Assembly (NCBI GenBank): GCA_016184345.1 | Contig: JACPCV010000005.1 | Location: forward strand, 97,017 to 161,016 | Direction of reading: 5' to 3' | DNA from: Candidatus Woesearchaeota archaeon | Lineage (GTDB): Archaea > Nanobdellota > Nanobdellia > Woesearchaeales > UBA10216 | DNA length: 64,000 nt | Part shown: piece after piece, positions 1-64,000 of the stretch | Layout of the letters: every line of letters begins with the position of its first letter | How positions within the stretch are numbered: position 1 is the first letter of the stretch | The notes under the pieces: model-generated | The model's input: only the letters and a program-made list of their open reading frames with translations | Told to the model about the DNA's origin: nothing | Databases searched by the model: none | Made by a program: the position numbers and the translations under genes

Positions 1-471
1 ACGTATGGCTGGGCCATACTTGTCGTCCTGGTTGTTATCGGTGCGCTGGCGTATTTCGGCGTGCTGTCGCCATCAACATTGCTTCCTGAAAAGTGCACAT
101 TCCCTGTAAGCTTAAGCTGCACAGACCACTCTGTTAGTGGTACAGCCATTACTTTAATACTGCAGAACGGCGCAGGAAGAGACATGACTATAACAAGGAT
201 ATCAGCCGCTTCAGAGGCGCTGGGTGGTGGGGCAAACCCTGCCAACCTTGGCTGCGCGTGCGGCACAGGAGCCATCAGCACGACTTTCAGAAATGGTGGC
301 AGTGCAACTTTTATACTTAGCACTCCAGATGCAGGGTGCGCAACTTATTGCCAGTTCAGGGACACTGGCAGGGACAAGAACAGGTACAATATAACTCTCA
401 CGTACAGTTGGCTTGACAGCCCGACAATAACCCACCAGCTGTCTGGTGAATTGCTGGCAAGAAGGACGTAA
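1..471 (+). CDS. Archaeal type IV pilin-like protein, 5' end cut by window edge
   Basis: Frame is open from nt 1 (TYGWAILVVLVVIGALAYFGVLSPSTLLPEKCTFPV...). Hydrophobic pilin N-terminal helix. About 90% nt identity of nt 1-130 to 2002-2131 of the paralog at 1951-2526. Shared C-terminus GRDKNRYN..YSWLD..SGELLAR. Confidence 0.8.
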   Translation, partial: TYGWAILVVLVVIGALAYFGVLSPSTLLPEKCTFPVSLSCTDHSVSGTAITLILQNGAGRDMTITRISAASEALGGGANPANLGCACGTGAISTTFRNGGSATFILSTPDAGCATYCQFRDTGRDKNRYNITLTYSWLDSPTITHQLSGELLARRT

Positions 472-478
472 GTCAAGG

Positions 479-523
479 CTTTCTTTTTATTTTTCTTTTT
501 GTTTTCTTTTCTTTCTTTTTTCC
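479..523 (+). terminator. T/C-rich tract after the pilin gene; candidate archaeal oligo-T terminator
   Basis: ctttctttttatttttctttttgttttcttttctttctttttt lies directly after the stop codon at 469-471. Confidence 0.4.
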
Positions 524-577
524 AGTTTCTCATTCCAAAAAGTTAATATACACAGCTTTAGCTAATTGCCCTGCAAA

Positions 578-1360
578 ATGAAAAAAGAGAGGAAAGGCCA
601 GGCGGCTTTTGAATACATACTTGTAGCGGCTGTAATCGGGATAATGATACTCCCGGCAGCCTACCTTTTCTTCAGGTACTCGCACAGCACTGCAGACCAG
701 ATAGACAAGGCACAGCTTGACCAGCTTGGCAGGAACATTGTGGCTGCAGCCGAAAGGATTTACTTCCAGGGGCCGCCGTCAAGGACAGAGCTTGAGGCCA
801 GAATGCCAAAAAACGTGCTTAACGTGTCAGTCATAGGAAGCTGGAATACAGGGATGCAGGAGCTGGTGATGATAGCAGGGGGGGCAAACGGCGTGGCAGA
901 GTTCCCATACCCTTCAAAGGTGAACATAAACGGCTCATTCAACGGCAGCCTGCATGAGCTGGCAGTAGGCGCCGGCATAAAGAAGGTAAGCATTGAGGCG
1001 TACGAAACCCAGCCTGACAGCAGCGGAGGGGCAACAAGCTTTGTCAACATAAACTTCGGAGGAAGGTGCCCGGTCTCAACAGTTATTGACTACAACGGCG
1101 ACGGCTCTGTTGACGGGCAGGACTGGACTTTCTTCAACAGGTGCTTCTGCGACTCCCCAGGCTACCCCAAGTTCAGGCCGTCCAAAACGTGGAAAAGCGG
1201 ATGGTTTGACAACTCGGGCGCTTTTGGCCAGAGCAGTCAATACCTTGCGTGCGTGAATCTTGACTACAATGGCGACTGTGTTGTTGACCAGGATGATGCA
1301 GATCTTGCCTGCTCAACATTGGGAGCGCTTTGCGGAGCAGCGAGCTGCCCACCGCCATAA
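578..1360 (+). CDS. Pilin-like protein with C-terminal dockerin/EF-hand-like Ca-binding repeats
   Basis: ATG at 578 gives MKKERKGQ|AAFEYILVAAVIGIMIL, a class III signal peptide followed by a hydrophobic helix. Two DxNxDGxVDxxD-type segments: DYNGDGSVDGQD and DYNGDCVVDQDD. Confidence 0.75.
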   Translation: MKKERKGQAAFEYILVAAVIGIMILPAAYLFFRYSHSTADQIDKAQLDQLGRNIVAAAERIYFQGPPSRTELEARMPKNVLNVSVIGSWNTGMQELVMIAGGANGVAEFPYPSKVNINGSFNGSLHELAVGAGIKKVSIEAYETQPDSSGGATSFVNINFGGRCPVSTVIDYNGDGSVDGQDWTFFNRCFCDSPGYPKFRPSKTWKSGWFDNSGAFGQSSQYLACVNLDYNGDCVVDQDDADLACSTLGALCGAASCPPP

Positions 1361-1450
1361 GCGTTGCCGCACATCCCAAGTGCCTATAGAAACCTATTTA
1401 TACCAAAACATGCTTGGCTGTGCCATAAGTAAAAAAAGAGGCCATGGGTA

Positions 1451-1930
1451 ATGAAAAAGAAGCGCACTAGTTTATCAAATTTCAGGCTTATTGACGACCG
1501 CACTGCTGTTTTCGGATTTCTGGCTTTCCTTGTCATTGTGCTGTTCATATTTGATGCTGCTGCAGACCAGCAGGCACTTTTTGGCTACAAAAGCGCCCTC
1601 ACCACAACGGTGCAAAGCAGCGGAGGGGCGTGGAGCAGCACAGCAACCAGCCAAATACTTACAAAAGAGCTTGCCGACCAGGTGGTCTCAAAGCTGGTAA
1701 TTGACTCACGCGAAAAGGATGGGGTTGCATTCATAGTGAAAGACACTGTTGACCTGCAGCTGCTTGACTATTTCACGAGGATGGATTATGAAACAATAAA
1801 ATCCCAACTCGGCATCCAGAGCGACTTCGTGATTCACTTTGAAGACGAGGCAGGCATGGTCGTGCCAATGGGCAACAGGTTCTGCATTGGCAGCAAAAAC
1901 GCGAAAATAAACGGCGTGCCATGCAGCTAA
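1451..1930 (+). CDS. N-terminally membrane-anchored pilus-cluster protein (paralog of 3223-3639)
   Basis: N-terminal TM segment (AVFGFLAFLVIVLFIF). C-terminal block LGIQSDFVIHFEDEAGMVVPMGNRFCIGS resembles LGVGSDFCIYLEDENGNIVPMEGKVGIGS in 3223-3639. Confidence 0.65.
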   Translation: MKKKRTSLSNFRLIDDRTAVFGFLAFLVIVLFIFDAAADQQALFGYKSALTTTVQSSGGAWSSTATSQILTKELADQVVSKLVIDSREKDGVAFIVKDTVDLQLLDYFTRMDYETIKSQLGIQSDFVIHFEDEAGMVVPMGNRFCIGSKNAKINGVPCS

Positions 1931-1950
1931 ATCCGGAAGGATACAGTAAG

Positions 1951-2526
1951 ATGGGCGATTTTTCTCATAAGAAAGGCCAGGCTGCTTTGGAGTTCCTGAT
2001 GACGTATGGCTGGGCCATACTTGTCGTGCTTGTTGTTATCGGTGCGCTGGCTTATTTCGGCGTGCTGTCGCCATCAACCTTGCTGCCTGAGAAGTGCACG
2101 TTCCCTGTGAGCGTAAGCTGCACTGACCACATCATAGGGAACACGCCTTATGTTGCAGTAACGCTGCAGAACGGCGCTGGCAGGGATATGTTCATAAGGG
2201 GCATGACCGCAACAAGTGACGCCTTGGGCGCTGGCAACATATGCACCACCAAGGCGGCAGGCGGAACGCCTCTGCTGTCTGACGTTTGCCCAACATCCAA
2301 CGGCGTAATAGGGCCTGGCGGCGCCAACACAGGATGCTTTGGCGGCCCCACATTCAGGAATGGGGAGACAAAAACGATAGTGATGAACCAGCCCGGCGGA
2401 ACCTGCACATCCACAAGCACAGGCAGGGACAAGAACAGGTACAACGTTACAGTATTTTACAGCTGGCTTGACAGCCAGGGCATAATGCACCAGTTTTCCG
2501 GCGAGCTGCTGGCGCGAAAGTCATAA
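1951..2526 (+). CDS. Archaeal type IV pilin-like protein
   Basis: ATG at 1951 gives MGDFSHKKGQ|AALEFLMTYGWAILVVLVVIGALAYFGV, a class III signal peptide motif. Paralog of 1-471. Confidence 0.8.
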   Translation: MGDFSHKKGQAALEFLMTYGWAILVVLVVIGALAYFGVLSPSTLLPEKCTFPVSVSCTDHIIGNTPYVAVTLQNGAGRDMFIRGMTATSDALGAGNICTTKAAGGTPLLSDVCPTSNGVIGPGGANTGCFGGPTFRNGETKTIVMNQPGGTCTSTSTGRDKNRYNVTVFYSWLDSQGIMHQFSGELLARKS

Positions 2527-2600
2527 AGCCGCAGTTGCTTTTCCGGCGCTGTCAGCCGTTAACTTTCCGGGAAAGCGGCGAAACTATTAAATAGCCGCCG

Positions 2601-3182
2601 ATGCAGTTTTGGCAGCAGATGATAGTAAAAAAAAGAGGAGTCAAGGCAGGCAAAAAAGGGCAGTCAGCGAATGAGGCTGCTATGCTGATAACGTTCCTGA
2701 CATTTTCCCTTATCGTGACACTGGCAGCAATTTCAGACGACATTATCTCGGCAAGCGACAACAACTACAGAGCGCTCATACAGGATGTCGCTGGCGTCAT
2801 TGAGCAGGAAGCCCTGATAGCCTTCAGCTCCGAGAATGGCTACTACCACGCTTTCACCCTGCCGCCAAAGCTTAACGGCCAGCCTTACATCACTAGCATA
2901 CTGAATTCATCATCAATAAGCAGCCAGGCCAACATAACGATGATTGCAGTCGCCTCAAAAAGGTTAAGCGTGGCGATAAACGTCACAAAGGTGCTTCCAA
3001 GGGATGTGCTGGGCAACCTCGTGAGAGGCCAAAATACTGTTCGCAAGGAGCAGGGTAGGGTGATTTTCAGGCCCATACCGCTCACAGCAGCGCAGCAGGG
3101 CGACTGCAATCCAGGATGCGGCAGCGGCGGCACCGTAGCTCCTGAGGAGTGCTGCGACCACATGCGGCTATGTTGCACATAG
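2601..3182 (+). CDS. Pilin-like protein (class III signal peptide-like N-terminus), Cys-rich C-terminus
   Basis: ..KAGKKGQ|SANEAAMLITFLTFSLIVTLAAI. An alternative start at 2619 is possible. The C-terminus is CNPGCGSGGTVAPEECCDHMRLCC. Confidence 0.6.
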   Translation: MQFWQQMIVKKRGVKAGKKGQSANEAAMLITFLTFSLIVTLAAISDDIISASDNNYRALIQDVAGVIEQEALIAFSSENGYYHAFTLPPKLNGQPYITSILNSSSISSQANITMIAVASKRLSVAINVTKVLPRDVLGNLVRGQNTVRKEQGRVIFRPIPLTAAQQGDCNPGCGSGGTVAPEECCDHMRLCCT

Positions 3183-3222
3183 AGAATTGGCATAAAGATT
3201 TAAAAAAGCCTTGGCTTTGAAA

Positions 3223-3639
3223 ATGCCAGCAAGAGTGCAAAAAATGAAAAAGGGGCAAACATTCTCAACCGATGCCATAGTGGCTGTTGTGATGTTCGTT
3301 ATAGCTGTGATAATGCTTTACTACCTCTCCGGGCCAGCTACTACAAATAAGCAGTCTGAAAAGCTGCAGTCAGAGGCAGAGAAGCTGCCGGCAACACTCA
3401 GCTCGCAGCAGAACCTAAGCTCTATTTTCATACAGGGCTCAAGAATTGACGAGCAAAAGCTCAGCGAAGCCATAAACCTGAACTATGACAACCTCAAAAG
3501 CCTGCTCGGAGTGGGATCAGACTTCTGCATATACCTTGAAGATGAGAATGGCAACATCGTGCCGATGGAAGGGAAAGTAGGCATTGGCAGCCCGCTTGCC
3601 AACTTCAGCGGCAAAGGCTGCAATGAAACGTTACAATAG
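3223..3639 (+). CDS. Pilin-like / pilus-associated protein
   Basis: MPARVQKMKKGQ|TFSTDAIVAVVMFVIAVIML. A gatttaaaaaag box lies about 20 nt upstream. C-terminal block is paralogous to 1451-1930. Confidence 0.65.
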   Translation: MPARVQKMKKGQTFSTDAIVAVVMFVIAVIMLYYLSGPATTNKQSEKLQSEAEKLPATLSSQQNLSSIFIQGSRIDEQKLSEAINLNYDNLKSLLGVGSDFCIYLEDENGNIVPMEGKVGIGSPLANFSGKGCNETLQ

Positions 3640-3655
3640 GGCAGAACCGGCAAAA

Positions 3656-4174
3656 ATGCCACACCAAAGACTGTGCAATGGCAAAAAGGCCCAGTACCTT
3701 ACCATTGACGCTTTTATTGCATCAATGATAGTGGCAGTATCCCTTGTCATAGTCCTTGCTGCCAGGACAACCCTGCCTTACACTTCACAGTCAGAGGCTG
3801 TGTCAAAAGGCCTTGCTGAATCACTGTCGCAGGTGAAGCTCAGCGAACTCAACAACCCCCTTGTCATCAACATGTCAAGAAACGGCACAATAACAAATCT
3901 GGACAACACAATACTCCAGCAGGCGGCTGAGTTTTATTTCATCGGGAACAGGCACTACGCTTTTGAGCTGCTCAGGAATGTCAGCCAGACACTCATACCA
4001 AAGCAGTACAGCTTTGACGTCATAGTAAACAACGACCTGCTTTACAACAGGACAATAAAAACAGAGAACTCCAGCAGCGTGCTCGTGTCATCAAAGAAGC
4101 TTGTGTTTGGCGTTGTCAACAGGACAGCCCTTGTTTACGGCCCCACAATAGCTGAAGTCAGGCTCTGGCAATAA
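3656..4174 (+). CDS. Pilin-like / pilus-associated protein
   Basis: MPHQRLCNGKKAQ|YLTIDAFIASMIVAVSLVIVLAA. An alternative ATG at 3623 is possible. The stop codon lies inside the palindromic element at 4167-4202. Confidence 0.6.
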   Translation: MPHQRLCNGKKAQYLTIDAFIASMIVAVSLVIVLAARTTLPYTSQSEAVSKGLAESLSQVKLSELNNPLVINMSRNGTITNLDNTILQQAAEFYFIGNRHYAFELLRNVSQTLIPKQYSFDVIVNNDLLYNRTIKTENSSSVLVSSKKLVFGVVNRTALVYGPTIAEVRLWQ

Positions 4175-4202
4175 GGGGCTGCACCCCCTTATCAACCCCC
4201 GC
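4167..4202. repeat. 34-36-nt palindromic element, copy 1 (ggcaataagggg-ctgca-cccccttatcaacccccgc)
   Basis: Reverse complement of the consensus GGGGTTGATAAGGGG-N-CCCCTTATTGCC, which is also seen at 15626-15715, 54029-54062 and 57146-57177. It contains the TAA stop of ORF 3656-4174. Confidence 0.85.
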
Positions 4203-4206
4203 TAAA

Positions 4207-5370
4207 ATGAAAAAAACACTCATTCGCAACAAAAGAGGAATTTTCTTCACGTCAATAGCCATACTAATCTCAGCGGTGCTCGTGCTTACATTTGGCACGC
4301 CGGCCAGCGTAACGACAAAGGAGCAAATCCCGCTGACACAGGCAAAAGCAGACATGGCAAATGCGCAGGCGCGCGACCTCAAATACAGCTACCTGCCCCA
4401 GTCACTTTACGTCTCAACCTACAGCGCCCTCTACGCCATGTCAGAGTACATGCGGCTAAGGGGCGGCTACTTCCAGGGAGCTGATGCCGACCAGAAATTC
4501 AACGCAACGCTGAAAGAGGTTATGATTAACGGCACCATATGCTGCGGCCTGGCAGGCCACCTTCCCCCATGCGATTCTGATTCCCTGGCTGACGTGAATA
4601 ACCCAGCCATCCATAAAGGGGCTGATGACTGCCTCGGCAAAGCCATAATGAAAGACAGGAACTTCACCAAGCGGCTTAAGGACATGGAAAACGCTTCCTT
4701 CACTGCCTTCAGGATAAACACGACGTTCAACAAGGACTATAATAACATGGTAATCCAGCTGTTCCAGGACAACCAGACCGGGCCCTGGCAAATCGGCGTT
4801 AACATAAGCGTGAACTACTCAATAACAGCCGGTGATGTCATGATAAACAACTCTGAAAACGTAAGCGTCATATTCGGCATAGAGGGAATACCAGACCCGC
4901 TGTACGCAGTGCAAAGCCAGCAAACGCCCCAGGACGGCAGTATTACGTACACCAACTACTTTAACGCCACGAACATTACAAACTGGAACATATCAGCGTT
5001 CTACCACGAGATAGAGTGGCGCCTCTACAGGCACGAGCCAAACGGCTCAAGCTTCCTCAACAGGTTCTACGGAAGGGATGAGCGCTCGCCATGCTGCGGC
5101 GTTGAGAGCCTGATAAACCCAGCGGACATGGGCACGGTCAACGGGGCATTGGAGAAGCCGTACGTTGACTGGTGCTACTACGGCAGAAACAACCGCTGCA
5201 CCACAGCCCAGACAGGAGCCATGTGGAACGTCACATGCGTCACGGCAGCCGTTGACGGCGAAAAGTTCTTCAAATACGCCATTGACACGTTCCACGCAAC
5301 GCAGTACAACATAACCAATTACCTATATGACCTGCCCCCATCGACATGCCCAGAGATACCTTTCCCGTGA
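4207..5370 (+). CDS. Large secreted/anchored pilus-cluster protein, Cys-rich, many N-glycosylation sequons
   Basis: N-terminus MKKTLIRNKRG|IFFTSIAILISAVLVLTF. More than 15 NxS/T sequons (for example NATNITNWNIS). Multiple Cys pairs. Confidence 0.65.
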   Translation: MKKTLIRNKRGIFFTSIAILISAVLVLTFGTPASVTTKEQIPLTQAKADMANAQARDLKYSYLPQSLYVSTYSALYAMSEYMRLRGGYFQGADADQKFNATLKEVMINGTICCGLAGHLPPCDSDSLADVNNPAIHKGADDCLGKAIMKDRNFTKRLKDMENASFTAFRINTTFNKDYNNMVIQLFQDNQTGPWQIGVNISVNYSITAGDVMINNSENVSVIFGIEGIPDPLYAVQSQQTPQDGSITYTNYFNATNITNWNISAFYHEIEWRLYRHEPNGSSFLNRFYGRDERSPCCGVESLINPADMGTVNGALEKPYVDWCYYGRNNRCTTAQTGAMWNVTCVTAAVDGEKFFKYAIDTFHATQYNITNYLYDLPPSTCPEIPFP

Positions 5371-5378
5371 CACTCTTT

Positions 5379-5476
5379 GGGAAAGAGGTTCAATCCAGAA
5401 AACGAAAGCTTTTTGATTAACCTTTCCCAAATCGTGCAAACGCACGATTGGGCCCAGTCGCTGGAGGCGACTTGGG
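5379..5476. repeat. Composite hairpin element (long hairpin plus twin bulged hairpins)
   Basis: Hairpin gggaaagaggttcaatc..gattaacctttccc (5379-5428). Twin hairpins cccaaatcg..cgattggg (5426-5452) and cccagtcgc..gcgacttggg (5453-5476). Same modules as the proS insert at 34257-34345. Confidence 0.85.
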
Positions 5477-5492
5477 TTCTTAAAAAGGTTAA

Positions 5493-6320
5493 ATGATAAA
5501 GAAAACATTCACAGTTGCAAAGAATACCGCGGCATTCTTCATTGCTGCAGTAAACGCGTTCAACCCGTTTGCTTACGGCGGCATCACGCAAAAGTCGCTG
5601 CAGGCAGTCATTATGCAGCTGCTTTACCTACTGCTGATTGTTACCCTGGCAATGGCTGCATTAACAATCCCTTCACTGGCATCGGTAGGAAGCAAAAGCC
5701 AGCTTCCCCTTGACAAGTTCTCAAATCTCACCTTGAAAGCGGAAATAGCCACGAAAGCACCAATTGAATCAGAACTCTTCTGGCTTGGCAACGCAAAGGT
5801 CCTTGTCAACACGACAGCAGATGCGGCAGCAACAGGCAAATATGACTTTGTGCTCACCAGCACTGAGCTAAGGAGCAGGCCGTTCCCCTGCCTCTTCAGG
5901 CAGGAGCTTTGCAGCATTCTGGGAATAAAGCACAAGGCAGTGCCAATCAAAGAGCTTGACCTTGCCCAGAGGGCACAAAAAAACAGGGCAGCGCTCCAGG
6001 CTTTCATCCTGCTGCTCCTGCCTGGCCTTATAATCCTGCTGTTCCTGTCAATGGTCGTCAAGTACGTCGCAGTTTCAGCAGCAGCTGCGCTCATAGGCTT
6101 TATTATCCTTAAGATAGCAAGGAAGGACACCGGCCTTTTTGACGCCCTTAAGATAGCATTTTACGCTGCAAACGCGCTTGTAATCCTGGACGCTGCGCTC
6201 TTCCTGCTCAGGCACACAGGCGCTGAAATACCAAGCTTCATTCCCCTGGCGGCGTACCTTGTCCTAATCATAGCCGCAGTCATGGCGAACGAGCAAAGGC
6301 TTTCCGACAGCATGATTTAA
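5493..6320 (+). CDS. Polytopic membrane protein of unknown function (end of pilin cluster)
   Basis: 275-aa ORF with several long hydrophobic segments. No recognisable motif. Confidence 0.55.
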   Translation: MIKKTFTVAKNTAAFFIAAVNAFNPFAYGGITQKSLQAVIMQLLYLLLIVTLAMAALTIPSLASVGSKSQLPLDKFSNLTLKAEIATKAPIESELFWLGNAKVLVNTTADAAATGKYDFVLTSTELRSRPFPCLFRQELCSILGIKHKAVPIKELDLAQRAQKNRAALQAFILLLLPGLIILLFLSMVVKYVAVSAAAALIGFIILKIARKDTGLFDALKIAFYAANALVILDAALFLLRHTGAEIPSFIPLAAYLVLIIAAVMANEQRLSDSMI

Positions 6321-6349
6321 AAAAAGCACACAAAACCTGCCTTTGCAAG

Positions 6350-7339
6350 ATGAAAGAGCGATTAGTGTGCCTTGGAATTGAAAGCACAGCCCACACTTTC
6401 GGGGTCGGCATCGCTACTACTGGTAAGACTGGCGGCCGTATCCTTGCCAACGTCATCAAGCAGTTCACAACCAGGAAAGGCGGCATAATACCTGCAGAGG
6501 CAGCAGAGCACCACGTTGACATCTGTGATGTTGCTATAACTGAGGCGTTAGCCGCAGCTGCAATTACGCTGAAAGACGTTGATATTGTTTCATTCTCTCA
6601 GGGACCGGGCATAGGCAACTGCCTTAGAGTTGGAGCGGCAGCAGCTCGCACACTGTCTCTTGCCCACAAAAAGCCCCTTGTTGGCGTTAACCACTGCATC
6701 TCACATCTTGAGATAGGCAAATTACTGACTGCAGCCAAAGACCCGGTGCTGCTGTACGTCTCAGGCGCAAACACGCAAGTCATTGCTTTTGAAACTGGGA
6801 AGTACCGCATCTTTGGGGAAACGCTTGACATTGGGGTTGGCAACATGCTTGACGTTTTTGCGAGGCACATCGGCATAGGATTCCCGGGAGGGCCGCGGAT
6901 TATGCGGCTTGCAACAGCCGGCAAGAGATACATAGAACTCCCTTACGTTGTAAAGGGGATGGACGTGAGCTTTGGCGGCATACTCACGAACATCAAGCGC
7001 AAATATGACAGCGGGGATTACAGAAAGGAAGACCTGTGCTACTCACTTCAGGAAACAGTCTTTGCAATGCTTGTTGAAACAGCCGAAAGGGCCCTTGCCC
7101 ACACCGGAAAAAGTGAGCTTCTCCTCGGCGGAGGGGTGGCATGCAACACCCGCCTTCAGGAAATGTGCAGGGCAATGTGCGAGGAAAGGGGAGCCAAGCT
7201 GTTTGTTCCGGAAAGGCAGTTCCTCGTTGACAACGGGGCAATGATTGCGTGGCTAGGCATCCTTGAATACCTCAAAGGCACAAGGACACAAGTTGAAAAG
7301 TCAGAGATACTGCCGTACTGGAGGACGGATGAGGCTTAA
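6350..7339 (+). CDS. kae1: tRNA N6-adenosine threonylcarbamoyltransferase Kae1
   Basis: CLGIESTAHTFGVGI, NHCISHLEIG (metal-binding His pair), LLLGGGVACN, VDNGAMIAW. It is stand-alone, with no Bud32 fusion. Confidence 0.9.
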   Translation: MKERLVCLGIESTAHTFGVGIATTGKTGGRILANVIKQFTTRKGGIIPAEAAEHHVDICDVAITEALAAAAITLKDVDIVSFSQGPGIGNCLRVGAAAARTLSLAHKKPLVGVNHCISHLEIGKLLTAAKDPVLLYVSGANTQVIAFETGKYRIFGETLDIGVGNMLDVFARHIGIGFPGGPRIMRLATAGKRYIELPYVVKGMDVSFGGILTNIKRKYDSGDYRKEDLCYSLQETVFAMLVETAERALAHTGKSELLLGGGVACNTRLQEMCRAMCEERGAKLFVPERQFLVDNGAMIAWLGILEYLKGTRTQVEKSEILPYWRTDEA

Positions 7340-7417
7340 CTCACAGAAACAGTCGCAGACTCGATTACTCGCTTAAGGTCACCGGTGAAGATTTTACTTG
7401 CCTTTATAATTTCAATA

Positions 7418-7792
7418 TTAAGCAACTACCGGCACAGGAATAGGCAGTTTCTTCTCAACGATAGTGTTTTCATTCTTCCCTGGAATGGAGAGTTTAATCC
7501 ATACTATGGCATAATCTGCCCTCTTGCTAACAGTTATTTCTGCGCTTTTGAGTTCAGCTAGGTGCTCTTTTTGCACACCAACGTGATTAAGGAACTCCGA
7601 GGCATAAACCAATTCAATGCCAACAATGTTGCTGTTTTTGTCAAAATCAAAACTGAAGTCAGAAAGCTCTGCACTTCCTTCAACCTTCTTCCCTCTTCTG
7701 TGTATGTTCAATATGTCGGATTTCTCATTATAATCCCACACAAAATATCTGTCCTGGCCAGCTGTCATGGTTTCCATTACATCATTTATCAT
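7418..7792 (-). CDS. DUF2283-like small protein (putative antitoxin partner)
   Basis: YFVWDYNEKSDILNIHRR...FDFDKNSNIVGIELVYASEFL follows the DUF2283 pattern. It lies immediately downstream of 7795-8127. Confidence 0.45.
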   Translation of the reverse strand: MINDVMETMTAGQDRYFVWDYNEKSDILNIHRRGKKVEGSAELSDFSFDFDKNSNIVGIELVYASEFLNHVGVQKEHLAELKSAEITVSKRADYAIVWIKLSIPGKNENTIVEKKLPIPVPVVA

Positions 7793-7794
7793 AT

Positions 7795-8127
7795 TTAAAA
7801 CCTTCGTCTTTTGACTGATCCTAACCTGAAATTACTGCTTAGTCTCTTAACTGTCCGGATATTTACCTTCCTGTAGACTAATAAATCCACTATTATTTTC
7901 AGTTCAGTTTTCCTGTTAAGCTTATAGTAGAGCTTATAAACCTTGGGCCTATCTTCAACCACTCTTATAAGTTCGTGTGCCTTCCCACGCAATACGCTCT
8001 TAACATACTCCAAAGTTATGCCATTCTCCTCGCAGCGCATAGCGACATGCGGCTGGTCAGCAGTAATGTCTTCCTCACTAAGCCCTTGAGCTAGCTTATT
8101 AAAATCGGCAGGTTCCATGCAACTCAA
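7795..8127 (-). CDS. DUF4258-like small protein (putative toxin partner)
   Basis: PHVAMRCEENGITLEYVKSVLRG resembles the DUF4258 H..RM.ERGI core. Adjacent to the DUF2283-like gene with a 2-nt gap. Confidence 0.35.
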   Translation of the reverse strand: MSCMEPADFNKLAQGLSEEDITADQPHVAMRCEENGITLEYVKSVLRGKAHELIRVVEDRPKVYKLYYKLNRKTELKIIVDLLVYRKVNIRTVKRLSSNFRLGSVKRRRF

Positions 8128-8177
8128 CTTCTTTCTCAGGTTCAGGAGAACTCGTATTTAAACCCCAGCCGGGCATC

Positions 8178-8283
8178 TGTCCAGTGCAAATCGGTTACGC
8201 CGATTGCACACAGCATCGGCAACAGCCGATGCGTATAGGCGGCGTAACCGCCTATATTCCGCATCGCGGAATTGTGTCCAGTG
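8178..8283. repeat. Four-hairpin array flanked by 9-bp direct repeats TGTCCAGTG
   Basis: Direct repeats at 8178-8186 and 8275-8283. Hairpins at 8186-8207 (bulged), 8213-8232 (gcatcggc/gccgatgc), 8235-8255 (ataggcgg/ccgcctat) and 8256-8272 (attccgc/gcggaat). Confidence 0.85.
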
Positions 8284-8430
8284 GATCCTACGAAAATTTT
8301 GAAAATATTTCAATAAATTGACGATTTTCCGAAATTCATCTGCCGCTTTCCGAATTATTTCCGGCCGTAGCAGAATTCTTCCAACTTTTTGTGGCTAAAG
8401 CTCATTAATCCTGACTGCCTATGTGGCGTT

Positions 8431-8835
8431 ATGATAGTGTCAGAGAAAAAACTCGTTGTTGCGTGCGTAATAGTGGCTGCTGCGGGTATTTTTACTCTTT
8501 TATTCCTGTCATCAGTTCTGCAGCCGCTGCAGTTGCCTGTTTCAAAGGCGTCAGAGCTGGCGTGCTCAAAAACAGGAAACAGCGAGAAAGTGCGCATTCT
8601 CGGCTTCATTGACTCTGTTTCCATACGTAGCAATCACGCCCTGATTACGGTTTCAGGCAGTGAAACAATAGAGGCAATAAGCTTTGACACGGCTCAGGTT
8701 AAGGAACTAGGGCTTAAAAGGTTCCAGCGTGTTGAAATCACAGGCCAGCTCAGGAATTACAACGGCAAGCCTTCATTAGTTATAACAAAATTAAGGCAGG
8801 TTAATGGCAGTTACGGCTGCAGCTGCGGTGGTTAG
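8431..8835 (+). CDS. Membrane-anchored OB-fold protein
   Basis: N-terminal TM (LVVACVIVAAAGIFTLLFL). The C-terminal part, VRILGFIDSV...RVEITGQLRNYNGKPSLVI, is typical of OB-fold nucleic-acid-binding domains. The start could be 8389. Confidence 0.5.
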   Translation: MIVSEKKLVVACVIVAAAGIFTLLFLSSVLQPLQLPVSKASELACSKTGNSEKVRILGFIDSVSIRSNHALITVSGSETIEAISFDTAQVKELGLKRFQRVEITGQLRNYNGKPSLVITKLRQVNGSYGCSCGG

Positions 8836-10065
8836 ATGGCAGAGCCTGCCTATTTGCTTATGTACGCTGCTGCCGCATTTGCAGGCATTATTGCTGGCAT
8901 GTTCACAGGCATCCTTCCAGGGCTGCACATAAACCTCGTGGCGGTTATTGTGGCGTCAATATTCTACACAACTGCCGTAACGGCTTCTTCACATTCGCTT
9001 GCAGTTGCCATCTTCCTCCTTGCCATGTCAATAAGCCACGTGTTCCACGAGTTCCTGCCGTCTGTTTTCCTCGGCTTTTCAGAGTCTGATGCAGCCCTTG
9101 CTGTCTTGCCAGGGCACAGGATGCTGCTGGAAGGGCAGGGAAGGAAGGCAGTTCTCCTCGCAGCTTTTGGCGGCCTGGCAGGTGTTATGGCGCTTGTCAT
9201 GCTTTCGCCGCTGCTCCTGCTGGCAATAAAGCCGCTGTTTTACGCTGCAAAGGACAACATAGGGCTGATACTGATTGCGGTGATTGCAGTACATTTCCTG
9301 AAGAACCGAAGGCCAAAAACCTTTGCCATAAGCGCACTGGTGCTGCTCCTCTCCGGCTCATTCGGCATTGCAGTCTTCAGCCTGCCCAGCATTCGCGAAC
9401 CTCTCCTGCCAATGTTTGCAGGGCTGTTCGGGCTCAGCTCGCTAATCAGCGGATTGCTAAACCGGTCTTCCTTTCCCCCGCAGCAGCAGACAGCAGCCAT
9501 CAAAGTGAAAAACCCCCTGAAAGCCGCAAAGCTCCTTGCTGTAGGGATATTTTCAAGCTCGCTTATGGGGATGTTCCCGGCACTTGGCCCTGCCCAGGCC
9601 GCGATGATTGGAACCGCAACGCTAAGGAGGATTAGCGCTCCTGCGTACATGTTTCTCCTTGGAGTAATCTCCTCTGCCTCAATGCTTTTTGCAGTCCTGA
9701 CGCTTTACTCGTTCGGAAAGGCGAGAAACGGCTCAATAGCAGTGATGGGTGACATGATTGGGATAACAGGGAATAGTGTCATTATGCTTCTGGTTGTAGC
9801 GGTTATTGCGGCAGCGCTGTCCTGCGTAAGCGTGATTTACATTTCCAGACTGTTCTCTGCAGCTGCAAAAAAAACAAATTACCAGCTACTGAGCTTTATT
9901 GTTATAATTTTCCTGATTGCTGCCGCAGCCGTTTTTTCCGGAGCAGTCGGTCTCCTTGTCCTATCAGTCGCAACAGCCATAGGCATGGTTCCAGTGCTGA
10001 CACGGTCAAGCAGGCAGCTGCTCATGGCGTGCCTGATGGTGCCTGTGATTGGGTATTATATGTGA
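8836..10065 (+). CDS. TctA/DUF112-like polytopic membrane transporter
   Basis: 409 aa with about 10 TM segments. Duplicated G.(L/F)PG(L/A).. motifs (GILPGLHINL; GMFPALGPAQ). Confidence 0.5.
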   Translation: MAEPAYLLMYAAAAFAGIIAGMFTGILPGLHINLVAVIVASIFYTTAVTASSHSLAVAIFLLAMSISHVFHEFLPSVFLGFSESDAALAVLPGHRMLLEGQGRKAVLLAAFGGLAGVMALVMLSPLLLLAIKPLFYAAKDNIGLILIAVIAVHFLKNRRPKTFAISALVLLLSGSFGIAVFSLPSIREPLLPMFAGLFGLSSLISGLLNRSSFPPQQQTAAIKVKNPLKAAKLLAVGIFSSSLMGMFPALGPAQAAMIGTATLRRISAPAYMFLLGVISSASMLFAVLTLYSFGKARNGSIAVMGDMIGITGNSVIMLLVVAVIAAALSCVSVIYISRLFSAAAKKTNYQLLSFIVIIFLIAAAAVFSGAVGLLVLSVATAIGMVPVLTRSSRQLLMACLMVPVIGYYM

Positions 10066-10245
10066 TTGAAAATGCTGAGGATAAACAAGAGGCATCCAAC
10101 AGGAAGATGGGAAGTTTCCTTGATTGAGCTTCAAAGCAGCTGAGGAAAGAAATTCAAAGTGACCAGAAGGCTGCCGGAGATGTCTGTTGCAGAAACTAAG
10201 GTATTCATTTCAAAGAGAAAAGCAAAGAGGCGATTTAATGAATGG

Positions 10246-10551
10246 CTAAAATAATTGGCCTACTTTCTCTGTCAGTGCCTTGATAAGCTCTGGTTGGCCA
10301 TACCGGTAGACGTCTGGTATGTCAAGCGAAAGGATGCGCTTCTGCAGATACTGCTTTGGAAAACGGCTTGCAATTTCTGCCCTTTGCGAATCTTCCATAA
10401 CTACAACAACGTCTGCCCAGGAAAGCTGTTTTTCACTTACCGGCTTTTCGTTGTAAAGCCCTGCAGATTTAGTCTGGAATTTCCCTTTGAAGATGCGTTC
10501 CGCCGTCTTGCTCCTATTCAGGTTCTGGTTGCAGATGAACAGGACATTCAT
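10246..10551 (-). CDS. Low-molecular-weight phosphatase / ArsC-like protein
   Basis: ATG at 10551 gives MNVLFICNQNLNRSKTAE, which is the CX5R(S/T) P-loop. Confidence 0.7.
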   Translation of the reverse strand: MNVLFICNQNLNRSKTAERIFKGKFQTKSAGLYNEKPVSEKQLSWADVVVVMEDSQRAEIASRFPKQYLQKRILSLDIPDVYRYGQPELIKALTEKVGQLF

Positions 10552-10600
10552 GAAGTGCTCAATCGCGAACTGTAAATTTAAATGTTGTGAAATTTCCAAT

Positions 10601-10837
10601 TTAATTAAGCTTCAGCGCCTTCTTCAGCGCGTTCTTGTCAAAGCCGACTATGAACTGGCTGTCAATCTCAGTCACAGGAACGCCCATCTGGCCTGACTTC
10701 TCAATCATGCGCTGCGCTGCCTTCTGGTCAGCAGCTACGTTAACATCCTCGAACGGGATGTTGTTCTCCTTCAAAAACTCCTTCTCCTTGTGGCACCACG
10801 GGCACGTTGGAGTGCTGTAAACAGTCACTTTTGGCAT
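10601..10837 (-). CDS. Glutaredoxin-like protein
   Basis: VTVYSTPTCPWCHKEKEFL (CPWC active site) and GVPVTEI. Confidence 0.8.
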   Translation of the reverse strand: MPKVTVYSTPTCPWCHKEKEFLKENNIPFEDVNVAADQKAAQRMIEKSGQMGVPVTEIDSQFIVGFDKNALKKALKLN

Positions 10838-10913
10838 ACTTCATTACCTCCTCAATTTCTTTTTTTGTGTTGCTGTCAGCACAAGCTGCTATAAATACTT
10901 AACGCTTGGTAAG

Positions 10914-10987
10914 CGCCCTCTCCGGGATTTGAACCCGGATTAAAAGCTCCGGAAGCTCTTGTCATGTCCGGATTAGACCAAGAGGGC
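10914..10987 (-). tRNA. tRNA-Arg (CCG), intron-less
   Basis: The reverse complement folds as GCCCTCT/AGAGGGC acceptor, anticodon arm AGAGC-TTCCGGA-GCTTT, and T-arm CCGGG-TTCAAAT-CCCGG. Discriminator G; no encoded CCA. Confidence 0.85.
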
Positions 10988-11001
10988 ATGAACAGACATT
11001 A

Positions 11002-11115
11002 AAACGCCCCCACTGGGAATCCGCGCCCTGATGGGCTTGGAACCCAGTGGATGGATGGCTAAACGCCCCCACTGGGTGACTTCGCCTTTCGGCTCAGGAC
11101 CCATTGGTGGCTAAA
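11002..11115 (-). repeat. Two extra tandem copies of the tRNA-Arg 3' end (T-stem plus acceptor plus trailer)
   Basis: aaacgcccccactggg occurs at 11002-11017, 11061-11076 and 11113-11128; the last copy belongs to the tRNA at 11116-11248. Copies 2 and 3 have T-stem-like helices closing non-tRNA loops. Confidence 0.8.
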
Positions 11116-11248
11116 CGCCCCCACTGGGAATTGAACCCAGATCTCAGCCTGCCTGCTGACGGATACTCGCCGTCGTTTTTGGGTTGAACCTTTTTCGCAA
11201 AAAAGGGTCATTCGCGGGGCCGCATCTTGTCCGTTGGACCATAGGGGC
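11116..11248 (-). tRNA. tRNA-Arg (GCG, tentative) with a ~61-nt anticodon-loop intron
   Basis: Acceptor GCCCCTA/TGGGGGC. Anticodon stem CGGCC/GGCTG with loop CCGCGAA (C33 is atypical). Intron about 11150-11210, starting TGACCCTTTTTT. T-arm CTGGG-TTCAATT-CCCAG. Confidence 0.65.
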
Positions 11249-11250
11249 AT

Positions 11251-11340
11251 GACCTTCTTAGGAAGAATGTCACCGGAGAGGTGACATCCTTCGGCTACCC
11301 GCCGAAGTAAGGCCAATCAAGAAGCCTTCTCTTAAGCGGT
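11251..11340. repeat. Array of four short hairpins directly upstream of the tRNA-Arg(GCG) 5' end
   Basis: ttctt/aagaa, gtcac/gtgac, cttcggc/gccgaag and agaag/cttct stems. On the tRNA strand the segment begins GCCCCTT (11362), which mimics the tRNA 5' acceptor strand. Confidence 0.6.
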
Positions 11341-11368
11341 CGAACGCATTGTGTTGAAGGGGCGTTTA

Positions 11369-11469
11369 AATATAGAGGACTTTGAATAACCCCTATTTAT
11401 CACTTTTGTTCAAAGTCCTCTAAGACAACTTTGACACTTTACAGATAGATAATCAAAGTTGTCTATATT
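11369..11469. repeat. ~100-bp double-hairpin repeat 'X', copy 1
   Basis: Near-identical to the reverse complement of 30779-30920, except for a 43-nt insertion in that copy and a different second loop. Stems are agaggactttgaa/ttcaaagtcctct and agacaactttga/tcaaagttgtct. Confidence 0.9.
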
Positions 11470-11537
11470 GCTGTGGCGGCAGCCGCGGAGTGGCGGCGGC
11501 AAAAGCTTATTAACTATTGCCTTTTCCTGACACTTCC

Positions 11538-12278
11538 ATGCTGCAGCGTCTACAAAAAATACTCTCGGCAGCGGGGATCGCTTCCAGGAGGAAGAGCGAG
11601 GAGCTAATCCTGCAGGGCAGGGTTCTGGTCAACGGGAAGCCAGCCATCCTGGGGCAGAAGGCTGATGCTGAGAAAGATGCCATCACTGTTGACAACGTCA
11701 GGATAGGCGTGGAGAAGAAAAAATACATCCTTCTTTACAAGCCCTCAGGCTACGTCACAACAACGGCAGACAAGTTCGCGAAAAGAAAGGTTACAGACCT
11801 TATAAACATGCCTGAAAGAGTTTACCCGGTAGGCAGGCTTGACGTTGATGCTGAAGGCCTGCTCATCCTGACAAATGACGGCGAGTTCGCAAACCGGCTT
11901 ATGCACCCAAGGTTTGAAGTTGAGAAGACATACATGGTCAAGCTGCGGCAGAAGCTCCATGATGATGACATTGAGCAGATAAGGCGGGGGGTGTTTGTTG
12001 ACGGAAGAAGGGTTGCTGCGAGGATAAAGCTGCTCCAGAAGGATATAGCTGAAGTTACCGTGCACGAGGGCAGGCACAAGATAGTGAAGAGGCTCTTCAA
12101 GCAACTTGGCAACTATGTGCTTAGGATAACGCGGACAAGAATAGGCAGCGTTGGAATCGGAAAGCTCAAGCCAGGCATGTGGAGGGAGCTGAGCAGGGAA
12201 GAAGTGGCTGCGCTAAGCGAAGAATCCGGAAAACACGCTGGTTCCAATCTTCATGGCCACAAAGTACACGACCTGTGA
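11538..12278 (+). CDS. RsuA/RluB-family pseudouridine synthase with S4 domain
   Basis: LQKILSAAGIASRRKSEELILQGRVLVNG (S4 domain) and GRLDVDAEGLLILTNDG (catalytic Asp motif). Confidence 0.85.
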   Translation: MLQRLQKILSAAGIASRRKSEELILQGRVLVNGKPAILGQKADAEKDAITVDNVRIGVEKKKYILLYKPSGYVTTTADKFAKRKVTDLINMPERVYPVGRLDVDAEGLLILTNDGEFANRLMHPRFEVEKTYMVKLRQKLHDDDIEQIRRGVFVDGRRVAARIKLLQKDIAEVTVHEGRHKIVKRLFKQLGNYVLRITRTRIGSVGIGKLKPGMWRELSREEVAALSEESGKHAGSNLHGHKVHDL

Positions 12279-13253
12279 GCCGATAAAAAGGAAAGGCAGG
12301 AACTTTATACCGCCCTTGATGCTTCCCTTGCTTATCAGGGAAACTATCATGCTTGCAAACAGGGAAAGGACCATGAGGGAGTATCTTGAGAAGTCCCTGA
12401 ACGTTTCAGGAGCTATTGAGGCGTTGCCGAAATGGATGGGCAGGCCGGCAGCAGCGCTTTCTGCGCCTGACGCGCTTATCCTCTCCCCAAGGCCCTGAAG
12501 TATGGTAAGGAACTGGAACGAAAGCGTAAAAAGGCCTGGTGCAACAACCATGACGATTACAATGACGAAGATGACGTAAGACAGGTTGGTCGCGGCCATC
12601 TCGGACTTCAGCTCCTTCGTTTCCTCTATTGTGTCAATTACCCGGTCAATGACGTCAGCAGTCCTGCCGCCTCCCTTCATGCCTTCAAGGATAAGGTCAA
12701 ACGACCTTCTCAGCATTGGCGAGTCATACTTGCCCGTGAACTCAGAGATTGCAATGTCGACATCGGCTCCGGTCATGACCTTCTTTGCAGCGAGCCTGAC
12801 TTCCTGGCCCAGTATCCCGAACTCAGGCTTGATTGCGCTCCACAGAGACTTCTCGAACGGCATGCCGCCCTTAAGGTTTTCAGACACCAGGCGCAAAAAG
12901 TCAGGAAGCACTGCCTCCATCTTCTTTGTCCTGTTGAAAATCCTGAGGTCAAGGTACAGGTAGATTGCAATAAAGATTCCTGCCAGCACAGCGCCGTGCA
13001 CGATTGTCCAGGCTATTATCGCAAACAAAAACTGGATTGCCGGATTTGAGGTTTTCTCAACTATCACCCTCCAGATAGTGAACATGAAAATGTAAGCTAC
13101 AGGGATTATGCTGAGCCAGAAGAACAGGCCCATGTAGCCGTAAGGCACTTCAGCAATCCCGCTCTTTGCCAGGTAGCCCCTTAGCTTTGGCCTGAAGCGC
13201 TCAAAGATGAACGCCTTTCCAACGCCCTCAAACAATTCGCCGCTGAACCCCAT
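12213..13253 (-). CDS. Type IV pilus platform protein, T2SS-F/TadC/EpdK-like
   Basis: 346 aa. TM segments flank a cytoplasmic T2SS-F-like domain (LRLVSENLKGGMPFEKSLW...LILEGMKGGG). In an operon with the ATPase. Confidence 0.7.
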   Translation of the reverse strand: MGFSGELFEGVGKAFIFERFRPKLRGYLAKSGIAEVPYGYMGLFFWLSIIPVAYIFMFTIWRVIVEKTSNPAIQFLFAIIAWTIVHGAVLAGIFIAIYLYLDLRIFNRTKKMEAVLPDFLRLVSENLKGGMPFEKSLWSAIKPEFGILGQEVRLAAKKVMTGADVDIAISEFTGKYDSPMLRRSFDLILEGMKGGGRTADVIDRVIDTIEETKELKSEMAATNLSYVIFVIVIVMVVAPGLFTLSFQFLTILQGLGERISASGAESAAAGLPIHFGNASIAPETFRDFSRYSLMVLSLFASMIVSLISKGSIKGGIKFLPFLFIGSQVVYFVAMKIGTSVFSGFFA

Positions 13254-13267
13254 TTCAAGTCACTGCT

Positions 13268-14086
13268 TCACAGCTCTACCATCGGCCTTGCTGACTTAAT
13301 CAGCACCAGGAAAAAGCCCTGGAGCACCGCCAGCAAAAAAAGGATGCCATACATCACGCTGCCGCTTATCTGCAGGTTGATAAAGCTGCCTATGATCAAA
13401 AACATCGTAAGGCCAAGTGACGGCGCCACACACGCCATGACCATGTAGAAGAGCATTAGCGAGTTGAGCTTCTTGCCATACTCTTTAATCTCTATAACCT
13501 GCTCGTTGGCTATTGCAGCCAGGGTCGCCTTCAGGGGGCCTGTCACGTCAGTTCCTGTTTTCAGGGTTGTAACGAGTTGCCAAAGAACCCTCCTGAACTT
13601 TTCCGATGACGTGTAATTCCTGGCTTCCTCAAGCGCGTCCTCAACAGGGACGCCTGTGTTAATCTGGTCAACTATCTCCCTGAAATATTTCGCGGCAATG
13701 CCGTAGCCCTTTGAGGCGTCAACGAGCGTTGCGATTATCGGGCTGCCTGACTCAAGCTTCATCAGGAGGTATCTCCCTGCAAAAAGCACGTCCTTGTCAA
13801 TCTCGCGCTGCCTCTTCCTGATTACGCCCTTTGGCGCGTTTACGAGGAAAAAAAACACCATGATAAACGAAGCAGCCATGGCAACCAGCACTATAACCAG
13901 CACTTTTTGCGGAGGCATTGTTTTTGCCGTAACAAAGAAGGCGGTTGCCGCCAGCGCAAACGCTGCATAGAACGCGAGCCGAAGCGCCCTTTTGACATAC
14001 TGCTCAGGATTCTGCTTTATGTGAGCCATCCTCAATGCTTTCTTCAGGCCAGGAAGCTTCCTCACCACTATGCTTTCTATTCCCAT
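13268..14086 (-). CDS. Type IV pilus platform protein, T2SS-F/TadB/EpdJ-like
   Basis: 272 aa. T2SS-F-like domain (LMKLESGSPIIATLVDA...QLVTTLKTGTDV) followed by TM helices. Confidence 0.7.
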   Translation of the reverse strand: MGIESIVVRKLPGLKKALRMAHIKQNPEQYVKRALRLAFYAAFALAATAFFVTAKTMPPQKVLVIVLVAMAASFIMVFFFLVNAPKGVIRKRQREIDKDVLFAGRYLLMKLESGSPIIATLVDASKGYGIAAKYFREIVDQINTGVPVEDALEEARNYTSSEKFRRVLWQLVTTLKTGTDVTGPLKATLAAIANEQVIEIKEYGKKLNSLMLFYMVMACVAPSLGLTMFLIIGSFINLQISGSVMYGILFLLAVLQGFFLVLIKSARPMVEL

Positions 14087-14092
14087 AGAAAC

Positions 14093-15568
14093 TCACTGCA
14101 TTCTGAACTTTCCGGCATAATATTTCGCCATGATGAGGCCAATCTTGTGGACGTCAGTTATCTGCTGCGAAACAAGCCACTTGAGTATGCGCGCCTTTTC
14201 CTGGAGGTCCTTACTAATCTCGTCAGGGCTCATTCCCGTGTAGAGGCCAAGCGTTTCAAGCACCCTGCCCGGAGAGGCAATCTGGACAAGCTTGTCCTTC
14301 ATCACATCCAGCTGGATGAGGGCCTTTGCATCGCCATTCGCCTGTATCTCTGCAAACTGGAGCGTCCTCCTGAAGCCTGTTCGCCTGTTCCTGTTCTGCA
14401 CGAGTATGGCCGAAAGGGAGGAAAGCACTGTCCTGGGAACCTCAATCGGCGGGTTGGTGAGCCTTGTTATCGTTTCCTCTGCATTGTTGGCGTGCAAAGT
14501 CCCGTAAACGCTGTGCCCTGTGTGCATTGCCTCGAAAAGGACCTCAGCCTCGGCTTTTCTCCTGATTTCACCCATTATGATGCGGTCAGGCCTCATCCTG
14601 AGCGAGTTCACGACAAGGTCAAGCATGCTGACCTCGCCCTTGCCTTCGGGGTTGGGAAGCCTTGTCGCGAGGGGAACCCAGTGCAGGGTGTTGGGCAGGG
14701 TCAGCTCGCGAGTGTCCTCTATTGAAATTATCCTCTGGTTTGGCGGGAAGAAGTTTGCAATTGCGTTCAGGGCAGAGGTCTTGCCTGAGCCGGTGCCGCC
14801 TGCTATTATCATTGAAAGCTCCTGCTGCACGCAAAGCCACACCCAGGCAGCAGTCTCAGCATCCATCGTCTTTGTCAGGATAAGGTCGGTGATTGACCAC
14901 GGCTTTTCAGAGAACTTCCTTATCGTGATTGTATTGCCCTTGCTTGAAATCGGGCTTAAAGTGGCATTCACCCTGTCTCCTGTAAGCAGGTTGGCGTCCA
15001 TCAGGGGCTGGAGCAGCGTGATTTCCTTGCCCACGTCCCTTCCGATTGTCGTGGCGTAATGCCTTATCCTTGCCTCGTTTGGTATGGTAATGTTCGTCTT
15101 GAGCCAGCCGTGCTTCCTGTGGTAAACCCATACGGGCTCCTGCGAGTTGTTAATGACGATTTCTTCCAGGTTTTTGTCCCTCAGCAGGATTTCTATGTTG
15201 CCCAGGCCGACGTTCTGCTGCATGACATGGCTCACAAGAAGGTTGGTTGTGTCATAGTCTATGCCGGGGAAGTACTTCCTGATAAGCAGCCTGATCTCAC
15301 CTTCAAACTTTTTCTTGATGTCAACGCCGCTTTCCTCGCCAAGCTGGATTGTGCCGATAACAACCTTGGAAAGGAACTCCTCCCTGAGCTTGTTGAGAAT
15401 CCTAAGCGTGGCGTCGCTTATGTTAAGGAACGAGATGGTGTATATGGGCACAGCTTCCTGCTCTGTGGTGAAAATCCTCACATCTACAACGACGCCGTTA
15501 ATGTCCAGCTTGTACGAGTCCACGAGCTGGCGCACTCCTTCAAAGCCTGCCGGTCCTGCCGTTGCCAT
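14093..15568 (-). CDS. Type II/IV secretion (FlaI/TadA/VirB11-family) ATPase
   Basis: Walker A IIAGGTGSGKTSALNA; RIISIEDTRELTL; Walker B/His box IIMGEIR...GHSVYGTLHA. Confidence 0.9.
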   Translation of the reverse strand: MATAGPAGFEGVRQLVDSYKLDINGVVVDVRIFTTEQEAVPIYTISFLNISDATLRILNKLREEFLSKVVIGTIQLGEESGVDIKKKFEGEIRLLIRKYFPGIDYDTTNLLVSHVMQQNVGLGNIEILLRDKNLEEIVINNSQEPVWVYHRKHGWLKTNITIPNEARIRHYATTIGRDVGKEITLLQPLMDANLLTGDRVNATLSPISSKGNTITIRKFSEKPWSITDLILTKTMDAETAAWVWLCVQQELSMIIAGGTGSGKTSALNAIANFFPPNQRIISIEDTRELTLPNTLHWVPLATRLPNPEGKGEVSMLDLVVNSLRMRPDRIIMGEIRRKAEAEVLFEAMHTGHSVYGTLHANNAEETITRLTNPPIEVPRTVLSSLSAILVQNRNRRTGFRRTLQFAEIQANGDAKALIQLDVMKDKLVQIASPGRVLETLGLYTGMSPDEISKDLQEKARILKWLVSQQITDVHKIGLIMAKYYAGKFRMQ

Positions 15569-15625
15569 ACACCTCTTTTAAAACCTCTTTTTCGATTTGT
15601 GGCTTATTTTAGCCGTAGCCCGCGA

Positions 15626-15715
15626 GGGTTGATAAGGCACAAGTCGTGCAAGCACGACTGTGCACAGTCGCCGCAAGGCGACTTGTGGCGGGAGCGAAGC
15701 GACTGCCCTTATTGC
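15626..15715. repeat. Long form of the palindromic element, with a twin-hairpin cassette nested in its loop
   Basis: The arms gggttgataagg (15626-15637) and cccttattgc (15706-15715) enclose cacaagtcg..cgactgtg and cacagtcg..cgacttgtg (15638-15687). It contains the stop codon of the 720-aa ORF. Confidence 0.85.
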
Positions 15716-17871
15716 TGTGGAAACTTCACAGTTGCCTTGCTAAGGCCCTTGAGCTCTTCAATCTTCTTCTCAATGTCATCTATTTCCTTATCAATGTTTT
15801 CAATGTCCTCATCACCATAACTGCCTGCTTCACCGGAATCATGCTCAACAGCTGCTGTTTCCTGCTGCGGAACGGCTTCCTCTTCGGCATCCGCAGTTTC
15901 AGGCAATGCGGCTCCTGTTCCTTCCGCTACTGCGGTTTCGGCACCTGCTGCGCCCTGCCTGCTATGCCAATCCAGCTCGCTGACAGGAACTTCCCTTGTC
16001 AGATGCAGAGGAGCCGGAAGCACATCCTTCTCAGGCTCGTACACTGGAGTAACATCAGAAGTGATTTTCTGGGCTGCTGTTGCAGGTGGCGGTTCGACCT
16101 GCTGCGCAATCGGGAGAAGCCCGATTTGCGCCTGCATGGCAGGGGCTTCTGACAGCAGTGCCTTGTAAAGGCGAAGCACTCTTTCCCTTACCCCTGACTT
16201 TTGCAGGGCAAAGCCCGGAGGCAGTGTGTTGTAAAGGGCCATAACACTTGAGTAGGCAGCATTGGCAGACTCAAAGTCTTTCCGCTTCACCTGGGCTTCG
16301 GCCTTGTCAAGAAGCTTCGTTATGTTTGAAATTGTTGAAGAGGAGCTGCTCGTTTCCACCTGCTTGGCTTTCTTCAGGTAAGCCTCGTAAGCCTGCACTA
16401 TCTGGTCCTGCAGCGTTGTTTCCTCGTGCAGGAAGCCCTTTGGCATTTTCAGGTAAAGCCGCTTGACCTTTTCGTACGCTGCCTCGGCTTCATCAAGCTC
16501 GCCCCTCGCAGTGTGAGAGTTCATGGCGCCAAGCAGTGTCGCGATTTCAGCAGACTTTGTCTTGAGCGTGCTGACCGATTCCTTTGTATAGATGGAGGTT
16601 ATTGCCGTGTGCAGCGGCACAATCTTCTCCTGCAAGGCAGCCTTCTCCTTGAGAAAACCTGCGGGAAGGCTGCTGTAAAGCTGCTTAACTTCCCTATATG
16701 CCTGGATTGCTGGCTCAATCTTGTAGTCCTTCAGCAGCTCCTGAATCTGGCTGATAAGCTCCCCCACCTGCCTGGCAGCCCTGTCAAACTTCTGCCTGAT
16801 GGCTTTCTCCCTTTCCCTCGCGAGGGTGCTGTAAAAAGCAAGCACCTTTTCCTGAATCTCTTTTTTTTCATCAATAAATCCAGGAGGCAGGGTTTCATAC
16901 TCGTGCTTGATAGCCTGGTAATACGATTCTGCAGTCTCAAACTCTCCCTTTCTCAGGAGCCTGTTGCCGGCATTCAGGAGCAGGGCTATCCTCTCCCCGG
17001 CCCTTTTGAGCTTTTCAAGGTTGGCCTGGTCAACGTTTTTGGCCAGGTCCTTGTTAAGCTTGACAAGGTCATCCTCCATCTGCCTCTTTTTCTCAATGAA
17101 CTCCTTTGCAAGGTTCTGGTGGGCAAACTTCAGCTTCTCGTAAAGGTCATTTGCTTCCTCAATCTTGCCTTCCTGCATGAGCTCGTACGCCTTCCCAAGC
17201 AGGTCCTTATAGTCCTTGGTCGCCTGGATGGACTGCAAAGTTGTAATCTGGTCGTAAAGCTTGTTCAGCTCTTCAATGGCAAGCCTTGCCTGCTCGTAAA
17301 GACGCGTGTAGGAAGAGCTGGCATAGTCAAACTTGCCTTCGCTGGCATGAGAAGCTGCCTCCTGCAGCTGTTCATCAAGCGACCTCATAAGCTCGTTAAG
17401 CCCGGCCTTTTTTTGCGGCACAATGTCAGCCTGGGTAACAAGCCTGTCATGCACTCCCTTAAGCTTTGAGAGCAGGTTGTAATAAGTTTGTTTCAGCAGG
17501 CCAAACTCGCCAGCTGTCTTTTCTTCACCGGCTTTTGACAGGATATCCCGCATGCTGCCAAGCTCAGTCTTCAGTTCAGAGAACTCAACGCCTTCGGCAG
17601 GCAAGCCTGATTCATGGCCGAGCTGCCTTGCCTTTGGGATTTCAGGGACAGCCACGTAAGGAGTGGTGAACTTGTACTTTACAATTACAAGGCCATCCTC
17701 TTCAAGAAAGTTTGCCCAGGCCTCAACCGTCTGCAAGCTGGCGCCAAGCTCCTTGGCAGCAGCTGCCATGGCTACCTCTTTAGACCTCCTTACAAGGTCA
17801 AGAAGCCTGTCAGCGCCTGTCTTTACCTCTTCAGGCATAGGCTCTTCTGATTCCTCAGCTTTTCCAACCAT
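15709..17871 (-). CDS. 720-aa repeat protein (~74-aa helical repeats with LPxGF motif), co-oriented with the pilus ATPase
   Basis: At least four clear repeats: Y.TLPPGFIDEKKEIQEKV, YSSLPAGFLKEKAALQEKI, YLKMPKGFLHEETTLQDQI, YNTLPPGFALQKSGVRERV. The N-terminus (LDLVRRSKEVAMAAAAKELGASLQTVEAWANFLEEDGLV) looks like a winged helix. The C-terminus is acidic. Confidence 0.7.
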   Translation of the reverse strand: MVGKAEESEEPMPEEVKTGADRLLDLVRRSKEVAMAAAAKELGASLQTVEAWANFLEEDGLVIVKYKFTTPYVAVPEIPKARQLGHESGLPAEGVEFSELKTELGSMRDILSKAGEEKTAGEFGLLKQTYYNLLSKLKGVHDRLVTQADIVPQKKAGLNELMRSLDEQLQEAASHASEGKFDYASSSYTRLYEQARLAIEELNKLYDQITTLQSIQATKDYKDLLGKAYELMQEGKIEEANDLYEKLKFAHQNLAKEFIEKKRQMEDDLVKLNKDLAKNVDQANLEKLKRAGERIALLLNAGNRLLRKGEFETAESYYQAIKHEYETLPPGFIDEKKEIQEKVLAFYSTLAREREKAIRQKFDRAARQVGELISQIQELLKDYKIEPAIQAYREVKQLYSSLPAGFLKEKAALQEKIVPLHTAITSIYTKESVSTLKTKSAEIATLLGAMNSHTARGELDEAEAAYEKVKRLYLKMPKGFLHEETTLQDQIVQAYEAYLKKAKQVETSSSSSTISNITKLLDKAEAQVKRKDFESANAAYSSVMALYNTLPPGFALQKSGVRERVLRLYKALLSEAPAMQAQIGLLPIAQQVEPPPATAAQKITSDVTPVYEPEKDVLPAPLHLTREVPVSELDWHSRQGAAGAETAVAEGTGAALPETADAEEEAVPQQETAAVEHDSGEAGSYGDEDIENIDKEIDDIEKKIEELKGLSKATVKFPQQ

Positions 17872-17996
17872 GTTAAACTACTCTTCAGCTCTTTTTGATG
17901 CAAAACCTGCTTTTTGATAGTGCTATGGCTACCACTTCTTTTTCTCATTGCCCACTTTAAGAACATTTTTAACTACTAAAGAATAAATAGCTGAAA

Positions 17997-18728
17997 TCAT
18001 GCCTCAGCTGCCTTCTCGCCAGCTTCAGCAGCCACTGCTGATTCTTCGCTTTCATTGCCTTCCTTTGCGCTAATCGCCACTTCAGCGGGATTCTCAGGCG
18101 CTGTGCCTCTCTCAGCAGCTGCTTCTTTCTCGCCAGCTTCTGCTGCGGATGCCGGCTCATGAGCCAGAAGCCACAGAGAAGTTATCTCTACAGCCTTCAA
18201 AGGGTAAATCTTCTTCAGGTCAGCCTTGACAGCCATCTGGAGCTTTGAAGTTATTATTTCATTGATCAGGGAATCAAAGGTGTGCTTCTTCACAATCTGC
18301 ACCAGGCTGTTAATGAGCATCTTCCTGACAGAGCGGTGCACTGCGCTGTTGGTTATCGTCTTGGTAATGGCCATGGGCTTAATCCTGACCCTGTTTCCGT
18401 CGCTGGTCTCGCAGACGAACGATTCATCAAGCCTGTCAGAGCCCCTCCTGACTATGCGCCTTATCGCAGAAGCAGCCATCTGGTAGCCGATGACGTCAGC
18501 AATGCCTGCCTCGCCTTCCATTGAATTCACTATGAACTTGAGGGTGACGGACTGCTGCCTTATGTCTCCGGTAAGGTTTGCAAGGTTGGCAGCGACAGTC
18601 TTGCCCATAAGCAGCTCAGGGCTGGCAACGTAGCATTCGCCAAGCAGCTCATTGTCAAAGAACTTGCTAGCCCTTATCTGCAGCCACTTCTTCTTGATAA
18701 CCTTCAATGCCTGTTTAGTCTCAGCCAT
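17997..18728 (-). CDS. rps3ae: 30S ribosomal protein S3Ae (eS1) with Ala/Glu-rich C-terminal extension
   Basis: KKKWLQIRASKFFDNELLGECYV...RIRRIVRRGSDR...KIYPLKAVEI. The last ~45 aa are low complexity. Confidence 0.85.
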   Translation of the reverse strand: MAETKQALKVIKKKWLQIRASKFFDNELLGECYVASPELLMGKTVAANLANLTGDIRQQSVTLKFIVNSMEGEAGIADVIGYQMAASAIRRIVRRGSDRLDESFVCETSDGNRVRIKPMAITKTITNSAVHRSVRKMLINSLVQIVKKHTFDSLINEIITSKLQMAVKADLKKIYPLKAVEITSLWLLAHEPASAAEAGEKEAAAERGTAPENPAEVAISAKEGNESEESAVAAEAGEKAAEA

Positions 18729-18780
18729 ACAGCTCCCGAGAATTAAGGGGTAATTTAAAAAGGTTACGATGGTCTGCGCC

Positions 18781-19698
18781 CTACTGTACGCGGTGATTTC
18801 CCACCAAATCCTCCAAAAGCTTTCTTTCCTCTGCCTCCCTTAGCAAAGCAGCCCTAGCGGTCATTGCCTGAAGTTTGCCAGCAGCACCCGAAGACGCGAC
18901 AATGCCTCTTGCTCTTTCATACAGCGATTGGCTGCCGTGAATCAATACGCCTTCCGAAATTATCTTGCAAGCGGCAGCTTCCTTTGGGGTGCTCATTGCC
19001 GCCTGCTCTTTTACGCGGTTAATGCTCTTGATTACATAGTCAACTTCCTCCCTTTCCCGTTTTAAAGCAGCCCATTTCAGGTCAAGCAGATTTTTATCAA
19101 ATGTATCCAGAATAGCTGCAGGAGCGTCTTCTGAATGAATTATGACGATGTCCAGATCAGAGCCCTTCACATATTCGCCGTTGACTTCCCTTCTGAAGTC
19201 AGAGGACATTCCATATGCCACATCACCGACCAGCAGAAAGCACATACCGACAGAAATGTCACTCTGCGGGTGGGCGTAACCAACGCGCCTCTCGCATTCT
19301 GCAATAATCCCTCTTGCCAAGGCCTTTTTGCCTTCGCTGACTTTGGCGTGATAATCCATAATCTGCTCTGCCTTGGCAGCAACCTCTTCAGTATTCATGC
19401 CCAGCACAGTGAAATCGGCGAACTCCCTCGGAATAGCTGGCGTTATCCCAAGCTTACCTGTATCCTTGTCAATCCTCAAATACCTTGTTCCAACGGTCTT
19501 TCTTGCCATGGCGCATGAGTTGGTGCAAACAGCCCAGAGATAAAAAATCAGCTCTCTGTCTTCATAATAATCAGCTCCAAACTGTTCAGTAATCTCCCTT
19601 CCCGTCAACGGGTCCCTTTCAGCAAGCACTTCGACTACGTCCTGCTCCGTTACGGAGCTTCCGCCTTTGCCACCACGGCCTATATTGGCCAATAACAT
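18781..19698 (-). CDS. Pol-beta-superfamily nucleotidyltransferase domain protein
   Basis: LLVGDVAYGMSSDF...GSDLDIVIIH fits the hG[GS]..D.D nucleotidyltransferase motif. Confidence 0.5.
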   Translation of the reverse strand: MLLANIGRGGKGGSSVTEQDVVEVLAERDPLTGREITEQFGADYYEDRELIFYLWAVCTNSCAMARKTVGTRYLRIDKDTGKLGITPAIPREFADFTVLGMNTEEVAAKAEQIMDYHAKVSEGKKALARGIIAECERRVGYAHPQSDISVGMCFLLVGDVAYGMSSDFRREVNGEYVKGSDLDIVIIHSEDAPAAILDTFDKNLLDLKWAALKREREEVDYVIKSINRVKEQAAMSTPKEAAACKIISEGVLIHGSQSLYERARGIVASSGAAGKLQAMTARAALLREAEERKLLEDLVGNHRVQ

Positions 19699-19800
19699 AT
19701 TATGCAGGGAATTAGTAGCTATTTTTTAACCTTTCTGATGAGGTAATGATTCTCACTAAAATTAGAAGGAAAGGCAGAGTTAAACATTGAACTGTGCTAA

Positions 19801-21741
19801 CTACACATCCAGATTCTTTACTTCCAATGCATGCGCTTCAATGAACATCCTTCTCGGCTCCACTTCCTCGCCCATAAGCAGCGTGAATATCTTGTCCGCT
19901 TCAACAGCGTCGTCAACACTGACTTTCAGCAGCACCCTCCTTTCAGGGTCCATTGTGGTTGACCATAGCTGCTCAGGGTTCATCTCGCCAAGGCCCTTGT
20001 ACCTCTGGAGTGAGATGCCATCCTCGCCAACCTGCTGCAGCAGCTCCTGAAGCTTTGCATCATTGTAGACATAATATTCCTTCCTGCCTTTTGCGACCCT
20101 GTAAAGCGGGGGTTGGGCAATGTAGACGTGGCCCTGCTCAATGAGCTGCCTCATGTACCTGAAAAAGAACGTAAGCAGCAAGGTCCGTATGTGGGAGCCG
20201 TCAACGTCAGCGTCGCACATCAGGATTATCTTGTGGTAGCGCAGCTTGCTGACGTCAAAATCATCCCCTACTCCAGTGCCGATTGCTGACGCAAGCGCTA
20301 CAATCTCCCTGTTTGCAAAAATCTTCAGCAGCCTGGCTTTTTCAACATTCAGAATCTTCCCCTTGAGCGGCAGCACTGCCTGGTATTCCCTGTTCCTCGC
20401 CTGCTTGCAGCTGCCACCTGCGCTGTCGCCCTCAACTATGAAAAGCTCGCAGGCAGCAGCGTCATTGCTGGAGCAGTCGGCAAGCTTGCCCGGAAGGGAG
20501 CTTCCCTCAAACAGGGTTTTCCTCCTCACGAGGTCCTTTGCCTTCCTTGCAGCCTCCCTTGCAGTTGCGGCATTAACGCACTTCTCAACTATGGCCCTTG
20601 CAACTTTCGGGTTCTCCTCAAAGAGCGTTGAAAGCGAAGGCCCGACTATTGACTCAACAAGCCCTTTTACTTCTGAGTTGCCGAGCTTCCTCTTGGTCTG
20701 GCCCTCGAACTGCGGCTCAGGAATCTTGACAGAAACAACGGCAGACATGCCCTCAACGGCGTCCTCGCTTGAAATCCTCACGTCCTTGTCAAGAAGCCCA
20801 TGCTTTTCGGCATAGCTGTTTATCGTCCTTGTAAGGGCTGTCCTGAAGCCCGAAAGGTGCGTGCCCCCTTCGGTGGTGTTTATCGTGTTGACAAAGCTGA
20901 AAATATTGGGAATGTAGCCCTCGTTGTACTGGAAGGCAGCATCAAGATGGGTTCCGTTTTTGTCTCCAGAAACGTAAACGACATCGTGCAGGGCCTTTTT
21001 GTTCTGGTTGATGAACTCAACAAAAGACTTTATGCCTCCATCGTACTTGAAAGAGTGCTCCTTGCCGGAGCGCTCGTCCCTTATTGAAATCTCCAGCCCT
21101 GTGTTCAGGAAAGCCAGCTCCCTCAGCCTGCTTGAAAGGATGTCAAAATTGAAGTCGGTTGTCTCAAAAATCGTGGCATCAGGCACAAACGTTACGGTAG
21201 TTCCGCTTTCACCTGCTGCTGCATCACCAATTAATTCCACTGGCGAAACAGGAACACCTTTTTCATACCTCTGGCTGCACACCTTGCCATCGCGCCTGAC
21301 CTCAACAGTCATGCTCGTAGAAAGGCCGTTGACAACCGAGACGCCAACGCCGTGCAGCCCGCCTGAGACCTTATAGCTTTTCTTGTCAAACTTGCCGCCA
21401 GCGTGGAGCTTTGTCATCACTACTTCAAGGGCGGTCTTGTTATACTGCGGCATGACATCAAAAGGAATCCCCCTGCCGTTATCAGATACTGTTACCGAGC
21501 CGTCAGGATGGATAACAACAGATACCCTGCTGCAAAATCCGGCAAGGGCCTCATCAACAGAATTATCCACAACCTCATAAACAAGGTGGTGCAGCCCTGT
21601 AATGCTTGTGCTGCCTATGTACATGCCGGGCCTTTTCCTTACCGACTCAAGCCCCTCAAGTACCTGGATGCTTGAGGCGTCATACGTGCCCTTCACTTTC
21701 TCATTAGCCTTGTCCGCTGTTGAATCTGCCATTTTTGCCAC
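19801..21741 (-). CDS. gyrB: DNA gyrase subunit B
   Basis: [31 protein letters not shown]-like motif, [47 protein letters not shown]. Confidence 0.95.
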
Positions 21742-21976
21742 TACTTCCCGCGTTCTTTGCTGCCTTTTCCCTATGTACAGAATTTGCCTTTCCGGGCATT
21801 TTTTAAGCTGTCTTACGGCTGTTCCGGACGCTGTTTTGTCGTCGGAAAACCATGCAAAAAACGATGCTTCGCCTATTTAAATAAGTTTCGGTCAGCAAAG
21901 GCGGAAAATGCCGGGAAAAACGCGGCAGTAGCCAGTGTCAGAAAGCTTAATAAGCGGTTGTAAATTCCCTTGCAGA

Positions 21977-23485
21977 ATGGCGATTGAATCAAGGCTGCGC
22001 ACCCTTAAACTAAGAGGCAAAATACAGGGGAAACGTCAGCCAAGCCTTGATGAAATAGTTGGGAGCGAGGCTGTACGGTCCGCAATAGCGCGCATTATTG
22101 AACACCAGGGCAGGGGCGGCTCGGGCGTTTCTGAATCTGAAAGAGAGCGTCTTACCCGCGAAGCTGAGAAGTCAGTGCAAAACTATTTTCTTGGCATGCG
22201 TGCAAATATAAAGCATCCTGCGTGGTTCTTTGGAAGACTTCTGGCTCAGTTCTCAGTGTGGGCAGCTTTCTCGGAAGTCAATGTTACAGCGCCGCAAAAA
22301 ACCATTGACACGCTTAGGAGAGGCAATGCAGCTGTTTACTCCAGCCACTTCGCTTTCGATGATATAGGGATACTCCCGGTAGTTTTTGAAAGGCACGGAA
22401 TAAAAAGCGTGTATTATTTTGGCGGTGAGAACCTCTACGATGTAGGCATAGAGGTGGAAAACCGACAGCCCCGAAGGGCTAACTACAGGGCGTACGCCAT
22501 AGGCTCTGCTGTTAACTACCTTGTTAATAACCTAGCTAACCCGGCATTCGGGCACATAAAAAGTGCAGCAAGCTATGTTCTCAAAAAGACAATCAACCCC
22601 GCAGCTAAAGGGGCGCTGAGCTACCTGCTCAGGAATTCAGGCTTTGTCTCAATTAAGAGAGGGAAGGGCATACAGGGTGAAGGTTCACGTGAAAATGCGC
22701 TCTTGTTTAAAGCAACATCACCCACTTATGCTCGCGAGCTTTGTGAAAATAGGAATGTCATTGTAAACTTTGCCGGGAGAGGCAGGCACCACGGAGGAAA
22801 AATTGAAAATGTAGACGCTTCAGCCACTAAGGGAATACTTGAAGCAGAAGCGGAAGCAATAACTGTAACGATTACTTATGATACCCCGCCGGAAGACACG
22901 CTGTTTGCCAATAGCCTGAACGGGCAAAAGTCCTTAAAAGCCTCTGCAAAGGCGAAAAGAAAAAGCGCTTCAGTTTTACAGGCTATCTGGCTTGCAGCAA
23001 AGAAATACCCGAGACTTATTTTCCCTTTTGTTGAAACTTATGGTGCTGTTCATGTTGTCTTCAGCGACCCGATGCCTGCAAGGGACTATTTTTCAGGCAC
23101 AAAACCTACCGATGCAGAAGTTGGCAAGTTCCATGAGTACCTGACTCAGCGCATCATACAAAACGTCACGCTCACGCCCAAAAGCGCAGTGGCGTTGGCA
23201 ATAGACACTTTGGGCAGCGAGAGGCTTACAGTGCCGTCTTTGGAAAAGGAAGTTGACCACCTTGTTAAAACTGCAAGAAGCACGAACATGCACATATCAG
23301 AAAAGCTCACTGGCCCTGCCAGCTATGTGCATGTAACCAAAGCAATCGATTATTTTGCCGCCAGGAAGGCCTTTGAGGTAAGCACTGTTGGCGTTGTCAA
23401 AATAACAAATCCGGCACTTCTGACATATTATGCAAACACTGTGGCAAAAACATTCAGCCAGCACATTCAGCAGGGCGTTCATTAA
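21977..23485 (+). CDS. Putative GPAT/PlsB-like glycerolipid acyltransferase (motif-level call)
   Basis: Block I H(X)4D: SSHFAFDDIG. Block II: GFVSIKRG (compare GAFFIRR). Block III-like: FAGRGRHHGG (compare FxEGGRSRxG). Block IV-like: ITVTITYD. The blocks are in the correct order. Confidence 0.4.
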   Translation: MAIESRLRTLKLRGKIQGKRQPSLDEIVGSEAVRSAIARIIEHQGRGGSGVSESERERLTREAEKSVQNYFLGMRANIKHPAWFFGRLLAQFSVWAAFSEVNVTAPQKTIDTLRRGNAAVYSSHFAFDDIGILPVVFERHGIKSVYYFGGENLYDVGIEVENRQPRRANYRAYAIGSAVNYLVNNLANPAFGHIKSAASYVLKKTINPAAKGALSYLLRNSGFVSIKRGKGIQGEGSRENALLFKATSPTYARELCENRNVIVNFAGRGRHHGGKIENVDASATKGILEAEAEAITVTITYDTPPEDTLFANSLNGQKSLKASAKAKRKSASVLQAIWLAAKKYPRLIFPFVETYGAVHVVFSDPMPARDYFSGTKPTDAEVGKFHEYLTQRIIQNVTLTPKSAVALAIDTLGSERLTVPSLEKEVDHLVKTARSTNMHISEKLTGPASYVHVTKAIDYFAARKAFEVSTVGVVKITNPALLTYYANTVAKTFSQHIQQGVH

Positions 23486-23525
23486 CCCCTGGCTTTATAT
23501 CTGTTGTTGATCCTCTGCTATAGCA

Positions 23526-24212
23526 TTACTTCCCGACCAGCCCAAGCTTCCTTATCCTGAGGTAGCCTGAGTTGCTGCTTTCCATGACTTTTTCCGCTTC
23601 CAGAATCTCGATTCTTTTCTTGAAGATTGGGCCATCCAGGACCATTGTTTCAGCCTCGCCGCCTTCAAAGCCCAGGTGGAACTTTGTCCTGCTGCTGATT
23701 GCCTTCAGCCGTTCAACCATCCCAAGGTCAAGCTCTTTGCCAAGCAGCTCCCCGCCAAGCCCTTCTGCAGAAACAGATATTATGACAACCTTGAATCCGG
23801 CAGCGATGATTTCCTTCAGGTAACTTTCAACGTCATAATGCCAGTAAGGGGCAAAGCACGCCAATCCGAGCTCCCTGCAGATTCTCTTAACCCTGTCCTT
23901 CTGGTAACCAGAAGCAAGCGCGCCAGCAACGACGCCTTCAATCCCGTATTTTTCCCGGGCGGCAGAAATTATTTTTTTTAAGTCGTCAAGCTCTTTCTCC
24001 TTTACGCCTGAAGTTTTTGCCTGCAGCAGCGGAATGCCGAGCGCCTCAGAATGGTAAGTGGTAAGCTCAACGTTGGGGACCTGGAACATGTAGCTGTCAT
24101 TCCGCTCAGGGATAAGAGTAATGAGGCACTTAACATTGTGCCCTGCCTTGAGAGCCCAATACAAGGTAAAGGTGCTGTCCTTGCCGCCGGAATATAATGC
24201 TGCCAGATTCAT
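23526..24212 (-). CDS. Diphthine-ammonia ligase-like ATP pyrophosphatase (MJ0570/Dph6 family)
   Basis: MNLAALYSGGKDSTF (SGGKDS PP-loop), followed by the ..EGGE..T family pattern. Confidence 0.8.
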   Translation of the reverse strand: MNLAALYSGGKDSTFTLYWALKAGHNVKCLITLIPERNDSYMFQVPNVELTTYHSEALGIPLLQAKTSGVKEKELDDLKKIISAAREKYGIEGVVAGALASGYQKDRVKRICRELGLACFAPYWHYDVESYLKEIIAAGFKVVIISVSAEGLGGELLGKELDLGMVERLKAISSRTKFHLGFEGGEAETMVLDGPIFKKRIEILEAEKVMESSNSGYLRIRKLGLVGK

Positions 24213-24248
24213 ATAGGCACAGGATTCAGGGGCTGCTCATAAAGCTTA

Positions 24249-24791
24249 CTACTTCCACTTAATCGAGCACCCAATTACCGGAGTTGTCTTTCTTGTGACA
24301 GCCCTGCCAGCTGCCAGCTCAGCGAGCGCATCCCCGAGATACTGTTTAGTAACAGCTTTCTCGTTCTCCCAGTTGTCATCCACACCGCCCTGGTAAGAAA
24401 GCCTGCCTGACCTGTCGAACACGAAAATATGAGGCGTAACCAGGGCGCCATAAGCCCTGGCTGTCTCTTGGCTTTCATCATGCAAGTAAGGGTAAGGGAA
24501 ACGCTTCTCCATCGCCCTGATTTTCATGCTCTCAAAGCTGTCCTGCGGATAAGCTGAAGCATCATTTGAGTTTATCGCAATGAATTGCGCCTTTGCGGAA
24601 AACTCCCTGGCAAGCCTGATGAGCCGGTTCTCGTAAGCCTGGGCATAAGGGCAGTGGTTGCATGTAAAAATAACAACAAGAATCTCCCTGTTGAGGAAAT
24701 ACCTGAGCATGTAGGTCTTGCCATCAACGCCAGGCAAGTCAAAATCTATAGCCATTGTCCCAATCTTAAGCTTAAAATCCTCAGATTCCAT
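24249..24791 (-). CDS. Thioredoxin-fold redoxin family protein
   Basis: ATG at 24791. AIDFDLPGVDGKTYML...VVIFTCNHCPYA contains a CxxC in a redoxin context. Confidence 0.75.
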   Translation of the reverse strand: MESEDFKLKIGTMAIDFDLPGVDGKTYMLRYFLNREILVVIFTCNHCPYAQAYENRLIRLAREFSAKAQFIAINSNDASAYPQDSFESMKIRAMEKRFPYPYLHDESQETARAYGALVTPHIFVFDRSGRLSYQGGVDDNWENEKAVTKQYLGDALAELAAGRAVTRKTTPVIGCSIKWK

Positions 24792-24801
24792 CCAAGACAC
24801 C

Positions 24802-25131
24802 TCACGCAATCCTGTATCCGTCCGCAACCTTCCTTTCAGGCTGCAGAAGCACAATTTCCTTGTTTTCCATCACAACGCCAAGAACGAGGCACTCTGAGAC
24901 AAAATTAGCTATCTGCTTTGGCGGGAAGTTGACAACAGCTATTACTTGTTTTCCCACCAGTTCCTTTTTGCCGTATAGCTTTGTTATCTGCGCACTTGAC
25001 TTCTTAATCCCATAGCTGCCGAAATCAACCGTGAGCTTGTAAGCCGGGTTTTTCGCTTCGGGAAAATCCTCAGCAGAGATTACAGTACCCGTCCTTATCT
25101 CTACTTTTTCGAAATCCTGCCAGGTTATCAT
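24802..25131 (-). CDS. csaA: tRNA-binding domain protein (CsaA/Trbp111-like)
   Basis: DFEKVEIRTGTVISAEDFPEAKNPAYKLTVDFG...VVNFPPKQIANFVSE. Confidence 0.85.
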   Translation of the reverse strand: MITWQDFEKVEIRTGTVISAEDFPEAKNPAYKLTVDFGSYGIKKSSAQITKLYGKKELVGKQVIAVVNFPPKQIANFVSECLVLGVVMENKEIVLLQPERKVADGYRIA

Positions 25132-25256
25132 GACTTTGCAAACTTAACAGCTGTTATAAAAATTTATCTGTGTGACAGCTATTTCTTGCCAGCAAAAAGT
25201 ATATAAACCGTCCGTCAACGCTTTCTTGATTGACCTTCTTTTCTAAAGAAGGTCAT

Positions 25257-25449
25257 GCCCCGGTAGCTTAGACGCTGCCAACAGCGGAGCAACAGGTAGA
25301 GCGTGTGACACTTCGGTGGCAATCCATCGAGAGCTACGAAGCTGTTACTTGCTTAGCAGGGACCACAAATCCTTTAAAAGGAGTGGAGGGTCGCCAGTTC
25401 GAGACGCTTCTAAGCTAGTGCTTGAAGCGAAAAATTCTGGCCCGGGGCG
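25257..25449 (+). tRNA. tRNA (isotype unresolved) with insertions in the D-loop, anticodon region and T-loop
   Basis: Acceptor GCCCCGG/CCGGGGC. D-arm GCTT-AGAC[~21-nt insert 25274-25294]GGTA-GAGC. T-arm GCCAG-TTCGAGA[~32-nt insert]-CTGGC. About 70 extra nt lie in the anticodon region. I could not assign the anticodon by eye. Confidence 0.65.
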
Positions 25450-25464
25450 CTTATTATTATCATC

Positions 25465-25611
25465 GGGCCCATAGTTCAGCTTGGCTAGAACGCCGCACAA
25501 CCTTTTTCACAAAAAGGTTGATCAAAAACCTTGGAAAAGGTTGGGCGAGTCTGATATTCGGTTAGCGAATCAGTCAGGCGGAGGTCCTCGGTTCAAGTCC
25601 GAGTGGGCCCA
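25465..25611 (+). tRNA. tRNA-Ile (GAT, tentative) with two introns
   Basis: Acceptor GGGCCCA/TGGGCCC, D-arm GTTC..GAAC, T-arm CTCGG-TTCAAGT-CCGAG. The anticodon arm reconstructs as CCGC[53 nt, 25497-25549]T-CTGATA[19 nt, 25557-25575]A-GGCGG. Confidence 0.6.
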
Positions 25612-25621
25612 TTTTTTCTCA

Positions 25622-25948
25622 CTAGCCTATCAGGTACATGTCAGGATGGCTGTACTGCATTACGCCGGGATCATCTGCAAACACTAGCTGGGACATGAGC
25701 TTATATGATTCGAACAATTGCGTGTATGGCATCTGTTGGCCGGGCTGATTTCTTGCGGCAGTGACTTCACTCCTCAGTTTTCTTTCCATTTCAGGGTATA
25801 AGCCTTGGAACCTTCTGAAATGAGGGTGATTCCTGCGCGTTTGGCCCCAGTTCCCTTCCAAGAAGTGCGCGTAGTAATTATTCTGCCCTTTAATGAAATC
25901 ATCCAGAGATGCAAACTGCTTTTGGGGCGCAATCGTTGGCTGAACCAT
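25622..25948 (-). CDS. Hypothetical protein
   Basis: 108-aa ORF filling the gap between the tRNA and pip. No recognisable motif. Confidence 0.4.
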   Translation of the reverse strand: MVQPTIAPQKQFASLDDFIKGQNNYYAHFLEGNWGQTRRNHPHFRRFQGLYPEMERKLRSEVTAARNQPGQQMPYTQLFESYKLMSQLVFADDPGVMQYSHPDMYLIG

Positions 25949-25987
25949 AAGTGATTGAGAATCAAGGATAATTTATAAACTGTTGCG

Positions 25988-26968
25988 TCAGTTCTTTATA
26001 GTTCTGCCAAACCTCTTCATCTCCTCCACAAGCTTTACTGTCAAGGGAGAGTCTCCGCTGCCGTGGCCAGAAATCGCAAAGACGAGCTTTGACTTTGGAA
26101 GCGCCTTGTGAAGCAGCCAGGCCTGTGCAGGAGGGCAGAGAGCGTCGTAGCGGCCCTGTACGATTGTGACAGGGATTTTTGCTTTTGCTACCCGGCGGGC
26201 GTTGCTGAGAATGTAATTCTTCGGCAGGAAGCAGTTGTTCTTCATGTAATACGACTCAATAATGGCCATTGACTTGTGCCCCGGATGCGAACTCTTTTTT
26301 CCCATGATTTTCATAACATCCCTGTGAGTCATTTTAAGCTTCAGCAGCGAAAGCTCATAATATGCGAATTCAAATGCAAACTTGTTACTGATCTTCCTGT
26401 TCTTTGACTGCATCTGCCTCATGTAATAGCTTATTACATCATTTCTGTACCTCTGCGGCACATGACTGGCAAAACGTTCCCAAGCTTCAGGAAAGTAATC
26501 CTCTGCACCGCCGCCGTAAGTGTACAGGATGTCCTCTTTCCTCCCAAGGAATATCCCGCGCAGCAGCATTCCGGTAACGGTTCCAGGGTGCTTTATCGCG
26601 TACACAAGAGAAAGCGTTGAGCCCCAGCTCCCTCCGAAAAGGAAAACTTTGCCGATATTGAGGAATCGCAGCAGCTGCCGGATATCTGACACGAGCTTCC
26701 AGGTCGTGTTTGCCTTTAGGGAGCCGAACGGCTTGCTCCTGTTGGCACCCCTCTGGTCAAACAGTATAATGTTCCATGCCTTCGGGTTGAAGAACTGCCT
26801 GTCCTTCTCGCTGCAGCCAGCTCCTGGCCCGCCGTGCACATACAGCACAGGCTTGCCCTTCGGATTACCACATAATTCGTAATACAGCTTATGCCCATCC
26901 CCAACGTTGAGGTAGCCGTGGCGGTAGGGCCTGATTTTTGGGAACAATTTCATCCGCTTCATTAGCAC
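25988..26968 (-). CDS. pip: Proline iminopeptidase (alpha/beta hydrolase)
   Basis: VLYVHGGPGAG, FDQRGANRS, GGSWGSTL (nucleophile elbow). Confidence 0.9.
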   Translation of the reverse strand: MLMKRMKLFPKIRPYRHGYLNVGDGHKLYYELCGNPKGKPVLYVHGGPGAGCSEKDRQFFNPKAWNIILFDQRGANRSKPFGSLKANTTWKLVSDIRQLLRFLNIGKVFLFGGSWGSTLSLVYAIKHPGTVTGMLLRGIFLGRKEDILYTYGGGAEDYFPEAWERFASHVPQRYRNDVISYYMRQMQSKNRKISNKFAFEFAYYELSLLKLKMTHRDVMKIMGKKSSHPGHKSMAIIESYYMKNNCFLPKNYILSNARRVAKAKIPVTIVQGRYDALCPPAQAWLLHKALPKSKLVFAISGHGSGDSPLTVKLVEEMKRFGRTIKN

Positions 26969-27049
26969 TTCTGCTTTAGCTGGGGCTTAAATATCTTTTC
27001 CCAAACGCAGCAGCAAATATTAAAAGCGGCGCTACCTGCCTGCTGCTTC

Positions 27050-28666
27050 ATGGAACCTGCAACTGCCGAAAGCAAAATTGAAATTGAGGAAAAAACATCA
27101 ACTCCGACAGTTAACCTCGCCCTTGACACCGTGAAAATCGGCAAGCAGGCGCTTGTCTTTGTCAGCACGAGGCAGTCCGCAGAGAAATCAGCTGAGGAGA
27201 TAGCCCACCACCTGAAGCTTGCTGATTCAAAGCTTGCTGATGTTGCAGATGAAGCCCTCCACGCGCTTTCAAGGCCGACAAAGCAGTGCGAGCGGCTGGC
27301 ACGATGCATCAAAGGAGGAGCGGCCTTCCACCACAGCGGCCTGACTTCCAAGCAAAGGCAGCTGATTGAGGACAATTTCCGCAGCGGCGTGATTAAAATC
27401 ATTTGTTGTACTCCGACACTGGCAATGGGCGTGGATTTGCCGGCATACCGCGCAGTAATCCGCGATTTAAAGCGCTTTTCCGACAGAAGCGGCTACGGCT
27501 ACGGCGGCTCAAACTGGATACCTGTGCTTGAATACATGCAAATGACCGGAAGAGCCGGAAGGCCAAGGTTTGACACTGAAGGCCAGGCCATCCTCGTTGC
27601 AGGCACAGAATCAGAAGAGGAAGAGCTTACAGAGCGCTACGTTCACGGCGAGCCCGAGGACATCTTCTCAAAGCTTGCGGTTGAGCCTGTGCTCAGGACT
27701 TACCTTCTCTCGCTGATTGCAACAAGCATAGTCGGAAACCGCCAGGAGGTAATGGGATTCTTTTCAAGGACTTTCTGGTCGCACCAGTACAAGGACTTCA
27801 TCCAGCTTGAGAAGATACTTGACAAGATGCTTTTCCTGCTGGAGGAGTGGGAATTTGTAAGGAGCGGGGGGAATGGCAGCGAATTTACCTCGGCAGCAGA
27901 TGTGAAAAGCGGGGCATTAAAGCCAACGCTGCTTGGCACAAGGGTTGCCCAGCTATACCTTGACCCGCTGACAGCGCATGAAATAATACTCGGCCTGAGA
28001 AATGCAGCAGCCAAAAAAGTTACCACCGAGCCAGCACAGTTCCAGCTGCTTCAGTTAATCTCGTCAACGCTTGAAATGAGGCCCCTGCTCAAGGTGAAAG
28101 TAAGGGAGCTTGAGGACTTCCAGGCAGTCCTTGCCGAGCAGGGCAACATGCTTCTTGCTGAAGAACCCTCAATGTTTGAGGACGGCTACGATGACTTCCT
28201 TGCATCTGTCAAGACGGCCAAGTTCTTTGATGAGTGGATTGATGAGAAGGACGAGGAGTACCTCCTTGAAAAGTACGGCATAAGGCCCGGGGAAGTGCAC
28301 GCAAAGCTTGACAATGCTGACTGGCTGCTTTACTCTGCTGCAGAGATAGCAAAGCTGATGCAGATGCAGCAGCTGCTCAGGCACATTACAAAGTTGAGGT
28401 TCAGGGTCAAGCATGGCGTGAAGGAGGAATTGCTGCCGCTTCTGCAGCTAAGAGGCATAGGAAGGGTGAGGGCGCGAAAGCTGTTCAGCAACAGGGTAAA
28501 GAACATTGCCGACGTCAAAGCTGCTGATGTAAGCACCCTGACGCAAATCCTTGGCAGCGGGAAGATTGCTGTTGACGTAAAGCAGCAGCTGGGAGAGAAA
28601 ACCGAAGCTGTGAAGGAAGGGAAGAGGAAGGGCCAGATAAGCCTCAACGACTACGGCGAGGCATGA
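27050..28666 (+). CDS. hel308: Hel308/Ski2-like helicase lacking the N-terminal RecA1 (ATP-binding) domain
   Basis: Starts just before motif IV (ALVFVSTRQSAE). Has motif V (CTPTLAMGVDLPA), motif VI (QMTGRAGRP), the WH/ratchet region and a C-terminal HhH (LRGIGRVRARKL). There is no Walker A or DEAH, and pip on the opposite strand starts at 26968. Confidence 0.8.
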   Translation: MEPATAESKIEIEEKTSTPTVNLALDTVKIGKQALVFVSTRQSAEKSAEEIAHHLKLADSKLADVADEALHALSRPTKQCERLARCIKGGAAFHHSGLTSKQRQLIEDNFRSGVIKIICCTPTLAMGVDLPAYRAVIRDLKRFSDRSGYGYGGSNWIPVLEYMQMTGRAGRPRFDTEGQAILVAGTESEEEELTERYVHGEPEDIFSKLAVEPVLRTYLLSLIATSIVGNRQEVMGFFSRTFWSHQYKDFIQLEKILDKMLFLLEEWEFVRSGGNGSEFTSAADVKSGALKPTLLGTRVAQLYLDPLTAHEIILGLRNAAAKKVTTEPAQFQLLQLISSTLEMRPLLKVKVRELEDFQAVLAEQGNMLLAEEPSMFEDGYDDFLASVKTAKFFDEWIDEKDEEYLLEKYGIRPGEVHAKLDNADWLLYSAAEIAKLMQMQQLLRHITKLRFRVKHGVKEELLPLLQLRGIGRVRARKLFSNRVKNIADVKAADVSTLTQILGSGKIAVDVKQQLGEKTEAVKEGKRKGQISLNDYGEA

Positions 28667-28785
28667 GCCGGCACAAAACCCAAAAGTATTTAAACATCAT
28701 GGAGTGCCCTTTTTGCATCTGGTTTTTAGGTTCTGCTTCGGCAGCTTTTATCTATGATTGGATTATTGAGAGTCGTTAAAATAGT

Positions 28786-29055
28786 ATGATGGTGATGCAA
28801 ATGCAGGAAATACAAGATGAAAATATGCCTTTGAGCGACATGAAAGAGAGGCTTCGCGACATGAAAAAGAGAATTATGACCCTTGAGTGGGACAAGAGCC
28901 ACAACCAGCTAAATTCAAGCATGGAGCTGAAGTATTCGCAGATAAAGACAGAGTGCGAAACTCTCCAGAAGAAGGTCGACACCATGCAGGCTGAGCTCAA
29001 AGGGCAGGAAGCAACTGCAGCTGCAAAGATTGAGCAGGTAAAAGCAGCAGAGTAA
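28786..29055 (+). CDS. Small coiled-coil protein, unknown function
   Basis: 89-aa ORF rich in heptad-like charged residues. Confidence 0.4.
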   Translation: MMVMQMQEIQDENMPLSDMKERLRDMKKRIMTLEWDKSHNQLNSSMELKYSQIKTECETLQKKVDTMQAELKGQEATAAAKIEQVKAAE

Positions 29056-29059
29056 ACCC

Positions 29060-29404
29060 TTACAAAATCTTAAGCTGCCCGGTCACTTTGTCTATCTTTT
29101 CTTCCTTGTCAGGCCCAACGCCCAGGCACGTTACAGTCCCTGCAGGTATCGTGGTGTGGCCTGCATCAGTAATAAGCGCTGTAATGAGCTTTTCCTTCCT
29201 TGCCAGGGCTTCGTACTTCCTCAGCTCATCCAAATCAGCAGCTTTCAGCACAACCTTCTTTCCGCCTTCAGAGCGCCACTCGTCAATAACATCTCGGGAA
29301 GACTTCAGCGCTGCCTCAACAGAAGCGTGGGCAACCTGGACTGCAAGCTTGCCCTTCGGAAGCTTTAAATCCGTCCTGACGAGAATGACCTGTTTGTAAC
29401 CCAT
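29060..29404 (-). CDS. pth2: Peptidyl-tRNA hydrolase, archaeal type (Pth2)
   Basis: KQVILVRTDLKLPKGKLAVQVAHASV...ITDAGHTTIPAGTVTCLGVGP. Confidence 0.9.
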   Translation of the reverse strand: MGYKQVILVRTDLKLPKGKLAVQVAHASVEAALKSSRDVIDEWRSEGGKKVVLKAADLDELRKYEALARKEKLITALITDAGHTTIPAGTVTCLGVGPDKEEKIDKVTGQLKIL

Positions 29405-29545
29405 GGCAACTGCTTCTCTTCTGAAGCGGTTAAAAACTTTTCCTTTGACAGGGCATATTTGTTGCCTGCAAAAATTTTAAATTCAAAAGGACCTTTAATC
29501 ATAGCATCAGGCCGGCGAGCAACTTTAACAACTAAACCGGGGTTG

Positions 29546-29866
29546 ATGACTATGAGTGACAACTTAATCTTCATAGGCACAAAGCCGTTGATGAACTACG
29601 TGACTGCAGTTGTGATGCAGTTCACAACAAAAAACGCAGAATCTTTAATGGTAAAGGCACGGGGCAAGTTCATCAGCAAAGCCGTTGACGTAGCTGAAGT
29701 GGCAACGAAGCGCTTTCTTGAAGGCCAGGCTGAAATAAGCCGCATCACAACTAACTCTGAACAGTTCACCACGCCTGAAGGAAAGCAGGTCAAGGTATCT
29801 TCAATTGAGCTTACAATCAAGAGGAGCGGCAAATCTGCAGCTGCAGAGGCGGCCAGCACCGCTTAG
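29546..29866 (+). CDS. albA: Chromatin protein Alba
   Basis: NLIFIGTKPLMNYVTAVVMQF...VKARGKFISKAVDVAEV...SSIELTIKR. Confidence 0.85.
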   Translation: MTMSDNLIFIGTKPLMNYVTAVVMQFTTKNAESLMVKARGKFISKAVDVAEVATKRFLEGQAEISRITTNSEQFTTPEGKQVKVSSIELTIKRSGKSAAAEAASTA

Positions 29867-30480
29867 GCCAGCACCCTGAACAGCAGAGGCGCAACGAACG
29901 AGAACACCCATATGTTGAAGATTATGTGCGTAATCACAAAAAACGCAGTCCTGCCAAGGTTGCTTCCAAGCATTAGGTAGCCCGGAGCTATGATTGCGTC
30001 ATAAACCACGGTCAGAGCTATTCCTGTTGCTGTAATGCTTTCGCCGAGCATGTGGAAGACGTTTGGAGCGGTCAGCCCTGCGACAATTATGCCTACGAAT
30101 GAGACTAACGTTGAATAGGTGAACCTCTCTGAGACAATCTCTGCAAGGAAAAGCCCGACCATGCCGACAATCAGGCCAGGAAGCCTGCCGAAGGCAATTG
30201 AAGTGATAACAAGCCCGAGCATTACAAGCTCCACACCGATAGAGACCTTTATCCACCTGTTGTAAATCATGGATACGGCGCCAAGGAAGATGAAAAAAGC
30301 CATGGCTGCCAAAACTTTGACGTATGCCCAAAAAAAGAAAAGGAGCGCCATCACAGCAATGGCAACGATGACAATGAGCTTTTTCTCAAAGAGAAATCTG
30401 AGAAAAGATGTTAAACTTTCAAGCCCCGGCACCTTGGAGTGTGCCCATGAAGCAGCGTCCTTTTTCCTGCCAGAGTCCAT
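29863..30480 (-). CDS. ~200-aa polytopic membrane protein, paralog family member 1 of 4
   Basis: Shares architecture and motifs (..Y.RW/F...ELV..) with 30944-31534, 31538-32134 and 32171-32749. Confidence 0.6.
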   Translation of the reverse strand: MDSGRKKDAASWAHSKVPGLESLTSFLRFLFEKKLIVIVAIAVMALLFFFWAYVKVLAAMAFFIFLGAVSMIYNRWIKVSIGVELVMLGLVITSIAFGRLPGLIVGMVGLFLAEIVSERFTYSTLVSFVGIIVAGLTAPNVFHMLGESITATGIALTVVYDAIIAPGYLMLGSNLGRTAFFVITHIIFNIWVFSFVAPLLFRVLA

Positions 30481-30497
30481 TGAATAAGCACCTTGAG

Positions 30498-30709
30498 CGA
30501 GCCCGCCGGGACTTCCTCACTGGCGTTCGGGGCATAAATCGCTGATGCGATTGTGCCCAGTCGGTTTTGCACCGACTTGGGCATTGCCGCCTCGGGCGCC
30601 AATATTTGAACCCAGATCAATCGGTTGCTTCTTCTTCGTTTTTGATTGGCCTTTTTCCTAAAAAGGTCATCCGAAGCCGATCGCACTGTCCGGATTGTGC
30701 TACAGGCCC
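30498..30709 (-). tRNA. tRNA-Arg (TCG) with a 45-nt anticodon-loop intron and a 93-nt T-loop insertion
   Basis: Acceptor GGGCCTG/CGGGCTC (two G-U pairs), D-arm GCAC..GTGC. Anticodon arm ATCGG-CTTCGGA[30625-30669]-CCGAT. T-arm CTGGG-TTCAAAT[30511-30603]CCCGG. Confidence 0.7.
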
Positions 30710-30778
30710 ACGCCCTTGACTAATCCCGACCACTATTTAAAGCTATTTTTATGCTCCGCTCCGGGCTAATGAAAAAGA

Positions 30779-30920
30779 ATATAGACAACTTTGATTATCC
30801 CATAGTTATTTGTCAAAGTTGCCTCAGCGTATCGCTGAGGGATGTCAGCTATCAGCTGACATTGTCTTAGAGGACTTTGAACAAAAGTGATAAATAGGGG
30901 TTATTCAAAGTCCTCTATAT
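30779..30920. repeat. Double-hairpin repeat 'X', copy 2 (inverted), carrying a 40-nt twin-hairpin insertion with TTG duplication
   Basis: Reverse complement of 11369-11469. The extra segment at 30822-30864 is cctcagcg-tat-cgctgagg ga tgtcagct-atc-agctgaca, flanked by ttg at 30819-30821 and 30862-30864. Confidence 0.9.
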
Positions 30921-30943
30921 AAAAACAGCCAAAGAGTTGCCTT

Positions 30944-31534
30944 ATGCAAAAATTAAGAAAGCACTTTGCAAATGCAATCGGAATTTTAGCGAAAAACCTC
31001 ACAAAAAAGCAAGTTGCCATAATATCAGTAATAGCCCTAGCGTTCGTTGCCCTTTTTCATGATTTCTTCAAAGCGCTGACAGGGGTAACGTTGCTTTTCC
31101 TTCTCGGAGCGTTTTCCACCTTCTACAAAAAGAAGCTTGAGGGGTTTGGAGCAATAGGATTTGAACTGGTCACTTTCACAACAACAATAGCTGGTGTTGC
31201 TTTTGGCCCACTTGCCGGAGCGATGTTTGGCTTCGCAACTGCCCTGTCCTCTGTATTGATATCAAAGGATGTTGGTGTCACAACCCCCGTATTCCTGCTC
31301 GCCACAGCCATAGCTGGCGGGTTAGCACATCCTCTAAGTGCACTATTCAGCATAGTCCAATTAGGTATTATGCTCGTCCTTTTTTCAACAGCGACTATAC
31401 TGGTTTTTACATTCCTCTTTTACCGGGATGCCGAAATCAGGGCTGCAGGCATGCTCGGCATACTGACAAACCTGGCAGTTAATTACATCTTCTTCTCTTA
31501 CCTTGCAAAGCCCATCCTGGCCATTATTGCATAG
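30944..31534 (+). CDS. ~196-aa polytopic membrane protein, paralog family member 2 of 4
   Basis: FSTFYKKKLEGFGAIGFELVTFTTTIAGVAFGPLAGAMFG aligns with members 3 and 4. Confidence 0.65.
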   Translation: MQKLRKHFANAIGILAKNLTKKQVAIISVIALAFVALFHDFFKALTGVTLLFLLGAFSTFYKKKLEGFGAIGFELVTFTTTIAGVAFGPLAGAMFGFATALSSVLISKDVGVTTPVFLLATAIAGGLAHPLSALFSIVQLGIMLVLFSTATILVFTFLFYRDAEIRAAGMLGILTNLAVNYIFFSYLAKPILAIIA

Positions 31535-31537
31535 AAG

Positions 31538-32134
31538 TTACATGACCAGCCCTTTCACGAATGCTCCCAGCAGCGAGAAAATGATGAAGTTGGAAGAGAT
31601 GTTGATAATCACGAAAGCCAGAAGCTTTACCCTGAGCTCAGCATCGCTCTGCAGCGCATACAAGGGCTGCGCTACTAGGTTGTAAAGCACGCTCATCCAC
31701 AAGCCCAGCGTGACTATGTTGGCTGCAGGAAAAAACGCAGAAACAGCGCCTACAATCGCCCTTGCCGGTATGTAGCCTATTATGAAAGCGTCAACACCTG
31801 AATTGAATATCTCAGCAGCGAGGGTGATGACCGCCCCGAAAATGGCTCCAGTAACAGGGCCGTATGAAATGCCTACCATTACCGTGCTGAACGTCACAAG
31901 CTCAATGGCAGGAGGCACCCTCATGAAGCGCTTGTAAAATGTTGAAAACACCGCAATAATGCCAAGTGCGGCCAGGACAAGGGTATCCTTGACGTAATTC
32001 CTGAAAAGAAACATAAGCACAAGCCCGAGTGCAGCCCCAAAAAGAAGCTGCTTATGGCGGAGCAGGGAGGAAAAGTCCCTGGCAGCAAGTGCCTTCAACC
32101 GGCTTCCCCCCAGGTAAAAGTTTCCAAAAGCCAT
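31538..32134 (-). CDS. ~198-aa polytopic membrane protein, paralog family member 3 of 4
   Basis: FSTFYKRFMRVPPAIELVTFSTVMVGISYGPVTGAIFG; LYNLVAQPLY. Confidence 0.65.
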   Translation of the reverse strand: MAFGNFYLGGSRLKALAARDFSSLLRHKQLLFGAALGLVLMFLFRNYVKDTLVLAALGIIAVFSTFYKRFMRVPPAIELVTFSTVMVGISYGPVTGAIFGAVITLAAEIFNSGVDAFIIGYIPARAIVGAVSAFFPAANIVTLGLWMSVLYNLVAQPLYALQSDAELRVKLLAFVIINISSNFIIFSLLGAFVKGLVM

Positions 32135-32170
32135 ATCCTCCTTGTAAGGCGCCTGCCAATATAAACCTAT

Positions 32171-32749
32171 TCACGCGAGCTTTGACAAAACAGCGAACAG
32201 CGGCTCGCCGAGGAACTTGAAGATCAGGAAATTCATGGGTATGTTGAGCGAGCCGAAATAAATTGACTTTATGCGCTTCTCCGGGTCTGTCAGGTACCAG
32301 TAAACAGGCTGCTGGAGCAGGTTGTAGAGAAGGCTCATCAGCAGGCCAATCAGTGCAACACTAACCCCGCTATGGTAAAGCCACGGTGCCACAAACGCAG
32401 TGGCAATCCTGGGAGGTATGTAAGTCATGCTGAACGGGTCAAGGGCCTGCGAGGCAACCTCTGAAGTTATGCTTATGACGGCAGCGTACAGCGCCCCAAT
32501 CCAAGGGCCGTAGAATATGCCTACAGCCACTACAGTGAGCGTTATGAGCTCAAACGCCGGAGGCGCCTGGAACACCCTCTTGTAAAAAGTTGAGAAGGTG
32601 GCTGCAAGGCCAAGAATGCCCATTATTATGAAAGCCTTGACCTGTGACGTAAACAGGATAAACAGCAAAATAAACGCAAACGAGAAGAAGACATAGCTCT
32701 TATGCCTCATTATGAGCTTAAAGAGGGAGACAAGCCATGCTTTTGCCAT
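32171..32749 (-). CDS. ~192-aa polytopic membrane protein, paralog family member 4 of 4
   Basis: FSTFYKRVFQAPPAFELITLTVVAVGIFYGPWIGALYA; LYNLLQQPVY. Confidence 0.65.
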   Translation of the reverse strand: MAKAWLVSLFKLIMRHKSYVFFSFAFILLFILFTSQVKAFIIMGILGLAATFSTFYKRVFQAPPAFELITLTVVAVGIFYGPWIGALYAAVISITSEVASQALDPFSMTYIPPRIATAFVAPWLYHSGVSVALIGLLMSLLYNLLQQPVYWYLTDPEKRIKSIYFGSLNIPMNFLIFKFLGEPLFAVLSKLA

Positions 32750-32820
32750 TAAAAAAGCTGATGTGCCCCGGCTAAATATAAACTTTTTCGTTGCCGCAGC
32801 GTAAATGCGACTTGGGAAAC

Positions 32821-32829
32821 ATTTAAATA
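32821..32829 (+). promoter_or_regulatory. TATA box (atttaaata) for proS
   Basis: About 31-39 nt upstream of the ATG at 32860. The same box-to-ATG spacing recurs at many genes in the window. Confidence 0.55.
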
Positions 32830-32859
32830 CGCCCCACAGCTGATTTGAATGCGATAACT

Positions 32860-34407
32860 ATGTCTGATGGCAAAAACAAAAAGGCCGCTGCAGCAGCCGA
32901 AGACAAAAAGACAATCGGGCTTACCGTAAAGAAATCCGAGGACTTCTCAGAGTGGTACACACAGGTAATCGCCAAGGCAGAGCTTGCAGACTACACGAAA
33001 GTGTCAGGATGCCTGGTGCTCAGGCCTTACGCATACGCAATCTGGGAAAAGATAGTCAAAGAGGTTGATGCAAGGCTCAAGAAGATGAGGGTGCAGAACT
33101 GCTACTTCCCGCTGCTCATACCCGAGAGCCTGCTCAAGAAGGAGGAGCAGCACATCCAGGGATTCGCGCCCGAAGTTGCCTGGGTAACCCATGCAAGCGA
33201 CACCAAGCTTGATGAGCGGCTCGCAGTAAGGCCTACTTCCGAGACAATAATGTACGATTCTGTCTCAAAATGGGTAAGGAGCTGGAGGGATTTGCCTCTC
33301 AAGCTTAACCAGTGGAACAACGTTGTACGGTGGGAGTTCAAGCACCCCACGCCCTTCATAAGGACAAGAGAATTCCTCTGGAACGAAGGACACACTGCCT
33401 TTGCCACAAAAGAAGAGGCAGAGGCCGAGATAGGGGAGATACTGTCGCTATGGAAGGATATCACTGAAAATTTCCTTGCAGTTGCCGGAATTACAGGGCA
33501 AAAAAGCCAGTCCGAGAAGTTTGCCGGCGCAGTTGCCAGCTACAGCATAGAATTCTTCCTCCCAAACGGCAGGGCAGCGCAGGGGCCTGACGCACACTTT
33601 GACGGCCAGAACTTTGCCAAGGCGTTTGACATCACATTCCTGAACGAGAAAGGCGAAAAGGATTATGTCTGGCAGAACACGTGGGCAATAACCACAAGGA
33701 TGATTGGCATACTGGCAATGGTGCACGGCGACGACAAAGGCTTGGTTATCCCGCCAAACATAGCGCCTGTACAAATAGTTATTGTCCCGATATTGTTTGA
33801 AGACTCCAAAAAGGAAGTCCTGGCAGCTGCAAACAAGATAAGAAAAGAGCTGGAGAAAGAAAGCATAGCTGCCGAAGTTGACGGCCGCGAGACTTACACT
33901 GCCGGCTGGAAGTTCAACGAGTGGGAGCTTAAGGGCGTCCCAGTCAGGATAGAAATTGGACCTAGAGACATGCAGCAGAAGCAGGCCATCATCGTAAGGA
34001 GAGACACATCAGCGAAGGAAACCGTCAAGCTGGAAGCTGTTGCAGCTGCCGCAAGGAAAACGCTTGCCGAAATCCAGGAGTCACTCTACCAAAAGTCAAA
34101 GCAGCAGCTTGAAAACAGCATTGTGGCTGCCAAAAACATTGGTGAAATCGCCACTGCAGTGAAAAGCAAGAAGCTCGCAAAAGCAGATTTCTGCGGCTCA
34201 GCAAAGTGCGAGGCAGAAGTCAAGGAAAAAGCGGACGGAGCAACCTCAAGGTGCATGACCCTTTTAGAACCCAAATCGACAGAAGCCGATTGGGCCCAGT
34301 CGTCGCAACGACTTGGGAAAGGGTCAATCCAAAAACGCGAACAAATGGGCAAATGCGTTGTGTGCGGAAAAGAAGGAGTTGCGAGCTGGTTTGGGAAGGC
34401 GTACTGA
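32860..34407 (+). CDS. proS: Prolyl-tRNA synthetase, archaeal type, with an in-frame repeat-derived insertion near the C-terminus
   Basis: FSEWYTQVI, RPTSETIMY, WNNVVRWE (class II motifs), and the C-terminal ..CVVCGKEG..WFGKAY end. Extra residues TLLEPKSTEADWAQSSQRLGKGS.. are encoded by the element at 34257-34325. Confidence 0.9.
   Translation: MSDGKNKKAAAAAEDKKTIGLTVKKSEDFSEWYTQVIAKAELADYTKVSGCLVLRPYAYAIWEKIVKEVDARLKKMRVQNCYFPLLIPESLLKKEEQHIQGFAPEVAWVTHASDTKLDERLAVRPTSETIMYDSVSKWVRSWRDLPLKLNQWNNVVRWEFKHPTPFIRTREFLWNEGHTAFATKEEAEAEIGEILSLWKDITENFLAVAGITGQKSQSEKFAGAVASYSIEFFLPNGRAAQGPDAHFDGQNFAKAFDITFLNEKGEKDYVWQNTWAITTRMIGILAMVHGDDKGLVIPPNIAPVQIVIVPILFEDSKKEVLAAANKIRKELEKESIAAEVDGRETYTAGWKFNEWELKGVPVRIEIGPRDMQQKQAIIVRRDTSAKETVKLEAVAAAARKTLAEIQESLYQKSKQQLENSIVAAKNIGEIATAVKSKKLAKADFCGSAKCEAEVKEKADGATSRCMTLLEPKSTEADWAQSSQRLGKGSIQKREQMGKCVVCGKEGVASWFGKAY
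34257..34345 (+). repeat. Structured element inside proS: 8-bp outer stem enclosing twin bulged hairpins, followed by an AATCCAAAAACG tail
   Basis: gacccttt (34257-34264) pairs with aaagggtc (34318-34325). Inner hairpins are cccaaatcg/cgattggg and cccagtcg/cgacttggg. The core is 69 nt, or 23 codons. Related to tRNA intron modules and to 5379-5476. Confidence 0.85.
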
Positions 34408-34409
34408 CA

Positions 34410-34544
34410 ATGCTTAATGACCAAGATTTTATTGTGAAAGCGCGACTTAAGGAAATAAAGGTCAATCCTTTAATTGGAAGATCGGAAAAAGAACTTGACG
34501 CTTACCTTGCAAAAAGAGGAGTAAAAGTTGTTCAGAATATTTAA
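34410..34544 (+). CDS. Small putative antitoxin (44 aa)
   Basis: MLNDQDFIVKARLKEIK.... Overlaps the start of the RelE-like gene by 17 nt. Confidence 0.4.
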   Translation: MLNDQDFIVKARLKEIKVNPLIGRSEKELDAYLAKRGVKVVQNI

Positions 34545-34857
34545 GTCGGCAACGTTTGATAAGGACTTCGATAAGCTTGATAATTCAGAGCAGAAGCGGG
34601 TAGATAAGATTCTGAATCAATTGCTGGAGCGCGGCGGCGAAGTTGGAAAGCCGCTTTCAGGATTACCTTTCTTTAAAGAAAAGAAGTTTGACGGGAAAAG
34701 GCTTTATTTCCTTGTTTATGAAAACCTTCATGTTGTTCTTGTTCTTGCAATAAGCGACAAAAAAGCGCAGCAAACTACTATTAATTTAATTCTGCGTGAC
34801 TTGGCACAATATCAGCAATACGTTCTTGCCGAACTTAAAAAGAAAGCAGTTACTTAA
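34528..34857 (+). CDS. relE: RelE/ParE-superfamily toxin-like protein
   Basis: TTG start. FDKDFDKLDNSEQKRVDKILNQL...GKPLSG...KFDGKRLYFLVYENLHVVLVLAISDKK is typical of a RelE-like addiction-module toxin. Confidence 0.55.
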   Translation: MFRIFKSATFDKDFDKLDNSEQKRVDKILNQLLERGGEVGKPLSGLPFFKEKKFDGKRLYFLVYENLHVVLVLAISDKKAQQTTINLILRDLAQYQQYVLAELKKKAVT

Positions 34858-35008
34858 ATTGTTTAGGCTTCCACTCGCTTATTCTGCCGTGCTTAACGTC
34901 TTCCAGGCTTCTGCGGATTTTTTCCACCAGTTCGTAATCTATTTCAGCCTCTTGTGCCTTCCTCTTAAGAGTCTCGTACTCTTCTTTTGAGATAGTTACT
35001 GTTTCCAT
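34850..35008 (-). CDS. Small ORF (52 aa), antitoxin-like; not in the supplied ORF track
   Basis: METVTISKEEYETLKRKAQEAEIDYELVEKIRRSLEDVKHGRISEWKPKQFK. Convergent with the RelE-like gene, overlapping its end by 8 nt. Confidence 0.35.
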   Translation of the reverse strand: METVTISKEEYETLKRKAQEAEIDYELVEKIRRSLEDVKHGRISEWKPKQFK

Positions 35009-35057
35009 TTCAGTTTAACGCTATTCAGAGTTTATACTATTTAAATTTTCCGCCTTT

Positions 35058-35108
35058 ATCGTGTGCGGCAAGGAAGGAACGGTTGCGTGGTTTGGAAAAG
35101 CTTACTAG
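35058..35108 (+). repeat. Displaced copy 2 of the proS 3' end
   Basis: Translates as IVCGKEGTVAWFGKAY*, against CVVCGKEGVASWFGKAY* in proS. The nt sequence has diverged mainly at synonymous positions. Confidence 0.85.
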
Positions 35109-35109
35109 C

Positions 35110-35409
35110 TTACTTTAGCATTCGTAGTTCTTTCTCTAAATCCTCTATTGAGTAGCTGGACCTGTAGCCGTTATCGACTAAGTACTGTTCCATCTCCCAA
35201 ATTGTGAGCTCTGCTTTGCGTGCCGCTTCTGAAATGCTTATCTTGCCCTTCATGTACTCGCCTGCAGCCTTTTTTTCCAACAGGGCTTTAAGTCCTATTG
35301 TAACCGCCTTCCTGATTATCGTGCTTCTATCCTCCAGTTCTGATTTTCCCAAGTACTCTGCCTTTTTTAGAATATCATCCGATAGCCTCACTCCCACCGC
35401 TGCTGTCAT
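35110..35409 (-). CDS. RHH/UPF0175-like antitoxin
   Basis: VRLSDDILKKAEYL...RSTIIRKAV (ribbon-helix-helix-like) followed by ISISEAARKAELTIWEMEQYL (UPF0175-like). Overlaps the upstream PIN-like gene by 4 nt. Confidence 0.5.
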   Translation of the reverse strand: MTAAVGVRLSDDILKKAEYLGKSELEDRSTIIRKAVTIGLKALLEKKAAGEYMKGKISISEAARKAELTIWEMEQYLVDNGYRSSYSIEDLEKELRMLK

Positions 35410-35906
35410 TTTGTGCCCTCCATTAAAGCCTTATCAAGTATAGCATCCCCGAACCAGCCAATCTTCCTCAATTCTGTGATGGATTCCTTAAACTTCATAT
35501 AGTCAATAAGCTTTGCAAGCTTTAGCCTGAGCACAATTGCCAACGTTCCAATCGTTCTTACGTCAATTAAAACCGCTTTCTTCCTTACATTGTCATCGTC
35601 GGTTGCCAGCATTTCTGCTTTTTCCTGCCAGTAGAGTGCAACTGCTTCAGCTTCCCCGCCTTTGATGTTAAACTCATTTGCCTTTTTAACCAAAGTAGCA
35701 TCCTTGACGCGTACAACCCTTAGTTTGCGCTCATTAACCAGATTCTCAACAACCCTCGCATCAGCATACCCTTTGCTTAAGCCTTCCATAACCTCTTCAT
35801 ACACCAGTCTTGGAGTGATAACTTCCTTAAAGTAACCACAGCTTTTCTCCAAAAGTGATATCTTGGCCAGATGGATTAAAACCATTGCATCCTTGACAAT
35901 CAACAT
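35406..35906 (-). CDS. PIN-like (DUF3368-type) toxin
   Basis: ATG at 35906, with tatttaaat 25-33 nt upstream. MLIVKDAMVLIHLAKISLL...LATDDDNVRKKA.... Confidence 0.5.
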   Translation of the reverse strand: MLIVKDAMVLIHLAKISLLEKSCGYFKEVITPRLVYEEVMEGLSKGYADARVVENLVNERKLRVVRVKDATLVKKANEFNIKGGEAEAVALYWQEKAEMLATDDDNVRKKAVLIDVRTIGTLAIVLRLKLAKLIDYMKFKESITELRKIGWFGDAILDKALMEGTK

Positions 35907-35977
35907 TTGTAATACAATGTGCACATTGTATATTTAAATGTTTCTGTTTCACTCAAAAATACAGAAACCCAGAAAAA

Positions 35978-36037
35978 GGCGGCTGTGCTGTGTGTGGCAA
36001 GGAAGAAATAGTTACGTGGTTCGGGAAGGCGTATTGA
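35978..36037 (+). repeat. Displaced copy 3 of the proS 3' end
   Basis: Translates as GGCAVCGKEEIVTWFGKAY*. Confidence 0.85.
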
Positions 36038-36068
36038 ACTTAGAGAATCAGAAAAAATGAGCATGACT

Positions 36069-37151
36069 TTAAGGTCTTCTTATCAACCTTCCTACACCAC
36101 TAAAATTAAACCTGCTAGCTAAGCCCTTAAGCCCTCTTCTGGCTGCCTGAGCCTGCCTCAGCCCAGCAACCTGCCTCTTGATGCCGATTGAGTTCAGCGT
36201 CCCTGTTTTAGTTTCTCCCTTCAAATCATTTAGCCGTCTTTGAATAAGCTGCTGCACTTTGTTAACGTCATTCCCCTCCAACGCCCTAAGCCCTGCCTGT
36301 ATTTTGTCAATGTCTGAGATGGCAGCTTCAAGCTGAAGTATTGCGTGTGGGATGTCATTTGCACGCAGGTATGCCTCTGCCTTTGTGAAATAATTGGTAA
36401 AAGCCCTCTCGAGTTGGCCTACAGCAACCGCGTGCGTTTCCAAAGTGCTCTTGACAGTGGCGACCTGCTCGTTTATTCTCCTCTTTGCGTCCTGCTCAAA
36501 CTTGCCCTTCACCTGTGCCCATTTCGCGTTGTTAGGTCCCTTGCCTGCCCAGCCAGAAGCTTTCCTCGCAACAATCTCTTCTGAAATCTCTTTCCTGGTG
36601 CCTGCAAACATTTTGTTAATGTTATTATTTTCAGCAATCTCAAGCTGTTCCAGCTGCCCGATTAGCCCCCTCAATTCCTGCTCCAAGTTACTAATCCTGC
36701 TTGAATACTGCACAATCTCGCCAACCTTCAGCCTCACTTCTTCAACAAGGTCTGGACTCTCTCTGCCGGCTTTAACCATTTTTCGTAAAGCATCAATCAT
36801 CCTCTTACAAGCGTTTTTGATTTCGTCCCAAAGCTTGCTCTCATTGAATGTCAGGCTCCGAATCATGCGAATATCAATGAGCTCCCTGGCTTCCTCCGCA
36901 AGCTCAGTAGCGCGCTCTTTTGCTTCAGTACCTTCCTCGGCAAGCGCAGCCTGGTCCTCAGCTGTTGCAACGGCAGCACTGCCTGGTCTGCTGCCGCCTC
37001 TGCCACCAAAGAGATTGCCGCCCCAACTGCCGCCGTCTCCACCCTGGTTGCTGTCTCCTCTAAATACGCCAATTACTTCTTTAATTGCTAGGATAACAAG
37101 GGCAACTTCCAAGAATCCAACAAAATCAGCTACAGCATCAAACAGTACCAT
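36069..37151 (-). CDS. Membrane-anchored Gly-rich/coiled-coil protein (FHA operon gene 3)
   Basis: The ATG at 37151 lies 1 nt after the upstream stop. N-terminal TM (FVGFLEVALVILAI), GGDGGSWGGNLFGGRGGSRPG, then a long helical region. The track's longer N-terminal extension overlaps the upstream gene. Confidence 0.6.
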   Translation of the reverse strand: MVLFDAVADFVGFLEVALVILAIKEVIGVFRGDSNQGGDGGSWGGNLFGGRGGSRPGSAAVATAEDQAALAEEGTEAKERATELAEEARELIDIRMIRSLTFNESKLWDEIKNACKRMIDALRKMVKAGRESPDLVEEVRLKVGEIVQYSSRISNLEQELRGLIGQLEQLEIAENNNINKMFAGTRKEISEEIVARKASGWAGKGPNNAKWAQVKGKFEQDAKRRINEQVATVKSTLETHAVAVGQLERAFTNYFTKAEAYLRANDIPHAILQLEAAISDIDKIQAGLRALEGNDVNKVQQLIQRRLNDLKGETKTGTLNSIGIKRQVAGLRQAQAARRGLKGLASRFNFSGVGRLIRRP

Positions 37152-37152
37152 C

Positions 37153-37869
37153 TTACTTTTTCGCCCCGAATCTTTGTAACTTTCTGGCGGCTGTGGCCGC
37201 GAGTTTAATGCCTCTTTTAGATATCTGCTCCAAACTGAACCTGTCACTAAAACGTATAAAGTATACTGTGGTGAGAATGCCAAAACCACGGGGAGTTCCC
37301 CCGCCACCGGTAAACTTGTCTGCCACAAAACCGCTAATGTGGTCAAGTATGTACAAAAGAAGTATGATAAAAACAAGTCTCGTAAGTGCTAGAATCCTTC
37401 CTGGCGGTACCATAGTTGGCAAGCCACCGTAAAGAAATGCGAGGAGTCCAATGGCAAGAAAACCAACCAAAGCCGCAGCCACAACAGTGCTGTAGCTTTC
37501 ACCAATGCCTATAAGTAATTGAGGGCTTATAAAAATACTGCCCACTGTGGCGAAAACCATTGCAATGGCCATGGAAGCTCCGCCTGCGAACATGCCTGCT
37601 CCTGCAGCACCACCTCCTAGTCTTCTAAGCGCTGTCCACACCACAGTAAAGACAACAATCCAGACCATTATTCTCATAAATCCAGCAAGCTTTGCAGCAT
37701 CATTATCCAAAAAGTTAAGTTGTGCTATGCTCAGTAAGCTATCAGAAGTCCTCTTCCAAAAATTCTCTCTCTGCGCAGCTACAGTCGCAGAAAGGGAGAG
37801 GAACATTACCGCAGCTATTACGACAAGTAGTAAGACTCTCTTATTGCCCTCATTCATTAATCTACACAC
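37153..37869 (-). CDS. Polytopic membrane protein (FHA operon gene 2)
   Basis: 238 aa with about 6 hydrophobic segments. Confidence 0.6.
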   Translation of the reverse strand: MCRLMNEGNKRVLLLVVIAAVMFLSLSATVAAQRENFWKRTSDSLLSIAQLNFLDNDAAKLAGFMRIMVWIVVFTVVWTALRRLGGGAAGAGMFAGGASMAIAMVFATVGSIFISPQLLIGIGESYSTVVAAALVGFLAIGLLAFLYGGLPTMVPPGRILALTRLVFIILLLYILDHISGFVADKFTGGGGTPRGFGILTTVYFIRFSDRFSLEQISKRGIKLAATAARKLQRFGAKK

Positions 37870-37953
37870 CTTTTTGGACTACTATAACTTAAACTATAAC
37901 CACTTTCTGATGTCTCTATATTTAAATATTTCTTCCAAGAAGGAGATTGCCAC

Positions 37954-38613
37954 CTACCGGATGTAAACTGCCAGCCTTGGCACATTTGGCTTCCCATCAG
38001 GTCCGGTGATTGCTGCTGGAGGGCGTAATGTGTTCTTGCCAGCCGCACCTGTTGCCGCAGCAACTATCCCAGACTGCGTGACAATGTCGTAATTAAAGCC
38101 GGGTAAAATAGTATCTCCATTTCTTAACAGCAGCCCATGCGGAGATATGTGGGCGTGAATGTTATAAACTTCTGCTTCATTGGTAACTGCGCTTCTGGTA
38201 AGGTAACCTGAAATGTCGTTTACGCCTCCAACATTTGTAACCTGGAAGCGCAACACAGGCAAGCCAGCAAATGCGCCACTCTGCCTGCGTTCAATCACCG
38301 TTCCATATCGGGAATTATCCTCATAGATGACAGTCCCGTCAGGAAGAAAAGACACTACTCCGTGGACACGAGAAACCCTTGCAAGTCTTGGAGGATCAAA
38401 ATTCCCGTCTAAGTTCAGGTAATCTGCAAGAACTGGCGCTCCTGCAAATGCGCCAAGAACAATACGACTGCCTCTGGTTTCAGTACTGGCAAGCACTTTT
38501 TTTGTTTCAGTATCCACTATCTCAACGAGCCTTCGCCTTGCCGATTCACTTGGAGGAACCGGCTTGACCAATTCCTGTGAAGGTTCTACACTCAAAAAAT
38601 CCCAAATCCCCAT
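37954..38613 (-). CDS. FHA-domain-like protein (FHA operon gene 1)
   Basis: RIVLGAF...LARVSRVHGVVSFLPDGTVIYEDNSRYGTVIE fits the FHA core (G.R..SR.Ha...DG...D.S.NGT). tatttaaat lies 24 nt upstream of the ATG. Confidence 0.55.
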   Translation of the reverse strand: MGIWDFLSVEPSQELVKPVPPSESARRRLVEIVDTETKKVLASTETRGSRIVLGAFAGAPVLADYLNLDGNFDPPRLARVSRVHGVVSFLPDGTVIYEDNSRYGTVIERRQSGAFAGLPVLRFQVTNVGGVNDISGYLTRSAVTNEAEVYNIHAHISPHGLLLRNGDTILPGFNYDIVTQSGIVAAATGAAGKNTLRPPAAITGPDGKPNVPRLAVYIR

Positions 38614-38636
38614 ACGTTACCCCTAGTAAGTAGTAG

Positions 38637-38645
38637 TATTTAAAT
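38637..38645 (-). promoter_or_regulatory. TATA box for the FHA operon
   Basis: tatttaaat lies 24-32 nt from the start codon at 38613. Confidence 0.5.
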
Positions 38646-38690
38646 CTTTCTATGTTTTTGGCTAAAAAATGAAAATTCAAGGCTTTAGAA

Positions 38691-39131
38691 CTAAAACCCC
38701 TGCGTTCCCCCGTATATTAGGAGGAAGCCTGTAACTATGTACAGCGTGTTGATGACGACTGCTGCAAGCTCGGGCAGGGTGAAGCCTATCACGCCAAAGC
38801 TGTGAAGCAGCGGGATAAGGCCGACTGCCAGCAGCACAAGCGCCATGACGAACGTTGCCATCCTTGCCATCTGGGCAAAGCCCATCATTGCCATGTTCTC
38901 TGAGATGGCGTTCCAGAGCAGGAAAACTGCCCCAAAAACGCTCAGGGCGTACAGGATAGTTTGCGGAAGCACAGGTATGGTAAAGCCGATTACTTTCATG
39001 CTGTTAAGAAGAGGGATGCCGCCAAAAGCGAGGAACACCAGCCCCGTGACAAGGCTTATCGGCTTTCTGGGGCCGCCCATCATCATGCCCTGGCCTTTTT
39101 TGCCCAGAAGCAACAGCATTAAGTGAACCAT
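38691..39131 (-). CDS. Small 4-TM membrane protein with internal duplication
   Basis: GGIPLLNSMKVIGFTIPVLP and VGLIPLLHSFGVIGFTLPEL are repeated halves. Confidence 0.55.
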   Translation of the reverse strand: MVHLMLLLLGKKGQGMMMGGPRKPISLVTGLVFLAFGGIPLLNSMKVIGFTIPVLPQTILYALSVFGAVFLLWNAISENMAMMGFAQMARMATFVMALVLLAVGLIPLLHSFGVIGFTLPELAAVVINTLYIVTGFLLIYGGTQGF

Positions 39132-39198
39132 CTACACACCTCTTACAGCAATTCGCGCAATATACTGCACTTCCAAGCACTTTTCACAAATCGTGTTT

Positions 39199-39600
39199 TT
39201 AAATGTTTCGCAGCAATTCCGCAGCTGTGACTATTTTTGCGCTTCTGAACTTTTTAAGCACTAGCAGGTCTTTATCGCCAGATATTATGTAATCAGCATT
39301 ACCCTCTAAAGCTGCCTCTAACAGCTTATTATCATCAGGGTCTCTGCATACGCTTCTTACCTTCTCTTTTGGCATAACAACCTCAGCTGCTTCGATAAGC
39401 GCGTTTACGAAGTCGTTAACCTCTTCCTCACTAAAGCCGAACTTAGGCCTTAAAGCTACCTCTTTGAATTCGTCAAGAACATCTACGGAAGTGATAATAA
39501 TAATTTCTCTCACAAAACATTTCTCAATCAGCCGGTACTCGTTCCCTTCCACTATAAGAGCAGAAATTAGGACGTTTGTGTCAGGAACTACCCGCAGCAT
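39199..39600 (-). CDS. vapC: PIN-domain toxin (VapC-like)
   Basis: MLRVVPDTNVLISALI...IISGDKDLL. Confidence 0.8.
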   Translation of the reverse strand: MLRVVPDTNVLISALIVEGNEYRLIEKCFVREIIIITSVDVLDEFKEVALRPKFGFSEEEVNDFVNALIEAAEVVMPKEKVRSVCRDPDDNKLLEAALEGNADYIISGDKDLLVLKKFRSAKIVTAAELLRNI

Positions 39601-39859
39601 GCCTTGCCTTCCTCACAGCCTTAATCTCCCTTGCAATGTCTTCCCTAGTTATGCCGCGCTCCTTGAAGCGCTTTGTAGCCTCGGCTGCTAATTCGCGAAA
39701 AACCTCAATCGGCTCTCTTTTCTTTCTTATCAAGATTGTGTCGTCTGAGTAAAAGAAGTCAAGAACTTGCCCCTCTTCCAGTTCCAGGGCCTCTCTTATG
39801 GAGGCGGGTAGCGTTATCTGACCTTGCCTTGTTATCTTATAAGTTCCTGCGGTCTTCAT
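39581..39859 (-). CDS. vapB: AbrB/SpoVT-type antitoxin (VapB-like)
   Basis: YKITRQGQITLPASIREALELEEGQVLDF. Overlaps vapC by 20 nt. tatttaaa lies 24 nt upstream. Confidence 0.75.
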   Translation of the reverse strand: MKTAGTYKITRQGQITLPASIREALELEEGQVLDFFYSDDTILIRKKREPIEVFRELAAEATKRFKERGITREDIAREIKAVRKARHAAGSS

Positions 39860-40053
39860 AATAGTATTTGTAGTAGAGATAGTATTTAAACTTTTCTGTT
39901 TTATTGCGCCATTGAAAAGTTGCCGTTGTTCGGCCAGCTTGACACTACCCGTTGCAGCTGTTCGGCAGCAGTGCAGCCTCCTTAGCGACCAAAAGCTTTA
40001 TATTCTTACATTTCTTACAAATAAGAAGAATAGACGATACGGAGGTGGTTGAG

Positions 40054-40302
40054 ATGGAGCTGCTTGAGATGAAGAGTGCCAAGATAACAAAGAAAGGGCA
40101 GATTGCCATTCCCAAAAGTGTAAGAAAGCTTGAAGGATTTAGTGAAGGCTCAAAGGTGGCAATTCTTGCGTTTAAGGACAGAGTTGAACTGAAGCCTATG
40201 AAGCAAATCAGCAGAATCGCGCTTACAGCCCTGGCAAGCGAAAAAACGCTTGCGAAAGACTGGGATACTAAAGAGGAAGATGACGCATGGAAAAACTTGT
40301 GA
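40054..40302 (+). CDS. mazE: AbrB/MazE-type antitoxin
   Basis: ggaggtg RBS at 40041-40047. KITKKGQIAIPKSVRKLEGFSEGSKVAI. Confidence 0.7.
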   Translation: MELLEMKSAKITKKGQIAIPKSVRKLEGFSEGSKVAILAFKDRVELKPMKQISRIALTALASEKTLAKDWDTKEEDDAWKNL

Positions 40303-40619
40303 AGGGAGACATAGTCGTTGTGCCGTTTCCTTTTTCCGACCTGAGCGCTTCAAAGAAAAGACCTGCACTTGTGATTGCATCTTTAACAGGAAATGACCTC
40401 ATTCTCTGCCAGATAACAAGCAAAGCAAAATTTGACGGCTATTCGATAAGCCTTGCCGGTGCAGATTTTGAAAAAGGAGGGCTGAATGTGCCAAGCAGGA
40501 TAAGGCCGAATCGGTTGTTTACAGCTGACAACTCAATAATCCTGTACAAAGCAGGCTCACTTCGGCAGGGGAAAATCAATGAGGTTGAAGAAGCACTGGT
40601 CAGGATAATCCGGGGTTAA
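40287..40619 (+). CDS. mazF: MazF/PemK-family toxin
   Basis: GDIVVVPFPFSDLSASKKRPALVI...RPNRLFT. Confidence 0.85.
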   Translation: MEKLVKGDIVVVPFPFSDLSASKKRPALVIASLTGNDLILCQITSKAKFDGYSISLAGADFEKGGLNVPSRIRPNRLFTADNSIILYKAGSLRQGKINEVEEALVRIIRG

Positions 40620-41449
40620 TGAGGTTAGGTATGCGCTTCATTACTGCAACTGATGTTAAGCTGAAAAAGAGGAAGCCTGACAGCCACAAAGGCGAGAACG
40701 GCCGCGTTTTGGTCGTTGCAGGCTCAATTGACTACGTTGGCGCTGCTTACCTGGCAGGGATGGCTGCTTTCCGGTCTGGTGTTGACGCTGTTGTCGTTGC
40801 AGCCCCTGAGAAGGTTGCGTGGGCAATCAACTGCCTTTCCCCTGATTTCATAACGAAGAAGTTCAGGGGCGATTTCTTCACAGCTGCGACAGCGAAGGAA
40901 ATAGTTGAGATGAGCAAAAAGTTTGACGTCACATTAATTGGCAACGGCGTAGGGAAAAGTATTGAAACGCTAAAATTTGCTGCAGCCGTATGCAGGAAAA
41001 TAGAAAGCACTAAAGTGATTGATGCCGATGCCATCTCCGCAGTGAGAATGCAGGAAGTGCAAAACGCCATATTCACGCCGCACCATGCAGAATATGACCT
41101 GCTGCTGAGAAATAGCCACTGTAGTGAAAAGCGACTGCAAACGGTTATTGGCACGAATGTCATACTGCTCAAAGGCAGGATAGATGCGATAATTGCAAAG
41201 GGAAAAACAGCTTACAACAGGACAGGAAACGCCGGCATGACGGTCGGGGGAACTGGCGACGTACTTGCAGGGCTTACTGCAGGCATTTTGGCGCAGGAAA
41301 AGGACCTGTTCAAGGCAGCAGCTGCGGCGGCTTACGTTAACGGGAAAGCAGGAGACCTGCTGCTGAGGGAATATGGCTATGGGTTCACTGCCAGTGATTT
41401 GCTCCAGGAACTGCCTGCTGTGCTGAAGCAGCTGTGGGGCATCGAATAA
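40619..41449 (+). CDS. nnrD: ADP-dependent NAD(P)H-hydrate dehydratase (YjeF C-terminal type)
   Basis: HKGENGRVLVVAGS..YVGAAYLA, TPHHAEY, GGTGDVLAGL. Confidence 0.85.
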   Translation: MRLGMRFITATDVKLKKRKPDSHKGENGRVLVVAGSIDYVGAAYLAGMAAFRSGVDAVVVAAPEKVAWAINCLSPDFITKKFRGDFFTAATAKEIVEMSKKFDVTLIGNGVGKSIETLKFAAAVCRKIESTKVIDADAISAVRMQEVQNAIFTPHHAEYDLLLRNSHCSEKRLQTVIGTNVILLKGRIDAIIAKGKTAYNRTGNAGMTVGGTGDVLAGLTAGILAQEKDLFKAAAAAAYVNGKAGDLLLREYGYGFTASDLLQELPAVLKQLWGIE

Positions 41450-41508
41450 GCACAATTTTACTTAAAATTTTAGTAAAATTTATAAATACTAAGGTTCTTA
41501 GTAATGTT

Positions 41509-41757
41509 ATGAGTGAAACGACTGTCGTAACACGGGGAAGTCAGATAACCCTGACAAAAGCCATAAGGGAAAAAACCGGCATAAGGGAGGGAGATACGGT
41601 TACACTAAACGTGGCTGGGGGAAATGTAATCGTTGCCAAAAGGGACCCGTCTGTGTTTGACAATCTTAAAAGATTCCTGCCTGATAATTTTGAAGAAATC
41701 CTAAAAAAGACGCGAACAGACGACAGGAAACGGTTAAAGAGGCTTGGCATTATTTAA
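41509..41757 (+). CDS. vapB: AbrB/SpoVT-type antitoxin (VapB-like)
   Basis: VVTRGSQITLTKAIREKTGIREGDTVTL. tttataaata lies about 25 nt upstream. Confidence 0.7.
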   Translation: MSETTVVTRGSQITLTKAIREKTGIREGDTVTLNVAGGNVIVAKRDPSVFDNLKRFLPDNFEEILKKTRTDDRKRLKRLGII

Positions 41758-41760
41758 ACA

Positions 41761-41913
41761 ACAGAATTCCACTCATCTATGATGAGTGGGGTTCTGTGTG
41801 CTCAAAAACCACCGGTTCGTGGAATTCTGAGCGTCAAAACAGCATCGGCAGCAGCCGATGCGTATCGACCCGAGGTCGATAAATGCCACCGGTCTCTGAC
41901 CGGTGGTTTTTGA
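41761..41913. repeat. Multi-hairpin element inserted between vapB and vapC
   Basis: Hairpins at 41769-41789, 41842-41861 (gcatcggc/gccgatgc, as at 8213-8232), 41863-41881 and 41887-41907. A 14-bp long-range stem pairs 41804-41817 with 41900-41913. Confidence 0.85.
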
Positions 41914-41926
41914 CAGGCGATAATTC

Positions 41927-42355
41927 ATGAAGATACTCTTTGACACCAGCGCACTGATAGAGCTGGAAAGGCAAAATCAGGAAGCTATTGTGCTTGTCAA
42001 AGGCTTAATCACAGGCAAAGAAGAAATTGTGATAAGCACCGTAACTATTTCTGAAGTATTGTTAGGCGTTTATTTCCAGAAAGCTTATGAAAAAATTGTA
42101 GAGGCCAAAAAGCTCCTATCCCAGTTTAAATGGATACCTTTGGATGAAAACATAGCCGATATGGCGGCCCAGTATGAGGCGTTGCTGCTGAACATTGGGA
42201 ACGAAATTGAATTCAAGGATGTTGCAATAGCCGCAACCTTTGCAGCCACGAAATCAGATTTTTTAATTACACAAAACAAGAGGCATTTTCAAATTTTGCC
42301 AGATATTGGAAACAGTGCCAAAACGATTGCAGAATTTAGCAAAATTTATCGGTAA
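41927..42355 (+). CDS. vapC: PIN-domain toxin (VapC-like)
   Basis: MKILFDTSALIELER...DVAIAATF...LITQNKRHF. Confidence 0.8.
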   Translation: MKILFDTSALIELERQNQEAIVLVKGLITGKEEIVISTVTISEVLLGVYFQKAYEKIVEAKKLLSQFKWIPLDENIADMAAQYEALLLNIGNEIEFKDVAIAATFAATKSDFLITQNKRHFQILPDIGNSAKTIAEFSKIYR

Positions 42356-42450
42356 ACATTTATATATCAGTGTATCTTTTAGTATACTAGAGATAGTGTG
42401 AAGACTACTCCGCGCTTATCAATGGCGCATCAAAAAAGGTGTCATTCAAT

Positions 42451-43977
42451 ATGGCAGCAGAGCATAATCCGGTTGAGCTTCTGAAGAAATACAATTTTGG
42501 AGAGCAGGAAGAAGCTGAGCTTGTCAGCGGGGTGAAGGAAAAGACAAATTACCCGAGCCCTGCTTACAGGTACAGGGTTGTGGTTGAGGCAGTGCACGCC
42601 TACATTGAGGAGGCTTACTACTGGACACTTGACGAGCTTGAGATGAGCTGGAGCTTCAACAAGTTTGACAAGATAACAGACATCCACGCAGCTTCAGAGC
42701 AGTCAGCTTTCTTCGGAGTCTCAGAGCAGCGCATTGGCCTGCAGCAGGACAAGGCGGCTCAGTACCTACGCGGGATAAGTGAGATGCTCAAGGCGCTTTT
42801 CCAGATAGTAAGGGAGCTCAGGGTGATAGATGAGCGCACTGGCTACTACAAGCAAACCTTCAACAGGAAAAACGAGGAAGAGGCAGTCGGCTCTGACATC
42901 ACGCTCAAAGGCGTGTGGGTGGACCAGGTTGAAGGCGGCACAAAGAACGCCGCATCGGTTTACGGCCTTGCGCAAACAGTCGGATTCTCTGTCCTGCCTG
43001 ACCTCTTCTTCAGAGTAAGGGCAAACGACATTGGGGGAGACAAGGCAAAGCCTGAGGAATATGATGCGTTTGTGAAGCGCGTAATTGAGGACGTTGACAA
43101 GAAAGTAAAGGGCATTGAAGGCTTTAACGAAAAAGTCAAGGAAGTGCTCACCAGAAAACTGGTGCAGTACTACATGTGGAAACTGCGCACATTCAAGGAG
43201 CTTGACGCGAGAAGGAAGTTCACCATAAAATACCTCAGGCAGCACTATGACACCATTAAGCTGTACATGGGCTGGATAAAGCCTTACCTCAGGAACATAC
43301 TCAAGCTGCAGATGGCGGAAAAGCTCATCCAGGGAGAAAAGGCAAGGGAGCTGATTACGGCATTTGAAGGCTCGCTAATTGAAGTTGAAGTCCTGTCGTA
43401 CAAGCACAGGGAAGGAAGGAAATTCCACCCGTGCGTGCTGCTGAATATTTTCTACAGGACCTCGCCGTCAATGGTGTACGTGCAGGAAGGCTACCAGAGG
43501 GGGCCTTCGCACACAGGCAAGTTTGACATGACACTGCGCGGCTACGTATGGAGTGATGAGCAGATTACGAACTACAAGCGCATGCGCGAGGAAGAGGACC
43601 TGCACATGCTCAGCATGATAAATGAGGACATTAAAGCATCAATGGACGCATTAGGGGATGAGCTTAAGCAGTACCTCAGGGAGGCAGGCGAGATTTTCCC
43701 TGAAGACGAGCAGAAGAGGGAAGAGCTGAAGACGTCAAACAGCCCGCTTGAGCCGTTCATTGGGGTGTTTGGCGGCCTGAAGGACATAGCGTCAGCATTC
43801 GGAGGTGCAAAGCCTGCCGGAGCTCCAAGCAAGCAGAGCATCAAGAAGCAACTCACCGGCGGAAAATCAGATGTCCAGCTTGACATCCAAATCACAGAAG
43901 CCAGGGAGGAGCTGAAAAGGGCAATCTGGCAGACATACAAGAACTACAAGAAGCTCCACGGCATGCTTACATGGTAA
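42451..43977 (+). CDS. Uncharacterised 508-aa protein (operon gene 1)
   Basis: Long ORF with a clean ATG. Largely helical and charged, with no motif I recognise. Followed 35 nt later by gene 2. Confidence 0.6.
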   Translation: MAAEHNPVELLKKYNFGEQEEAELVSGVKEKTNYPSPAYRYRVVVEAVHAYIEEAYYWTLDELEMSWSFNKFDKITDIHAASEQSAFFGVSEQRIGLQQDKAAQYLRGISEMLKALFQIVRELRVIDERTGYYKQTFNRKNEEEAVGSDITLKGVWVDQVEGGTKNAASVYGLAQTVGFSVLPDLFFRVRANDIGGDKAKPEEYDAFVKRVIEDVDKKVKGIEGFNEKVKEVLTRKLVQYYMWKLRTFKELDARRKFTIKYLRQHYDTIKLYMGWIKPYLRNILKLQMAEKLIQGEKARELITAFEGSLIEVEVLSYKHREGRKFHPCVLLNIFYRTSPSMVYVQEGYQRGPSHTGKFDMTLRGYVWSDEQITNYKRMREEEDLHMLSMINEDIKASMDALGDELKQYLREAGEIFPEDEQKREELKTSNSPLEPFIGVFGGLKDIASAFGGAKPAGAPSKQSIKKQLTGGKSDVQLDIQITEAREELKRAIWQTYKNYKKLHGMLTW

Positions 43978-44012
43978 CAAGGTTTTTATTCGGCAAGGCA
44001 TAGACACAGGTC

Positions 44013-44684
44013 ATGGTTACTGTTGACGAGCTCAAGAAGCTAAGCCCTGAAGAAAGAATCAAGCGGCTGAAAGAGCTTGAGGAGGAGCGCAAGAAGGAGA
44101 TAGCAGAAGCGGAAGAGCTAATCAAGGAAACAGCAAAGGAGCTTGCCGAAGCCGAGGAAAAAAGGAGGATACCGATTCCAGAGGCAAGGGCAACCGACCT
44201 GTCCACGCTTGACACGCTTGAGGAAAAACAGCTCGTCGCAACACACCACCTCCTTGCAGCGGAAACAACAGCAACCCACCAGCCGCAAAGCCCGCAGCAG
44301 CCAAAAAGCCTGGAGGAAGTCGCAGCAGAGGAAGCGCCTGCAGCAGGCCAACAAACGCAGCATGACCTTTTAGGAAAAGGTCAATCAAAATTACAAAAGC
44401 CCGAATACGCCATAGGCACGGAGCAACAGAGGCCAGCGTTCGGGGAATACCTTTCAAAATCGCAGCAGACAGTAACAGGAGGAACTCCCCCGGGCAGCAG
44501 CGAGCTGGAAAAGATTACGGAAATTTACAAGGACAGGGCAGTAACCGGAGCCGAGACAGGAGATGCCCAGCAAAAATACTTTGGCACGCAACAGCACGTA
44601 ACCGGAGGATATGAGCTGAGGAAAAGAGAGGAAGAGGACAGAAGGGAAAGAACAGAGTACAGAAGAAGGGGAGGGCCTGCTTAA
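44013..44684 (+). CDS. Uncharacterised 223-aa coiled-coil/low-complexity protein (operon gene 2)
   Basis: The N-terminus ELKKLSPEERIKRLKELEEERKKEIAEAEELIKE is coiled-coil, followed by a Q/T/E-rich tail. Its stop abuts the ATG of gene 3. Confidence 0.55.
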   Translation: MVTVDELKKLSPEERIKRLKELEEERKKEIAEAEELIKETAKELAEAEEKRRIPIPEARATDLSTLDTLEEKQLVATHHLLAAETTATHQPQSPQQPKSLEEVAAEEAPAAGQQTQHDLLGKGQSKLQKPEYAIGTEQQRPAFGEYLSKSQQTVTGGTPPGSSELEKITEIYKDRAVTGAETGDAQQKYFGTQQHVTGGYELRKREEEDRRERTEYRRRGGPA

Positions 44685-46643
44685 ATGATATTCAACCAGT
44701 CTTACTACACTGCAATGGACAGGGGCTATTACATGCCGCTGCAGGAAGGCCAGGGCCTGCCAGGAGAAAGCCCTGAAGCTATTCCCGAGATTGGAGTCAG
44801 CCCCAAGGACATTGGCGTTTCAGCCCATCCGGCACAGGACCAGCTCCAGCAGGTAAAGGCAAGGATATTCCAGGGCGCATCAAGGGTTGAGCTCGGCTTC
44901 TTCGGCAGGGGCAAAGGCAGCTTCCAGGGAGGGAACACAACCCCTGAAATGTACGGCAAGGAAGAAAGGATTGACATGAGGGAGCTTGCAAAGGTAAACA
45001 AGGTCAAGCTGACAACGCACGCAACAACAGGCGCAGGCAGCCTTGCAGGCATGGGTCAGCAGGGCTTTGATGAGCACGTAAGGGAGCAGGCCCTGCACGA
45101 GATAGAAAGGGCAGTTGACTTCGCAGCGGATGTAACGAGAGGCGGGGCAATTGTTGTGCACGCAAACGAGTTCCCAAGAGCCATAATGCCTGAGTGGGGA
45201 AAAGAAGGATTCTCAGCCTACCCTGAAGAGGAGAAAAGGGCAGTGTTCCACCTCGTTGACGACAGGAGCGGCCAGATGATGCCTGTCAGGAAGAACGACG
45301 TTTTCTATGAGCCAAGGTATAAGGACTACCCTGGTGACTCAACAGCCTGGCTAGGCATCCGCGGCCAAAGGATTCCCAAGAATACCCGTGACACAAATCT
45401 GCTGTTTGAACGCGTGCCGCAAGTAGAGTACGATCAGAACGGCGTGCCAAAATTCACCCCCAATAAAGTGACTTGGGATGAGATTGAGCGCAGGGCTGCG
45501 GAACTCAAGAAGGTTGACCCCACAGCAACACCGGAAAAACTTTTTTACCAAATTCAGATTGAGAACCAGATTGCCCAGGCAAGAGGCAGCTCGCTGTTCT
45601 ATGGGCTGCGCTACAAGGAATGGGAGGAAGATATTAAAAAGTTGCAAGCAGCATATGGATTTTACAAAAAGCTGGACGAATCCCTTCCTGAAAGCGAAAA
45701 ATGGAAGCTAAAGCAGTCACTACAATCAGGGGTATTCCTGCCGCCTGAAGTTGTCAATCCGGTCGAGTACCTCAAAGACAGGCTGGAGCAGATGGAAAAC
45801 CAGCTAAGGCAGGTTCACCAGTCCTCAGCAGCGGCAGACGCCCAGGCAGAACAGCAAAGAGAGAACCTTCTGCACCTTCATCCGATCAAAGAATATGCCC
45901 TCGGCAAAACAGCAGACACGGTAGCCAGGGCAGCCATATACGCCTGGGACAAGGAAAAGCACCTCCGCCAGGACGTTACCAACGGCGAGAAGATGGAAAA
46001 GCCGCTGTTCGTTGCTGTAGAGAATTACTTCCCTGAAGTTTACGGCGGGCATCCTGACGAGATTAAGGAGATAGTGACAACAGCAAGGAAGGCAATGGTT
46101 GATGAGATAATGAGAAACGGCGAAAAGTACGGCGTCCATGACAAAAGCGAGGCAGAAACGCTGGCGAAGGAGCACATCAAGGCAACATGGGACACAGGGC
46201 ATGCGTTCATCTGGAAAAAATACTTCAAAGGCAGCGATGAGGAGTTCAAGAGCTGGTACTTACAGAAGGCAAAAGAGTGGAAAGAGGAAGGCATAATGGG
46301 GCACGCGCACATCTCAGACAACTTCGGCTGGGAGGACGAGCACGTCATACCCGGGCAGGGCATCGCCCCAATCAAGGAATTTGTCTCATTAATACGGGAC
46401 AAGGTTGACAAAGGGGAGATTGACCTGATAGTCGAGCCGGCACACCAGGACTACCGAGCACTCCTGGGAGGCTGGAGGCTGTTTGGAAGCTCAATCTACG
46501 GCACTGCATTCGGGAAGAGGGACAGCTGGGTAGACTTGGAGAGAAGCTACTTCGGCCGCACAGCGCCGCCATACTTCCTCTACGGAGAAACAGCGCCAGA
46601 CCCGGAATCATGGACATTATGGAGTGGGCAAAGGCTGGAGTAA
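44685..46643 (+). CDS. AP-endonuclease-2 / xylose-isomerase-like TIM-barrel protein with a ~270-aa helical insertion (operon gene 3)
   Basis: Ordered metal-site motifs: KLTTHATT, AIVVHANEF, LFVAVENYF, ATWDTGHAFIW, GHAHISDNFGWEDEHVIPGQGIAPI, DLIVEP. The pattern is as in the Endo IV / sugar isomerase fold. Confidence 0.65.
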   Translation: MIFNQSYYTAMDRGYYMPLQEGQGLPGESPEAIPEIGVSPKDIGVSAHPAQDQLQQVKARIFQGASRVELGFFGRGKGSFQGGNTTPEMYGKEERIDMRELAKVNKVKLTTHATTGAGSLAGMGQQGFDEHVREQALHEIERAVDFAADVTRGGAIVVHANEFPRAIMPEWGKEGFSAYPEEEKRAVFHLVDDRSGQMMPVRKNDVFYEPRYKDYPGDSTAWLGIRGQRIPKNTRDTNLLFERVPQVEYDQNGVPKFTPNKVTWDEIERRAAELKKVDPTATPEKLFYQIQIENQIAQARGSSLFYGLRYKEWEEDIKKLQAAYGFYKKLDESLPESEKWKLKQSLQSGVFLPPEVVNPVEYLKDRLEQMENQLRQVHQSSAAADAQAEQQRENLLHLHPIKEYALGKTADTVARAAIYAWDKEKHLRQDVTNGEKMEKPLFVAVENYFPEVYGGHPDEIKEIVTTARKAMVDEIMRNGEKYGVHDKSEAETLAKEHIKATWDTGHAFIWKKYFKGSDEEFKSWYLQKAKEWKEEGIMGHAHISDNFGWEDEHVIPGQGIAPIKEFVSLIRDKVDKGEIDLIVEPAHQDYRALLGGWRLFGSSIYGTAFGKRDSWVDLERSYFGRTAPPYFLYGETAPDPESWTLWSGQRLE

Positions 46644-46652
46644 TAATTGATG

Positions 46653-47045
46653 CTACTTAACAAACTCCACGTTTTCTAGCCCTTCAAACTCCCTGTCGCC
46701 AGTAAGGAATTTTACTTTTAATTTCCTTGCCAAAACGTATCCGATGCAGTCAACGAAAGAAATATTACTTCCCTTTATCTTCGCCTTAATTTCCGCCCTT
46801 AAGGAAGCAGATTCCTTAATGGTTTCATCGCTGATTCCGACGCAAAAATCCTTGAACTCATTGAAAGCTATCTCTGCCGCGTTCCTTCCGTGCTTTACAA
46901 GATAACTGTAGTAAAGTTCCATGAGGTTCAGTTTTGTAGTCGCAATTCCTGACAGATTGCTGTAAGGTTCATAGGCTTCGTCGCCCTCTTTTATCTTGTG
47001 CAAGGCATATGTATCGAAGAAATAATTGCTCAATCTTTTCCCCAC
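46653..47045 (-). CDS. vapC: PIN-domain toxin
   Basis: YFFDTYALHKI...FVDCIGYVLA...FLTGDREF. Confidence 0.75.
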   Translation of the reverse strand: MGKRLSNYFFDTYALHKIKEGDEAYEPYSNLSGIATTKLNLMELYYSYLVKHGRNAAEIAFNEFKDFCVGISDETIKESASLRAEIKAKIKGSNISFVDCIGYVLARKLKVKFLTGDREFEGLENVEFVK

Positions 47046-47248
47046 CCTTCCCTAGCCCTGTCCTTGAATTTTTGGCTGTTTTCACCAGTCTTCAGGCTAC
47101 CAAAAATTTTGGATAGGTCTGCCTTCTTAATGACAATTGGAAGCGACAGGACGTCACCTTCCTTTATGTTTTGCATAGCGACAAGCTCCTTTGGCAGGAC
47201 TACGCCAAGAGAGTTTCCCCATTTTCTTACTACCGTTTCAGTTTCCAT
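47030..47248 (-). CDS. AbrB/SpoVT (MazE-like) antitoxin
   Basis: VVRKWGNSLGVVLPKELVAMQNIKEGDVL. Overlaps the PIN gene by 16 nt. Confidence 0.75.
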   Translation of the reverse strand: METETVVRKWGNSLGVVLPKELVAMQNIKEGDVLSLPIVIKKADLSKIFGSLKTGENSQKFKDRAREGWGKD

Positions 47249-47298
47249 AAAGGATGTTTAGATGCTTCTATTTATATAATTTTTGGTTATACTGATAA

Positions 47299-48987
47299 TT
47301 ATATCTGCTGAAGCAGCTTCACAGCCCTATCTCCAAGCGCCAGCAAAAACGGCGCAAGCTTCGGCCCCCTCTCTTTGTTCAGCAGCACAAGATACGCTGC
47401 CCTGAAGAATTCAGGAGGCTGAATGCCAGCTTCCTTAGCAATGTTGTAGCACTCGTTGTAAAGCTCCTTCTCATCCCACTTCTTTGACTTCAGCTTTTCT
47501 GCCAGAGTTTTCAGCGCTTTTACCTGCAGCTGCAACAATTTTGATCTCACTTCACCAGAAACCTCCTGCTGCAGCACGTACTTGACTTCCTCGGGCGCAT
47601 GCAGGCCAATCCATGCCCGGGCCTCCTTGATGCGCTGCATTATCTGCCTATGCTCTTCCCTGTGGTAGTGCCCGGTTTTCTCAAGGCTGCCGATTATGTC
47701 CTTCTCATCGCTGAACACCTGGGCGACCATCGCGGCATGGCTGAAGCTCAGTGTTGAAGGCACATCAATTGCCTTGCTGCCCGGGCGGTTTGAAATCTCA
47801 TACAACCGCATGGTGTGCTTCATTTCCTTTTCGTTTTCCACCACGGCCTTGCCAAAATAAACAGCTGCTGCCTTGTCATACTCATCGTACAGCAAAGGAA
47901 GTTCCTTCCATGAGAAGCTCCTTGAGGTCATCAACCTCTTGTTGTAGAAAAACCGCAGAAGCTGCGGGGAGGCAACCTCAAGCCACTGCCTCGGGTAAAC
48001 AACATTCCCCAATGAAGCTGACATCTTCACACCCTCAATGGTAAGGTGCTCGTAAAATATCGGCTCAGGGCTGGGAAAATCAAGCACTTTTTCGCAAATC
48101 TCAGCATTAATCCAGAAAGCAGAATTCGGGACCTGGTACTCTTTGCCTGCTCCCTCGCAGCTAACCTGCCACCTTGCCCACTGCGCAGCCCACTCGCTCT
48201 TCCACACCAGCTTGCCAGGGTCATTCAGCGGGTCTGCCTCCCCCTTGTGGCCGCAGCCCTTCGCAATTGTAGCCTCAAAAAGATAATCCTTGCAGACATA
48301 CGAAACAACCCCTGTTTTTTCATCAACAGCGCTAATCCTGGTCGTGATTATCTTGCCGCAGCTGCTGCACAATGGAGACCACGGCATCCAGTCCTTCTTC
48401 AGCGGATTGGTGCGTTGCTTGTTCTGGATTTCCCTTATGGTGCCAGCATTTTCAATCAGCTTTTTTATGAAAGGGCTGAAATTCCCCTTGGCATACTCCT
48501 CCTGCATTGAGAACCTTTCCATATCCTCAAAGACAAACTCGTTGAGAACCTTGAAGTACTCGTCAGTGTGATGCTCAGCGTATGACTTGTGGCACCCTTC
48601 AGCATCAGGCAGCGTGGAAACAGCAGTGCCAATGTACTTCTCATAGCTGGCAGGCACGCCGGCAGGAATCTTCCTCAACGGGTCCATGTCCTCTGCAACC
48701 CAGATGAACCTTGCCTTCTCCCCGGCATCAACAAGGGCGCGGTAAACAGTAGCGCCCCTTACAGTGTCGCTCAGCCTCCCGATATGCAGCACACCGGAAA
48801 TTGAAGCCGAGGTCTTCACAACAAAAGTGCCCGGCTTGCTGAACTTTTTGTCAGAATAGCGGAACCTGTCGCGCTTTGCAATCTTGTCAGCAAGCTGGTC
48901 AGCCCAGAATAGGTCAAATTCCTCCTTGTCTTTTCCAGCTGCTGCAGGTTTTGCGGTGCTGTTGCCTTTAGTCATGTTGGTTTTCAC
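47299..48987 (-). CDS. lysK: Lysyl-tRNA synthetase, class I
   Basis: SGVLHIGRLSD (HIGH-type motif), GVKMSASLGN (KMSKS-type motif), and Cys-rich CSSCGK..C..C. Confidence 0.9.
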   Translation of the reverse strand: MKTNMTKGNSTAKPAAAGKDKEEFDLFWADQLADKIAKRDRFRYSDKKFSKPGTFVVKTSASISGVLHIGRLSDTVRGATVYRALVDAGEKARFIWVAEDMDPLRKIPAGVPASYEKYIGTAVSTLPDAEGCHKSYAEHHTDEYFKVLNEFVFEDMERFSMQEEYAKGNFSPFIKKLIENAGTIREIQNKQRTNPLKKDWMPWSPLCSSCGKIITTRISAVDEKTGVVSYVCKDYLFEATIAKGCGHKGEADPLNDPGKLVWKSEWAAQWARWQVSCEGAGKEYQVPNSAFWINAEICEKVLDFPSPEPIFYEHLTIEGVKMSASLGNVVYPRQWLEVASPQLLRFFYNKRLMTSRSFSWKELPLLYDEYDKAAAVYFGKAVVENEKEMKHTMRLYEISNRPGSKAIDVPSTLSFSHAAMVAQVFSDEKDIIGSLEKTGHYHREEHRQIMQRIKEARAWIGLHAPEEVKYVLQQEVSGEVRSKLLQLQVKALKTLAEKLKSKKWDEKELYNECYNIAKEAGIQPPEFFRAAYLVLLNKERGPKLAPFLLALGDRAVKLLQQI

Positions 48988-49033
48988 AAAAATACCGTTC
49001 CTGCTTCTTATATAAAGATTCTGTAATTACCAA

Positions 49034-50266
49034 TCATACCTTAGCTTTCCCGGAAAGCGCCATCTTCGCAAGCAGCAAAGGCATAAGAGGAAGATTGAGT
49101 GCAACTTTTTTTGCAAGCCAGCCAAGGCTCACATCGCCTGCAAGAGCGTTCCTCCAGCCGGGGTCAGTTGACCTGCTAATCTTTTTCAAGGCATAATCAA
49201 GCAGCCGGTCGTTGCCGCTGAACCTGTTGGCAAGCCGCTGGAGGAAATAGCAGGCAAGGTAGCTCCTGTAATATTTTCTCTTCCATGCGGCTTCATAGCC
49301 CTTTAATTCAGCGCTGACGCCTTTTTTAACAGCTGCCGATGCCGCTTCTGCCGCCATTTCTGCAGAATCCATCACAAACCTCACACCTTCGCCCACAACA
49401 GGGTTTACCTGCAGCGCAGAATCCCCAACAATTATGAGGTTGCCCTTGACAATAGTCCTCAACGGCCTGCCTGTCCTTAAAGTTGCAGAATGGTACGCAA
49501 TTGGCCTGTTTTCAACACGCTCCGCCACCCTGGCCATGCCGAACATTCCATCAAGAACCTTCTTTTGGGAGCCGTACATCTTCTGCTGCAAAGTCCCGCA
49601 TCCAATAATTGCAGTGCTGTTGTTTAGCGGCGCAATCCAGCCATACCCGCCAAGGAACCTGCTCCCGACGTACAGGTCAATTGTTCCCGGCTCTGACTTC
49701 AGGGGAACAGTGTATTCTGCGCCAACAGCAAGCTCAACCTTCTGCCTGATAATGCCAAGCCTGTTGCCAAGGGAGCAGCTCACACCAGAGCAGTCAGCAA
49801 ACACTTTTGCGGTTACTGTTCTTTCTGCTTTGCTATTTTCGCTGCCCCGGCCACCCTCTGCAAAAGTTATTGACTTTATTCCAGCTGCTGCATCATTAGT
49901 CTCAATGCCATCCAGCGTTACCCCGTAATTTGTCTGTGCCCCGCTTTTCCTTGCATTCCGGTCAATGAAATCCAGGAGGCCTGCCCTGCCAATAACATGC
50001 GCATCGCAGGCGAACCTGCCTGTCTCATTTGCGGAACCAAAGTAGCACGAGTCAATAGGTTGGGTGATGGCCTTAGGCACCTGCCACCGCTCGAGGTTCA
50101 TGAAGCTGCCAAGGGTGGTGTAGTTGACGTCGCCAGGATTTTTCTTCTTGTCAATTGCCAGGACGCTCAGCCCCTTCTCAGCAGCCTTCCACGCCAAAGT
50201 CAGGCCCGCAGGGCCGCAGCCAAGAACCACAATGTCATAGGTTTCAGTATCAGGCATTTCAGTCAC
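49034..50266 (-). CDS. Geranylgeranyl-reductase-family FAD-dependent oxidoreductase
   Basis: YDIVVLGCGPAGLTLA (dinucleotide fold) and LIIVGDSALQVNPVVGEG. Confidence 0.8.
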   Translation of the reverse strand: MTEMPDTETYDIVVLGCGPAGLTLAWKAAEKGLSVLAIDKKKNPGDVNYTTLGSFMNLERWQVPKAITQPIDSCYFGSANETGRFACDAHVIGRAGLLDFIDRNARKSGAQTNYGVTLDGIETNDAAAGIKSITFAEGGRGSENSKAERTVTAKVFADCSGVSCSLGNRLGIIRQKVELAVGAEYTVPLKSEPGTIDLYVGSRFLGGYGWIAPLNNSTAIIGCGTLQQKMYGSQKKVLDGMFGMARVAERVENRPIAYHSATLRTGRPLRTIVKGNLIIVGDSALQVNPVVGEGVRFVMDSAEMAAEAASAAVKKGVSAELKGYEAAWKRKYYRSYLACYFLQRLANRFSGNDRLLDYALKKISRSTDPGWRNALAGDVSLGWLAKKVALNLPLMPLLLAKMALSGKAKV

Positions 50267-50314
50267 TGCTGCTGCAGTAGTTGGTTATATAAATATTTAC
50301 GCAGAAAAAATGAG

Positions 50315-50436
50315 CGGGCCCACAGGGACTTTCAAGCCTTTTTGGTTGAGCTTTTTGTGCGCTCACAAAAAGGTCATTTGAACCCTGGACCTGTTCGTTA
50401 AGAGCGAACCGCTCTACCAGGCTAAGCTATGGGCCC
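50315..50436 (-). tRNA. tRNA-Lys (CTT) with a 48-nt insertion in the T-loop
   Basis: GGGCCCA-TA-GCTT..GAGC-G-GTTCG-CTCTTAA-CGAAC-AGGTC-CAGGG-TTCAAAT[50328-50375]CCCTG-TGGGCCC-G. Confidence 0.8.
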
Positions 50437-50494
50437 GTAAACAACAGCGACAAAGAATTTGTTTAAAAAGATTGCTGTTGCCTATCAAAGAGTG

Positions 50495-50605
50495 CGGCGT
50501 GGCCGGGAACTTCACCAGCGCCTAGGCACTGATTTGAACCCGGATACCAAAGGGTTTGGTACTGGTTTCTTAGACCTGCGCGATACCAGCTTTCGCATCC
50601 ACGCC
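50495..50605 (-). tRNA. Class II tRNA (long variable arm), apparent anticodon AAG (Leu, tentative), 24-nt T-loop insertion
   Basis: Acceptor GGCGTGG/CCACGCC, D-arm GCGA..TCGC. Anticodon arm CAGGT-CTAAGAA-ACCAG with an A-A mismatch. Variable arm TACCAAA-CCC-TTTGGTA. T-arm CCGGG-TTCAAAT[50508-50531]CCCGG. Confidence 0.6.
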
Positions 50606-50644
50606 GTGGGGAAAATTAAGGTTTAATTCTTTATGTGCCTATCT

Positions 50645-50790
50645 GTCGTTTTTCCGAAAAGTATATAGAAATGTCGAAAAATTTCTGGTACCTATCGAAA
50701 AAATTTCAAAAAATAGCTAAAAAAGCGAAAACGTTCTGTTTTTCCCGAAAAATCATTATCCGAAAAACTCAATAAAAACGAAAGTTTTAT
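50645..50790. repeat. AT-rich non-coding region with seven spaced CGAAA(A) motifs
   Basis: CGAAA starts at 50655, 50675, 50696, 50726, 50746, 50761 and 50779. Spacings are 20, 21, 30, 20, 15 and 18 nt. Confidence 0.7.
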
Positions 50791-50889
50791 TAAGCTGTTC
50801 CCTATTTATGACTTATACCAAAGGGACGGGTTAAGCGAGAACCAGTTTCGCATTTCCCAAATCGTTCTGAGCGGTTTGGGGTTTCTTTT

Positions 50890-52245
50890 TCACTTTGTTT
50901 CTGCAATTGTTTTATCAACTATGCTTCTGTACTCAGCATGCAAATGCTTCAGCATTCCATCATCTCTTGCCTCAATTACTATGCATACTTCCGGCATGTT
51001 GTTGCTTTTCCTAAGCATGACCCACTCAAGCTCGTTGAGGAAGAACTTAATGCCGTCCCTTGTTAGCGTTGCATCCGGATGCTGTTTTTTTGCGGCAGCA
51101 ACTAACTTTGAAATGACTTTCTCCTTCTTCTCATGAGTGCCGCAGCCAACGTATTCCTTCAGCATGGGGGCGAATTTCACTTCATCAGCCATCTTTGACA
51201 GCTTCTCGCTGCCGTTACTGAGGATTTCAGCCATCTTCAGACCGCACAGGAAGCCATCGCTGAAGGGGTACTGCTCAAACCACATATGGCTGCTCATCTC
51301 ACCGCCGTAAACAGCATTGCTGTCATGCACTGCCTTGCCTATGAAGCTGTGGCCAACGTCACTCCACACAAGCCTGCCGCCAAACGATTCGGCAAGCGGC
51401 TTCAATTCGCTGTTGCAGTCAACAGTCATCACAACGCTCCTCCTGTTTTGAGGATGCTGCGGAAGAATTTTCCTGATAAAAATAGCGGAGCTTATGCTGC
51501 CGTTCAACTCCCTGCCTTTGTCATCAACTATCACCGAGCGGTCGCAGTCGCCATCAAGTGCAACGCCAAAATCAGCACCTTTTGCAATGATTATGCTGCC
51601 AAGCTCCTTCAGGTTCTCGCCTTTCGGCTCAGGCCTCTGCTTGTTGAAATCAGGCATCGGGATTGCATGGACTGGAATGACTTTCAGCCCAAGCTCCTCA
51701 TATAGTCTGGGGATGATTACAGCTCCGGATGCGTAAAGGCACTCCACAGCAACCGTGATTTTCTTCTTTGGATTTAGCCTGATGTTTTTCCTGAGAAACT
51801 CCCTGTAGGGAATGTAGCCGTCTGCCTCTTTCACGCTGCCCTTGCCTGATGCAAACCTGCCGCTTTCGTAAACCTGCTTCATTTCCTCATACTGGCTGAG
51901 GAATGAAAGACCATTTGGCTCAACAAACTTGAAGCCGGTGTACTCTGCAGGGTTGTGGCTCGCAGTAATCACGGCTCCAAACTGCCTCAGGTTGAAAGCA
52001 TTGAAAAAAAGCACAGGGCTGGGGCACTCGCCAATGTCTGTCACTGGGCAGCCAACCGATACAAGCCCCCGGATGAACGTGGGAGCAATCTTCTTGGAGG
52101 AATGGCGTATGTCCCTTCCGACAACGACAGGCTTTCCTTTTATTATGGTGCCAAATGCCCTGCCTATCCTTTCGGCTGTCTCATCGTTCAGCTCAGAATC
52201 AATCAGGCCGCGGATGTCGTATGCGTGAAAAAAGCTCGTGTCCAT
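50890..52245 (-). CDS. Phosphomannomutase/phosphoglucomutase-family protein
   Basis: The ATG at 52245 overlaps the upstream stop (TAATG). FHAYDIRG, TASHNPAEYTGFK (active-site Ser), GVALDGDCDR (Mg site). The track's GTG at 52263 is an alternative start. Confidence 0.9.
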   Translation of the reverse strand: MDTSFFHAYDIRGLIDSELNDETAERIGRAFGTIIKGKPVVVGRDIRHSSKKIAPTFIRGLVSVGCPVTDIGECPSPVLFFNAFNLRQFGAVITASHNPAEYTGFKFVEPNGLSFLSQYEEMKQVYESGRFASGKGSVKEADGYIPYREFLRKNIRLNPKKKITVAVECLYASGAVIIPRLYEELGLKVIPVHAIPMPDFNKQRPEPKGENLKELGSIIIAKGADFGVALDGDCDRSVIVDDKGRELNGSISSAIFIRKILPQHPQNRRSVVMTVDCNSELKPLAESFGGRLVWSDVGHSFIGKAVHDSNAVYGGEMSSHMWFEQYPFSDGFLCGLKMAEILSNGSEKLSKMADEVKFAPMLKEYVGCGTHEKKEKVISKLVAAAKKQHPDATLTRDGIKFFLNELEWVMLRKSNNMPEVCIVIEARDDGMLKHLHAEYRSIVDKTIAETK

Positions 52246-53084
52246 TATGAAATATCCTTCCACTCCTTGATTGCCTTCTCGTAAAGCTCAAGGGTGCCTG
52301 TGTTGTACCACTGGCCTGAGAACGGGTAGCCGAAAAGCCTGCCCTCCTGCGCCAGCTTCGGGAATACGTCCTTCTCAAGCATGCAGTAGCCATCCCCGAT
52401 GTAGTCAAGCACTTCCGGCTCCATCATGTAAAGCCCGGAGTTAATCAGGTTGGAAGGAGCCTCCTCCTTCTTCGGCTTCTCAACAAACTCAAGTATCTTG
52501 CCGCCCTGCATCCTTGCAACGCCGTAAGCACTCGGGTTGTCAACTGTCGTCAGGGCAATCGTGACCAGTGCCTTGTTCTCTTTATGGAAGAGGTACATGT
52601 CATGCAGGTCAATGTCCTTAAGCTCATCAGCGTTTTCCGCCACAAACGTGCCTGTGATTAAGGGCTTTGCCAGCCTGATTGGGCCGCCTGTCCCAAGCGG
52701 CTTGCTCTCCTCAACATAGCTCACATTAACGCCAAATCTTTTCCCGTCTCCAATCGCGTGCTTTATCTTGTCGCCCTTGTAGCCGATGGAAACAACTATG
52801 CTCTTGATGCCATGCCTCTTGAAAAGGTCAAACTGGTGCTCAAGCAAAGTCCTGTCGTGGACCAAAACAAGGGGCTTTGGAATCTCAAAGGTTATTGGCT
52901 GCAGCCTTGTGCCGACACCGCCTGCAAGTATGATGGCAAGCTTTGGCATGTCCGCGTTTCCCATGGCCTGCATCAGGAGAAGCTCTACGGCGTGGCTCCG
53001 GTTCTTTATCTTGTGCCCGTCAACCCTCCGGTCAACATTGGCCAATATGTTGGCATCCAGTGTAAGCGTTACCCTCTCTTTCAT
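52245..53084 (-). CDS. Sugar-1-phosphate nucleotidyltransferase with an N-terminal ribbon-helix-helix (CopG-like) domain
   Basis: The N-terminus ERVTLTLDANILANVDRRVDGHKIKNRSHAVELLLMQAM is an RHH pattern. It is followed by AIILAGGVGTRLQPIT..PKPLV, the NTP-transferase signature. Confidence 0.8.
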   Translation of the reverse strand: MKERVTLTLDANILANVDRRVDGHKIKNRSHAVELLLMQAMGNADMPKLAIILAGGVGTRLQPITFEIPKPLVLVHDRTLLEHQFDLFKRHGIKSIVVSIGYKGDKIKHAIGDGKRFGVNVSYVEESKPLGTGGPIRLAKPLITGTFVAENADELKDIDLHDMYLFHKENKALVTIALTTVDNPSAYGVARMQGGKILEFVEKPKKEEAPSNLINSGLYMMEPEVLDYIGDGYCMLEKDVFPKLAQEGRLFGYPFSGQWYNTGTLELYEKAIKEWKDIS

Positions 53085-53252
53085 TGCAAAAGCCCCATAC
53101 CTTTTCTGCCAGATTCAGCTGGTGGCATATATAAACATTTCGATTCGTATGAGAACGTAATATAAGCAAAAGATTTAAATATCAGTATCACATAATATAT
53201 GATATCATCATATGATGGGTGATTAAAAAGGCGCAGCAAGGAGGTGATGAGC

Positions 53253-53381
53253 ATGGAAGAGAACGACGACTTTTACGAGTCATTTGAGACTGGCCTTGAC
53301 GACGATGAAATCAGCCCTGAAGAGGAAGGCTTCATCAAGGGCTTCATGGATGACATGTTCAGCGATGAAGAAGGCCCTTAA
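53253..53381 (+). CDS. Small acidic peptide (42 aa); not in the supplied ORF track
   Basis: Strong RBS aaggaggtga 6-15 nt upstream. MEENDDFYESFETGLDDDEISPEEEGFIKGFMDDMFSDEEGP. The 3' end overlaps the convergent MtaB-like gene by 23 nt. Confidence 0.35.
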   Translation: MEENDDFYESFETGLDDDEISPEEEGFIKGFMDDMFSDEEGP

Positions 53382-54645
53382 GGTGTGTTACGGCCGCACC
53401 AGTGACTTCAACCTCTACAAACTTTCCCAGCATGCCCTCGCTGCCCCTGATGACAACAGGCTTGTAGGCAAAATTTCTTGCTACGACCGTGCCAGGCTCC
53501 TTCCCCTTCTCATCAACAACAGCCCTGCCCTTCCAGCCAACCCAGCCAAGGTTCCTGTCAAGCGCAATCTTTTTTGCCAATGCGTGCAGTTTCCTGCTCC
53601 TTTCCATCACAGTTTCATCAGGCAGCCTTTCCATTTTTGCAGCTGCAGTGCCGGGCCTGGGCCAGAACCTGGAAACGTTCACGACATCAGGCTTTATCTC
53701 TTCAATGACAGCCATAGTTTCCCCAAACTGCCTGTCTGTCTCGATTGGAAAGCCGCAGATTATGTCGGTTGCTATCGTAATTTGCGGTAGCTGCTTTCTA
53801 AATTCCGCAACGATTTTTTTGAAAGTTTCAACTTTATACCCGCGCTTCATGGCCGCCAGGACGCTGTTGCTGCCTGACTGAAGCGGGATGTGCAGGAACT
53901 TGAAAACCTTGTCATGCTTGAACGCCTCAATAAGAGACTGCAGCAGGTGGTTCGCAAGGGTCGGGTTCATCATCCCAACACGGATTTGGAAATCGCCATC
54001 AATGCCGCATAGCTGCTGCAACAGCTGCGGCAATAAGGGGGTACCCCTTATCAACCCCCGCCTATCAAGCCCGTAAGTGCCGGTATCCTGGCTTGTCAGC
54101 CAAACCTCCCTGCAGCCTGCCTTAACAGATTCCTCAGCGCTGTTGCGGATTGTCCCGATGAGGTAAGAGAGCGTGTTGCCCCTGGCTGCTTTTGTAATGC
54201 AAAACGAGCATGAACCGAGACAGCCCTCGTTAATCTGGATGATGCTCACCGCGCTGTTAAAGCTCAGCTTCGGCAGCGATGCCTTGTCAACGCTGCTGCC
54301 ACCGACAGCAAGATTAGCCTTCCCTTCAACAACATCAACAATCTCGTTTATTTTATGAGTTCCGATTACGGCTGCAGCTGGTGATAATAGCCGTACGCTT
54401 TCGGTTTGCGCCTCTGACATGCAGCCTGCAATCACAAGGCGCTTGCTGCAATCTTGCAAGTCATGAATCCTTCTCCTGATTTTCTCCTCAGTCGGGCCTT
54501 TTACCGTGCATGTGTTGACAATTATGGCATCAGCATCCTCAGAAGCTGCGACCACCTGATGCCCACCCTTGTTGAGCAGCCCGGCCATTATCTCGGAATC
54601 ATTCACATTGGCAGAGCAGCCGTAAGTTTCTATGCAGACTTTCAT
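53359..54645 (-). CDS. MiaB/MtaB-like tRNA methylthiotransferase (radical SAM plus TRAM)
   Basis: MKVCIETYGCSANVNDSE, INEGCLGSCSFCITK (CxxxCxxC), C-terminal TRAM-like region. It contains palindromic element copy 3 in frame (RRGLIRGTPLLP). Confidence 0.9.
   Translation of the reverse strand: MKVCIETYGCSANVNDSEIMAGLLNKGGHQVVAASEDADAIIVNTCTVKGPTEEKIRRRIHDLQDCSKRLVIAGCMSEAQTESVRLLSPAAAVIGTHKINEIVDVVEGKANLAVGGSSVDKASLPKLSFNSAVSIIQINEGCLGSCSFCITKAARGNTLSYLIGTIRNSAEESVKAGCREVWLTSQDTGTYGLDRRGLIRGTPLLPQLLQQLCGIDGDFQIRVGMMNPTLANHLLQSLIEAFKHDKVFKFLHIPLQSGSNSVLAAMKRGYKVETFKKIVAEFRKQLPQITIATDIICGFPIETDRQFGETMAVIEEIKPDVVNVSRFWPRPGTAAAKMERLPDETVMERSRKLHALAKKIALDRNLGWVGWKGRAVVDEKGKEPGTVVARNFAYKPVVIRGSEGMLGKFVEVEVTGAAVTHLKGLLHR
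54029..54062. repeat. Palindromic element, copy 3, inside the MtaB-like CDS
   Basis: ggcaataaggggg-ta-ccccttatcaacccccgcc. Read on the minus strand it encodes GGLIRGTPLLP with no stop. Confidence 0.85.
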
Positions 54646-54723
54646 TCAACCATGGCAGCCGCAGCTTGTTTTAAATATTTTCACACCGCAAATTTTTTAT
54701 ACGTTCCCGGCAACGTTATCCTC

Positions 54724-55050
54724 ATGGCAGATGACAAGTTCTCCCCTGAAGGCGAAGTCAGGCTTATGGGCTTTCAGGCTATTGACGAGGCAGTGATAGG
54801 GGATATCAAGCTCATTGTCGGGAAAAAGCTGAAAAGGTTTTCAGAGCTTTGCAAGGGCTTTGAGCAGGTCGTATTGCACCTCAAGAAGGTGCATGCCCAG
54901 CCGCATTCTGAGAAGTACGAGCTCCACGCTTCGCTCAAGGACAAGGGAAAGCTGTACACTACCATAACCAGTCATAAAGACCTTCTTCTTGCTGTTGAGG
55001 AAGCCCTGGAGAAGCTTGAGAGCGAGGCAAGCAAGGCGAGGACGCTGTGA
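54724..55050 (+). CDS. Small protein with HPF/RaiA-like (S30AE) sequence pattern; tentative
   Basis: ATG at 54724. VVLHLKKVHAQPHSEKYELHASLKDKGKLYTTITSHKDLLLAVEEALEKLESE resembles the beta-alpha-beta-beta-beta-alpha pattern of ribosome hibernation factors. Confidence 0.35.
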   Translation: MADDKFSPEGEVRLMGFQAIDEAVIGDIKLIVGKKLKRFSELCKGFEQVVLHLKKVHAQPHSEKYELHASLKDKGKLYTTITSHKDLLLAVEEALEKLESEASKARTL

Positions 55051-55135
55051 AGTTGCATTCCATGATTAGCCTGTTTAGCTACTTCTGGAAGTTGCTAGCG
55101 GAAAGCTTAAATAAGCCTGCAGCATATATTTGAGC

Positions 55136-55519
55136 ATGGTAGCGTATTTGACAAATGATGAAGTCATGGCAATTAATAAGGAAGTTTTATCCTCAATAAA
55201 GGTTAAAAAAGCAGACAGCTTTAAGGTGCTAAGCCACCGCAAATTGAACGCTGTTTTGGAGAAGGTGGCAGAAGCCTCGGGCGATGTTTATGACAAAGCT
55301 GTGGCACTACTAAAAGGCATATCGCAGGAGCACCCCTTTGCAAGCGGGAACAGGAGGACATCAATGGTTGCTACAGTAAGATTCCTTAGGATGAATGGTG
55401 AAGAGGCGCTAGTGAAGGACGATGCAAAAATCCTTCAAGGAGTGCGTGAGAGCTACTATACCGACGCTGAAATAAAGCAATGGCTTAAAGGAGGTGATAT
55501 GCGTGAATTCAAAAGATGA
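55136..55519 (+). CDS. doc: Fic/Doc-family toxin (Doc-like)
   Basis: ISQEHPFASGNRRTSMVA matches the Doc-type Fic motif H.F..GN(K/R)R. Confidence 0.7.
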   Translation: MVAYLTNDEVMAINKEVLSSIKVKKADSFKVLSHRKLNAVLEKVAEASGDVYDKAVALLKGISQEHPFASGNRRTSMVATVRFLRMNGEEALVKDDAKILQGVRESYYTDAEIKQWLKGGDMREFKR

Positions 55520-55697
55520 AAAAGATGAGAAAGTGAGCAAAGAGTTCATAGAGGCAGTAAGAAAGGACATTGAAGACTATAAGCAGTTCCTGATAAAAAT
55601 AGGAAAGCTGTAGTTGCATTCCTTGATTCGTCTATTCAGCTTCTGCAAGCAGTGCGAGTAAATACTTTTAAATAGCATTCACAGCTTCTTTTTCCTT

Positions 55698-57059
55698 ATG
55701 GTGCTTGATAACCTTGGCGAATCGCTCCGCAATGCCCTGCAAAAAGTAGCCAGGAGCATGTTCGTAGATGACGCTGCAGTCAATGAGCTAATCAAGGAGC
55801 TGCAAAGGGCGCTGCTGCAGTCTGATGTGAATGTCAAGCTCGTCTTCAGCCTGAGCCAGCGCATCAAGGAAAGGATTCTCAAGGAGGAAACGCCTGGCGG
55901 GCTCACTAAAAGGGAATTCCTCGTAAAAGTAGTCTATGAAGAGCTCGTCAAGTTCCTCGGCGGGGAAGAAAGCCAGCTTGACGCTTCAGCAATACCAACA
56001 ATAATAATGCTCTCGGGGCTTTTCGGCTCTGGAAAAACAACAACCGCGGCCAAGCTGGCAAGGTACTTCTCAAAGAGGGGCTTAAAAGTTGCCATGGTGC
56101 AGCTTGACGTCTACAGGCCGGCAGCGCTTGACCAGCTGCAGCAGCTTGGGAAGCAGATTGGAGTGCCTGTTTTCGGCAACAAAAGCGAGAAAGACCCGCT
56201 AAAGATTTTCAGCAGCTGCCAGAACGAGCTGAGAAAGTTTGACGTCGTGATAGTTGACACCGCAGGAAGGGATGCGCTGTCAGCAGAACTGATTGCAGAG
56301 CTGAAGGCTGTTGCTGCCGCTGTCCAGCCGAATGAGAACCTGCTCGTGATAAGTGCTGACATAGGCCAGGCAGCTGAAAGGCAGGCAACAGCATTCCATG
56401 ACGCATGCAAAATCACAGGTGTAATAGTAACGAAGCTTGAAGGCACTGCAAAAGGGGGAGGGGCATTGAGCGCCTGCTCGGTTTCAGGGGCGCCGATAAA
56501 GTTCGTGGGCGTTGGGGAGAAGATTGAGGACATGGAAAAGTTCAACCCCAAGGGCTTCGTAGGACGCTTATTGGGCATGGGTGACATAGAGGCGCTGCTT
56601 GAAAAGGCAAACGAAGCGGTGACAGAGGAAGAAGCAAAGGACATGAGCGAGAAATTCCTGAAAGGCGAGTTCACGCTTTTGGATCTCTACGAGCAGATGC
56701 AGGCAATCAAGAAAATGGGGCCGATAGCAAAGGTAATGGAGATGATTCCCGGATTTGGCCAGCTCAAGCTGCCAAAAGACGTCCTTGACGTTCAGGAGGC
56801 AAACCTCAAAAAGTGGAAATTCGCAATGGACAGCATGACGAAAAAGGAGCTTGAAGACCCTGAAGCAGTTACTTCAGACAGGATAGAGCGCATCGCCAAG
56901 GGCTCAGGCATCGGCACAGGAGAGGTAAAAGACCTGCTGAAGCAGTACAGGCAAAGCAAAAAGGTAGTCAAGATGTTCAAGGGAGCAAGCCCAAAGAAGA
57001 TGCAGCAGATGATAGGCAAAATGGGCGGGATGAAAGGCATGGAAGGGCTGAAGGGCTAA
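55698..57059 (+). CDS. srp54: Signal recognition particle protein SRP54
   Basis: GLFGSGKTTTAAKLA, DTAGR, TKLEGTAKGG, and a Met-rich M domain (MQQMIGKMGGMKGMEG). Confidence 0.95.
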   Translation: MVLDNLGESLRNALQKVARSMFVDDAAVNELIKELQRALLQSDVNVKLVFSLSQRIKERILKEETPGGLTKREFLVKVVYEELVKFLGGEESQLDASAIPTIIMLSGLFGSGKTTTAAKLARYFSKRGLKVAMVQLDVYRPAALDQLQQLGKQIGVPVFGNKSEKDPLKIFSSCQNELRKFDVVIVDTAGRDALSAELIAELKAVAAAVQPNENLLVISADIGQAAERQATAFHDACKITGVIVTKLEGTAKGGGALSACSVSGAPIKFVGVGEKIEDMEKFNPKGFVGRLLGMGDIEALLEKANEAVTEEEAKDMSEKFLKGEFTLLDLYEQMQAIKKMGPIAKVMEMIPGFGQLKLPKDVLDVQEANLKKWKFAMDSMTKKELEDPEAVTSDRIERIAKGSGIGTGEVKDLLKQYRQSKKVVKMFKGASPKKMQQMIGKMGGMKGMEGLKG

Positions 57060-57107
57060 ACCTTCTTTGTCCTGCAACAGATTTATAAATCGTTCTCAAA
57101 TCTCGTA

Positions 57108-57177
57108 GGGTTGATAAGGGCGCGCTGCCTCATCGCCCCCGTCGTGGGGTTGATAAGGGGTGGAGCCCCTTATTGCC
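57108..57177. repeat. Palindromic element: half copy (57108-57120) plus full copy 4 (57146-57177), abutting the tRNA-Ser 5' end
   Basis: gggttgataaggg is the half copy. ggggttgataagggg-tggag-ccccttattgcc is the full copy, and its last three nt are the first nt of tRNA-Ser. Confidence 0.85.
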
Positions 57178-57308
57178 GGGATCGCATAACCTGGTATTGC
57201 GCAAGCCTGGAAACAGAAGCGCGATAGCTTGTTCCCGCAAGGGTGTCTGGGTTCAAAACACGGCGACGCAAAAGAGTCGTCGCTGCTGTGAAAGTCCCAG
57301 TCCCGGCG
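57175..57308 (+). tRNA. tRNA-Ser (GGA) with a 13-nt anticodon-loop intron and a 37-nt T-loop insertion
   Basis: Acceptor GCCGGGA/TCCCGGC, discriminator G. Anticodon arm CAAGC-CTGGAA[13 nt]A-GCTTG. Long variable arm TTCCCGCAAGGGTGT. T-arm CTGGG-TTCAAAA[57259-57295]CCCAG. A T-tract follows. Confidence 0.8.
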
Positions 57309-57365
57309 CTTTTTATTTATGTGGTGGAAAACATTTTTAAATTGCTTCAAGGCAAGGCAAAAGTC

Positions 57366-59111
57366 ATGAATGCTGGCGACGTGCACCCGCTCGGGACAAA
57401 AGCGAGGGTTCTCCTGTCAAGCGTTTTCGGCCCATACGCCCAGGATGATGAGTATGGAAGCAGGAAAATAAACCCGATGGAGCTTTACCACAACCAGGTA
57501 ACAAGGGTGCAGGGGCCTTTCTCAATCAGGATGTTCCACCCCTCGTTCGGGTTAAGGATGATTCAGGACAACATCAGCGCGCCATGCACAATACTGGATT
57601 TCCCGACGCTTGACAGGTTTATTGGCGAAATAAAAAGCAACGAGTATGACATAGTCGGGATAACCTCAATCCTGGTAAATATTGGCAAGGTGAAGAAGAT
57701 GTGCGAGGAGATACGGAAATGCCTGCCAAACGCAGCCATCGTGCTGGGGGGGCACCTTGCCAACAAGCCAGGCATAGAAACCCTTGTCGACGCCGATTAT
57801 TTTGTAAAGGGAGAAGGCGTAAGATGGTTCCGCAATTTCCTTAGCGAAGATGTGAATGCACCATTGAATCACTCCATTGAATTCGCACAGTTCGGGCTCA
57901 GAGTCATGGGACTACAGCTTAAGCGGCCGAAGAACAGCTGTGCAATCCTGATGCCATCCCTTGGTTGTCCTGTCGGCTGCAATTTCTGCGCAACATCAGC
58001 TAAGTTCGGCGGCAAAGGCAAATTCATTAATTTCTTTGAGACAGGAGACGCCCTTTTTTCAGAAATGTGCAGGATAGAGAAGGCTCTTGGCAACTCATAT
58101 TTTTTCATATTGGATGAGAATTTTTTATTGCACAGGACAAGGGCATTGCGGCTGCTGGAACTAATGCAGCAAAACAACAAAAGCTGGATATTAAGCGTAT
58201 TCAGCTCGGCCCGCGTTTTGAAATCTTACACGATAGAGCAGCTTGTCGGGCTGGGAATAACCTGGGTTTGGATGGGCCTGGAGGGGAAAGGCAGCCAGTA
58301 TGCGAAGCTGAACGGCATAGATACCAAGCAGCTTGTAAATGAGCTGCAGGAAAACGGAATCAGGGTCCTTGGATCCACAATAATCGGCCTTGAGGAGCAC
58401 ACGCCTGAAAACATTGATGAGGCAATAGACTGGGCTGTGAGCCACAACACAGCACTCCACCAATTTATGCTCTACACTCCGCTTCCGGGCACTGCACTGT
58501 TCGAGCTGCATTCGAAAGACGGAAGCATACTTTCGGAACAGGAGCATAACCCGGCAGACATCCACGGGCAATTCAGATTCAATTACAAGCACAAAAACAT
58601 CCATAACGGCCAGGAAGCTGAATTTATCCTTCGGGCATTCAAGCGCGATTTTGAAGTAAACGGCCCAAGTGTCATCCGAACGATAAGAGTGACCTTGCAA
58701 GGCTGGCAAAAGCACAAGAACCACCCTGATGAGAGAATCAGGAAAAGGGTTGAGCTGGAAGCGAGGGGCCTAAAGCATACGCTGGCAGGCGCAGTCTGGG
58801 GAGCGAAGCAGTGGTATAAGTACGATAAGAAAGACGCTGCAATGACTGATAAGCTAAACAAGCTTTTGAACGATTTGTACGCTGAATTTGGCCTCCGCAC
58901 CAGGCTGCTGGCACCAATAATAGGGCGGTACGTTCATCGAATGATTAAAAAAGAAGCGCAGCGGCTGGAAAATGGCTGGACGTACGAGCCTGGAACGATA
59001 TACCTGAAAAATGCGCAGGCACTGGCATTGAAATCCGGGCAAGCCAAGGAGTTGCAGCCCGCCCCTGCCTTATCACCTTCTTCAAGCATTAGCGCCGCCC
59101 GCACAGCCTAA
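57366..59111 (+). CDS. B12-binding-domain radical SAM protein
   Basis: ATG at 57366, downstream of the tRNA. VGITSILVNIGKVKKMCEEIRK...IVLGGHLA (B12-binding-like) and PSLGCPVGCNFCA (CxxxCxxC). Confidence 0.85.
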   Translation: MNAGDVHPLGTKARVLLSSVFGPYAQDDEYGSRKINPMELYHNQVTRVQGPFSIRMFHPSFGLRMIQDNISAPCTILDFPTLDRFIGEIKSNEYDIVGITSILVNIGKVKKMCEEIRKCLPNAAIVLGGHLANKPGIETLVDADYFVKGEGVRWFRNFLSEDVNAPLNHSIEFAQFGLRVMGLQLKRPKNSCAILMPSLGCPVGCNFCATSAKFGGKGKFINFFETGDALFSEMCRIEKALGNSYFFILDENFLLHRTRALRLLELMQQNNKSWILSVFSSARVLKSYTIEQLVGLGITWVWMGLEGKGSQYAKLNGIDTKQLVNELQENGIRVLGSTIIGLEEHTPENIDEAIDWAVSHNTALHQFMLYTPLPGTALFELHSKDGSILSEQEHNPADIHGQFRFNYKHKNIHNGQEAEFILRAFKRDFEVNGPSVIRTIRVTLQGWQKHKNHPDERIRKRVELEARGLKHTLAGAVWGAKQWYKYDKKDAAMTDKLNKLLNDLYAEFGLRTRLLAPIIGRYVHRMIKKEAQRLENGWTYEPGTIYLKNAQALALKSGQAKELQPAPALSPSSSISAARTA

Positions 59112-60326
59112 GCCGGAATATTGCCGCAGCGTGGCAGCCCGCTTTAGCGCCTCTCCCTTGTTTGAATAGTTCAGCCCGGCTGCCTTTTCGTAAGCATTTG
59201 CAGCCTCTTCATTCCTGCCAAGCTTTTCAAGCGCAACGCCAAGGTTGTAGAACGCACGGCTGTTGTTTTTGTCAATGCTGACAACCTGCTGCAGTATCTC
59301 GGCTCCGATTTCCGGATGGCCGCCCTGCTCGTAAATGGCGCCCAGGTTTGTAAGCGCATTGAAGTCATTTGGGTTCCTTTTCAAGCCTTCTTCTATTGCA
59401 TCCCTCGCGTCATTAAGCCTGCCAAGGCGCGAATATGCAACTCCCAGGCTGAAGTAAGCAGTTGGATATTCAGGATTGAGCTCAATCGCCTTCCTGAATG
59501 CGGCAATTGCACTGTCAACGTCTCCAAGGCTGCTGCAGCACATTCCCAAGCCCTGCCACGCCTCAACCATGCTTCCGTCAAGCTCAACCGCTTTCTGGAA
59601 ATACCCTTTTGCCTTTGCGAAATTGCCTGCCTCCCTTTCAACTGTGCCCATCTCCTGCCACGCTCTTGCATTATTGGGCTCGTCTGCCAGTTTCTTCTCT
59701 CCTATCCTGCGGTAGTGGCCGGGCTTCGCCTTGAGGTAATCCTGTGATTTGAGCTCCTTGAAGTGGTGTATTGGAATATCAATAGCACAGAATTTGCCGC
59801 CGCTTTTTTTGATTGAGCCCTCAACGAGTTCGTGGGCAATGCCTTCAAACCTTATTTCAGGCTTGTTCCTGAAAAGCCGCACAATCAGCCTGGGAACCCA
59901 GCCGGTAAAGCCCTTGCTTTCCCCGTAAGGGTCGTTTACTGCCCAGATGAAATCTTCTCTGTATGTATCGTTGGCGTAGTTTCGCTGGACAAGAGCGTAG
60001 CCGTCATATTCGCTACCAGCAAGCAGCTGCTTTATCCTGTCAAAGTCAGAAGCCGCTATTGTTTCATCAGCGTCCAAAACCAGAATCCAGTCGCCGGTTG
60101 CGTGCTTCAAACCCTCATTCCTTGCGGCAGAGGTGTCATCGTTCCACTCAAAATGGTAAACCTCAGCCCCAAGCCCTTTAGCTATTTCAACAGTGTTGTC
60201 GCTGCTGCCTGTGTCAACCACAACCATCTGGCCGACAAGCCCCTTGGCGGCAGCCAGGCACTTCCCAATCCACTCGCTTTCATCCTTCACAATCATGCAC
60301 AGGCTTATTGTAGCTTCGTTCGCCAT
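59082..60326 (-). CDS. Family 2 glycosyltransferase fused to TPR repeats
   Basis: ISLCMIVKDES...VVVDTGSSDNT...LVLDADE (GT2), followed by multiple TPR units (AWQGLGMC..GDVDSAIAAFRKAIELNP and others). Confidence 0.85.
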   Translation of the reverse strand: MANEATISLCMIVKDESEWIGKCLAAAKGLVGQMVVVDTGSSDNTVEIAKGLGAEVYHFEWNDDTSAARNEGLKHATGDWILVLDADETIAASDFDRIKQLLAGSEYDGYALVQRNYANDTYREDFIWAVNDPYGESKGFTGWVPRLIVRLFRNKPEIRFEGIAHELVEGSIKKSGGKFCAIDIPIHHFKELKSQDYLKAKPGHYRRIGEKKLADEPNNARAWQEMGTVEREAGNFAKAKGYFQKAVELDGSMVEAWQGLGMCCSSLGDVDSAIAAFRKAIELNPEYPTAYFSLGVAYSRLGRLNDARDAIEEGLKRNPNDFNALTNLGAIYEQGGHPEIGAEILQQVVSIDKNNSRAFYNLGVALEKLGRNEEAANAYEKAAGLNYSNKGEALKRAATLRQYSGLGCAGGANA

Positions 60327-60350
60327 AACTTAAGGGCTTGCTGTAAAGGA

Positions 60351-60360
60351 TTAAATATTT
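60351..60360. promoter_or_regulatory. Shared/bidirectional TATA-like box between divergent genes
   Basis: ttaaatattt lies 25 nt from the ATG at 60326 (minus strand) and 22 nt from the ATG at 60382 (plus strand). Confidence 0.45.
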
Positions 60361-60381
60361 TGCTGCCTTAACGCTGCCGGG

Positions 60382-61038
60382 ATGGGCGTGCTCACGCTGT
60401 TAAGGGGAAAATACTCTGAAATAATCGGCGCATTGCTGCTGCTGCACTGGGTGGCGCTCCTGATAGACAGGCTAACAGGGAAATTCCTCTACAACCTTCT
60501 TTGGATGTCGCACATAGGGCTGCTCCTTGCCGCCGTTGGCTTCCTGAGAAGGAACAACCTGCTCCTGAGCGCTGCACTTATAAGCGTTTTCCTGGGCCAC
60601 GGCCTGTGGATATACGACTTTGCAATGCTCATGGTAACAGGCGCTTCCCCTCTTGACTACAGCATAAGGCCTGCCGGCCTGCTGCAGGTGCCCCTGACAT
60701 CCCACCACCTCTACCTTGCACCCCTTCTCCTGTTAGCGCTGTGGAGGCAAAGGAAAATCAGCCCTAAAGGCTGGATGGTGGCGTCAGCAGTTTTTGCCTT
60801 CGCATCAACCGCCTCTTTCCTTTTTGTCTCTCCGGAATTCAATGTGAACTGCATACATTCGCCCTGCGAAGAGCTTCCGAGAATATTTCCATTCCTCCAG
60901 TCGCTTGAGCTTAACCCGTTGGCGTATTTCCTGCTTGCAAACGCCACTATGGCTGCAATTGGCTTCTTCCTGCCAAACCTGCTCCTCTTGCGGCTCTTTA
61001 GGCCTGCGAGCAATAAAGGCAGCAGGCGTGCCGGCTAA
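60382..61038 (+). CDS. Polytopic membrane protein, unknown function
   Basis: 218 aa with 5-6 hydrophobic segments. Confidence 0.55.
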   Translation: MGVLTLLRGKYSEIIGALLLLHWVALLIDRLTGKFLYNLLWMSHIGLLLAAVGFLRRNNLLLSAALISVFLGHGLWIYDFAMLMVTGASPLDYSIRPAGLLQVPLTSHHLYLAPLLLLALWRQRKISPKGWMVASAVFAFASTASFLFVSPEFNVNCIHSPCEELPRIFPFLQSLELNPLAYFLLANATMAAIGFFLPNLLLLRLFRPASNKGSRRAG

Positions 61039-61155
61039 CCAAGGAATGCAACGTTACCTTTATATACTGGCCGGAAAGCGCAATTCACAGTATCACCCCT
61101 AGTTAGTTGAACTAAGTGTATACGAACATAGAAGAACATCGAAGGTGAAAGGAAA

Positions 61156-61335
61156 ATGGGATATGGAGAAAGGTCAGGCGGCGGAGGCGGCTTCAGGGGA
61201 GGCGGCTTTGGCCCAAGAGAGATGCACAAAGCAGTATGCTCTGACTGCGGGCAGGAATGCGAAGTTCCATTCAAGCCAGCAGAGGGAAAGCCTGTTTACT
61301 GCAGGGACTGCTACCAGAAGCACAAGAAGTTCTGA
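61156..61335 (+). CDS. Small RGG-rich zinc-ribbon protein (59 aa); not in the supplied ORF track
   Basis: gaaggtga RBS. MGYGERSGGGGGFRGGGFGPREMHKAVCSDCGQECEVPFKPAEGKPVYCRDCYQKHKKF has CxxC...CxxC. Confidence 0.65.
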   Translation: MGYGERSGGGGGFRGGGFGPREMHKAVCSDCGQECEVPFKPAEGKPVYCRDCYQKHKKF

Positions 61336-61373
61336 TTACAGTTTTTTGATTTATTTTTTTATTTTTATTATTC

Positions 61374-62270
61374 TTACATTTCCTCAAGCCGCTTTATCCT
61401 CTCGCCAATTGGCGGGTGCGTTGAGAACAGCTTGACAAGGAAGTGGTCCTTTTTCCTGAACGGCGTGGAGATGAACAGGTGGGCGGTAGCTTTATTGGCC
61501 GTGTCAACCAGCGGGTCAGGGTCCTTGGATATTTTCTTTAACGCACCAGCAAGACCTGGCGGGTATCTTGTGAGAACAGCAGCGTTGGCGTCAGCGAGAA
61601 ACTCCCTTCTCCTGCTTATTGCGAGCTTGACAAGCTGCCCAATTAAAGGCGTAAGCACGGCCAAAGCAATGCCCGCAAGGATTAGCACCAGAGTTACCTG
61701 GTTTCCTTCCCTCTTCCTGTCCTTGCCTCCCCACAGGAATGTCCTCAGGAGCATGTCGCTCAGCAGGGTCACTACACCTACCAGGACAACGGTAAGCATC
61801 ATGAACCTCACATCGTAGTTTTTTATGTGCGACATCTCATGGGCGACAACGCCCTCAAGCTCCTGCCTGTTCATGGCTTTCAGGAGCCCTGTCGTGACAG
61901 CAATGGAAGCATTTTTCGGGTCGCGGCCTGTTGCAAAGGCATTCAGGGCTGAGTCTTCAATGACGTATGCATTGGGTGTTGGCATGCCTGCAGCCAGGGC
62001 GAGCCCTTCAAGCGTGTTGTAAAGGTAAGGGTACTCCTTTTTTGTTACCGGCTTGGCCCCTGAGATGCCCAGGATAAGCCTGTCGCCGGAATAAAAGGCT
62101 ATGAGCGAGTAAACAACCGAGGCAACAACGGCAACCCCGATGCCCATGTATGTGCTGCCGTAGGCAATGCCGAACACTGCTCCTAAAAGGCCGATTAGAA
62201 TGATGAAGAATGACAGGAGCAAAAGCGACTTCAGCTTGTTGCTGTTGACCTCATTGAACATCAGCCGCAT
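61374..62270 (-). CDS. htpX: Zinc metalloprotease HtpX (M48)
   Basis: HEMSHIKNYD (HExxH), TM segments, and FSTHPPIGERI. Confidence 0.9.
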   Translation of the reverse strand: MRLMFNEVNSNKLKSLLLLSFFIILIGLLGAVFGIAYGSTYMGIGVAVVASVVYSLIAFYSGDRLILGISGAKPVTKKEYPYLYNTLEGLALAAGMPTPNAYVIEDSALNAFATGRDPKNASIAVTTGLLKAMNRQELEGVVAHEMSHIKNYDVRFMMLTVVLVGVVTLLSDMLLRTFLWGGKDRKREGNQVTLVLILAGIALAVLTPLIGQLVKLAISRRREFLADANAAVLTRYPPGLAGALKKISKDPDPLVDTANKATAHLFISTPFRKKDHFLVKLFSTHPPIGERIKRLEEM

Positions 62271-62825
62271 TTAGAACTCAACCTTGACAGCCTTTCTCTC
62301 GCTCTCGGCAGCCTTGAAAAGCTCCTCCTGCCGGAAGCTGAACATGGATGCGAAGATGTTGCTCGGGAAAGATTCAATTTTGTTGTTGAGCGCCATTACC
62401 ATGTCATTGTAGTGCTGCCTTGCATACGCAATCTTGCTCTCAGTGCCGGACAGCTCTTCCTGGAGCTGCAGGAAATTCTCATTTGCCTTGAGCGTTGGGT
62501 AGCCCTCGGCAACCGCAAACAGGGATTTTAACGTCTGGGACAGCTGGTTTGATGCCCTTGCCTTCTCGCCCATTGTCTTTGCAGCCAGTATTGCAGACCT
62601 GGCCTTCGTGACGTTTTCAAGCACGCCTTTTTCATGCCGCATATAGCCCTTGACAGTCTCAACAAGGTTCGGGATAAGGTCATTCCTTCTCTTAAGCTGG
62701 ACATCTATCTGTGAAAATGAGTTCTTCACCTGGTTCCTCAGGCTTACCAGGCTGTTAAAAGTAAATATGACGAACAGGACCACAAGGACAACAACGCCCA
62801 CAGCAACCACCAGCACGCTTACCAT
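62271..62825 (-). CDS. lemA: LemA family protein
   Basis: N-terminal [41 protein letters not shown], and [18 protein letters not shown]. Confidence 0.9.
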
Positions 62826-62847
62826 GCGGCTTCGGCTTATTGACAGC

Positions 62848-62880
62848 TATTTAAATATTTCCCCTGCAAATGTTTATAAC
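62848..62880. promoter_or_regulatory. Divergent promoter region with two TATA-like boxes
   Basis: tatttaaatattt (62848-62860) lies about 24 nt from the lemA ATG at 62825. tttataa (62873-62879) lies about 25 nt from the dinB ATG at 62904. Confidence 0.45.
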
Positions 62881-62903
62881 CTGCAAAAGCCTCTCTTAAT
62901 TCC

Positions 62904-63989
62904 ATGGCGAGAACCATAATGCACATTGACCTGGACGCTTTTTACGCTGCTGTTGAGCAGCGCGAGCACCCTGAATGGAAAGGGCTGCCTGTTGTTGTTG
63001 GCGCTGACCCGAAGGAAGGGCTTGGCCGCGGGGTGGCAATGACCGCAAGCTACGAAGCCCGCAAGTTTGGGATAAAATCAGCCATGCCGATATCGCAGGC
63101 CTACAGGCTCTGCCCGACAGCAATATTCACGCCACCAAACTTCCCTCTCTACATGGCAGCATCAGAGGGAGTAATGAAAATCCTCCGCAGCCACGCTGAA
63201 AAGTTTGAGCAGGTCAGCATTGACGAAGCGTTCATTGACGTGACTGAGAAGCTTGGCAACAGCAGCAAAGATGAAATAGAAAAATTCGCGGCAGCAATAA
63301 AAAGTGAAATAATGGAAAAAGAGCGGTTAAGCTGCAGCATTGGAGCTGCCTCCAATAAATCGGTTGCCAAGATAGCCTCTGACTTCAGGAAGCCGGACGG
63401 CCTGACAATTGTTGAGCCTGGGGACGAGAGAGTGTTCCTCTCATCTTTGCCGGTGCGGAAGCTCATTGGAGTTGGTGAGAAGACAGAGATTGCCCTCAAG
63501 GAACTCGGGATAAGCACTATTGGCGAGCTTGCAGCCTTGCCTCCTGAATTCATGCAGACAGAGTTCGGCAAGGCAGGGCTCTACCTGCTTGAGGCAGCAA
63601 ACGGCATAGATGGCAGCGAGGTTGAGGAAAACTACGAGATAAAGTCAATCAGCCGCAACACAACCTTTGACGAGGACACAAGGGATGAGGCAACAATATT
63701 TGCTGCCATTGGCGAGATGCTTGAAGACGCGCACAACTACCTTACTGCTGGCAACTTCCGCTGCAGAACTGTTGGCATAAGAGTGAGGTTTGAAGACTTT
63801 GAAACGCACACAAAGGAAAAAACATTGGCAGAACCCACGACAGATTTGGAACTCATCAAGGCAACAGCAAGGCAGCTGCTGCAGCCATTCTTCAGCGACA
63901 CAAGAAAGATAAGGCAGGTTGGGATAAGGCTTGCGCAGCTTGAGGAAGTTGACAAGAGGCAGAAGCTTGTGCACGAATACTTTAGTTAG
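62904..63989 (+). CDS. dinB: Y-family DNA polymerase IV (DinB/Dpo4)
   Basis: MHIDLDAFYAAVEQRE, SIDEAFIDVT, SIGAASNKSVAKIASD. Confidence 0.95.
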   Translation: MARTIMHIDLDAFYAAVEQREHPEWKGLPVVVGADPKEGLGRGVAMTASYEARKFGIKSAMPISQAYRLCPTAIFTPPNFPLYMAASEGVMKILRSHAEKFEQVSIDEAFIDVTEKLGNSSKDEIEKFAAAIKSEIMEKERLSCSIGAASNKSVAKIASDFRKPDGLTIVEPGDERVFLSSLPVRKLIGVGEKTEIALKELGISTIGELAALPPEFMQTEFGKAGLYLLEAANGIDGSEVEENYEIKSISRNTTFDEDTRDEATIFAAIGEMLEDAHNYLTAGNFRCRTVGIRVRFEDFETHTKEKTLAEPTTDLELIKATARQLLQPFFSDTRKIRQVGIRLAQLEEVDKRQKLVHEYFS

Positions 63990-64000
63990 TCCATCACAGG

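Follow-up and report, generated by a model that had tools for sequence, protein, structure and literature searches.

The relatives closest in fold to the protein encoded by the last gene of the operon described here are barrel enzymes of differing chemistry. Endonuclease IV (Endo IV; Nfo of E. coli, APN1 of yeast and Babesia) holds three zinc ions through nine residues, which in Nfo are H69, H109, E145, D179, H182, H216, D229, H231 and E261, and Nfo works alone. The ketose 3-epimerases (D-tagatose and D-psicose 3-epimerases, and also FrlC and UlaE) have a Glu-Asp-His-Glu core, are about 290 amino acids long and come from sugar-utilisation operons. The MNIO (DUF692) proteins of the MbnB/MbnC type belong to the same barrel superfamily, have a similar multinuclear His/Asp/Glu site, and are encoded beside a non-enzymatic partner and a small precursor protein. 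In MJ1311 of Methanocaldococcus jannaschii, the nine Endo IV-type residues are reportedly kept and the DNA-binding groove is said to be absent. Its solved structure (PDB 3wqo) is labelled "D-tagatose 3-epimerase-like protein", of unknown function, and in Table 1 of PMC2770678 MJ1311 is entered as the Endo IV homologue predicted for M. jannaschii.

The window analysed here, a stretch of 64,000 nucleotides from a Candidatus Woesearchaeota archaeon (contig JACPCV010000005.1), contains an operon of three genes, called genes 1, 2 and 3 below, the last of which encodes a protein of this general type. We show how the three genes are laid out, which fold gene 3 has and how its ligand positions are conserved, that the genes co-occur and are inherited vertically, and what surrounds them on the chromosome. 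Our preferred reading, to which we give a probability of about 0.4, is that this is a vertically inherited, Woesearchaeota-specific (order Woesearchaeales, DPANN) housekeeping operon encoding a soluble module of three proteins, of which gene 3 is the catalytic one, probably acting on nucleic acid.

Operon layout and the products of genes 1 and 2

The three genes lie on the + strand and are as tightly coupled as a sequence-only reading of the window had described: gene 1 (42451-43977) is separated by 35 nt from gene 2 (44013-44684), whose TAA stop codon (44682-44684) is followed directly, with a gap of 0 nt, by the ATG of gene 3 (44685-46643). Across loci the median gaps are 10 nt between genes 1 and 2 and 2 nt between genes 2 and 3, and in some loci the order is permuted to 1-3-2, with gene 3 still downstream of gene 1. 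Gene 1 starts with an ATG (508 codons), at which the homologue consensus also begins; an alternative GTG at 42439 would give 512 amino acids. A TATA-like box (TTTATATA, 42360-42367, + strand) about 85 nt 5' of this ATG is a candidate archaeal promoter, and a GGTG Shine-Dalgarno-like motif can be read at ~42438-42441 on the same strand.

Gene 1 encodes a soluble 508-amino acid protein with a pI of 7.1 and no transmembrane segment. Its AlphaFold2 model (pLDDT 71, pTM 0.51) is alpha+beta, with very long helices at residues 89-137 and 227-294 and beta-sheets at 19-78 and 309-368; model confidence is low in several strongly conserved segments (79-93, 343-354), and the C-terminus, ending in HGMLTW, is conserved. 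None of its 1232 homologues (683 clusters at 50% identity) contains a Pfam domain, its sequence has no match in the PDB, and Foldseek found no significant match to its model in the PDB or in BFVD, a viral structure library. Family searches with gene 2, which encodes an acidic protein of 223 amino acids, also gave no matches, and only gene 3 had a match in a Pfam search of the three proteins; the earlier statement that genes 1 and 2 carry no recognisable motif thus stands.

Gene 2 homologues range from 143 to 245 amino acids. Alignments of 6 and 53 of them display a conserved and charged N-terminal region of about 70 residues (L.P.ER..rL.e.E...), beyond which sequence and length are variable and a few conserved Tyr are kept. 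Composition and conservation suggest a helical or coiled-coil N-terminal part and a disordered tail; the tail had been called Q-rich, and it is indeed enriched in Q, but only moderately (18 Q in 163 residues). The leader-like, conserved N-terminal helix and the spaced Tyr of the variable tail are features that favour a very improbable alternative, in which gene 3 would be a multinuclear iron oxidase akin to the MNIO (DUF692-type) enzymes and would modify a protein, with gene 2 as its substrate and gene 1 as its recognition partner; the shared barrel superfamily, the multinuclear His/Asp/Glu site and the gene arrangement are points of likeness to MbnB/MbnC. However, searches for PF05114/DUF692 and DUF2063 gave no match, and gene 2 is far bigger than a RiPP precursor and has no Cys. 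The hosts of gene 3 are anaerobic: in 208 complete genomes of Nanobdellota, Woesearchaeales included, aerobic respiration was found to be missing (bioRxiv 10.64898/2026.05.13.725050), which makes O2-dependent chemistry less likely. In the preferred reading, of a housekeeping module with gene 3 as catalyst, genes 1 and 2 would be non-enzymatic partners that dock onto the conserved, unmodelled N- and C-terminal tails of the gene 3 protein.

The gene 3 barrel and its metal-ligand residues

The 652-amino acid gene 3 protein matches Pfam family PF01261 (AP_endonuc_2) at 48.4 bits (cutoff 31.1 bits), and its AlphaFold2 model (pLDDT 83, pTM 0.79) and Foldseek matches place it among the xylose isomerase-like TIM barrels, in the Endo IV/MJ1311 class. 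The eight barrel strands of the model are at residues 43-46, 67-71, 108-112, 154-159, 441-446, 498-503, 538-544 and 580-584. By the model, the motifs and homologue conservation, the N-terminal half of the barrel (residues 41-165, 44805-45179) comprises strands 1-4 with H112 and H159, and the C-terminal half (residues 437-600, 45993-46484) comprises strands 5-8 with E446, D503, H506, H542, D545, D551, H553 and E584. Between them, in the loop after strand 4, lies an insertion of about 270 residues (~166-436, 45180-45992); when residues 169-435 are cut out, a continuous PF01261 alignment results (profile positions 13-219 of 249). The insertion, which has no homology to gene 1, is modelled with high confidence (pLDDT ~90): a subdomain rich in beta structure (~187-262) is followed by long helices (283-333, 359-396, 401-425), which probably pair into an antiparallel arm tipped by a small beta-hairpin. 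The loop after strand 4 emerges on the C-terminal side of the barrel strands, where the active sites of TIM barrels are located, and the insertion on this catalytic face may serve as a lid, a substrate-selecting arm or a partner-binding arm.

Both ends of the protein extend beyond the barrel. The N-terminal tail (residues 1-40, 44685-44804) carries the consensus motif YY.AMDRGY, with Y7 kept by 147 of 161 homologues, and then a linker for which model confidence is low (pLDDT <50 over residues 1-34). The C-terminal tail (residues 601-652 and the stop codon, 46485-46643) is strongly conserved (SYFGRTAPPYFLYGE.APDPE.W.LWSG..LE, with the terminal Glu in 158/161) yet of low model confidence, and is likely a docking segment. 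The sequence-only reading was right about the fold, its division by a ~270-residue insertion and the ordered metal-ligand motifs, all of which are present as a full ligand set; the N-terminal extension, put by it at ~60 residues, is actually ~40.

These motifs are H112 (TTHAT), H159 (VVHANE), E446 (VENY), D503 and H506 (WDTGHAF), H542, D551 and H553 (HISDNFGWEDEHVIPGQG), and E584 (VEP). All nine zinc-ligand positions of E. coli Nfo are thus occupied in gene 3 by identical residue types in matching strand-end motifs. Eight of the nine never vary among the 161 homologues; at the ninth, 152 homologues have D and the other 9 have H. H159 and E446 are 287 residues apart (223-343, median 292, among the homologues), as against 36 for the corresponding pair in Nfo. 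Gene 3 is predicted to bind as many as three metal ions here, and hydrolysis of phosphodiester or phosphomonoester bonds at this putative centre would make the protein a metallo-phosphoesterase.

The only solved structure matched by the gene 3 sequence is that of MJ1311, also an archaeal protein (E = 2e-9, with significant alignment over only ~50 residues). VVVH, FDIGHAN and HVHxxDNxGyxDEHxxxGxG motifs are common to the two in the aligned segments and account for six of the nine positions of the Endo IV type, the strand-3 His and two Glu lying outside the comparison. MJ1311 differs in being only 293 amino acids long and in lacking the strand-4 insertion and the conserved N- and C-terminal tails, and we know of no gene 1- or gene 2-like partners for it. 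Endo IV has the same barrel fold (Foldseek probability 0.8-0.87 for gene 3 against APN1), but acts without partners, whereas gene 3 is encoded together with two conserved ones.

Database annotation makes gene 3 a sugar or sugar-phosphate epimerase or isomerase. We consider this unlikely, although likelier than the other alternatives: D-tagatose and D-psicose 3-epimerases are the best Foldseek hits (probability 1.0, target TM-score 0.60-0.65), fructoselysine 3-epimerase is the best NCBIfam match of every one of the 14 spliced members, though a weak one that stays well short of the cutoff (best E = 1.4e-7), and a global hhalign comparison with E. coli FrlC gave E = 3.6e-5. The Glu-Asp-His-Glu subset of the gene 3 residues could support a ketose 3-epimerase-type reaction, with genes 1 and 2 serving as scaffolds and the pathway perhaps being one of carbohydrate metabolism for salvage or for the cell envelope, and a phosphoglucomutase and a sugar nucleotidyltransferase are encoded nearby on the opposite strand. 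FrlC also has the H..D.H..PGEG motif seen in the C-terminal half of gene 3, so that this portion of the ligand pattern does not set Endo IV apart. Against an epimerase, five further invariant positions (H112, H159, H506, D551 and H553) recreate the trinuclear set of Endo IV, and FrlC lacks some of these, having Tyr at the strand-3 His position and no His three residues past the Asp; nor is it obvious what use a metabolic epimerase would have for an arm of 270 residues and a pair of conserved, non-enzymatic partners.

We note that several properties of the proteins count against our preferred reading: the NCBIfam model for Nfo gives no match to gene 3, whose best NCBIfam hits are to an epimerase and whose hhalign alignment to Endo IV is not significant, the three proteins have pI values between 5.3 and 7.1, in the acidic to neutral range, and the Nfo DNA-recognition residues (e.g. 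Tyr72/Leu73 after H69) have no obvious counterpart after H112. The DNA-binding groove reportedly missing from MJ1311 points the same way.

Inheritance and chromosomal neighbours

Among GTDB species representatives, 539 have a relative of gene 1; those with names are almost all Woesearchaeota/Nanoarchaeota, and the few exceptions look mislabelled. Gene 3 is downstream of gene 1 in 46 of the 49 loci with enough flanking sequence, the identities of the two to the window copies are strongly correlated (r = 0.94, n = 59), and even a distant gene 1 copy (P0390) has unchanged neighbours. Housekeeping genes flank the operon in synteny, NAD(P)HX dehydratase upstream and class I LysRS and phosphoglucomutase downstream, in the window and in four other loci (L001, L013, L016 and L017). 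The locus is spread across the lineage and has been passed on vertically. By the sequence-only reading, its proposal of an undescribed system would fail if gene 3 clustered with sugar or inositol isomerases in metabolic neighbourhoods and genes 1 and 2 did not accompany it in other genomes; the genes co-occur, and no sugar-catabolic or transporter genes recur beside them in 84 loci, which argues against the epimerase as well.

The same reading proposed that, in a toxin-antitoxin island, a nuclease-type effector works with two partners that are structural or act as sensors. Four toxin-antitoxin pairs do flank the operon within ~8 kb, and a nuclease-like component beside two unknown proteins is an architecture that would suit anti-virus or anti-plasmid defence. 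The island framing finds no support: these pairs are not annotated at the four syntenic loci and are local insertions in the window, and the chromosomal position is conserved in hundreds of species with correlated divergence. No copies were found of gene 1 in viral contigs or plasmids, or of gene 3 in phages; PADLOC gave a single weak match (Cas8a, to the helical insertion of gene 3, E = 0.005), and PHROG matches were weak. Defence is accordingly improbable, and the three genes look like a housekeeping module without earlier characterisation rather than a mobile defence system.

For this housekeeping module, we infer from the genetics a cytoplasmic complex of the three proteins, with the gene 3 barrel as its catalytic subunit. 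Its most likely substrate would be nucleic acid, either abasic or blocked 3' DNA ends or 3'-phosphate or cyclic-phosphate RNA ends. A narrower form of this explanation, rather doubtful in itself, is RNA-end healing or ribosome-associated RNA repair, in which gene 3, guided to its target by genes 1 and 2, would strip the 3'-phosphate or 2',3'-cyclic phosphate left where a tRNA or rRNA has been cleaved, and the end would be rebuilt or protected by the products of neighbouring genes, a Pol-beta nucleotidyltransferase and a methyltransferase. In its favour, the window genome encodes numerous PIN and MazF RNase toxins. A search for an RNA-binding domain in genes 1-3 detected none, and synteny inside one order can last without a functional link. 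The neighbours in question are each present in just 15-32% of the loci whose flanks are long enough to show them, none is in the window, and the gaps between them and the operon are wider (median 112-124 nt); their minority occurrence and spacing also count against a nucleic-acid role in general. In other Woesearchaeota the recurrent same-strand neighbours are a CRM/YhbY RNA-binding protein (10/52 loci), directly upstream of gene 1, an NFACT-R protein (8/52), a SAM methyltransferase (8/37) and a Pol-beta-type nucleotidyltransferase (NTP_transf_2/Polbeta, 12/37), the last downstream of gene 3 and found there also in a distant locus (L090). These RNA- and nucleotide-related neighbours lean slightly towards a role of the module on nucleic acid.

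Operon layout and distribution

The operon consists of three plus-strand genes whose open reading frames match exactly those proposed in an earlier, sequence-only reading: gene 1 (42451-43977, 508 aa) is followed after a 35-nt gap by gene 2 (44013-44684, 223 aa), and the ATG of gene 3 (44685-46643, 652 aa) abuts the gene 2 TAA. Upstream of gene 1, inspection of the sequence shows a TTTATATA box at a distance of about 85 nt and a GGTG at about 10 nt. No stretch hydrophobic enough for a transmembrane helix is present in any of the three proteins, which have pI values of 7.1, 5.3 and 5.6, respectively. ARAGORN and Rfam scans of the 64-kb window found no RNA or tRNA elements within or adjoining the operon; the sole RNA gene in the window is a tRNA-Arg(CCG) at 10913-10987 on the minus strand.

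A word-indexed search gave 1232 homologues of gene 1, and an exhaustive one gave no fewer than 683 clusters at 50% identity; all are about 450-560 aa long. When one genome per GTDB species was scanned, relatives were found in 539 species representatives; the best 80 of these 539 are Woesearchaeota/Nanoarchaeota, apart from seemingly mislabelled records, and the named distant members are Woesearchaeota too. Gene 3 homologues range from 87% down to about 35% identity and from about 560 to 700 aa, and almost all are labelled Candidatus Woesearchaeota. Many GTDB or NCBI records with the operon carry the titles "uncultured Methanosarcinales archaeon", "Candidatus Aminicenantes bacterium", "Nitrospiraceae bacterium" or simply "bacterium" (loci L007, L009, L011, L022, L046 and others; proteins P0053 and P0216), which are probably default labels or mis-binned contigs.

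The co-occurrence profile suggested in the sequence-only reading was run on the 49 homologous loci in which the sequence continues for at least 3.5 kb beyond gene 1, and gene 3 lies downstream on the same strand in 46 of them. The gene order is 1-2-3 in 22 loci, 1-3-2 in eight and 1-3 with a gap below 150 nt in seven, and in the other nine a larger gap separates genes 1 and 3 with gene 2 undetectable. Across loci, a median of 10 nt separates gene 1 from gene 2, and a median of 2 nt separates gene 2 from gene 3. The 1-3-2 order is found in one subclade (L047, L049, L052, L057, L069, L074, L075, L077, L080 and L084), and gene 3 directly abuts gene 1, with gene 2 undetectable by tblastn, in L031, L036, L044, L064, L071 and L078. 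Three loci (L042, L050 and L079) have 6 kb downstream of gene 1 without gene 3, which in these genomes is either located elsewhere or lost; L042 keeps a gene 2-like ORF, followed by ribosomal protein L10e on the opposite strand. The identities of genes 1 and 3 to their window copies are strongly correlated (Pearson 0.94, n=59), and the distant gene 1 homologue P0390 again lies in a cluster of gene 1, a 144-aa gene and gene 3. Searches of viral contigs and plasmids with gene 1, and of phages with gene 3, gave no relatives. The analysis establishes the three genes as a translationally coupled, vertically inherited module that is specific to Woesearchaeota.

The abundant and uncultivated Woesearchaeota have small genomes, and much of their conserved proteome has no known function. 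The operon occupies about 4.2 kb of roughly 1-Mb genomes and is kept by hundreds of species, and the searchable literature yielded nothing relevant on it or on Endo IV in Woesearchaeota; it is a solid case of conserved DPANN "dark matter".

The gene 3 barrel and its predicted metal site

The database name of gene 3 is "sugar phosphate isomerase/epimerase". The native protein matches PF01261 (xylose isomerase-like TIM barrel, AP_endonuc_2) with 48.4 bits against a 31.1-bit cutoff, over residues 461-573 only. After residues 169-435 were removed the protein scored 51 bits, and the alignment was continuous over profile positions 13-219 of 249 in all 14 sequences tested, so that an insertion of about 270 residues truly interrupts the barrel. 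An AlphaFold2 model built from 45 homologues (pLDDT 83, pTM 0.79) places the eight barrel strands at residues 43-46, 67-71, 108-112, 154-159, 441-446, 498-503, 538-544 and 580-584, with the insertion, which comprises a beta-rich part (187-262) and long helices (283-333, 359-396 and 401-425), between strands 4 and 5. In TIM barrels the loop after strand 4 is on the active-site face, so the insertion sits there. Foldseek searches of the PDB with this model gave D-tagatose/D-psicose 3-epimerases with probability 1.0 (target TM-score 0.60-0.65) and the Endo IV family protein APN1 with probability 0.8-0.87. The sole solved sequence relative (E = 1e-7 to 2e-9) is MJ1311 of M. jannaschii (3wqo), listed in PMC2770678 as the predicted Endo IV homologue of that species. 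The interrupted Endo IV/xylose-isomerase-fold barrel that had been recognised from the sequence is supported, and gene 3 is a new variant within a known fold class.

Used alone as a query, the insertion (271 aa) gave two fragmentary matches among 661 candidates, although over 100 full-length homologues with identities of 40-87% exist, and the search is uninformative on its occurrence elsewhere. Its helical part also matches Cas8a1/Csx13 at E = 0.005-0.017, but the score of 13.8 bits is so far under the 80.85-bit cutoff that this is probably helical or compositional noise.

The E. coli nfo gene was retrieved and its ligand motifs were compared one by one with gene 3. Nfo H69 (ILPHDSY) corresponds to gene 3 H112 (LTTHATT), H109 (LNFHPGS) to H159 (IVVHANE), E145 (AVIENTA) to E446 (VAVENYF), D179 and H182 (CIDTCHAF) to D503 and H506 (TWDTGHAF), H216 (GMHLND) to H542 (HAHISDN), D229 and H231 (VDRHHSLGEG) to D551 and H553 (EDEHVIPGQG), and E261 (LILET) to E584 (LIVEP). 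These nine Nfo residues ligate its three zinc ions (a trinuclear cluster), and the ordered motifs reported earlier for gene 3 are confirmed. In the model all nine gene 3 ligand-type residues lie at the ends of the equivalent barrel strands, and among 161 distinct full-length homologues eight of the nine positions are 100% invariant, the ninth, D551, being D in 152 and H in 9. Unlike in Nfo, the residues after H112 do not resemble Tyr72/Leu73. Gene 3 did not match the NCBIfam Nfo model at E <= 1, a PDB profile search with it returned no Endo IV chain at E <= 10, and profile alignment (hhalign) of the spliced barrel with Nfo was not significant (probability 0.1), so the evidence for the ligand correspondence is the order of the motifs, their strand positions and their invariance; we note that the H..D.H..PGEG motif is also common to the sugar epimerase FrlC. 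Since the ligands match and the Nfo HMM does not, gene 3 carries an Endo IV-type ligand set but is, in the HMM sense, no member of the Nfo family. What the comparison establishes is an Endo IV/MJ1311-type ligand set on a barrel with a large insertion on its catalytic face. To our knowledge Endo IV-type multinuclear sites have so far been described in stand-alone enzymes of about 290 aa, and gene 3 would show such a site also in an elaborated form with partner proteins.

A sugar epimerase (a ketose 3-epimerase or sugar-phosphate epimerase) is a rather unlikely alternative, to which we give some weight because the closest folds are epimerases and, as far as we know, nuclease activity has not been demonstrated for any member of the MJ1311 class. 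The Glu, Asp, His and Glu residues of a single-metal epimerase site are all present (E446, D503, H542 and E584). The fructoselysine 3-epimerase model scores 20-23 bits against a 305-bit cutoff and covers about 38 residues, and gene 3 reached the cutoff of no curated epimerase or isomerase model. The sequence-only reading had also held that a sugar-metabolic setting of gene 3 would speak against its nuclease proposal; such a setting was looked for in 84 loci, and no sugar-utilisation neighbourhood was seen among the recurrent neighbours. An oxidative enzyme of the MNIO type, that is a DUF692 protein (PF05114) with a DUF2063 partner, is highly improbable because neither gene 3 nor gene 1 has a Pfam match to PF05114 or DUF2063 and the Woesearchaeota hosts are anaerobes (bioRxiv 10.64898/2026.05.13.725050).

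Genes 1 and 2 and the proposed function

Gene 1, named "hypothetical protein" in databases, is on average about 10 identity points more conserved than gene 3 and has numerous invariant polar residues. None of its homologues has a Pfam domain, and a Pfam scan of 41 of them gave no consistent family. Its model (pLDDT 71, pTM 0.51) is alpha+beta with two very long helices and has no significant Foldseek match in PDB or BFVD, where the best hits (E = 0.07 and 0.003, TM-scores 0.1-0.2) are helical-bundle or coiled-coil noise, and a PDB profile search with gene 1 was empty. Homology between gene 1 and the gene 3 insertion was rejected (hhalign probability 0.07). Gene 1 is an uncharacterised family without detectable relatives. 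Gene 2 homologues are 143-245 aa long, and their conservation is limited to a charged N-terminal region of some 70 residues and a few tyrosines. The original impression that neither gene carries a recognisable motif has held. In an alignment of 53 gene 2 homologues, several tyrosines of the variable tail occupy conserved columns whose neighbours are not conserved. Gene 1 segments 79-93 and 343-354 are among its most conserved and yet are modelled with low confidence, and the same holds for gene 3 at its conserved N-terminal and C-terminal tails, from which we infer that these parts may make intermolecular contacts.

Our preferred reading, to which we assign a probability of about 0.4, is that gene 3 encodes a multinuclear metallo-phosphoesterase acting in a complex with two non-enzymatic partners, its likeliest substrate being DNA lesions or ends or RNA ends. 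More tentatively, the three genes might form a previously undescribed Woesearchaeota-specific machine for an essential nucleic-acid maintenance step, one that would stand in for the canonical enzymes of these reduced genomes or work beside them. In such an assembly gene 3, as a trinuclear phosphoesterase of Endo IV type with its own helical arm, would join gene 1, a protein of new fold, and gene 2, a variable and probably disordered adaptor. The step performed could be DNA abasic-site or 3'-end repair, or else RNA-end healing tied to the neighbouring nucleotidyltransferase and methyltransferase. Knowledge of the gene 3 substrate would close a gap in the understanding of DPANN core biology and could help settle the role of MJ1311-class "Endo IV-like" barrels in archaea.

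Chromosomal neighbourhood

Four type II toxin-antitoxin (TA) pairs flank the operon within about 8 kb: a PIN and MazE/AbrB-like pair (39199-39859, minus strand), a MazE and MazF/PemK pair (39952-40619, plus), a MazE-like and PIN pair (41434-42355, plus) and a PIN and MazE-like pair (46653-47248, minus). They interrupt a housekeeping backbone with NAD(P)HX dehydratase upstream and class I LysRS, a geranylgeranyl-reductase-like flavoprotein, phosphoglucomutase and a nucleotidyltransferase downstream. The dehydratase, LysRS, phosphoglucomutase and nucleotidyltransferase are kept in syntenic relatives such as L001 (on a 1.14-Mb contig), L013, L016 and L017, in which the window's TA pairs were not seen. 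This makes the TA modules insertions around an old locus; they are no evidence of the defence island that the sequence-only reading had implied. An undescribed anti-phage system, also implied there, is very unlikely: the locus is conserved and syntenic, its genes diverge together, and the patchy or mobile distribution expected of such a system is not seen, gene 1 being absent from the viral contigs and plasmids searched and gene 3 from the phages. PADLOC gave a Cas8a match to the gene 3 helical insertion only (E = 0.005) and none for genes 1 and 2, and PHROGs gave no meaningful match. The operon is less striking than the defence-system idea, and it is a caution for defence-island mining that TA modules can pile up around an old housekeeping operon.

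A survey of 84 loci identified recurrent same-strand neighbours, counted among the loci with room to see them: NAD(P)HX dehydratase (26 of 52), a Kef-type antiporter (24/52), a CRM/YhbY protein (10/52), an NFACT-R protein (8/52), a Pol-beta-type nucleotidyltransferase (12 of 37) and a SAM methyltransferase (8/37). The spacing of YhbY, the antiporter and the nucleotidyltransferase is looser than that within the operon, with medians of 58-124 nt from YhbY or antiporter to gene 1 and 112 nt from gene 3 to the nucleotidyltransferase. The recurrence of RNA-binding, methyltransferase and nucleotidyltransferase neighbours may point to an RNA-related role.

In distant Woesearchaeota (L030-L084, e.g. 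L031, L070 and L078; also L090:11072-11902) NFACT-R and CRM/YhbY RNA-binding proteins often lie ahead of the operon. Behind it, on the same strand, there is often a DOT1-like SAM methyltransferase together with an NTP_transf_2/Pol-beta nucleotidyltransferase of ~270 aa. The antiporter (Na_H_Exchanger+TrkA_N) lies upstream of gene 1, usually between it and the NAD(P)HX dehydratase (cf. L001:3238-5725); it is absent from the window at 40619-42450, where the MazE-like/PIN pair takes its place. Farther upstream, three consecutive minus-strand ORFs of 435, 238 and 219 aa (36069-38613) belong to no Pfam family; the 435-aa ORF clusters with a family of about 430 aa (median 432 aa), of which the inspected L023 member is a Pro-rich membrane protein. 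A 146-aa membrane protein at 38691-39131 likewise belongs to a recurring family, and close relatives also have both families (f7 and f11) upstream of the operon.

Follow-up and report, generated by a model that had tools for sequence, protein, structure and literature searches.

Short predicted BHB introns and a shared 33-nt cassette in the tRNA genes of a Woesearchaeota genome fragment

Interrupted tRNA genes of the window

The window, the whole 64,000-nt stretch of DNA analysed here, is a genome fragment of Woesearchaeota (DPANN). Its SRP54 is 83-93% identical to the SRP54 of Woesearchaeota MAGs, and a class I LysRS is encoded together with further archaeal genes. The source organism is a groundwater Woesearchaeote. 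Eight tRNA genes are present, seven of which are interrupted by a total of 14 introns (1.75 per gene):

10987-10914, minus strand: tRNA-Arg(CCG), the only uninterrupted tRNA gene of the window, found by ARAGORN and Rfam
11248-11116, minus strand: tRNA-Arg(GCG), with a 61-nt canonical (37/38) intron at 11211-11151 that bears the cassette described below; T-loop uninterrupted
25257-25449, plus strand: tRNA-Asn(GTT), with five introns
25272-25292, plus strand: Asn intron 1 (15/16, 21 nt)
25308-25340, plus strand: Asn intron 2 (30/31, 33 nt)
25348-25361, plus strand: Asn intron 3 (37/38, 14 nt)
25369-25388, plus strand: Asn intron 4 (44/45, 20 nt)
25404-25435, plus strand: Asn intron 5 (59/60, 32 nt)
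25465-25611, plus strand: tRNA-Ile(GAT), with a cassette-bearing 53-nt 30/31 intron at 25497-25549 and a 19-nt canonical intron at 25557-25575
30709-30498, minus strand: tRNA-Arg(TCG), with a 45-nt canonical 37/38 intron at 30670-30626 and a 93-nt T-loop intron at 30604-30512
50436-50315, minus strand: tRNA-Lys(CTT), exons 50436-50377 and 50328-50315, with a 48-nt T-loop (59/60) intron at 50376-50329
50605-50495, minus strand: tRNA-Leu(AAG), class II, exons 50605-50533 and 50508-50495, with a 24-nt 59/60 intron at 50532-50509
57175-57308, plus strand: tRNA-Ser(GGA), with a 13-nt 37/38 intron at 57213-57225 and a 37-nt T-loop intron at 57258-57294

The interval 50315-50605 holds Lys and Leu only, and the remaining tRNA genes lie elsewhere in the window. 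As oddities, Arg(GCG) has C33 and Leu a mismatched A28·A42 pair. Downstream of Arg(GCG) lie tRNA 3' ends repeated in tandem.

Standard finders miss most of these genes. Default ARAGORN and Rfam at its gathering threshold gave tRNA-Arg(CCG) (10914-10987) as the sole call in the window, and one to three of the eight genes were recovered, depending on the run, when ARAGORN was used in default or one-intron mode and Rfam with gathering or E-value thresholds. The Rfam match to Arg(GCG) scored 36.8 bits and contained a 67-nt insert. The full set was recovered by a scan for T-arms and acceptor stems and a rerun of ARAGORN after removal of candidate T-loop inserts. An anticodon intron placed by ARAGORN in Arg(TCG) produced the false label Gly(tcc) and was rejected.

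Removal of the inserts in silico restores a canonical cloverleaf in all eight genes, each with a correct anticodon loop and each called as a tRNA by ARAGORN at default stringency. The exons of every gene are colinear, spanning 111-212 nt, which does not correspond to a split or permuted tRNA gene. The loci might be decaying pseudogenes or insertion-damaged tRNA genes that go unprocessed, a reading that the failure of ARAGORN and Rfam on unspliced loci, the C33 of Arg(GCG), the A28·A42 of Leu and the weak central helices of two introns would favor. It is nonetheless highly improbable: exons hardly vary between genomes with ~80-90% protein identity, in contrast to the divergent flanks and intron interiors, the BHB helices and the anticodon stem of Asn show compensatory changes, all eight cloverleaves are perfect on excision, and no duplicate tRNA copies without interruption were found within the window.

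T-loop introns and their BHB geometry

Five genes carry an intron precisely at 59/60, in the T-loop (Lys 48, Leu 24, Arg(TCG) 93, Ser 37 and Asn 32 nt). The original prediction had given these five inserts, with the same sizes and a location compatible with 59/60, and had described anticodon-loop introns in several genes (now placed in the anticodon arms of Arg(GCG), Arg(TCG), Ile, Ser and Asn), one D-loop insert (found in Asn at 15/16) and a striking intron density; all of this was borne out, the density being extreme. The 3' endings also read as it stated: GAAAGT in Lys, GAAGTT in Leu, GGAAGT in Arg(TCG), GAAAGT in Ser and AAAATT in Asn.

Alignment of 27 T-loop introns from the window and its relatives shows a common predicted fold around the splice sites. 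The outer helix is the T-stem. T54-T55-C56-R57 pairs with YGAA to give a 4-bp central helix; these four intron nucleotides are followed by an overhang of two at the 3' end of the intron. The 5' bulge contains A58, A59 and intron nucleotide 1, the 3' bulge contains T60 together with the two nucleotides that close the intron, and the intron hairpin provides the inner helix. Two bulges of ~3 nt thus flank a 4-bp helix, as in a strict or relaxed BHB motif. In the 27 introns, 100% of T-stem and 94% of central-helix positions are paired, and YGAA covaries with T54-R57 (TTCA/TGAA vs TTCG/CGAA), the pair at position 57 being A-U in 16 introns and G-C in 6. The whole BHB structure is 84% paired; a one-column slide lowers this to 52-57%, and none of 500 shuffles matched the observed value. 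The GAAGT endings reflect a structural requirement and do not indicate common origin: they consist of TGAA, two bulge nucleotides and T60, with CGAA replacing TGAA where the T-loop reads TTCG.

The same rule extends to the remaining nine introns (15/16, 30/31, 37/38 and 44/45), with central helices specific to their exons. Within the window the central helix is complete (4/4) in 10 of the 14 introns, 3/4 in two (Arg(TCG) 59/60 and Arg(GCG) 37/38) and 2/4 in two (Ser 37/38 and Asn 59/60), counts that are not fully independent because the BHB rule partly guided the choice of splice sites. Complete helices include those of the Lys T-loop intron (TTCA/TGAA), the Arg(TCG) 37/38 intron (CTTC/GAAG) and both Ile introns. 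The Arg(TCG) T-loop intron is of the relaxed type, its inner helix ATTGGCG/CGCCAGT lying one nucleotide off register, and an in-register inner helix is missing from several window introns.

Orthologues without introns offer an independent check on the splice sites (related loci are designated by L numbers). Orthologous Ser, Lys, Leu, Asn and Ile tRNAs have near-identical exons with introns present or absent at exact junctions, and the Ser, Lys and Asn copies that lack a T-loop intron read TTCAAAT or TTCGAGT, as predicted. For Lys, the site is occupied in L011 by an unrelated intron of 45 nt, the T-arm is uninterrupted in L003, L004 and L008, and L007 has an insert at 53/54. The Leu orthologues of L007 and L004 likewise have a 59/60 intron of different sequence together with a conserved A34. 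Downstream of SRP54, tRNA-Ser has a 57-nt T-loop intron in L005 and none in L003, L007, L008 and L012, which read TTCAAAT. The tRNA-Ser of L006 reads TTCAAATCCCAG without interruption; an apparent 59-nt insert there proved to be the spacer before a second 3'-end copy and was discarded as an intron. A LAGLIDADG ORF is present at this L006 locus.

The most heavily interrupted gene is tRNA-Asn. A first brute-force model (stem TGTGA/TTGCA, four introns) was dropped for its non-BHB geometry at the second intron and replaced by the five-intron model, which orthologues later confirmed: L203, L205 and L206 carry two, three and four of the five introns, respectively, and L206, without the T-loop intron, has the predicted T-loop TTCGAGT. 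Three exons contribute to the anticodon stem, which covaries with that of an uninterrupted orthologue (AGTGA/TCACT vs TGTGG/CCACA).

This register also bears on a different origin of the inserts, as self-splicing (group I or II) introns or as relics of elements integrated at tRNA attachment sites. Group I introns do occur in Woesearchaeota rRNA genes (PMC6125680), and the LAGLIDADG ORF at L006 and the tandem 3'-end copies downstream of Arg(GCG) would be in keeping with such an origin. Yet at 13-93 nt the inserts are far below ribozyme size (>~200 nt), neither the window nor the L006 insertion has an Rfam intron match, insert positions and flanks follow the BHB register, and att duplications would repeat the 3' part of a tRNA instead of placing sequence within its T-loop. 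Such an origin is hardly credible.

The loci are very probably functional, single-copy Woesearchaeota tRNA genes with short protein-spliced BHB introns, and the module common to several introns a separate 33-nt cassette, as judged from gene structure and comparison with relatives. In this scheme the endonuclease EndA would cut on the 3' side of nucleotide 59 and on the 5' side of T60, and the exons would be joined by an RtcB-type ligase. The exon half of the motif (T-stem and TTCR) is the same in every tRNA, so a 59/60 intron would bring its own determinants and could fit any tRNA. This portability would lead to the high frequency of the site, to frequent gain and loss in close relatives and to the same intron in different tRNA species. 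A phmmer search with an M. jannaschii EndA query gave no match among 6458 ORFs of the window and related loci, which cover part of the genome. Points against the proposed explanation include the four introns that depart from a strict BHB motif, the concentration of cassette copies in tRNA genes, and the T5-T7 runs of the cassette, expected to terminate archaeal transcription within the gene.

A 33-nt cassette in introns, leaders and a protein gene

The cassette comprises a hairpin, RRACC-T5-N3-A5-GGTYY, followed by ATCAAAAAC. The shared module noted in the original prediction is real: the pattern ACCTTTTT..AAAAAG..AYCAAAAA has three exact occurrences in the window vs none in 100 shuffles, and a fourth, variant copy lies in Arg(GCG). 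Four of the 14 window introns (Lys, Arg(TCG), Ile and Arg(GCG)) contain the cassette. The Lys copy is the variant TGACCTTTTTGTGAGCGCACAAAAAGCTCAACCAAAAAG, in the sole cassette-bearing T-loop intron of the window, and the 45-nt 37/38 intron of Arg(TCG) consists of the cassette plus GAAGAAGAAGCA. Across 221.5 kb of the window's clade 16 copies were counted, vs none in 967 kb of other Woesearchaeota loci and none in shuffles; the cassette is specific to the window's clade. A metagenome pattern scan also showed cassette-like motifs in further low-GC DPANN-like contigs, within introns and leaders of tRNA genes; only this tRNA-linked subset is informative, the many other matches being due to chance or unrelated (a high-GC gut-contig group, CRISPR arrays and promoter-like A-tracts of bacteria).

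In the window and related loci, nine introns in six tRNA species and at four positions bear the cassette, all nine in forward orientation. There it fills the slot of the inner helix, adjacent to the 5' splice site of an intron that existed before. The five copies in tRNA leaders are all reverse-complemented and lie directly 5' of the tRNA gene. The hairpin always adjoins an RNA processing site (exon/A-TGACC... and ...GGTCA-T/G1, the slash marking the site), and its stem covaries (TGACC/GGTCA vs CAACC/GGTTG). That 14 of the 16 copies fall within tRNA genes, as introns or leaders, suggests a tRNA-linked function or targeting beyond tolerated insertion. Two further features were mapped in the window:

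25231-25256, plus strand: leader hairpin of tRNA-Asn, the 26-nt palindrome TGACCTTCTTTTCTAAAGAAGGTCAT, inserted at the exact boundary of +1 and the ancestral promoter-proximal sequence
44363-44390, plus strand: cassette copy TGACCTTTTAGGAAAAGGTCAATCAAAA, in frame in the conserved ORF 44013-44684, read as HDLLGKGQSK

The coding-sequence segment is present in some homologues and absent from others, and, with L208 as reference, L207 carries a clean 33-nt insertion. Its interpretation as a BHB intron was rejected, as no central helix is possible. No convincing C/D boxes or K-turn were recognized by eye in the cassette.

The ancestral promoter-proximal sequence of Asn is TTTCTTGAT. The Asn leader palindrome is missing from L203, L205 and L206, where the TATA box lies 23-26 nt upstream of +1. 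A promoter role for the leader units, with TTTTTGAT as the TATA box, was ruled out by a distance to +1 that varies over 25-35 nt; a canonical TATA box lies upstream of the units, placed for transcription to start at the first of them. In N. equitans, TATA boxes reportedly lie where tRNA transcripts would start with almost no leader, and those of the window's clade are positioned likewise. No leader-trailer pairing was found by eye, and a literature search on RNase P status in Woesearchaeota gave nothing. More tentatively, the cassette hairpin, placed one nucleotide before position 1, would form a helix-bulge-helix with the acceptor stem that could be cut by the splicing endonuclease and not by RNase P.

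The original prediction had suggested a single proliferating, possibly mobile, intron family. On such a reading all introns, the T-loop ones among them, would be copies of one mobile intron, with the GAAGT endings and the module as signs of common descent. Some sharing is evident. The module is common to four window introns, and different tRNA species in related genomes carry near-identical T-loop introns: that of Lys in the window matches the tRNA-Met T-loop intron of L006 at 38 of 48 nt, and that of Ser in L005 resembles the Glu T-loop intron of L007. Intron transposition is documented for Thermoproteales (cited in PMC4033280 and PMC10714607). Similar introns, like the cassette itself, are thus found in different tRNA species and positions. 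However, no sequence relationship links the window's five T-loop introns, which share the structurally required, R57-covarying YGAA-NN end alone, and the 27 collected T-loop introns are divided among many groups of unrelated sequence. The module is confined to 4 of 14 introns and occurs outside introns too, in both orientations. In L205 the Ile 30/31 intron shares its ends (A...GGCGAG) with that of the window and lacks the cassette, which indicates that the intron ends are older than the cassette. This intron and the leader and coding copies speak against the whole intron as the moving unit. Descent from one mobile intron is accordingly improbable; sharing between tRNA species stands, while the proliferating unit is the cassette, given its presence in leaders and a protein gene and its absence from an intron with the same ends.

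With the cassette distinguished from the introns that carry it, its spread took place most likely at the DNA level, persisting where a 33-nt insertion is tolerated or splicable. It might, tentatively, be a previously undescribed miniature mobile element of the clade that inserts as DNA, preferentially at tRNA genes, where it would survive because its hairpin serves as a BHB inner helix and so helps to create or enlarge tRNA introns. It might also be a functional tRNA-gene signal (processing, termination or protein binding) kept by selection and not selfish, a proposal to be held with considerable doubt. The concentration of copies in tRNA genes and their strict orientation would suit a signal, as would the constant proximity of the hairpin to a processing site, its covariation and the similar motifs in other low-GC DPANN-like contigs. 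Less readily accommodated are presence and absence at orthologous sites with no visible consequence, the in-frame translated copy in a protein linker with no surrounding BHB, and the different leader hairpins of orthologous tRNAs (L010 vs L011, L007 vs L008).

Known systems and implications

ARMAN and Thermoproteales provide precedents for T-loop introns at 59/60, for tRNA-Leu with A34 and for the sharing of introns between tRNAs. ARMAN-2 (Ca. Micrarchaeum; Fujishima et al. 2011, PMC3239211), also a DPANN host, has a 59/60 intron in tRNA-Cys and introns at 53/54 and 59/60 in tRNA-Pro, and its EndA cleaves 59/60 introns in vitro, that of tRNA-Cys included; ARMAN-4 and ARMAN-5 each have a tRNA-Leu(AAG) with A34, like the window's Leu (PMC3239211). 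It belongs to a different phylum-level lineage and its EndA is of the epsilon2 type; the window, whose introns are recognized from sequence, has as many as five introns in one gene, together with a shared cassette. For other DPANN, among which one Woesearchaeote was included, raised tRNA gene disruption and an L3-loop EndA are reported, and the literature suggests an alpha4 enzyme with the L3 loop, as opposed to the epsilon2 form of ARMAN-2 (PMC5829648).

Thermoproteales (Sugahara 2008, Fujishima 2010; summarized in PMC4033280 and PMC8450103) resemble the window in their BHB introns, which occupy many positions and number several per gene, with similar introns in different tRNA species and rapid gain and loss. 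They differ as Crenarchaeota with an (alpha-beta)2 EndA. For them a maximum of three introns per tRNA gene has been published, and 71 introns in 46 genes; the five introns of Asn exceed this maximum. In contrast to Thermoproteales, the window has 14 introns in eight genes, and its shared unit is a sub-intron cassette found also in leaders and coding sequence. Leader-intron sequence kinship recalls the split and tri-split tRNAs of Nanoarchaeum equitans and Caldivirga maquilingensis (PMC4033280, PMC10714607), whereas the genes of the window are contiguous and colinear, and its leader copy, which precedes position 1 and not a 3' half, is reverse-complemented relative to the intron copy.

Bacterial REP/PATE-type mini-elements are palindromic, with a ~30-nt hairpin and a conserved single-stranded flank, and occur in many copies, in both orientations and with insertion polymorphism. 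By analogy, the cassette appears similar in its hairpin and flank, copy number, both orientations and insertion polymorphism; it differs in its strong association with tRNA genes and its archaeal host.

With 1.75 introns per tRNA gene in a sample of eight genes, this Woesearchaeote equals or surpasses the most intron-rich archaea known. Standard tools for tRNA detection recovered a single gene out of the eight, so that tRNA counts and completeness estimates for DPANN genomes of this type come out far too low. The T-loop hot spot would have a simple explanation in the universal exon half of the BHB motif, which would make a 59/60 intron portable between tRNAs. The cassette, with copies in introns, in leaders and in a protein linker, gives a tractable way into the question of how non-canonical introns originate, and, if the mobile-cassette reading is true, it would be a concrete source of non-canonical archaeal tRNA introns.

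Gene detection and predicted intron structures

Default ARAGORN and Rfam at its gathering threshold each detect one tRNA gene, Arg(CCG) at 10914-10987. With a permissive threshold, Rfam also picks up 11116-11248, which holds an insert of 67 nt, and a portion of 50379-50436. Three combined searches (a scan for T-stem/TTCRA/T-stem with an insert, a scan in which a matching acceptor stem was required, and ARAGORN after removal of each candidate T-loop insert) located eight genes, the eighth being the Arg(TCG) gene of the original prediction at 30709-30498. Introns were placed by the archaeal bulge-helix-bulge (BHB) rule, with a 4-bp central helix H, a 5′ strand h-H-NN|N-h′ and a 3′ strand h′-H-NN|N-h. 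This gave 14 introns in seven genes, named here by the tRNA nucleotides that they separate.

Predicted intron positions in the tRNA genes of the window
Arg(GCG): 37/38
Ile(GAT): 30/31 and 37/38
Arg(TCG): 37/38 and 59/60
Lys(CTT): 59/60
Leu(AAG): 59/60
Ser(GGA): 37/38 and 59/60
Asn(GTT), 25257-25449: 15/16, 30/31, 37/38, 44/45 and 59/60

All eight sequences, once spliced in silico, are called normal tRNAs by ARAGORN at default settings; spliced tRNA-Asn(GTT) reads GCCCCGGTAGCTTAGCAGGTAGAGCGTGTGGCTGTTAACCACAAGGTCGCCAGTTCGAGTCTGGCCCGGGGCG. The T-loop inserts foreseen in five genes are present, at exactly 48, 24, 93, 37 and 32 nt and with the endings described for all five. The central helix is fully paired in ten of the 14 introns, 3/4 paired in two and 2/4 paired in two, and four form a BHB of the relaxed type only. 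Judged from sequence, BHB introns are very probably the explanation of the inserts.

Several genes show further peculiarities. The 13-nt Ser intron (57213-57225) has a central helix just 2/4 paired; its 3′ end together with A38 (GCGCGATA) is perfectly complementary to the D-arm 3′ side at 57194-57201 (TATTGCGC), a pairing that covaries in the related locus L012 (TATCGCGC/GCGTGATA). The anticodon loop of tRNA-Arg(GCG) (11211-11217) carries C33 in place of the near-universal U33. The tRNA-Leu anticodon loop (50566-50572) contains AAG with A34, kept in relatives L007 and L004; in the window, A28 is mismatched with A42 where L007 has T28. This A34 tRNA-Leu(AAG) resembles that of ARMAN-4/5 (PMC3239211).

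Orthologues with and without introns

SRP54 of the window (55698-57059) shares 83-93% identity with its counterparts in Candidatus Woesearchaeota MAGs from groundwater (L003-L012), and the exact protein matches in two Logan assemblies only. Together with the other genes (class I LysRS, ProRS, GyrB and an archaeal helicase), these matches assign the window to a DPANN archaeon of the Woesearchaeota. In close relatives, tRNA-Ser(GGA) lies downstream of SRP54 with almost identical exons throughout. Its T-loop intron measures 37 nt in the window and 57 nt in L005 and is missing from L003, L007, L008 and L012, which read TTCAAAT; L006 reads TTCAAATCCCAG uninterrupted, its seeming 59-nt insert being the spacer before a second tRNA 3′-end copy. 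The anticodon-arm introns of this tRNA vary in number and position. For tRNA-Lys(CTT), L011 has a 59/60 intron unrelated in sequence to that of the window, L007 has an insert at 53/54, and the T-arm is intron-free in L003, L004 and L008. The 59/60 intron of tRNA-Leu(AAG) is found in the window, L007 and L004.

A prolyl aminopeptidase gene borders tRNA-Asn, and the surroundings of that gene supplied the tRNA-Asn orthologues. Two introns interrupt the L203 copy, whose anticodon arm is intact (AGTGA-CTGTTAA-TCACT), and three interrupt that of L205; L206 shares the window's first four and reads TTCGAGT, as predicted, where the T-loop intron is absent. In the window, three exons together build the anticodon stem (TGTGG/CCACA), which covaries with its intact counterpart. 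Comparison with relatives thus fixes the T-loop junction at 59/60, and the conserved exons, intron-less copies and Asn stem covariation make it very improbable that these loci are pseudogenes.

Downstream of tRNA-Arg(GCG), at 11005-11130 (-), lie two extra tandem tRNA 3′-end copies, CCCAGTGGGGGCG(TTTAGCCA), each preceded by ~40-45 nt resembling a decayed T-arm with insert (..GGCGAAGTCA|CCCAG and CTGGGTTC[caagcccatcagggcgcg]GATT|CCCAG). L044 (as two exact repeats of 64 nt), tRNA-Ser of L006 and L053, and L158 show the same arrangement; the copies could be att remnants, tandem duplications or traces of intron loss. At 5510-6520, L006 also carries a 231-aa LAGLIDADG_3 homing-endonuclease ORF (E 6e-17), flanked on one side by 15 nt that repeat the tRNA-Ser(GGA) 5′ end and on the other by the full gene; Rfam detected no group I intron there.

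T-loop introns and known systems

A fixed-register alignment (A3) covered 27 T-loop introns, drawn from the window, from further Woesearchaeota loci and from two metagenome contigs. T54-R57 pairs with an intron tetranucleotide whose last base lies three positions ahead of the T-stem 3′ strand, TTCA with TGAA (or TGAG, TGGA) and TTCG with CGAA. The T-stem is 100% and the central helix 94% paired, the pair at 57 is A-U 16 times and G-C six times, and pairing at the first inner-helix positions is 74-81%, with frequent double changes. Overall pairing is 84% versus 52-57% with the partner slid one column, and none of 500 shuffles reached the observed values. The GAAGT-type endings are TGAA plus two bulge nucleotides and T60; because the YGAA end pairs with T54-R57, they are a structural necessity and no sign of common descent. 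The window's five T-loop introns are otherwise unrelated to one another.

At 59/60 the exons would contribute the T-stem and TTCR, common to every tRNA; the intron would bring YGAA and a hairpin of its own and so fit a new host tRNA without adaptation, which may make the T-loop a hot spot. Consistent with this portability, the window Lys intron has 38 of 48 nt in common with an L006 tRNA-Met intron, and the L005 tRNA-Ser and L007 tRNA-Glu T-loop introns are clearly homologous. Gene conversion via the conserved T-arm, reverse splicing and DNA insertion are candidate routes of intron movement.

In ARMAN archaea, introns have been described at 59/60 and in the combination of 53/54 and 59/60, and the splicing endonuclease EndA cleaves a 59/60 substrate (PMC3239211). 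Thermoproteales are known for multiple introns and for introns that resemble one another between different tRNAs (PMC4033280). Kaneta et al. reported that tRNA genes are disrupted more in DPANN, a Woesearchaeote among them, and that many tRNAs go undetected (PMC5829648). Published statements put the maximum at three introns in one gene, and the richest genome has 71 in 46 genes (PMC8450103, PMC3239211, PMC4033280); no archaeal tRNA with four or five was found in the literature searched. New here is the record-level density, 14 introns in eight genes with five predicted in one.

A hairpin cassette in introns, leaders and coding sequence

The first ~33 nt are conserved in nine introns from six tRNA species and five genomes, at 29/30, 30/31, 37/38 and 59/60 (alignment A1). 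This cassette, of which the literature searched holds no earlier description, is a hairpin RRACC-T5-N3-A5-GGTYY followed by ATCAAAAAC, with a second subtype carrying AAAAAGCTCAACCAAAAAG; its stem covaries (TGACC/GGTCA versus CAACC/GGTTG). The hairpin begins one nucleotide past the 5′ splice site and is therefore the inner helix h′. Its T5-T7 run should hamper transcription. The sharing of this module had been predicted, and its pattern indeed matches three times in the window versus zero in 100 shuffles, with a fourth variant in Arg(GCG).

In exact reverse complement, this unit also lies directly 5′ of tRNA genes. One to three tandem units (GTTTTTGAT plus hairpin) make up a leader, the last ending one nucleotide before +1.

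Cassette-type units outside introns
L007 and L006 tRNA-Glu; L003, L005 and L010 tRNA-Ser: reverse-complement cassette leaders
25200-25256; 11249-11360 (-); 57085-57174: window leaders of one to three units (TTGAT-containing tail plus hairpin)
L003, L005-L008, L010-L012: one- to three-unit leaders upstream of tRNA-Ser and tRNA-Glu
44363-44390; L207, L208, L209: insertion/deletion polymorphism of the coding cassette

Other Ser and Glu leaders belong to a second family, GGGTTGATAAGGGG...CCCCTTAT, and different hairpin families precede orthologous tRNAs. Compared with L203, L205 and L206, the window carries 26 inserted nucleotides before tRNA-Asn, which form the leader hairpin at 25231-25256. Leader ends (...GGTCAT|G, ...CCCTTATT|G) mirror the intron start exon|ATGACC.... 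The leader geometry would suit EndA cleavage of a helix-bulge-helix, RNase P being equally possible. Where recognisable in Woesearchaeota loci L003-L082, the TATA box starts 31-35 nt (mode 32-33) before tRNA position 1, which implies very short or absent 5′ leaders in transcripts, as in Nanoarchaeum equitans. A leader-type unit at 5409-5492 (+), TTTTTGAT + TAACCTTT...AAAGGTTA with its loop enlarged by two GC-rich hairpins, abuts the ATG of ORF 5493-6320, whose protein has no Pfam match.

The coding copy lies in ORF 44013-44684, which encodes a conserved, Q/E-rich, Pfam-less Woesearchaeota protein. It is translated in frame as HDLLGKGQSK, the only one of three frames free of stops; homologues have this peptide, the variant QNLFAEKGLSK or neither. 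At the DNA level, L207 differs from L208 by a clean insertion of 33 nt (AAACCTTTTTGCCGAAAAAGGTTTATCAAAAAC). The sequence around the coding copy cannot form a BHB.

Searched with a relaxed pattern, 221.5 kb of the window's clade contain 16 copies (nine intronic and forward, five in leaders and reverse-complemented, two in coding sequence), and 967 kb of other Woesearchaeota loci and shuffles contain none. In a scan of metagenomes, related motifs turned up in the tRNA introns and leaders of further low-GC contigs, among many chance matches. Module-like arrays or copies occur in the unrelated low-GC contigs L083 (489-597, three tandem units at a 40-nt period), L149, L151 (just upstream of protein start codons) and L153; high-GC contigs L096, L099, L124, L126 and L141 also match and resemble a bacterial promoter region.

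The original prediction of a single proliferating intron family holds for a shared proliferating unit and fails for its identity. The cassette is not the intron itself: it occurs in leaders and a coding sequence, and in L205 the tRNA-Ile 30/31 intron encloses an unrelated hairpin between identical ends (A...GGCGAG). A further reading, in which the cassette is a mobile mini-element seeding tRNA introns and EndA cuts the leader hairpins, seems rather unlikely. We infer that the proliferating unit is the cassette, strongly biased to tRNA genes and strict in its orientation, which inserts at the DNA level and is kept in introns and leaders.

Follow-up and report, generated by a model that had tools for sequence, protein, structure and literature searches.

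A short palindromic repeat of Woesearchaeota that is probably a non-autonomous mobile element

A palindromic repeat with a core of about 30 nt recurs in a stretch of core chromosome from a Woesearchaeota archaeon (64,000 nt in length, hereafter the window), and it is probably a non-autonomous mobile DNA element, similar in shape to the REP and RPE repeats of bacteria. The element has a hairpin, is polymorphic for presence and absence at orthologous sites, is accompanied by target duplications, forms arrays, has been inserted in frame into genes and is spread across phyla. It would have been multiplied by target-primed or template-switch copying and not by a cut-and-paste transposase, and presumably has no function for its host.

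The repeat unit and its copies in the window

The conserved unit consists of a short 5′ tag, GGGTTGATAAGGG, a variable apical stem and loop, and CCCTTAT(T), in this order. In the window it appears as GGGTTGATAAGGG-loop-CCCTTAT(TGCC), with three intact copies, one long form and one decayed copy. An earlier sequence-only reading had placed copies at 4167, 15626, 54029, 57108 and 57146, and a sequence search of the window found all of them. Three have intact hairpins: copy A (4167..4200, minus strand; 51.4 bits in a covariance-model scan) lies between two co-directional pilin-like genes of the plus strand, copy B (54029..54059, minus strand; 55.4 bits) lies sense and in frame within an MtaB-like gene, and the 3′ end of copy C (57146..57174, plus strand; 50.7 bits) falls exactly at nucleotide +1 of a tRNA-Ser gene. 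Copy C had been read as extending to 57177, but nucleotides 57175–57177 (GCC) are nucleotides 1–3 of the tRNA. Copy D (15626..15715, plus strand) is a long form of ~90 nt, in which the arms GGGTTGATAAGG and CCCTTATTGC surround three internal hairpins; its predicted fold has −45.6 kcal/mol (z −3.6), and its internal module recurs at another locus in contig L056. Copy E (57108..57137, plus strand), GGGTTGATAAGGGC gcgct GCCTCATCGCC, has two T-to-C changes in the 3′ arm; it was first taken for a half copy at 57108–57120, but is really a decayed, older full copy. Allowing up to two mismatches, the left arm has eight matches in the window against 1.27 expected, a number reached by none of 100 shuffles, and the right arm has three against 0.37 expected. 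When the window was scanned by the covariance model with filters off, exactly A, B and C emerged at 51–55 bits, and the rest was noise.

The core of 27–32 nt is predicted to fold into a hairpin of 11–13 bp with one bulged T, and the forward strand is predicted to fold better than its complement because of G·T/G·U wobble pairs and this bulge. Over 47 copies the top base pair of the apical stem covaries (GC 21, CG 13, AU 4, UA 3); 99% of the cells in this alignment are paired, and the observed covariation score was reached by none of 500 shuffles. The spacer between the arms is 3–9 nt, and up to 65 nt in copy D. The 5′ tag has variants such as AGTCG, GCGAG, AAGCTTGAG and CGTAG: cGTAG is found in copy E and in L005, L019 and L022, CGTCG in copy C and in L011, and GCGAG, TTGAG, GGGAG or AGTCG in other copies. 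Remote copies were gathered with patterns fixing most of both arms, so that this census is biased, and the conservation of the arms and of Y-R-C after CCCTTAT is partly imposed by the search. A wobble-preserving covariation in the 3′ arm (TTGC/TTAC/TCGC/TCAC) was withdrawn, since the search pattern forced Y-R there.

Copies within genes, at gene ends and beside tRNAs

Copy B is hosted by a gene for an MtaB/CDKAL1-like methylthiotransferase (53359..54645, minus strand), assigned by PF00919, PF04055 and named homologs. It is translated as RRGLIRGTPLLP and encodes GLIRGTPL. Five close MtaB alleles carry GL(I/M)(R/M)(G/D)(T/A)PL, and at this position six residues are missing from every other ortholog, over a range of 81% to 45% identity. 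The suggestion that the copy adds about 11 residues thus holds as to the insertion, which is evident from close orthologs lacking the peptide, but the net gain is six. Relative to the empty site, the filled site shows a small target deletion (−8 nt) in place of a duplication. In all five alleles the loop length and the open frame are kept and the peptide is evolving, which indicates that the copy is translated; moreover, although these alleles are only 76–82% identical in DNA, their arms do not differ even at synonymous sites. None of 100 bootstraps groups the filled alleles as a clade, and the tree does not separate repeated insertion from recombination because the eight-gene set is star-like and mosaic. 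Further in-frame copies are found in a Bud32 kinase, where, compared with solved structures of Bud32, 18 aa are inserted between the catalytic loop and the DFG motif, in two ORFs of L002 and L009, and upstream of TctA in an ORF of 144 aa that lacks annotation and is empty in the window and filled in L059. The analogy with RPE and REP is apt.

At gene ends, the TAA stop (4172–4174) of the ORF at 3584..4174 (plus strand) lies in the distal arm of copy A, and that (15709–15711) of the ORF at 15709..17871 (minus strand) in the 3′ arm of copy D, both within CAATAA. The element had been supposed to supply the last Gln codon and the stop of both ORFs. For copy D this is confirmed by empty orthologous sites, which end in ..FPNSSL* and ..FPQHDLL*. 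For copy A it is contradicted: of the 51 homologs found, nearly all keep the ..WQ* end, among them all five at 40–46% identity, and an outgroup without the element ends in tggcagtaaGG. The distal arm of copy A, GGCAATAA, is therefore largely native and derived from the target. Site D is filled in the window, has a short form in L015 and is empty in L059 and L060. At site A, L056 contains five same-sense GGGTTGATAAGG motifs within 200 nt, of which only the one adjacent to the gene end is intact, L057 contains two, and three orthologous hairpins have differing but compensated apical stems. The arms are kept at both sites between genomes whose neighbouring proteins are 59–87% identical. ORF ends are enriched, as expected from the two window copies: at least seven distinct sites have an ORF stop inside the element, nearly always in one relative orientation.

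Adjacency to tRNA genes, noted beforehand for copy C, is general in the family. The neighbour of copy C is a genuine tRNA-Ser(GGA) gene (57175..57308, plus strand), called by ARAGORN on the spliced sequence; on the same strand it contains an anticodon-loop intron of 13 nt (57214–57226) and a T-loop insert of 37 nt (57258–57294). The unspliced gene gives no call by ARAGORN or Rfam, and an intron-less ortholog in L023 is called by ARAGORN without splicing. A TATA-like box, TTTATAAAT (57082..57090, plus strand), lies 17 nt upstream of copy E, and its position implies that the hairpins would be transcribed within the 5′ leader of the pre-tRNA. The same arrangement of box, hairpin and tRNA is found in L011, L019, L022, L023, L005 and L001. 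Copy E precedes copy C in one leader, whose orthologs are in L011, L019, L022 and L023; each of these five leaders has at least one copy starting ~13–17 nt past the box, and their content differs among the relatives, as do tRNA intron positions at this locus. A separate TATA-like box is located upstream of TTGATAA in tRNA leaders. Many other copies adjoin tRNA nucleotide +1 on its 5′ side, and in three unrelated contigs from metagenomes the canonical 37/38 intron of tRNA-Thr starts with a copy in reverse orientation. Copies in tRNA leaders and in MtaB have the sense orientation, whereas those at gene ends and in tRNA-Thr introns, Bud32 and the 144-aa ORF are antisense.

Insertion signatures and distribution

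Several copies are flanked by direct repeats of 9–24 nt that are locus-specific and different at every locus, against ~6 matching bases on average in control comparisons. The target duplication is 21 nt in L053, 19–23 nt in L029, 20 nt in L008/L041 (a tRNA 3′ end), 17–18 nt in L014 (the 3′ end of tRNA-Arg), 14–15 nt in L027 (across the 5′ end of tRNA-Ala), 14–15 nt in L054 and 9 nt (GCCGTTGCC) in the 144-aa ORF of L059; in L043 and L007 ORF ends were duplicated and have since diverged. The downstream repeat mostly starts within the TGC after CCCTTAT, and the upstream repeat lies 5–75 nt from the hairpin. Most tRNA-adjacent copies have no recognisable target duplication. Filled and empty orthologous sites exist for MtaB, site D and the 144-aa ORF, and the tRNA-Ser leader varies. 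Insertion hot spots hold arrays of decayed half copies, and tandem copies occur in L001 and L029.

Database scans detected the element in many Woesearchaeota and in Iainarchaeota, ANME-1/Methanosarcinales and Atribacteria. The copies of the methane-cycling archaea include near-identical ones, as do those of Atribacteria, and 22–23 bases are common to the copies of Woesearchaeota, ANME-1 and Atribacteria. The sequence-only reading had known of no archaeal precedent; indeed, no archaeal counterpart of bacterial REP or RPE, that is, no such 30-nt repeat, was found in the literature searched, but the element is not specific to archaea, as Atribacteria carry it. Single MAGs have copies on multiple contigs (L001 and L015; L005, L007 and L011), and the neighbours are always housekeeping genes, such as those for PolD DP2, IleRS, RFC, YchF, gyrase B, LysRS and Kae1. 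In L004, one copy abuts a CRISPR repeat. No transposase, integrase, reverse transcriptase or Y1 transposase was found among 30 ORFs scanned against Pfam, 20 of which belong to the 62 ORFs of at least 110 aa in the window. Likewise, IMG/VR yielded no viral copy of the element, Rfam no family at gathering thresholds or permissive E-values, and a literature search with repeat sequence strings only unrelated primers.

Known systems, rival explanations and mode of spread

With REP/REPIN sequences the element shares the imperfect palindrome of 20–40 nt with a G+C-rich stem, conserved bulged arms and a variable loop, the dispersal of clustered copies in the core chromosome, mostly directly downstream of genes, occasional intragenic in-frame copies, and GTAG or CGTC beside the stem of some copies (PMC3733652). 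It differs from them in being present in Archaea (DPANN, ANME-1 and Methanosarcinales) and Atribacteria, in its strong association with tRNA genes, in its varying tag, in the lack of a RAYT among the 30 ORFs scanned, and in flanking repeats of 9–24 nt, whereas single-strand peel-and-paste insertion makes no target-site duplication. Like the RPE of Rickettsia, it persists in frame in conserved ORFs (MtaB, Bud32, the 144-aa ORF and those of L002 and L009), where it adds a peptide segment to housekeeping proteins, and tRNA-modification and other RNA-related genes are among its hosts (PMC10969869). RPEs, however, are Rickettsia-specific families of about 100–150 bp, whereas the present core is ~30 nt, adds 6–18 residues and occurs in both prokaryotic domains. 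Classical MITEs usually measure roughly 50–500 bp. The element resembles them, including those of Sulfolobus, Halobacterium and Haloquadratum, in its non-autonomous nature, inverted terminal sequences, multiple copies and target duplications, but is far shorter, has a variable 5′ end and no known parent insertion sequence, and shows duplications of 9–24 nt, or a deletion in MtaB, in place of a fixed duplication. MITEs as such are already known in archaea (PMC10969869, PMC11602168), with a high density in one Woesearchaeal genome (PMC11602168). As a mechanistic analogy and a descriptive match only, the closest signature is that of SINE-like or target-primed retroposons and template-switch insertions, which likewise combine a constant 3′ end and variable 5′ extent with variable duplications or small deletions, 3′ junction microhomology and an association with tRNA genes; the element differs from such retroposons in showing no poly(A)-like tail, and the 30 scanned ORFs include no reverse transcriptase. 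To our knowledge, no SINE-like or target-primed retroposon has been described in Archaea.

Other identities were considered and rejected. Integron attC sites have the boxes R″/L″ and L′/R′ (RYYYAAC / GTTRRRY) and lie at gene-cassette ends beside intI; GTTGATA fits five of the seven positions of GTTRRRY, but the core of 27–32 nt compares with a palindrome of 55–140 nt, and the flanks are syntenic core genes, not cassettes. As an archaeal TATA box, TTGATAA would end 17–21 nt upstream of tRNA +1, which is too close, and its distance, which shifts with loop length, would vary too much; a bacterial −35/−10 promoter fits poorly. An intrinsic terminator lacks the T-run downstream (in Atribacteria it lies upstream), the 3′ arm has on inspection no GA or CUGA partner for a box C/D or K-turn, and the Rfam result speaks against a known RNA family. 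A dif/Xer or other double-stranded recombination site is incompatible with a spacer of 3–9 nt (up to 65 nt in copy D), since such sites have a fixed core. Casposase or Cas1-type integration was raised by the duplicated tRNA 3′ ends and the CRISPR-adjacent copy, and was dropped since the duplications vary in length; casposons make duplications of 14–15 bp.

Alternatively, the hairpin might be a cis-acting RNA or single-stranded DNA structure of the host that was recruited for a function, serving as a tRNA 5′ leader or as a stabiliser or terminator at mRNA 3′ ends or between cistrons, with dispersed copies arising by duplication of a useful module and conservation by purifying selection. The invariant arms beside compensating apical stems at orthologous sites, the copies kept near a TATA-like box in all five tRNA-Ser leaders, the hairpins placed exactly on the stop codon in one orientation at seven or more sites and the synonymous-site conservation in MtaB all agree with this, and bacterial REPs affect mRNA stability (PMC3733652). 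We nevertheless consider it unlikely: the element has no common RNA orientation and no Rfam match, empty orthologous sites are functional, decayed half copies at hot spots indicate turnover rather than maintenance, and some copies lie within conserved enzymes where a regulatory role is implausible. Mobilisation of single-stranded hairpin DNA by a domesticated IS200/IS605-like HUH tyrosine transposase (RAYT), as for strict REPs, is very improbable. Size, imperfect palindrome, bulged base, strand asymmetry and variable loop are REP-like, cGTAG or CGTCG stands directly 5′ of several stems, reminiscent of the GTAG/CGTC tags, and intragenic REPs are known (PMC3733652), but the 5′ tag varies, insertion of the IS200/IS605 type makes no duplications such as those of 9–24 nt seen here, and no Y1 transposase is among the 30 scanned ORFs. 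RAYT subclasses are reported only in Bacteria, and among 172 complete genomes of Archaea that were surveyed, only ordinary IS200 transposases turned up, with no RAYT subclass (PMC6006769). Hardly credible at all is an RNA-level, intron-like element cut from tRNAs and MtaB mRNA by the archaeal splicing endonuclease and spreading with tRNA introns, even with the copies that start tRNA-Thr introns and the intron positions that vary between close relatives. Where a bulge-helix-bulge motif would have two 3-nt bulges on either side of a 4-bp helix, the predicted stem is uninterrupted apart from a single bulged U, the MtaB alleles keep loop length and open frame with an evolving peptide, and the copies that stand at gene ends or in tRNA leaders lie outside introns.

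For the mobile element preferred here, copying and insertion fits better than a classical transposase, because the duplications are variable, the 3′ end is constant and the 5′ end is variable. Existing copies would act as templates for new ones, whose constant 3′ end would be joined to the target at a short GC or TGC microhomology, with a duplication of variable length (9–24 nt) or a small target deletion (−8 nt in MtaB) as the outcome. Sequences that resemble the distal arm or begin with GCC, such as tRNA 5′ ends, TAA-GG gene ends and older copies, would be targeted repeatedly, and repeated hits at one site would produce the half-copy arrays. Copies would then persist where they are harmless: between genes, in the 5′ leaders of tRNAs, which are cleaved off by RNase P, in their introns, which splicing removes, at gene ends, and within genes in one of the four stop-free frames. 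The remaining two frames (TGA TAA forward, TAA reverse) would be tolerable only at gene ends, where they create new C-termini. Against mobility stands that the 30 scanned ORFs include no mobilising enzyme. Re-insertion or gene conversion could account for the retention of the arms in MtaB and at sites A and D, but selection for a host function would do so equally well, and the 22–23 bases that Woesearchaeota, ANME-1 and Atribacteria have in common are not easily reconciled with a purely selfish element that has no common partner. A more specific scenario, which we put forward as speculation and judge unlikely, is that the family propagates as a single-stranded intermediate of RNA or DNA, which is primed on the target or enters it by template switching, with tRNA leaders cut by RNase P precisely at the 3′ end of the hairpin as source transcripts and transfer among DPANN, their likely archaeal hosts or partners (ANME-1 and Methanosarcinales) and Atribacteria. 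If true, Archaea would have a first example of a SINE-like, enzyme-borrowing retroposon or of a template-copied element.

Small palindromic repeats such as REP and RPE belong to the classic features of bacterial genomes and have remained poorly understood. The present element indicates that the ultra-small genomes of DPANN tolerate and keep gaining a 30-nt hairpin in essential t6A/ms2t6A tRNA-modification genes, and that their tRNA leaders and tRNA introns take it up likewise. It leads to errors in annotation: tRNAs with several introns are missed, ORFs are given false starts and C-termini are altered. The signature that its insertion leaves suggests a mobilisation route undescribed for prokaryotic miniature elements, and gene flow among DPANN, methane-cycling archaea and Atribacteria can be traced with the element as a marker.

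A hairpin repeat and its copies in the window

Read in one orientation, the element consists of (G)GGGTTGATAAGGG(G), a loop of 3–7 nt and (C)CCCTTATTGCC, and reading each of the four places given by the sequence-only reading confirmed that one and the same repeat is present there. Its recurrence in the window is far above chance expectation. Three copies are intact, copy A at 4167–4200 (-), copy B at 54029–54059 (-) and copy C at 57146–57174 (+), and these are the sole window matches (51–55 bits) of a covariance model trained on 20 copies and run with filters off. Copy D (15626–15715, +) is a long form in which both arms enclose ~65 nt, and what had been taken for a half copy is E, a full copy that has decayed (57108–57137). 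As a whole, the window is ordinary Woesearchaeota core chromosome, with genes for class I LysRS, ProRS, Kae1, gyrase B, a Hel308-like helicase, SRP54, DinB, and type IV pilus ATPase and platform proteins, whose nearest protein homologs are labelled Candidatus Woesearchaeota.

On the strand as written, the stem has 11–13 pairs, including G.U and U.G wobbles, and one bulged U; on the complementary strand A.C mismatches replace the wobbles, and folding is 5–11 kcal/mol weaker. When 47 copies were aligned to the model, pairing was found in 99% of cells and dropped to 40–65% in shifted registers. The innermost stem pair, which the search patterns left free, is GC in 21 of these copies, CG in 13, AU in 4 and UA in 3, and the observed covariation was reached by 0 of 500 shuffles. 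The hairpin is real and strand-biased.

The interior of copy D (~65 nt) folds into three small hairpins (-45.6 kcal/mol, z = -3.6). Two of its internal hairpins (CACAAGTCG..CGACTGTG and CACAGTCGCC..GGCGACTTGTG; window 15638–15687) recur at ~3075–3145 of L056 (L numbers denote loci in other genomes and metagenome contigs), a different locus in a different genome, where they adjoin a GGGTTGATAAGG arm. Because of this recurrence, the long form counts as a distinct member of the family and not as a single nested insertion. A second palindromic repeat, unrelated to the element, occurs at 11373–11422 and 30868–30917 as TAGAGGACTTTGAA(T/C)AA, 16 nt and TT(G/A)TTCAAAGTCCTCTA; complementarity between its 17-nt arms is 94%. 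The direct repeat cccagtgggggcgttt(t)a is found twice upstream of tRNA-Arg(CCG) (10988–11090, -), the proximal copy giving a TTTTAAT motif just 13–19 nt before the tRNA +1.

Copies within genes, at gene ends and beside tRNAs

Copy B lies in frame within an MtaB-like gene, and alignment of 31 orthologs bears out its reading as an insertion. Five close alleles, whose proteins are 78–100% identical among themselves, carry G-L-(I/M)-(R/M)-(G/D)-(T/A)-P-L, whereas in every other ortholog (81% to 45% identity) six residues are missing at this point and R-R-(A/T)-(N/D/S)-L-(P/S) is conserved there instead. In DNA, empty alleles read ..AGG GCA AAT TTA CCT CAG.. and filled ones ..CGG GGG TTG ATA AGG GGT ACC CCC TTA TTG CCG CAG.., so that ~26 nt were gained and ~8 nt lost, a small deletion standing in place of a target duplication. 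Flanks of the five filled alleles are only 76–81% identical, yet no synonymous third position differs in the arms; variation is confined to the loop, whose length is always kept, which argues that the segment is translated. The filled alleles are not monophyletic, and since the gene tree is star-like and mosaic, this fits both repeated insertion and recombination. Other in-frame copies occur in a Bud32 kinase, at a point where 18 residues are absent from solved Bud32 structures, in an ORF of 144 aa, unannotated and upstream of TctA (L059), and in two further ORFs.

At gene ends, the element overlies the stop codon of an opposite-strand ORF at no fewer than seven distinct sites; a single site has the other orientation. 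Four of its six reading frames are open, and stops occur in the remaining two as TGA TAA (forward) and TAA (reverse), which explains both the in-frame survivors and the gene-end copies. The proposal that the element supplies the stop codons at the ORF ends of copies A and D holds at site D and not at site A. Where site D is empty, the ORFs of relatives end ..FPNSSL* or ..FPQHDLL* and no hairpin precedes the next gene, whereas filled ones end on the element's CAA TAA (..FPQQ* in the window, ..PIRQ* in L015). At site A, ..WQ* is the C-terminus of nearly all 51 homologs of the 172-aa protein, among them 5 of 5 at 40–46% identity, the exceptions being one with another residue, one with an extra residue and one cut short. 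Given this conservation and an outgroup that lacks the element and reads tggcagtaaGGctc, the 'distal arm' GGCAATAAGG at site A is native gene sequence that resembles the element by chance or was chosen for its resemblance.

Neither ARAGORN nor Rfam found more than tRNA-Arg in the window, and the unspliced tRNA-Ser gene was missed. Downstream of copy C, the acceptor stem GCCGGGA/TCCCGGC, D arm, anticodon stem CAAGC/GCTTG, long variable arm and T stem CTGGG/CCCAG were recognized by hand, and ARAGORN called tRNA-Ser(GGA) at 57175–57308 (+) once inserts of 13 nt in the anticodon loop and 37 nt in the T loop had been deleted; the intron-less ortholog in L023 was called directly. Copy C therefore does abut a tRNA, as proposed, its hairpin ending at nucleotide -1, and the GCC formerly counted in the consensus is tRNA positions 1–3. 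A TATA-like box (57082–57090) lies 17 nt upstream of copy E, so the hairpins are probably transcribed as the tRNA 5′ leader and removed by RNase P. All five orthologous leaders (window, L011, L019, L022, L023) contain the element in differing arrangements.

The tRNA-Ser(GGA) genes of L019 (6545–6677, -) and L022 have introns at other positions (after the D arm; anticodon loop), and that of L023 (7639–7724, -) has none; intron positions thus shift among genomes whose genes are ~80% identical. L022 also carries a LAGLIDADG_3 ORF (254 aa; 14134–14898, -) upstream of its LysRS gene, absent from the syntenic region in the window and L019. In L019 (about 5487–6556), the final 12 nt of tRNA-Ser (CCAGTCCCGGCG) reappear ~1 kb downstream, enclosing two small ORFs (215 and 73 aa), and in L023 (about 7100–7640) they reappear once more past a hairpin-rich ~85-nt insert. 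This arrangement suggests that elements other than the hairpin repeat integrated one after another at the tRNA 3′ end. The mechanical ORF 57243..59111 (B12-binding radical SAM) has its GTG start within the tRNA-Ser gene; its true start is probably the ATG at 57366 (MNAGDVHPLG..), matching orthologs.

Elsewhere, copies stand directly 5′ of the tRNA +1 at tRNA-Ser(GGA) in L011 and L023 as in the window, at two tRNA-Ser(GCU) genes (L038, L042), and at a Ser(UGA)-like (L001), a long-arm (L005) and a CAT-anticodon tRNA (L018), the last three identified by our own sequence reading. Others occupy, in reverse orientation, the first bases of a canonical tRNA-Thr intron in three unrelated contigs (L046, L047, L055), or adjoin duplicated tRNA ends (L008/L041, L014, L027).

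Distribution and insertion signature

When one genome per species was scanned with an exact pattern, 18 loci matched, where ~0.5 would be expected by chance on our own estimate from pattern information and database size. The hosts are many Woesearchaeota MAGs, an Iainarchaeum, a Nanobdellati, two ANME-1, one Methanosarcinales and two Atribacteria-type MAGs. A slightly relaxed pattern matched 29 metagenome contigs, and a scan of viral contigs (IMG/VR) gave no copy. Since the patterns fixed most of both arms, conservation of the arms in remote hosts and of Y-R-C after CCCTTAT is partly imposed. In distant hosts the copies lie among housekeeping genes (PolD DP2, acetyl-CoA synthetase, adenine deaminase, RFC, YchF, YceD, IleRS), which marks them as repeats of the host chromosomes and not as parts of a plasmid or virus common to these organisms. 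The Atribacteria-type copies (L003, L006, L016, L052) sit within long, repeated, T-rich intergenic blocks, which also hold related hairpins (GGGGGTTATAAGGGGGG.., GGGGGTTATTAGGGGG..) and the conserved motif ..gaattcaatataataaatyttagagaaacaataatggtctatcctttcag... Next to a CRISPR repeat in an ANME-1 MAG (L004, about 4990–5270), the element's 3′ end overlaps the start of a 36–37 nt CRISPR-type repeat (GTTGCAAAAGCCGTCTACRAAAACAAGGATTGAAAC); two such repeats flank the hairpin-rich ~190-nt stretch holding the element, which may be either a leader or an oversized 'spacer'.

In a scripted search for direct repeats around each copy, locus-specific flanking duplications were well above controls: 21 nt in L053, 19–23 nt enclosing two tandem copies in L029, 20 nt in L008/L041, 17–18 nt in L014, 14–15 nt in both L027 and L054, and 9 nt (GCCGTTGCC) in L059, whose empty site is this window. 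Longer, diverged duplications in L043 and L007 comprise the ORF's last codons and stop. The downstream repeat starts within the TGC following CCCTTAT, which places the true 3′ end of the element at about CCCTTAT(T), with a junction overlap of 1–3 nt. The upstream repeat lies 5–75 nt from the hairpin, and 5′ of the hairpin only the last 5–10 nt are common to copies (AAGCTTGAG, GCGAG, AGTCG, CGTAG). At hot spots, older copies persist as isolated 5′ arms; in L056, a 200-nt stretch contains five GGGTTGATAAGG motifs of the same orientation, and the copy adjoining the gene end is the only intact one. The three orthologous site-A hairpins differ in their apical stems, with compensation, and turnover by re-insertion explains the site-A pattern better than point mutation.

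Nature of the family

The sequence-only observation is confirmed, and the reading of the copies as insertions is supported. Cut-and-paste transposases, casposases and IS200/IS605-type insertion were considered, and the element's junction features do not match their signatures. A constant 3′ end, variable 5′ extent, variable duplications or deletions and junction microhomology resemble what target-primed copying or replicative template switching would leave, and insertion may proceed by either. Among known systems, bacterial REPs are closest in shape and habits, being 20–40 nt long with stems of 5–13 bp and variable loops, and lying mostly downstream of genes, sometimes within them, with frequent GTAG or CGTC tags (PMC3733652); the element differs from them in its target duplications. 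Rickettsia RPEs are closest in in-frame persistence (PMC10969869). A survey of Archaea found Y1 transposases of the ordinary IS200 type only (PMC6006769), and MITEs are known in archaea, one Woesearchaeal genome reportedly having a very high MITE density (PMC10969869, PMC11602168). The literature searched yielded no description of the element's sequence or of a ~30-nt REP/RPE-like archaeal element, which is not proof of novelty.

Some copies, in tRNA leaders and at gene ends, may serve a host function, the main argument for which is the unexplained conservation of the arms at orthologous sites. Overall, the best description of the element is that of a new family of miniature palindromic mobile elements, one that crosses domains, has an atypical insertion signature and is strongly linked to tRNA genes.
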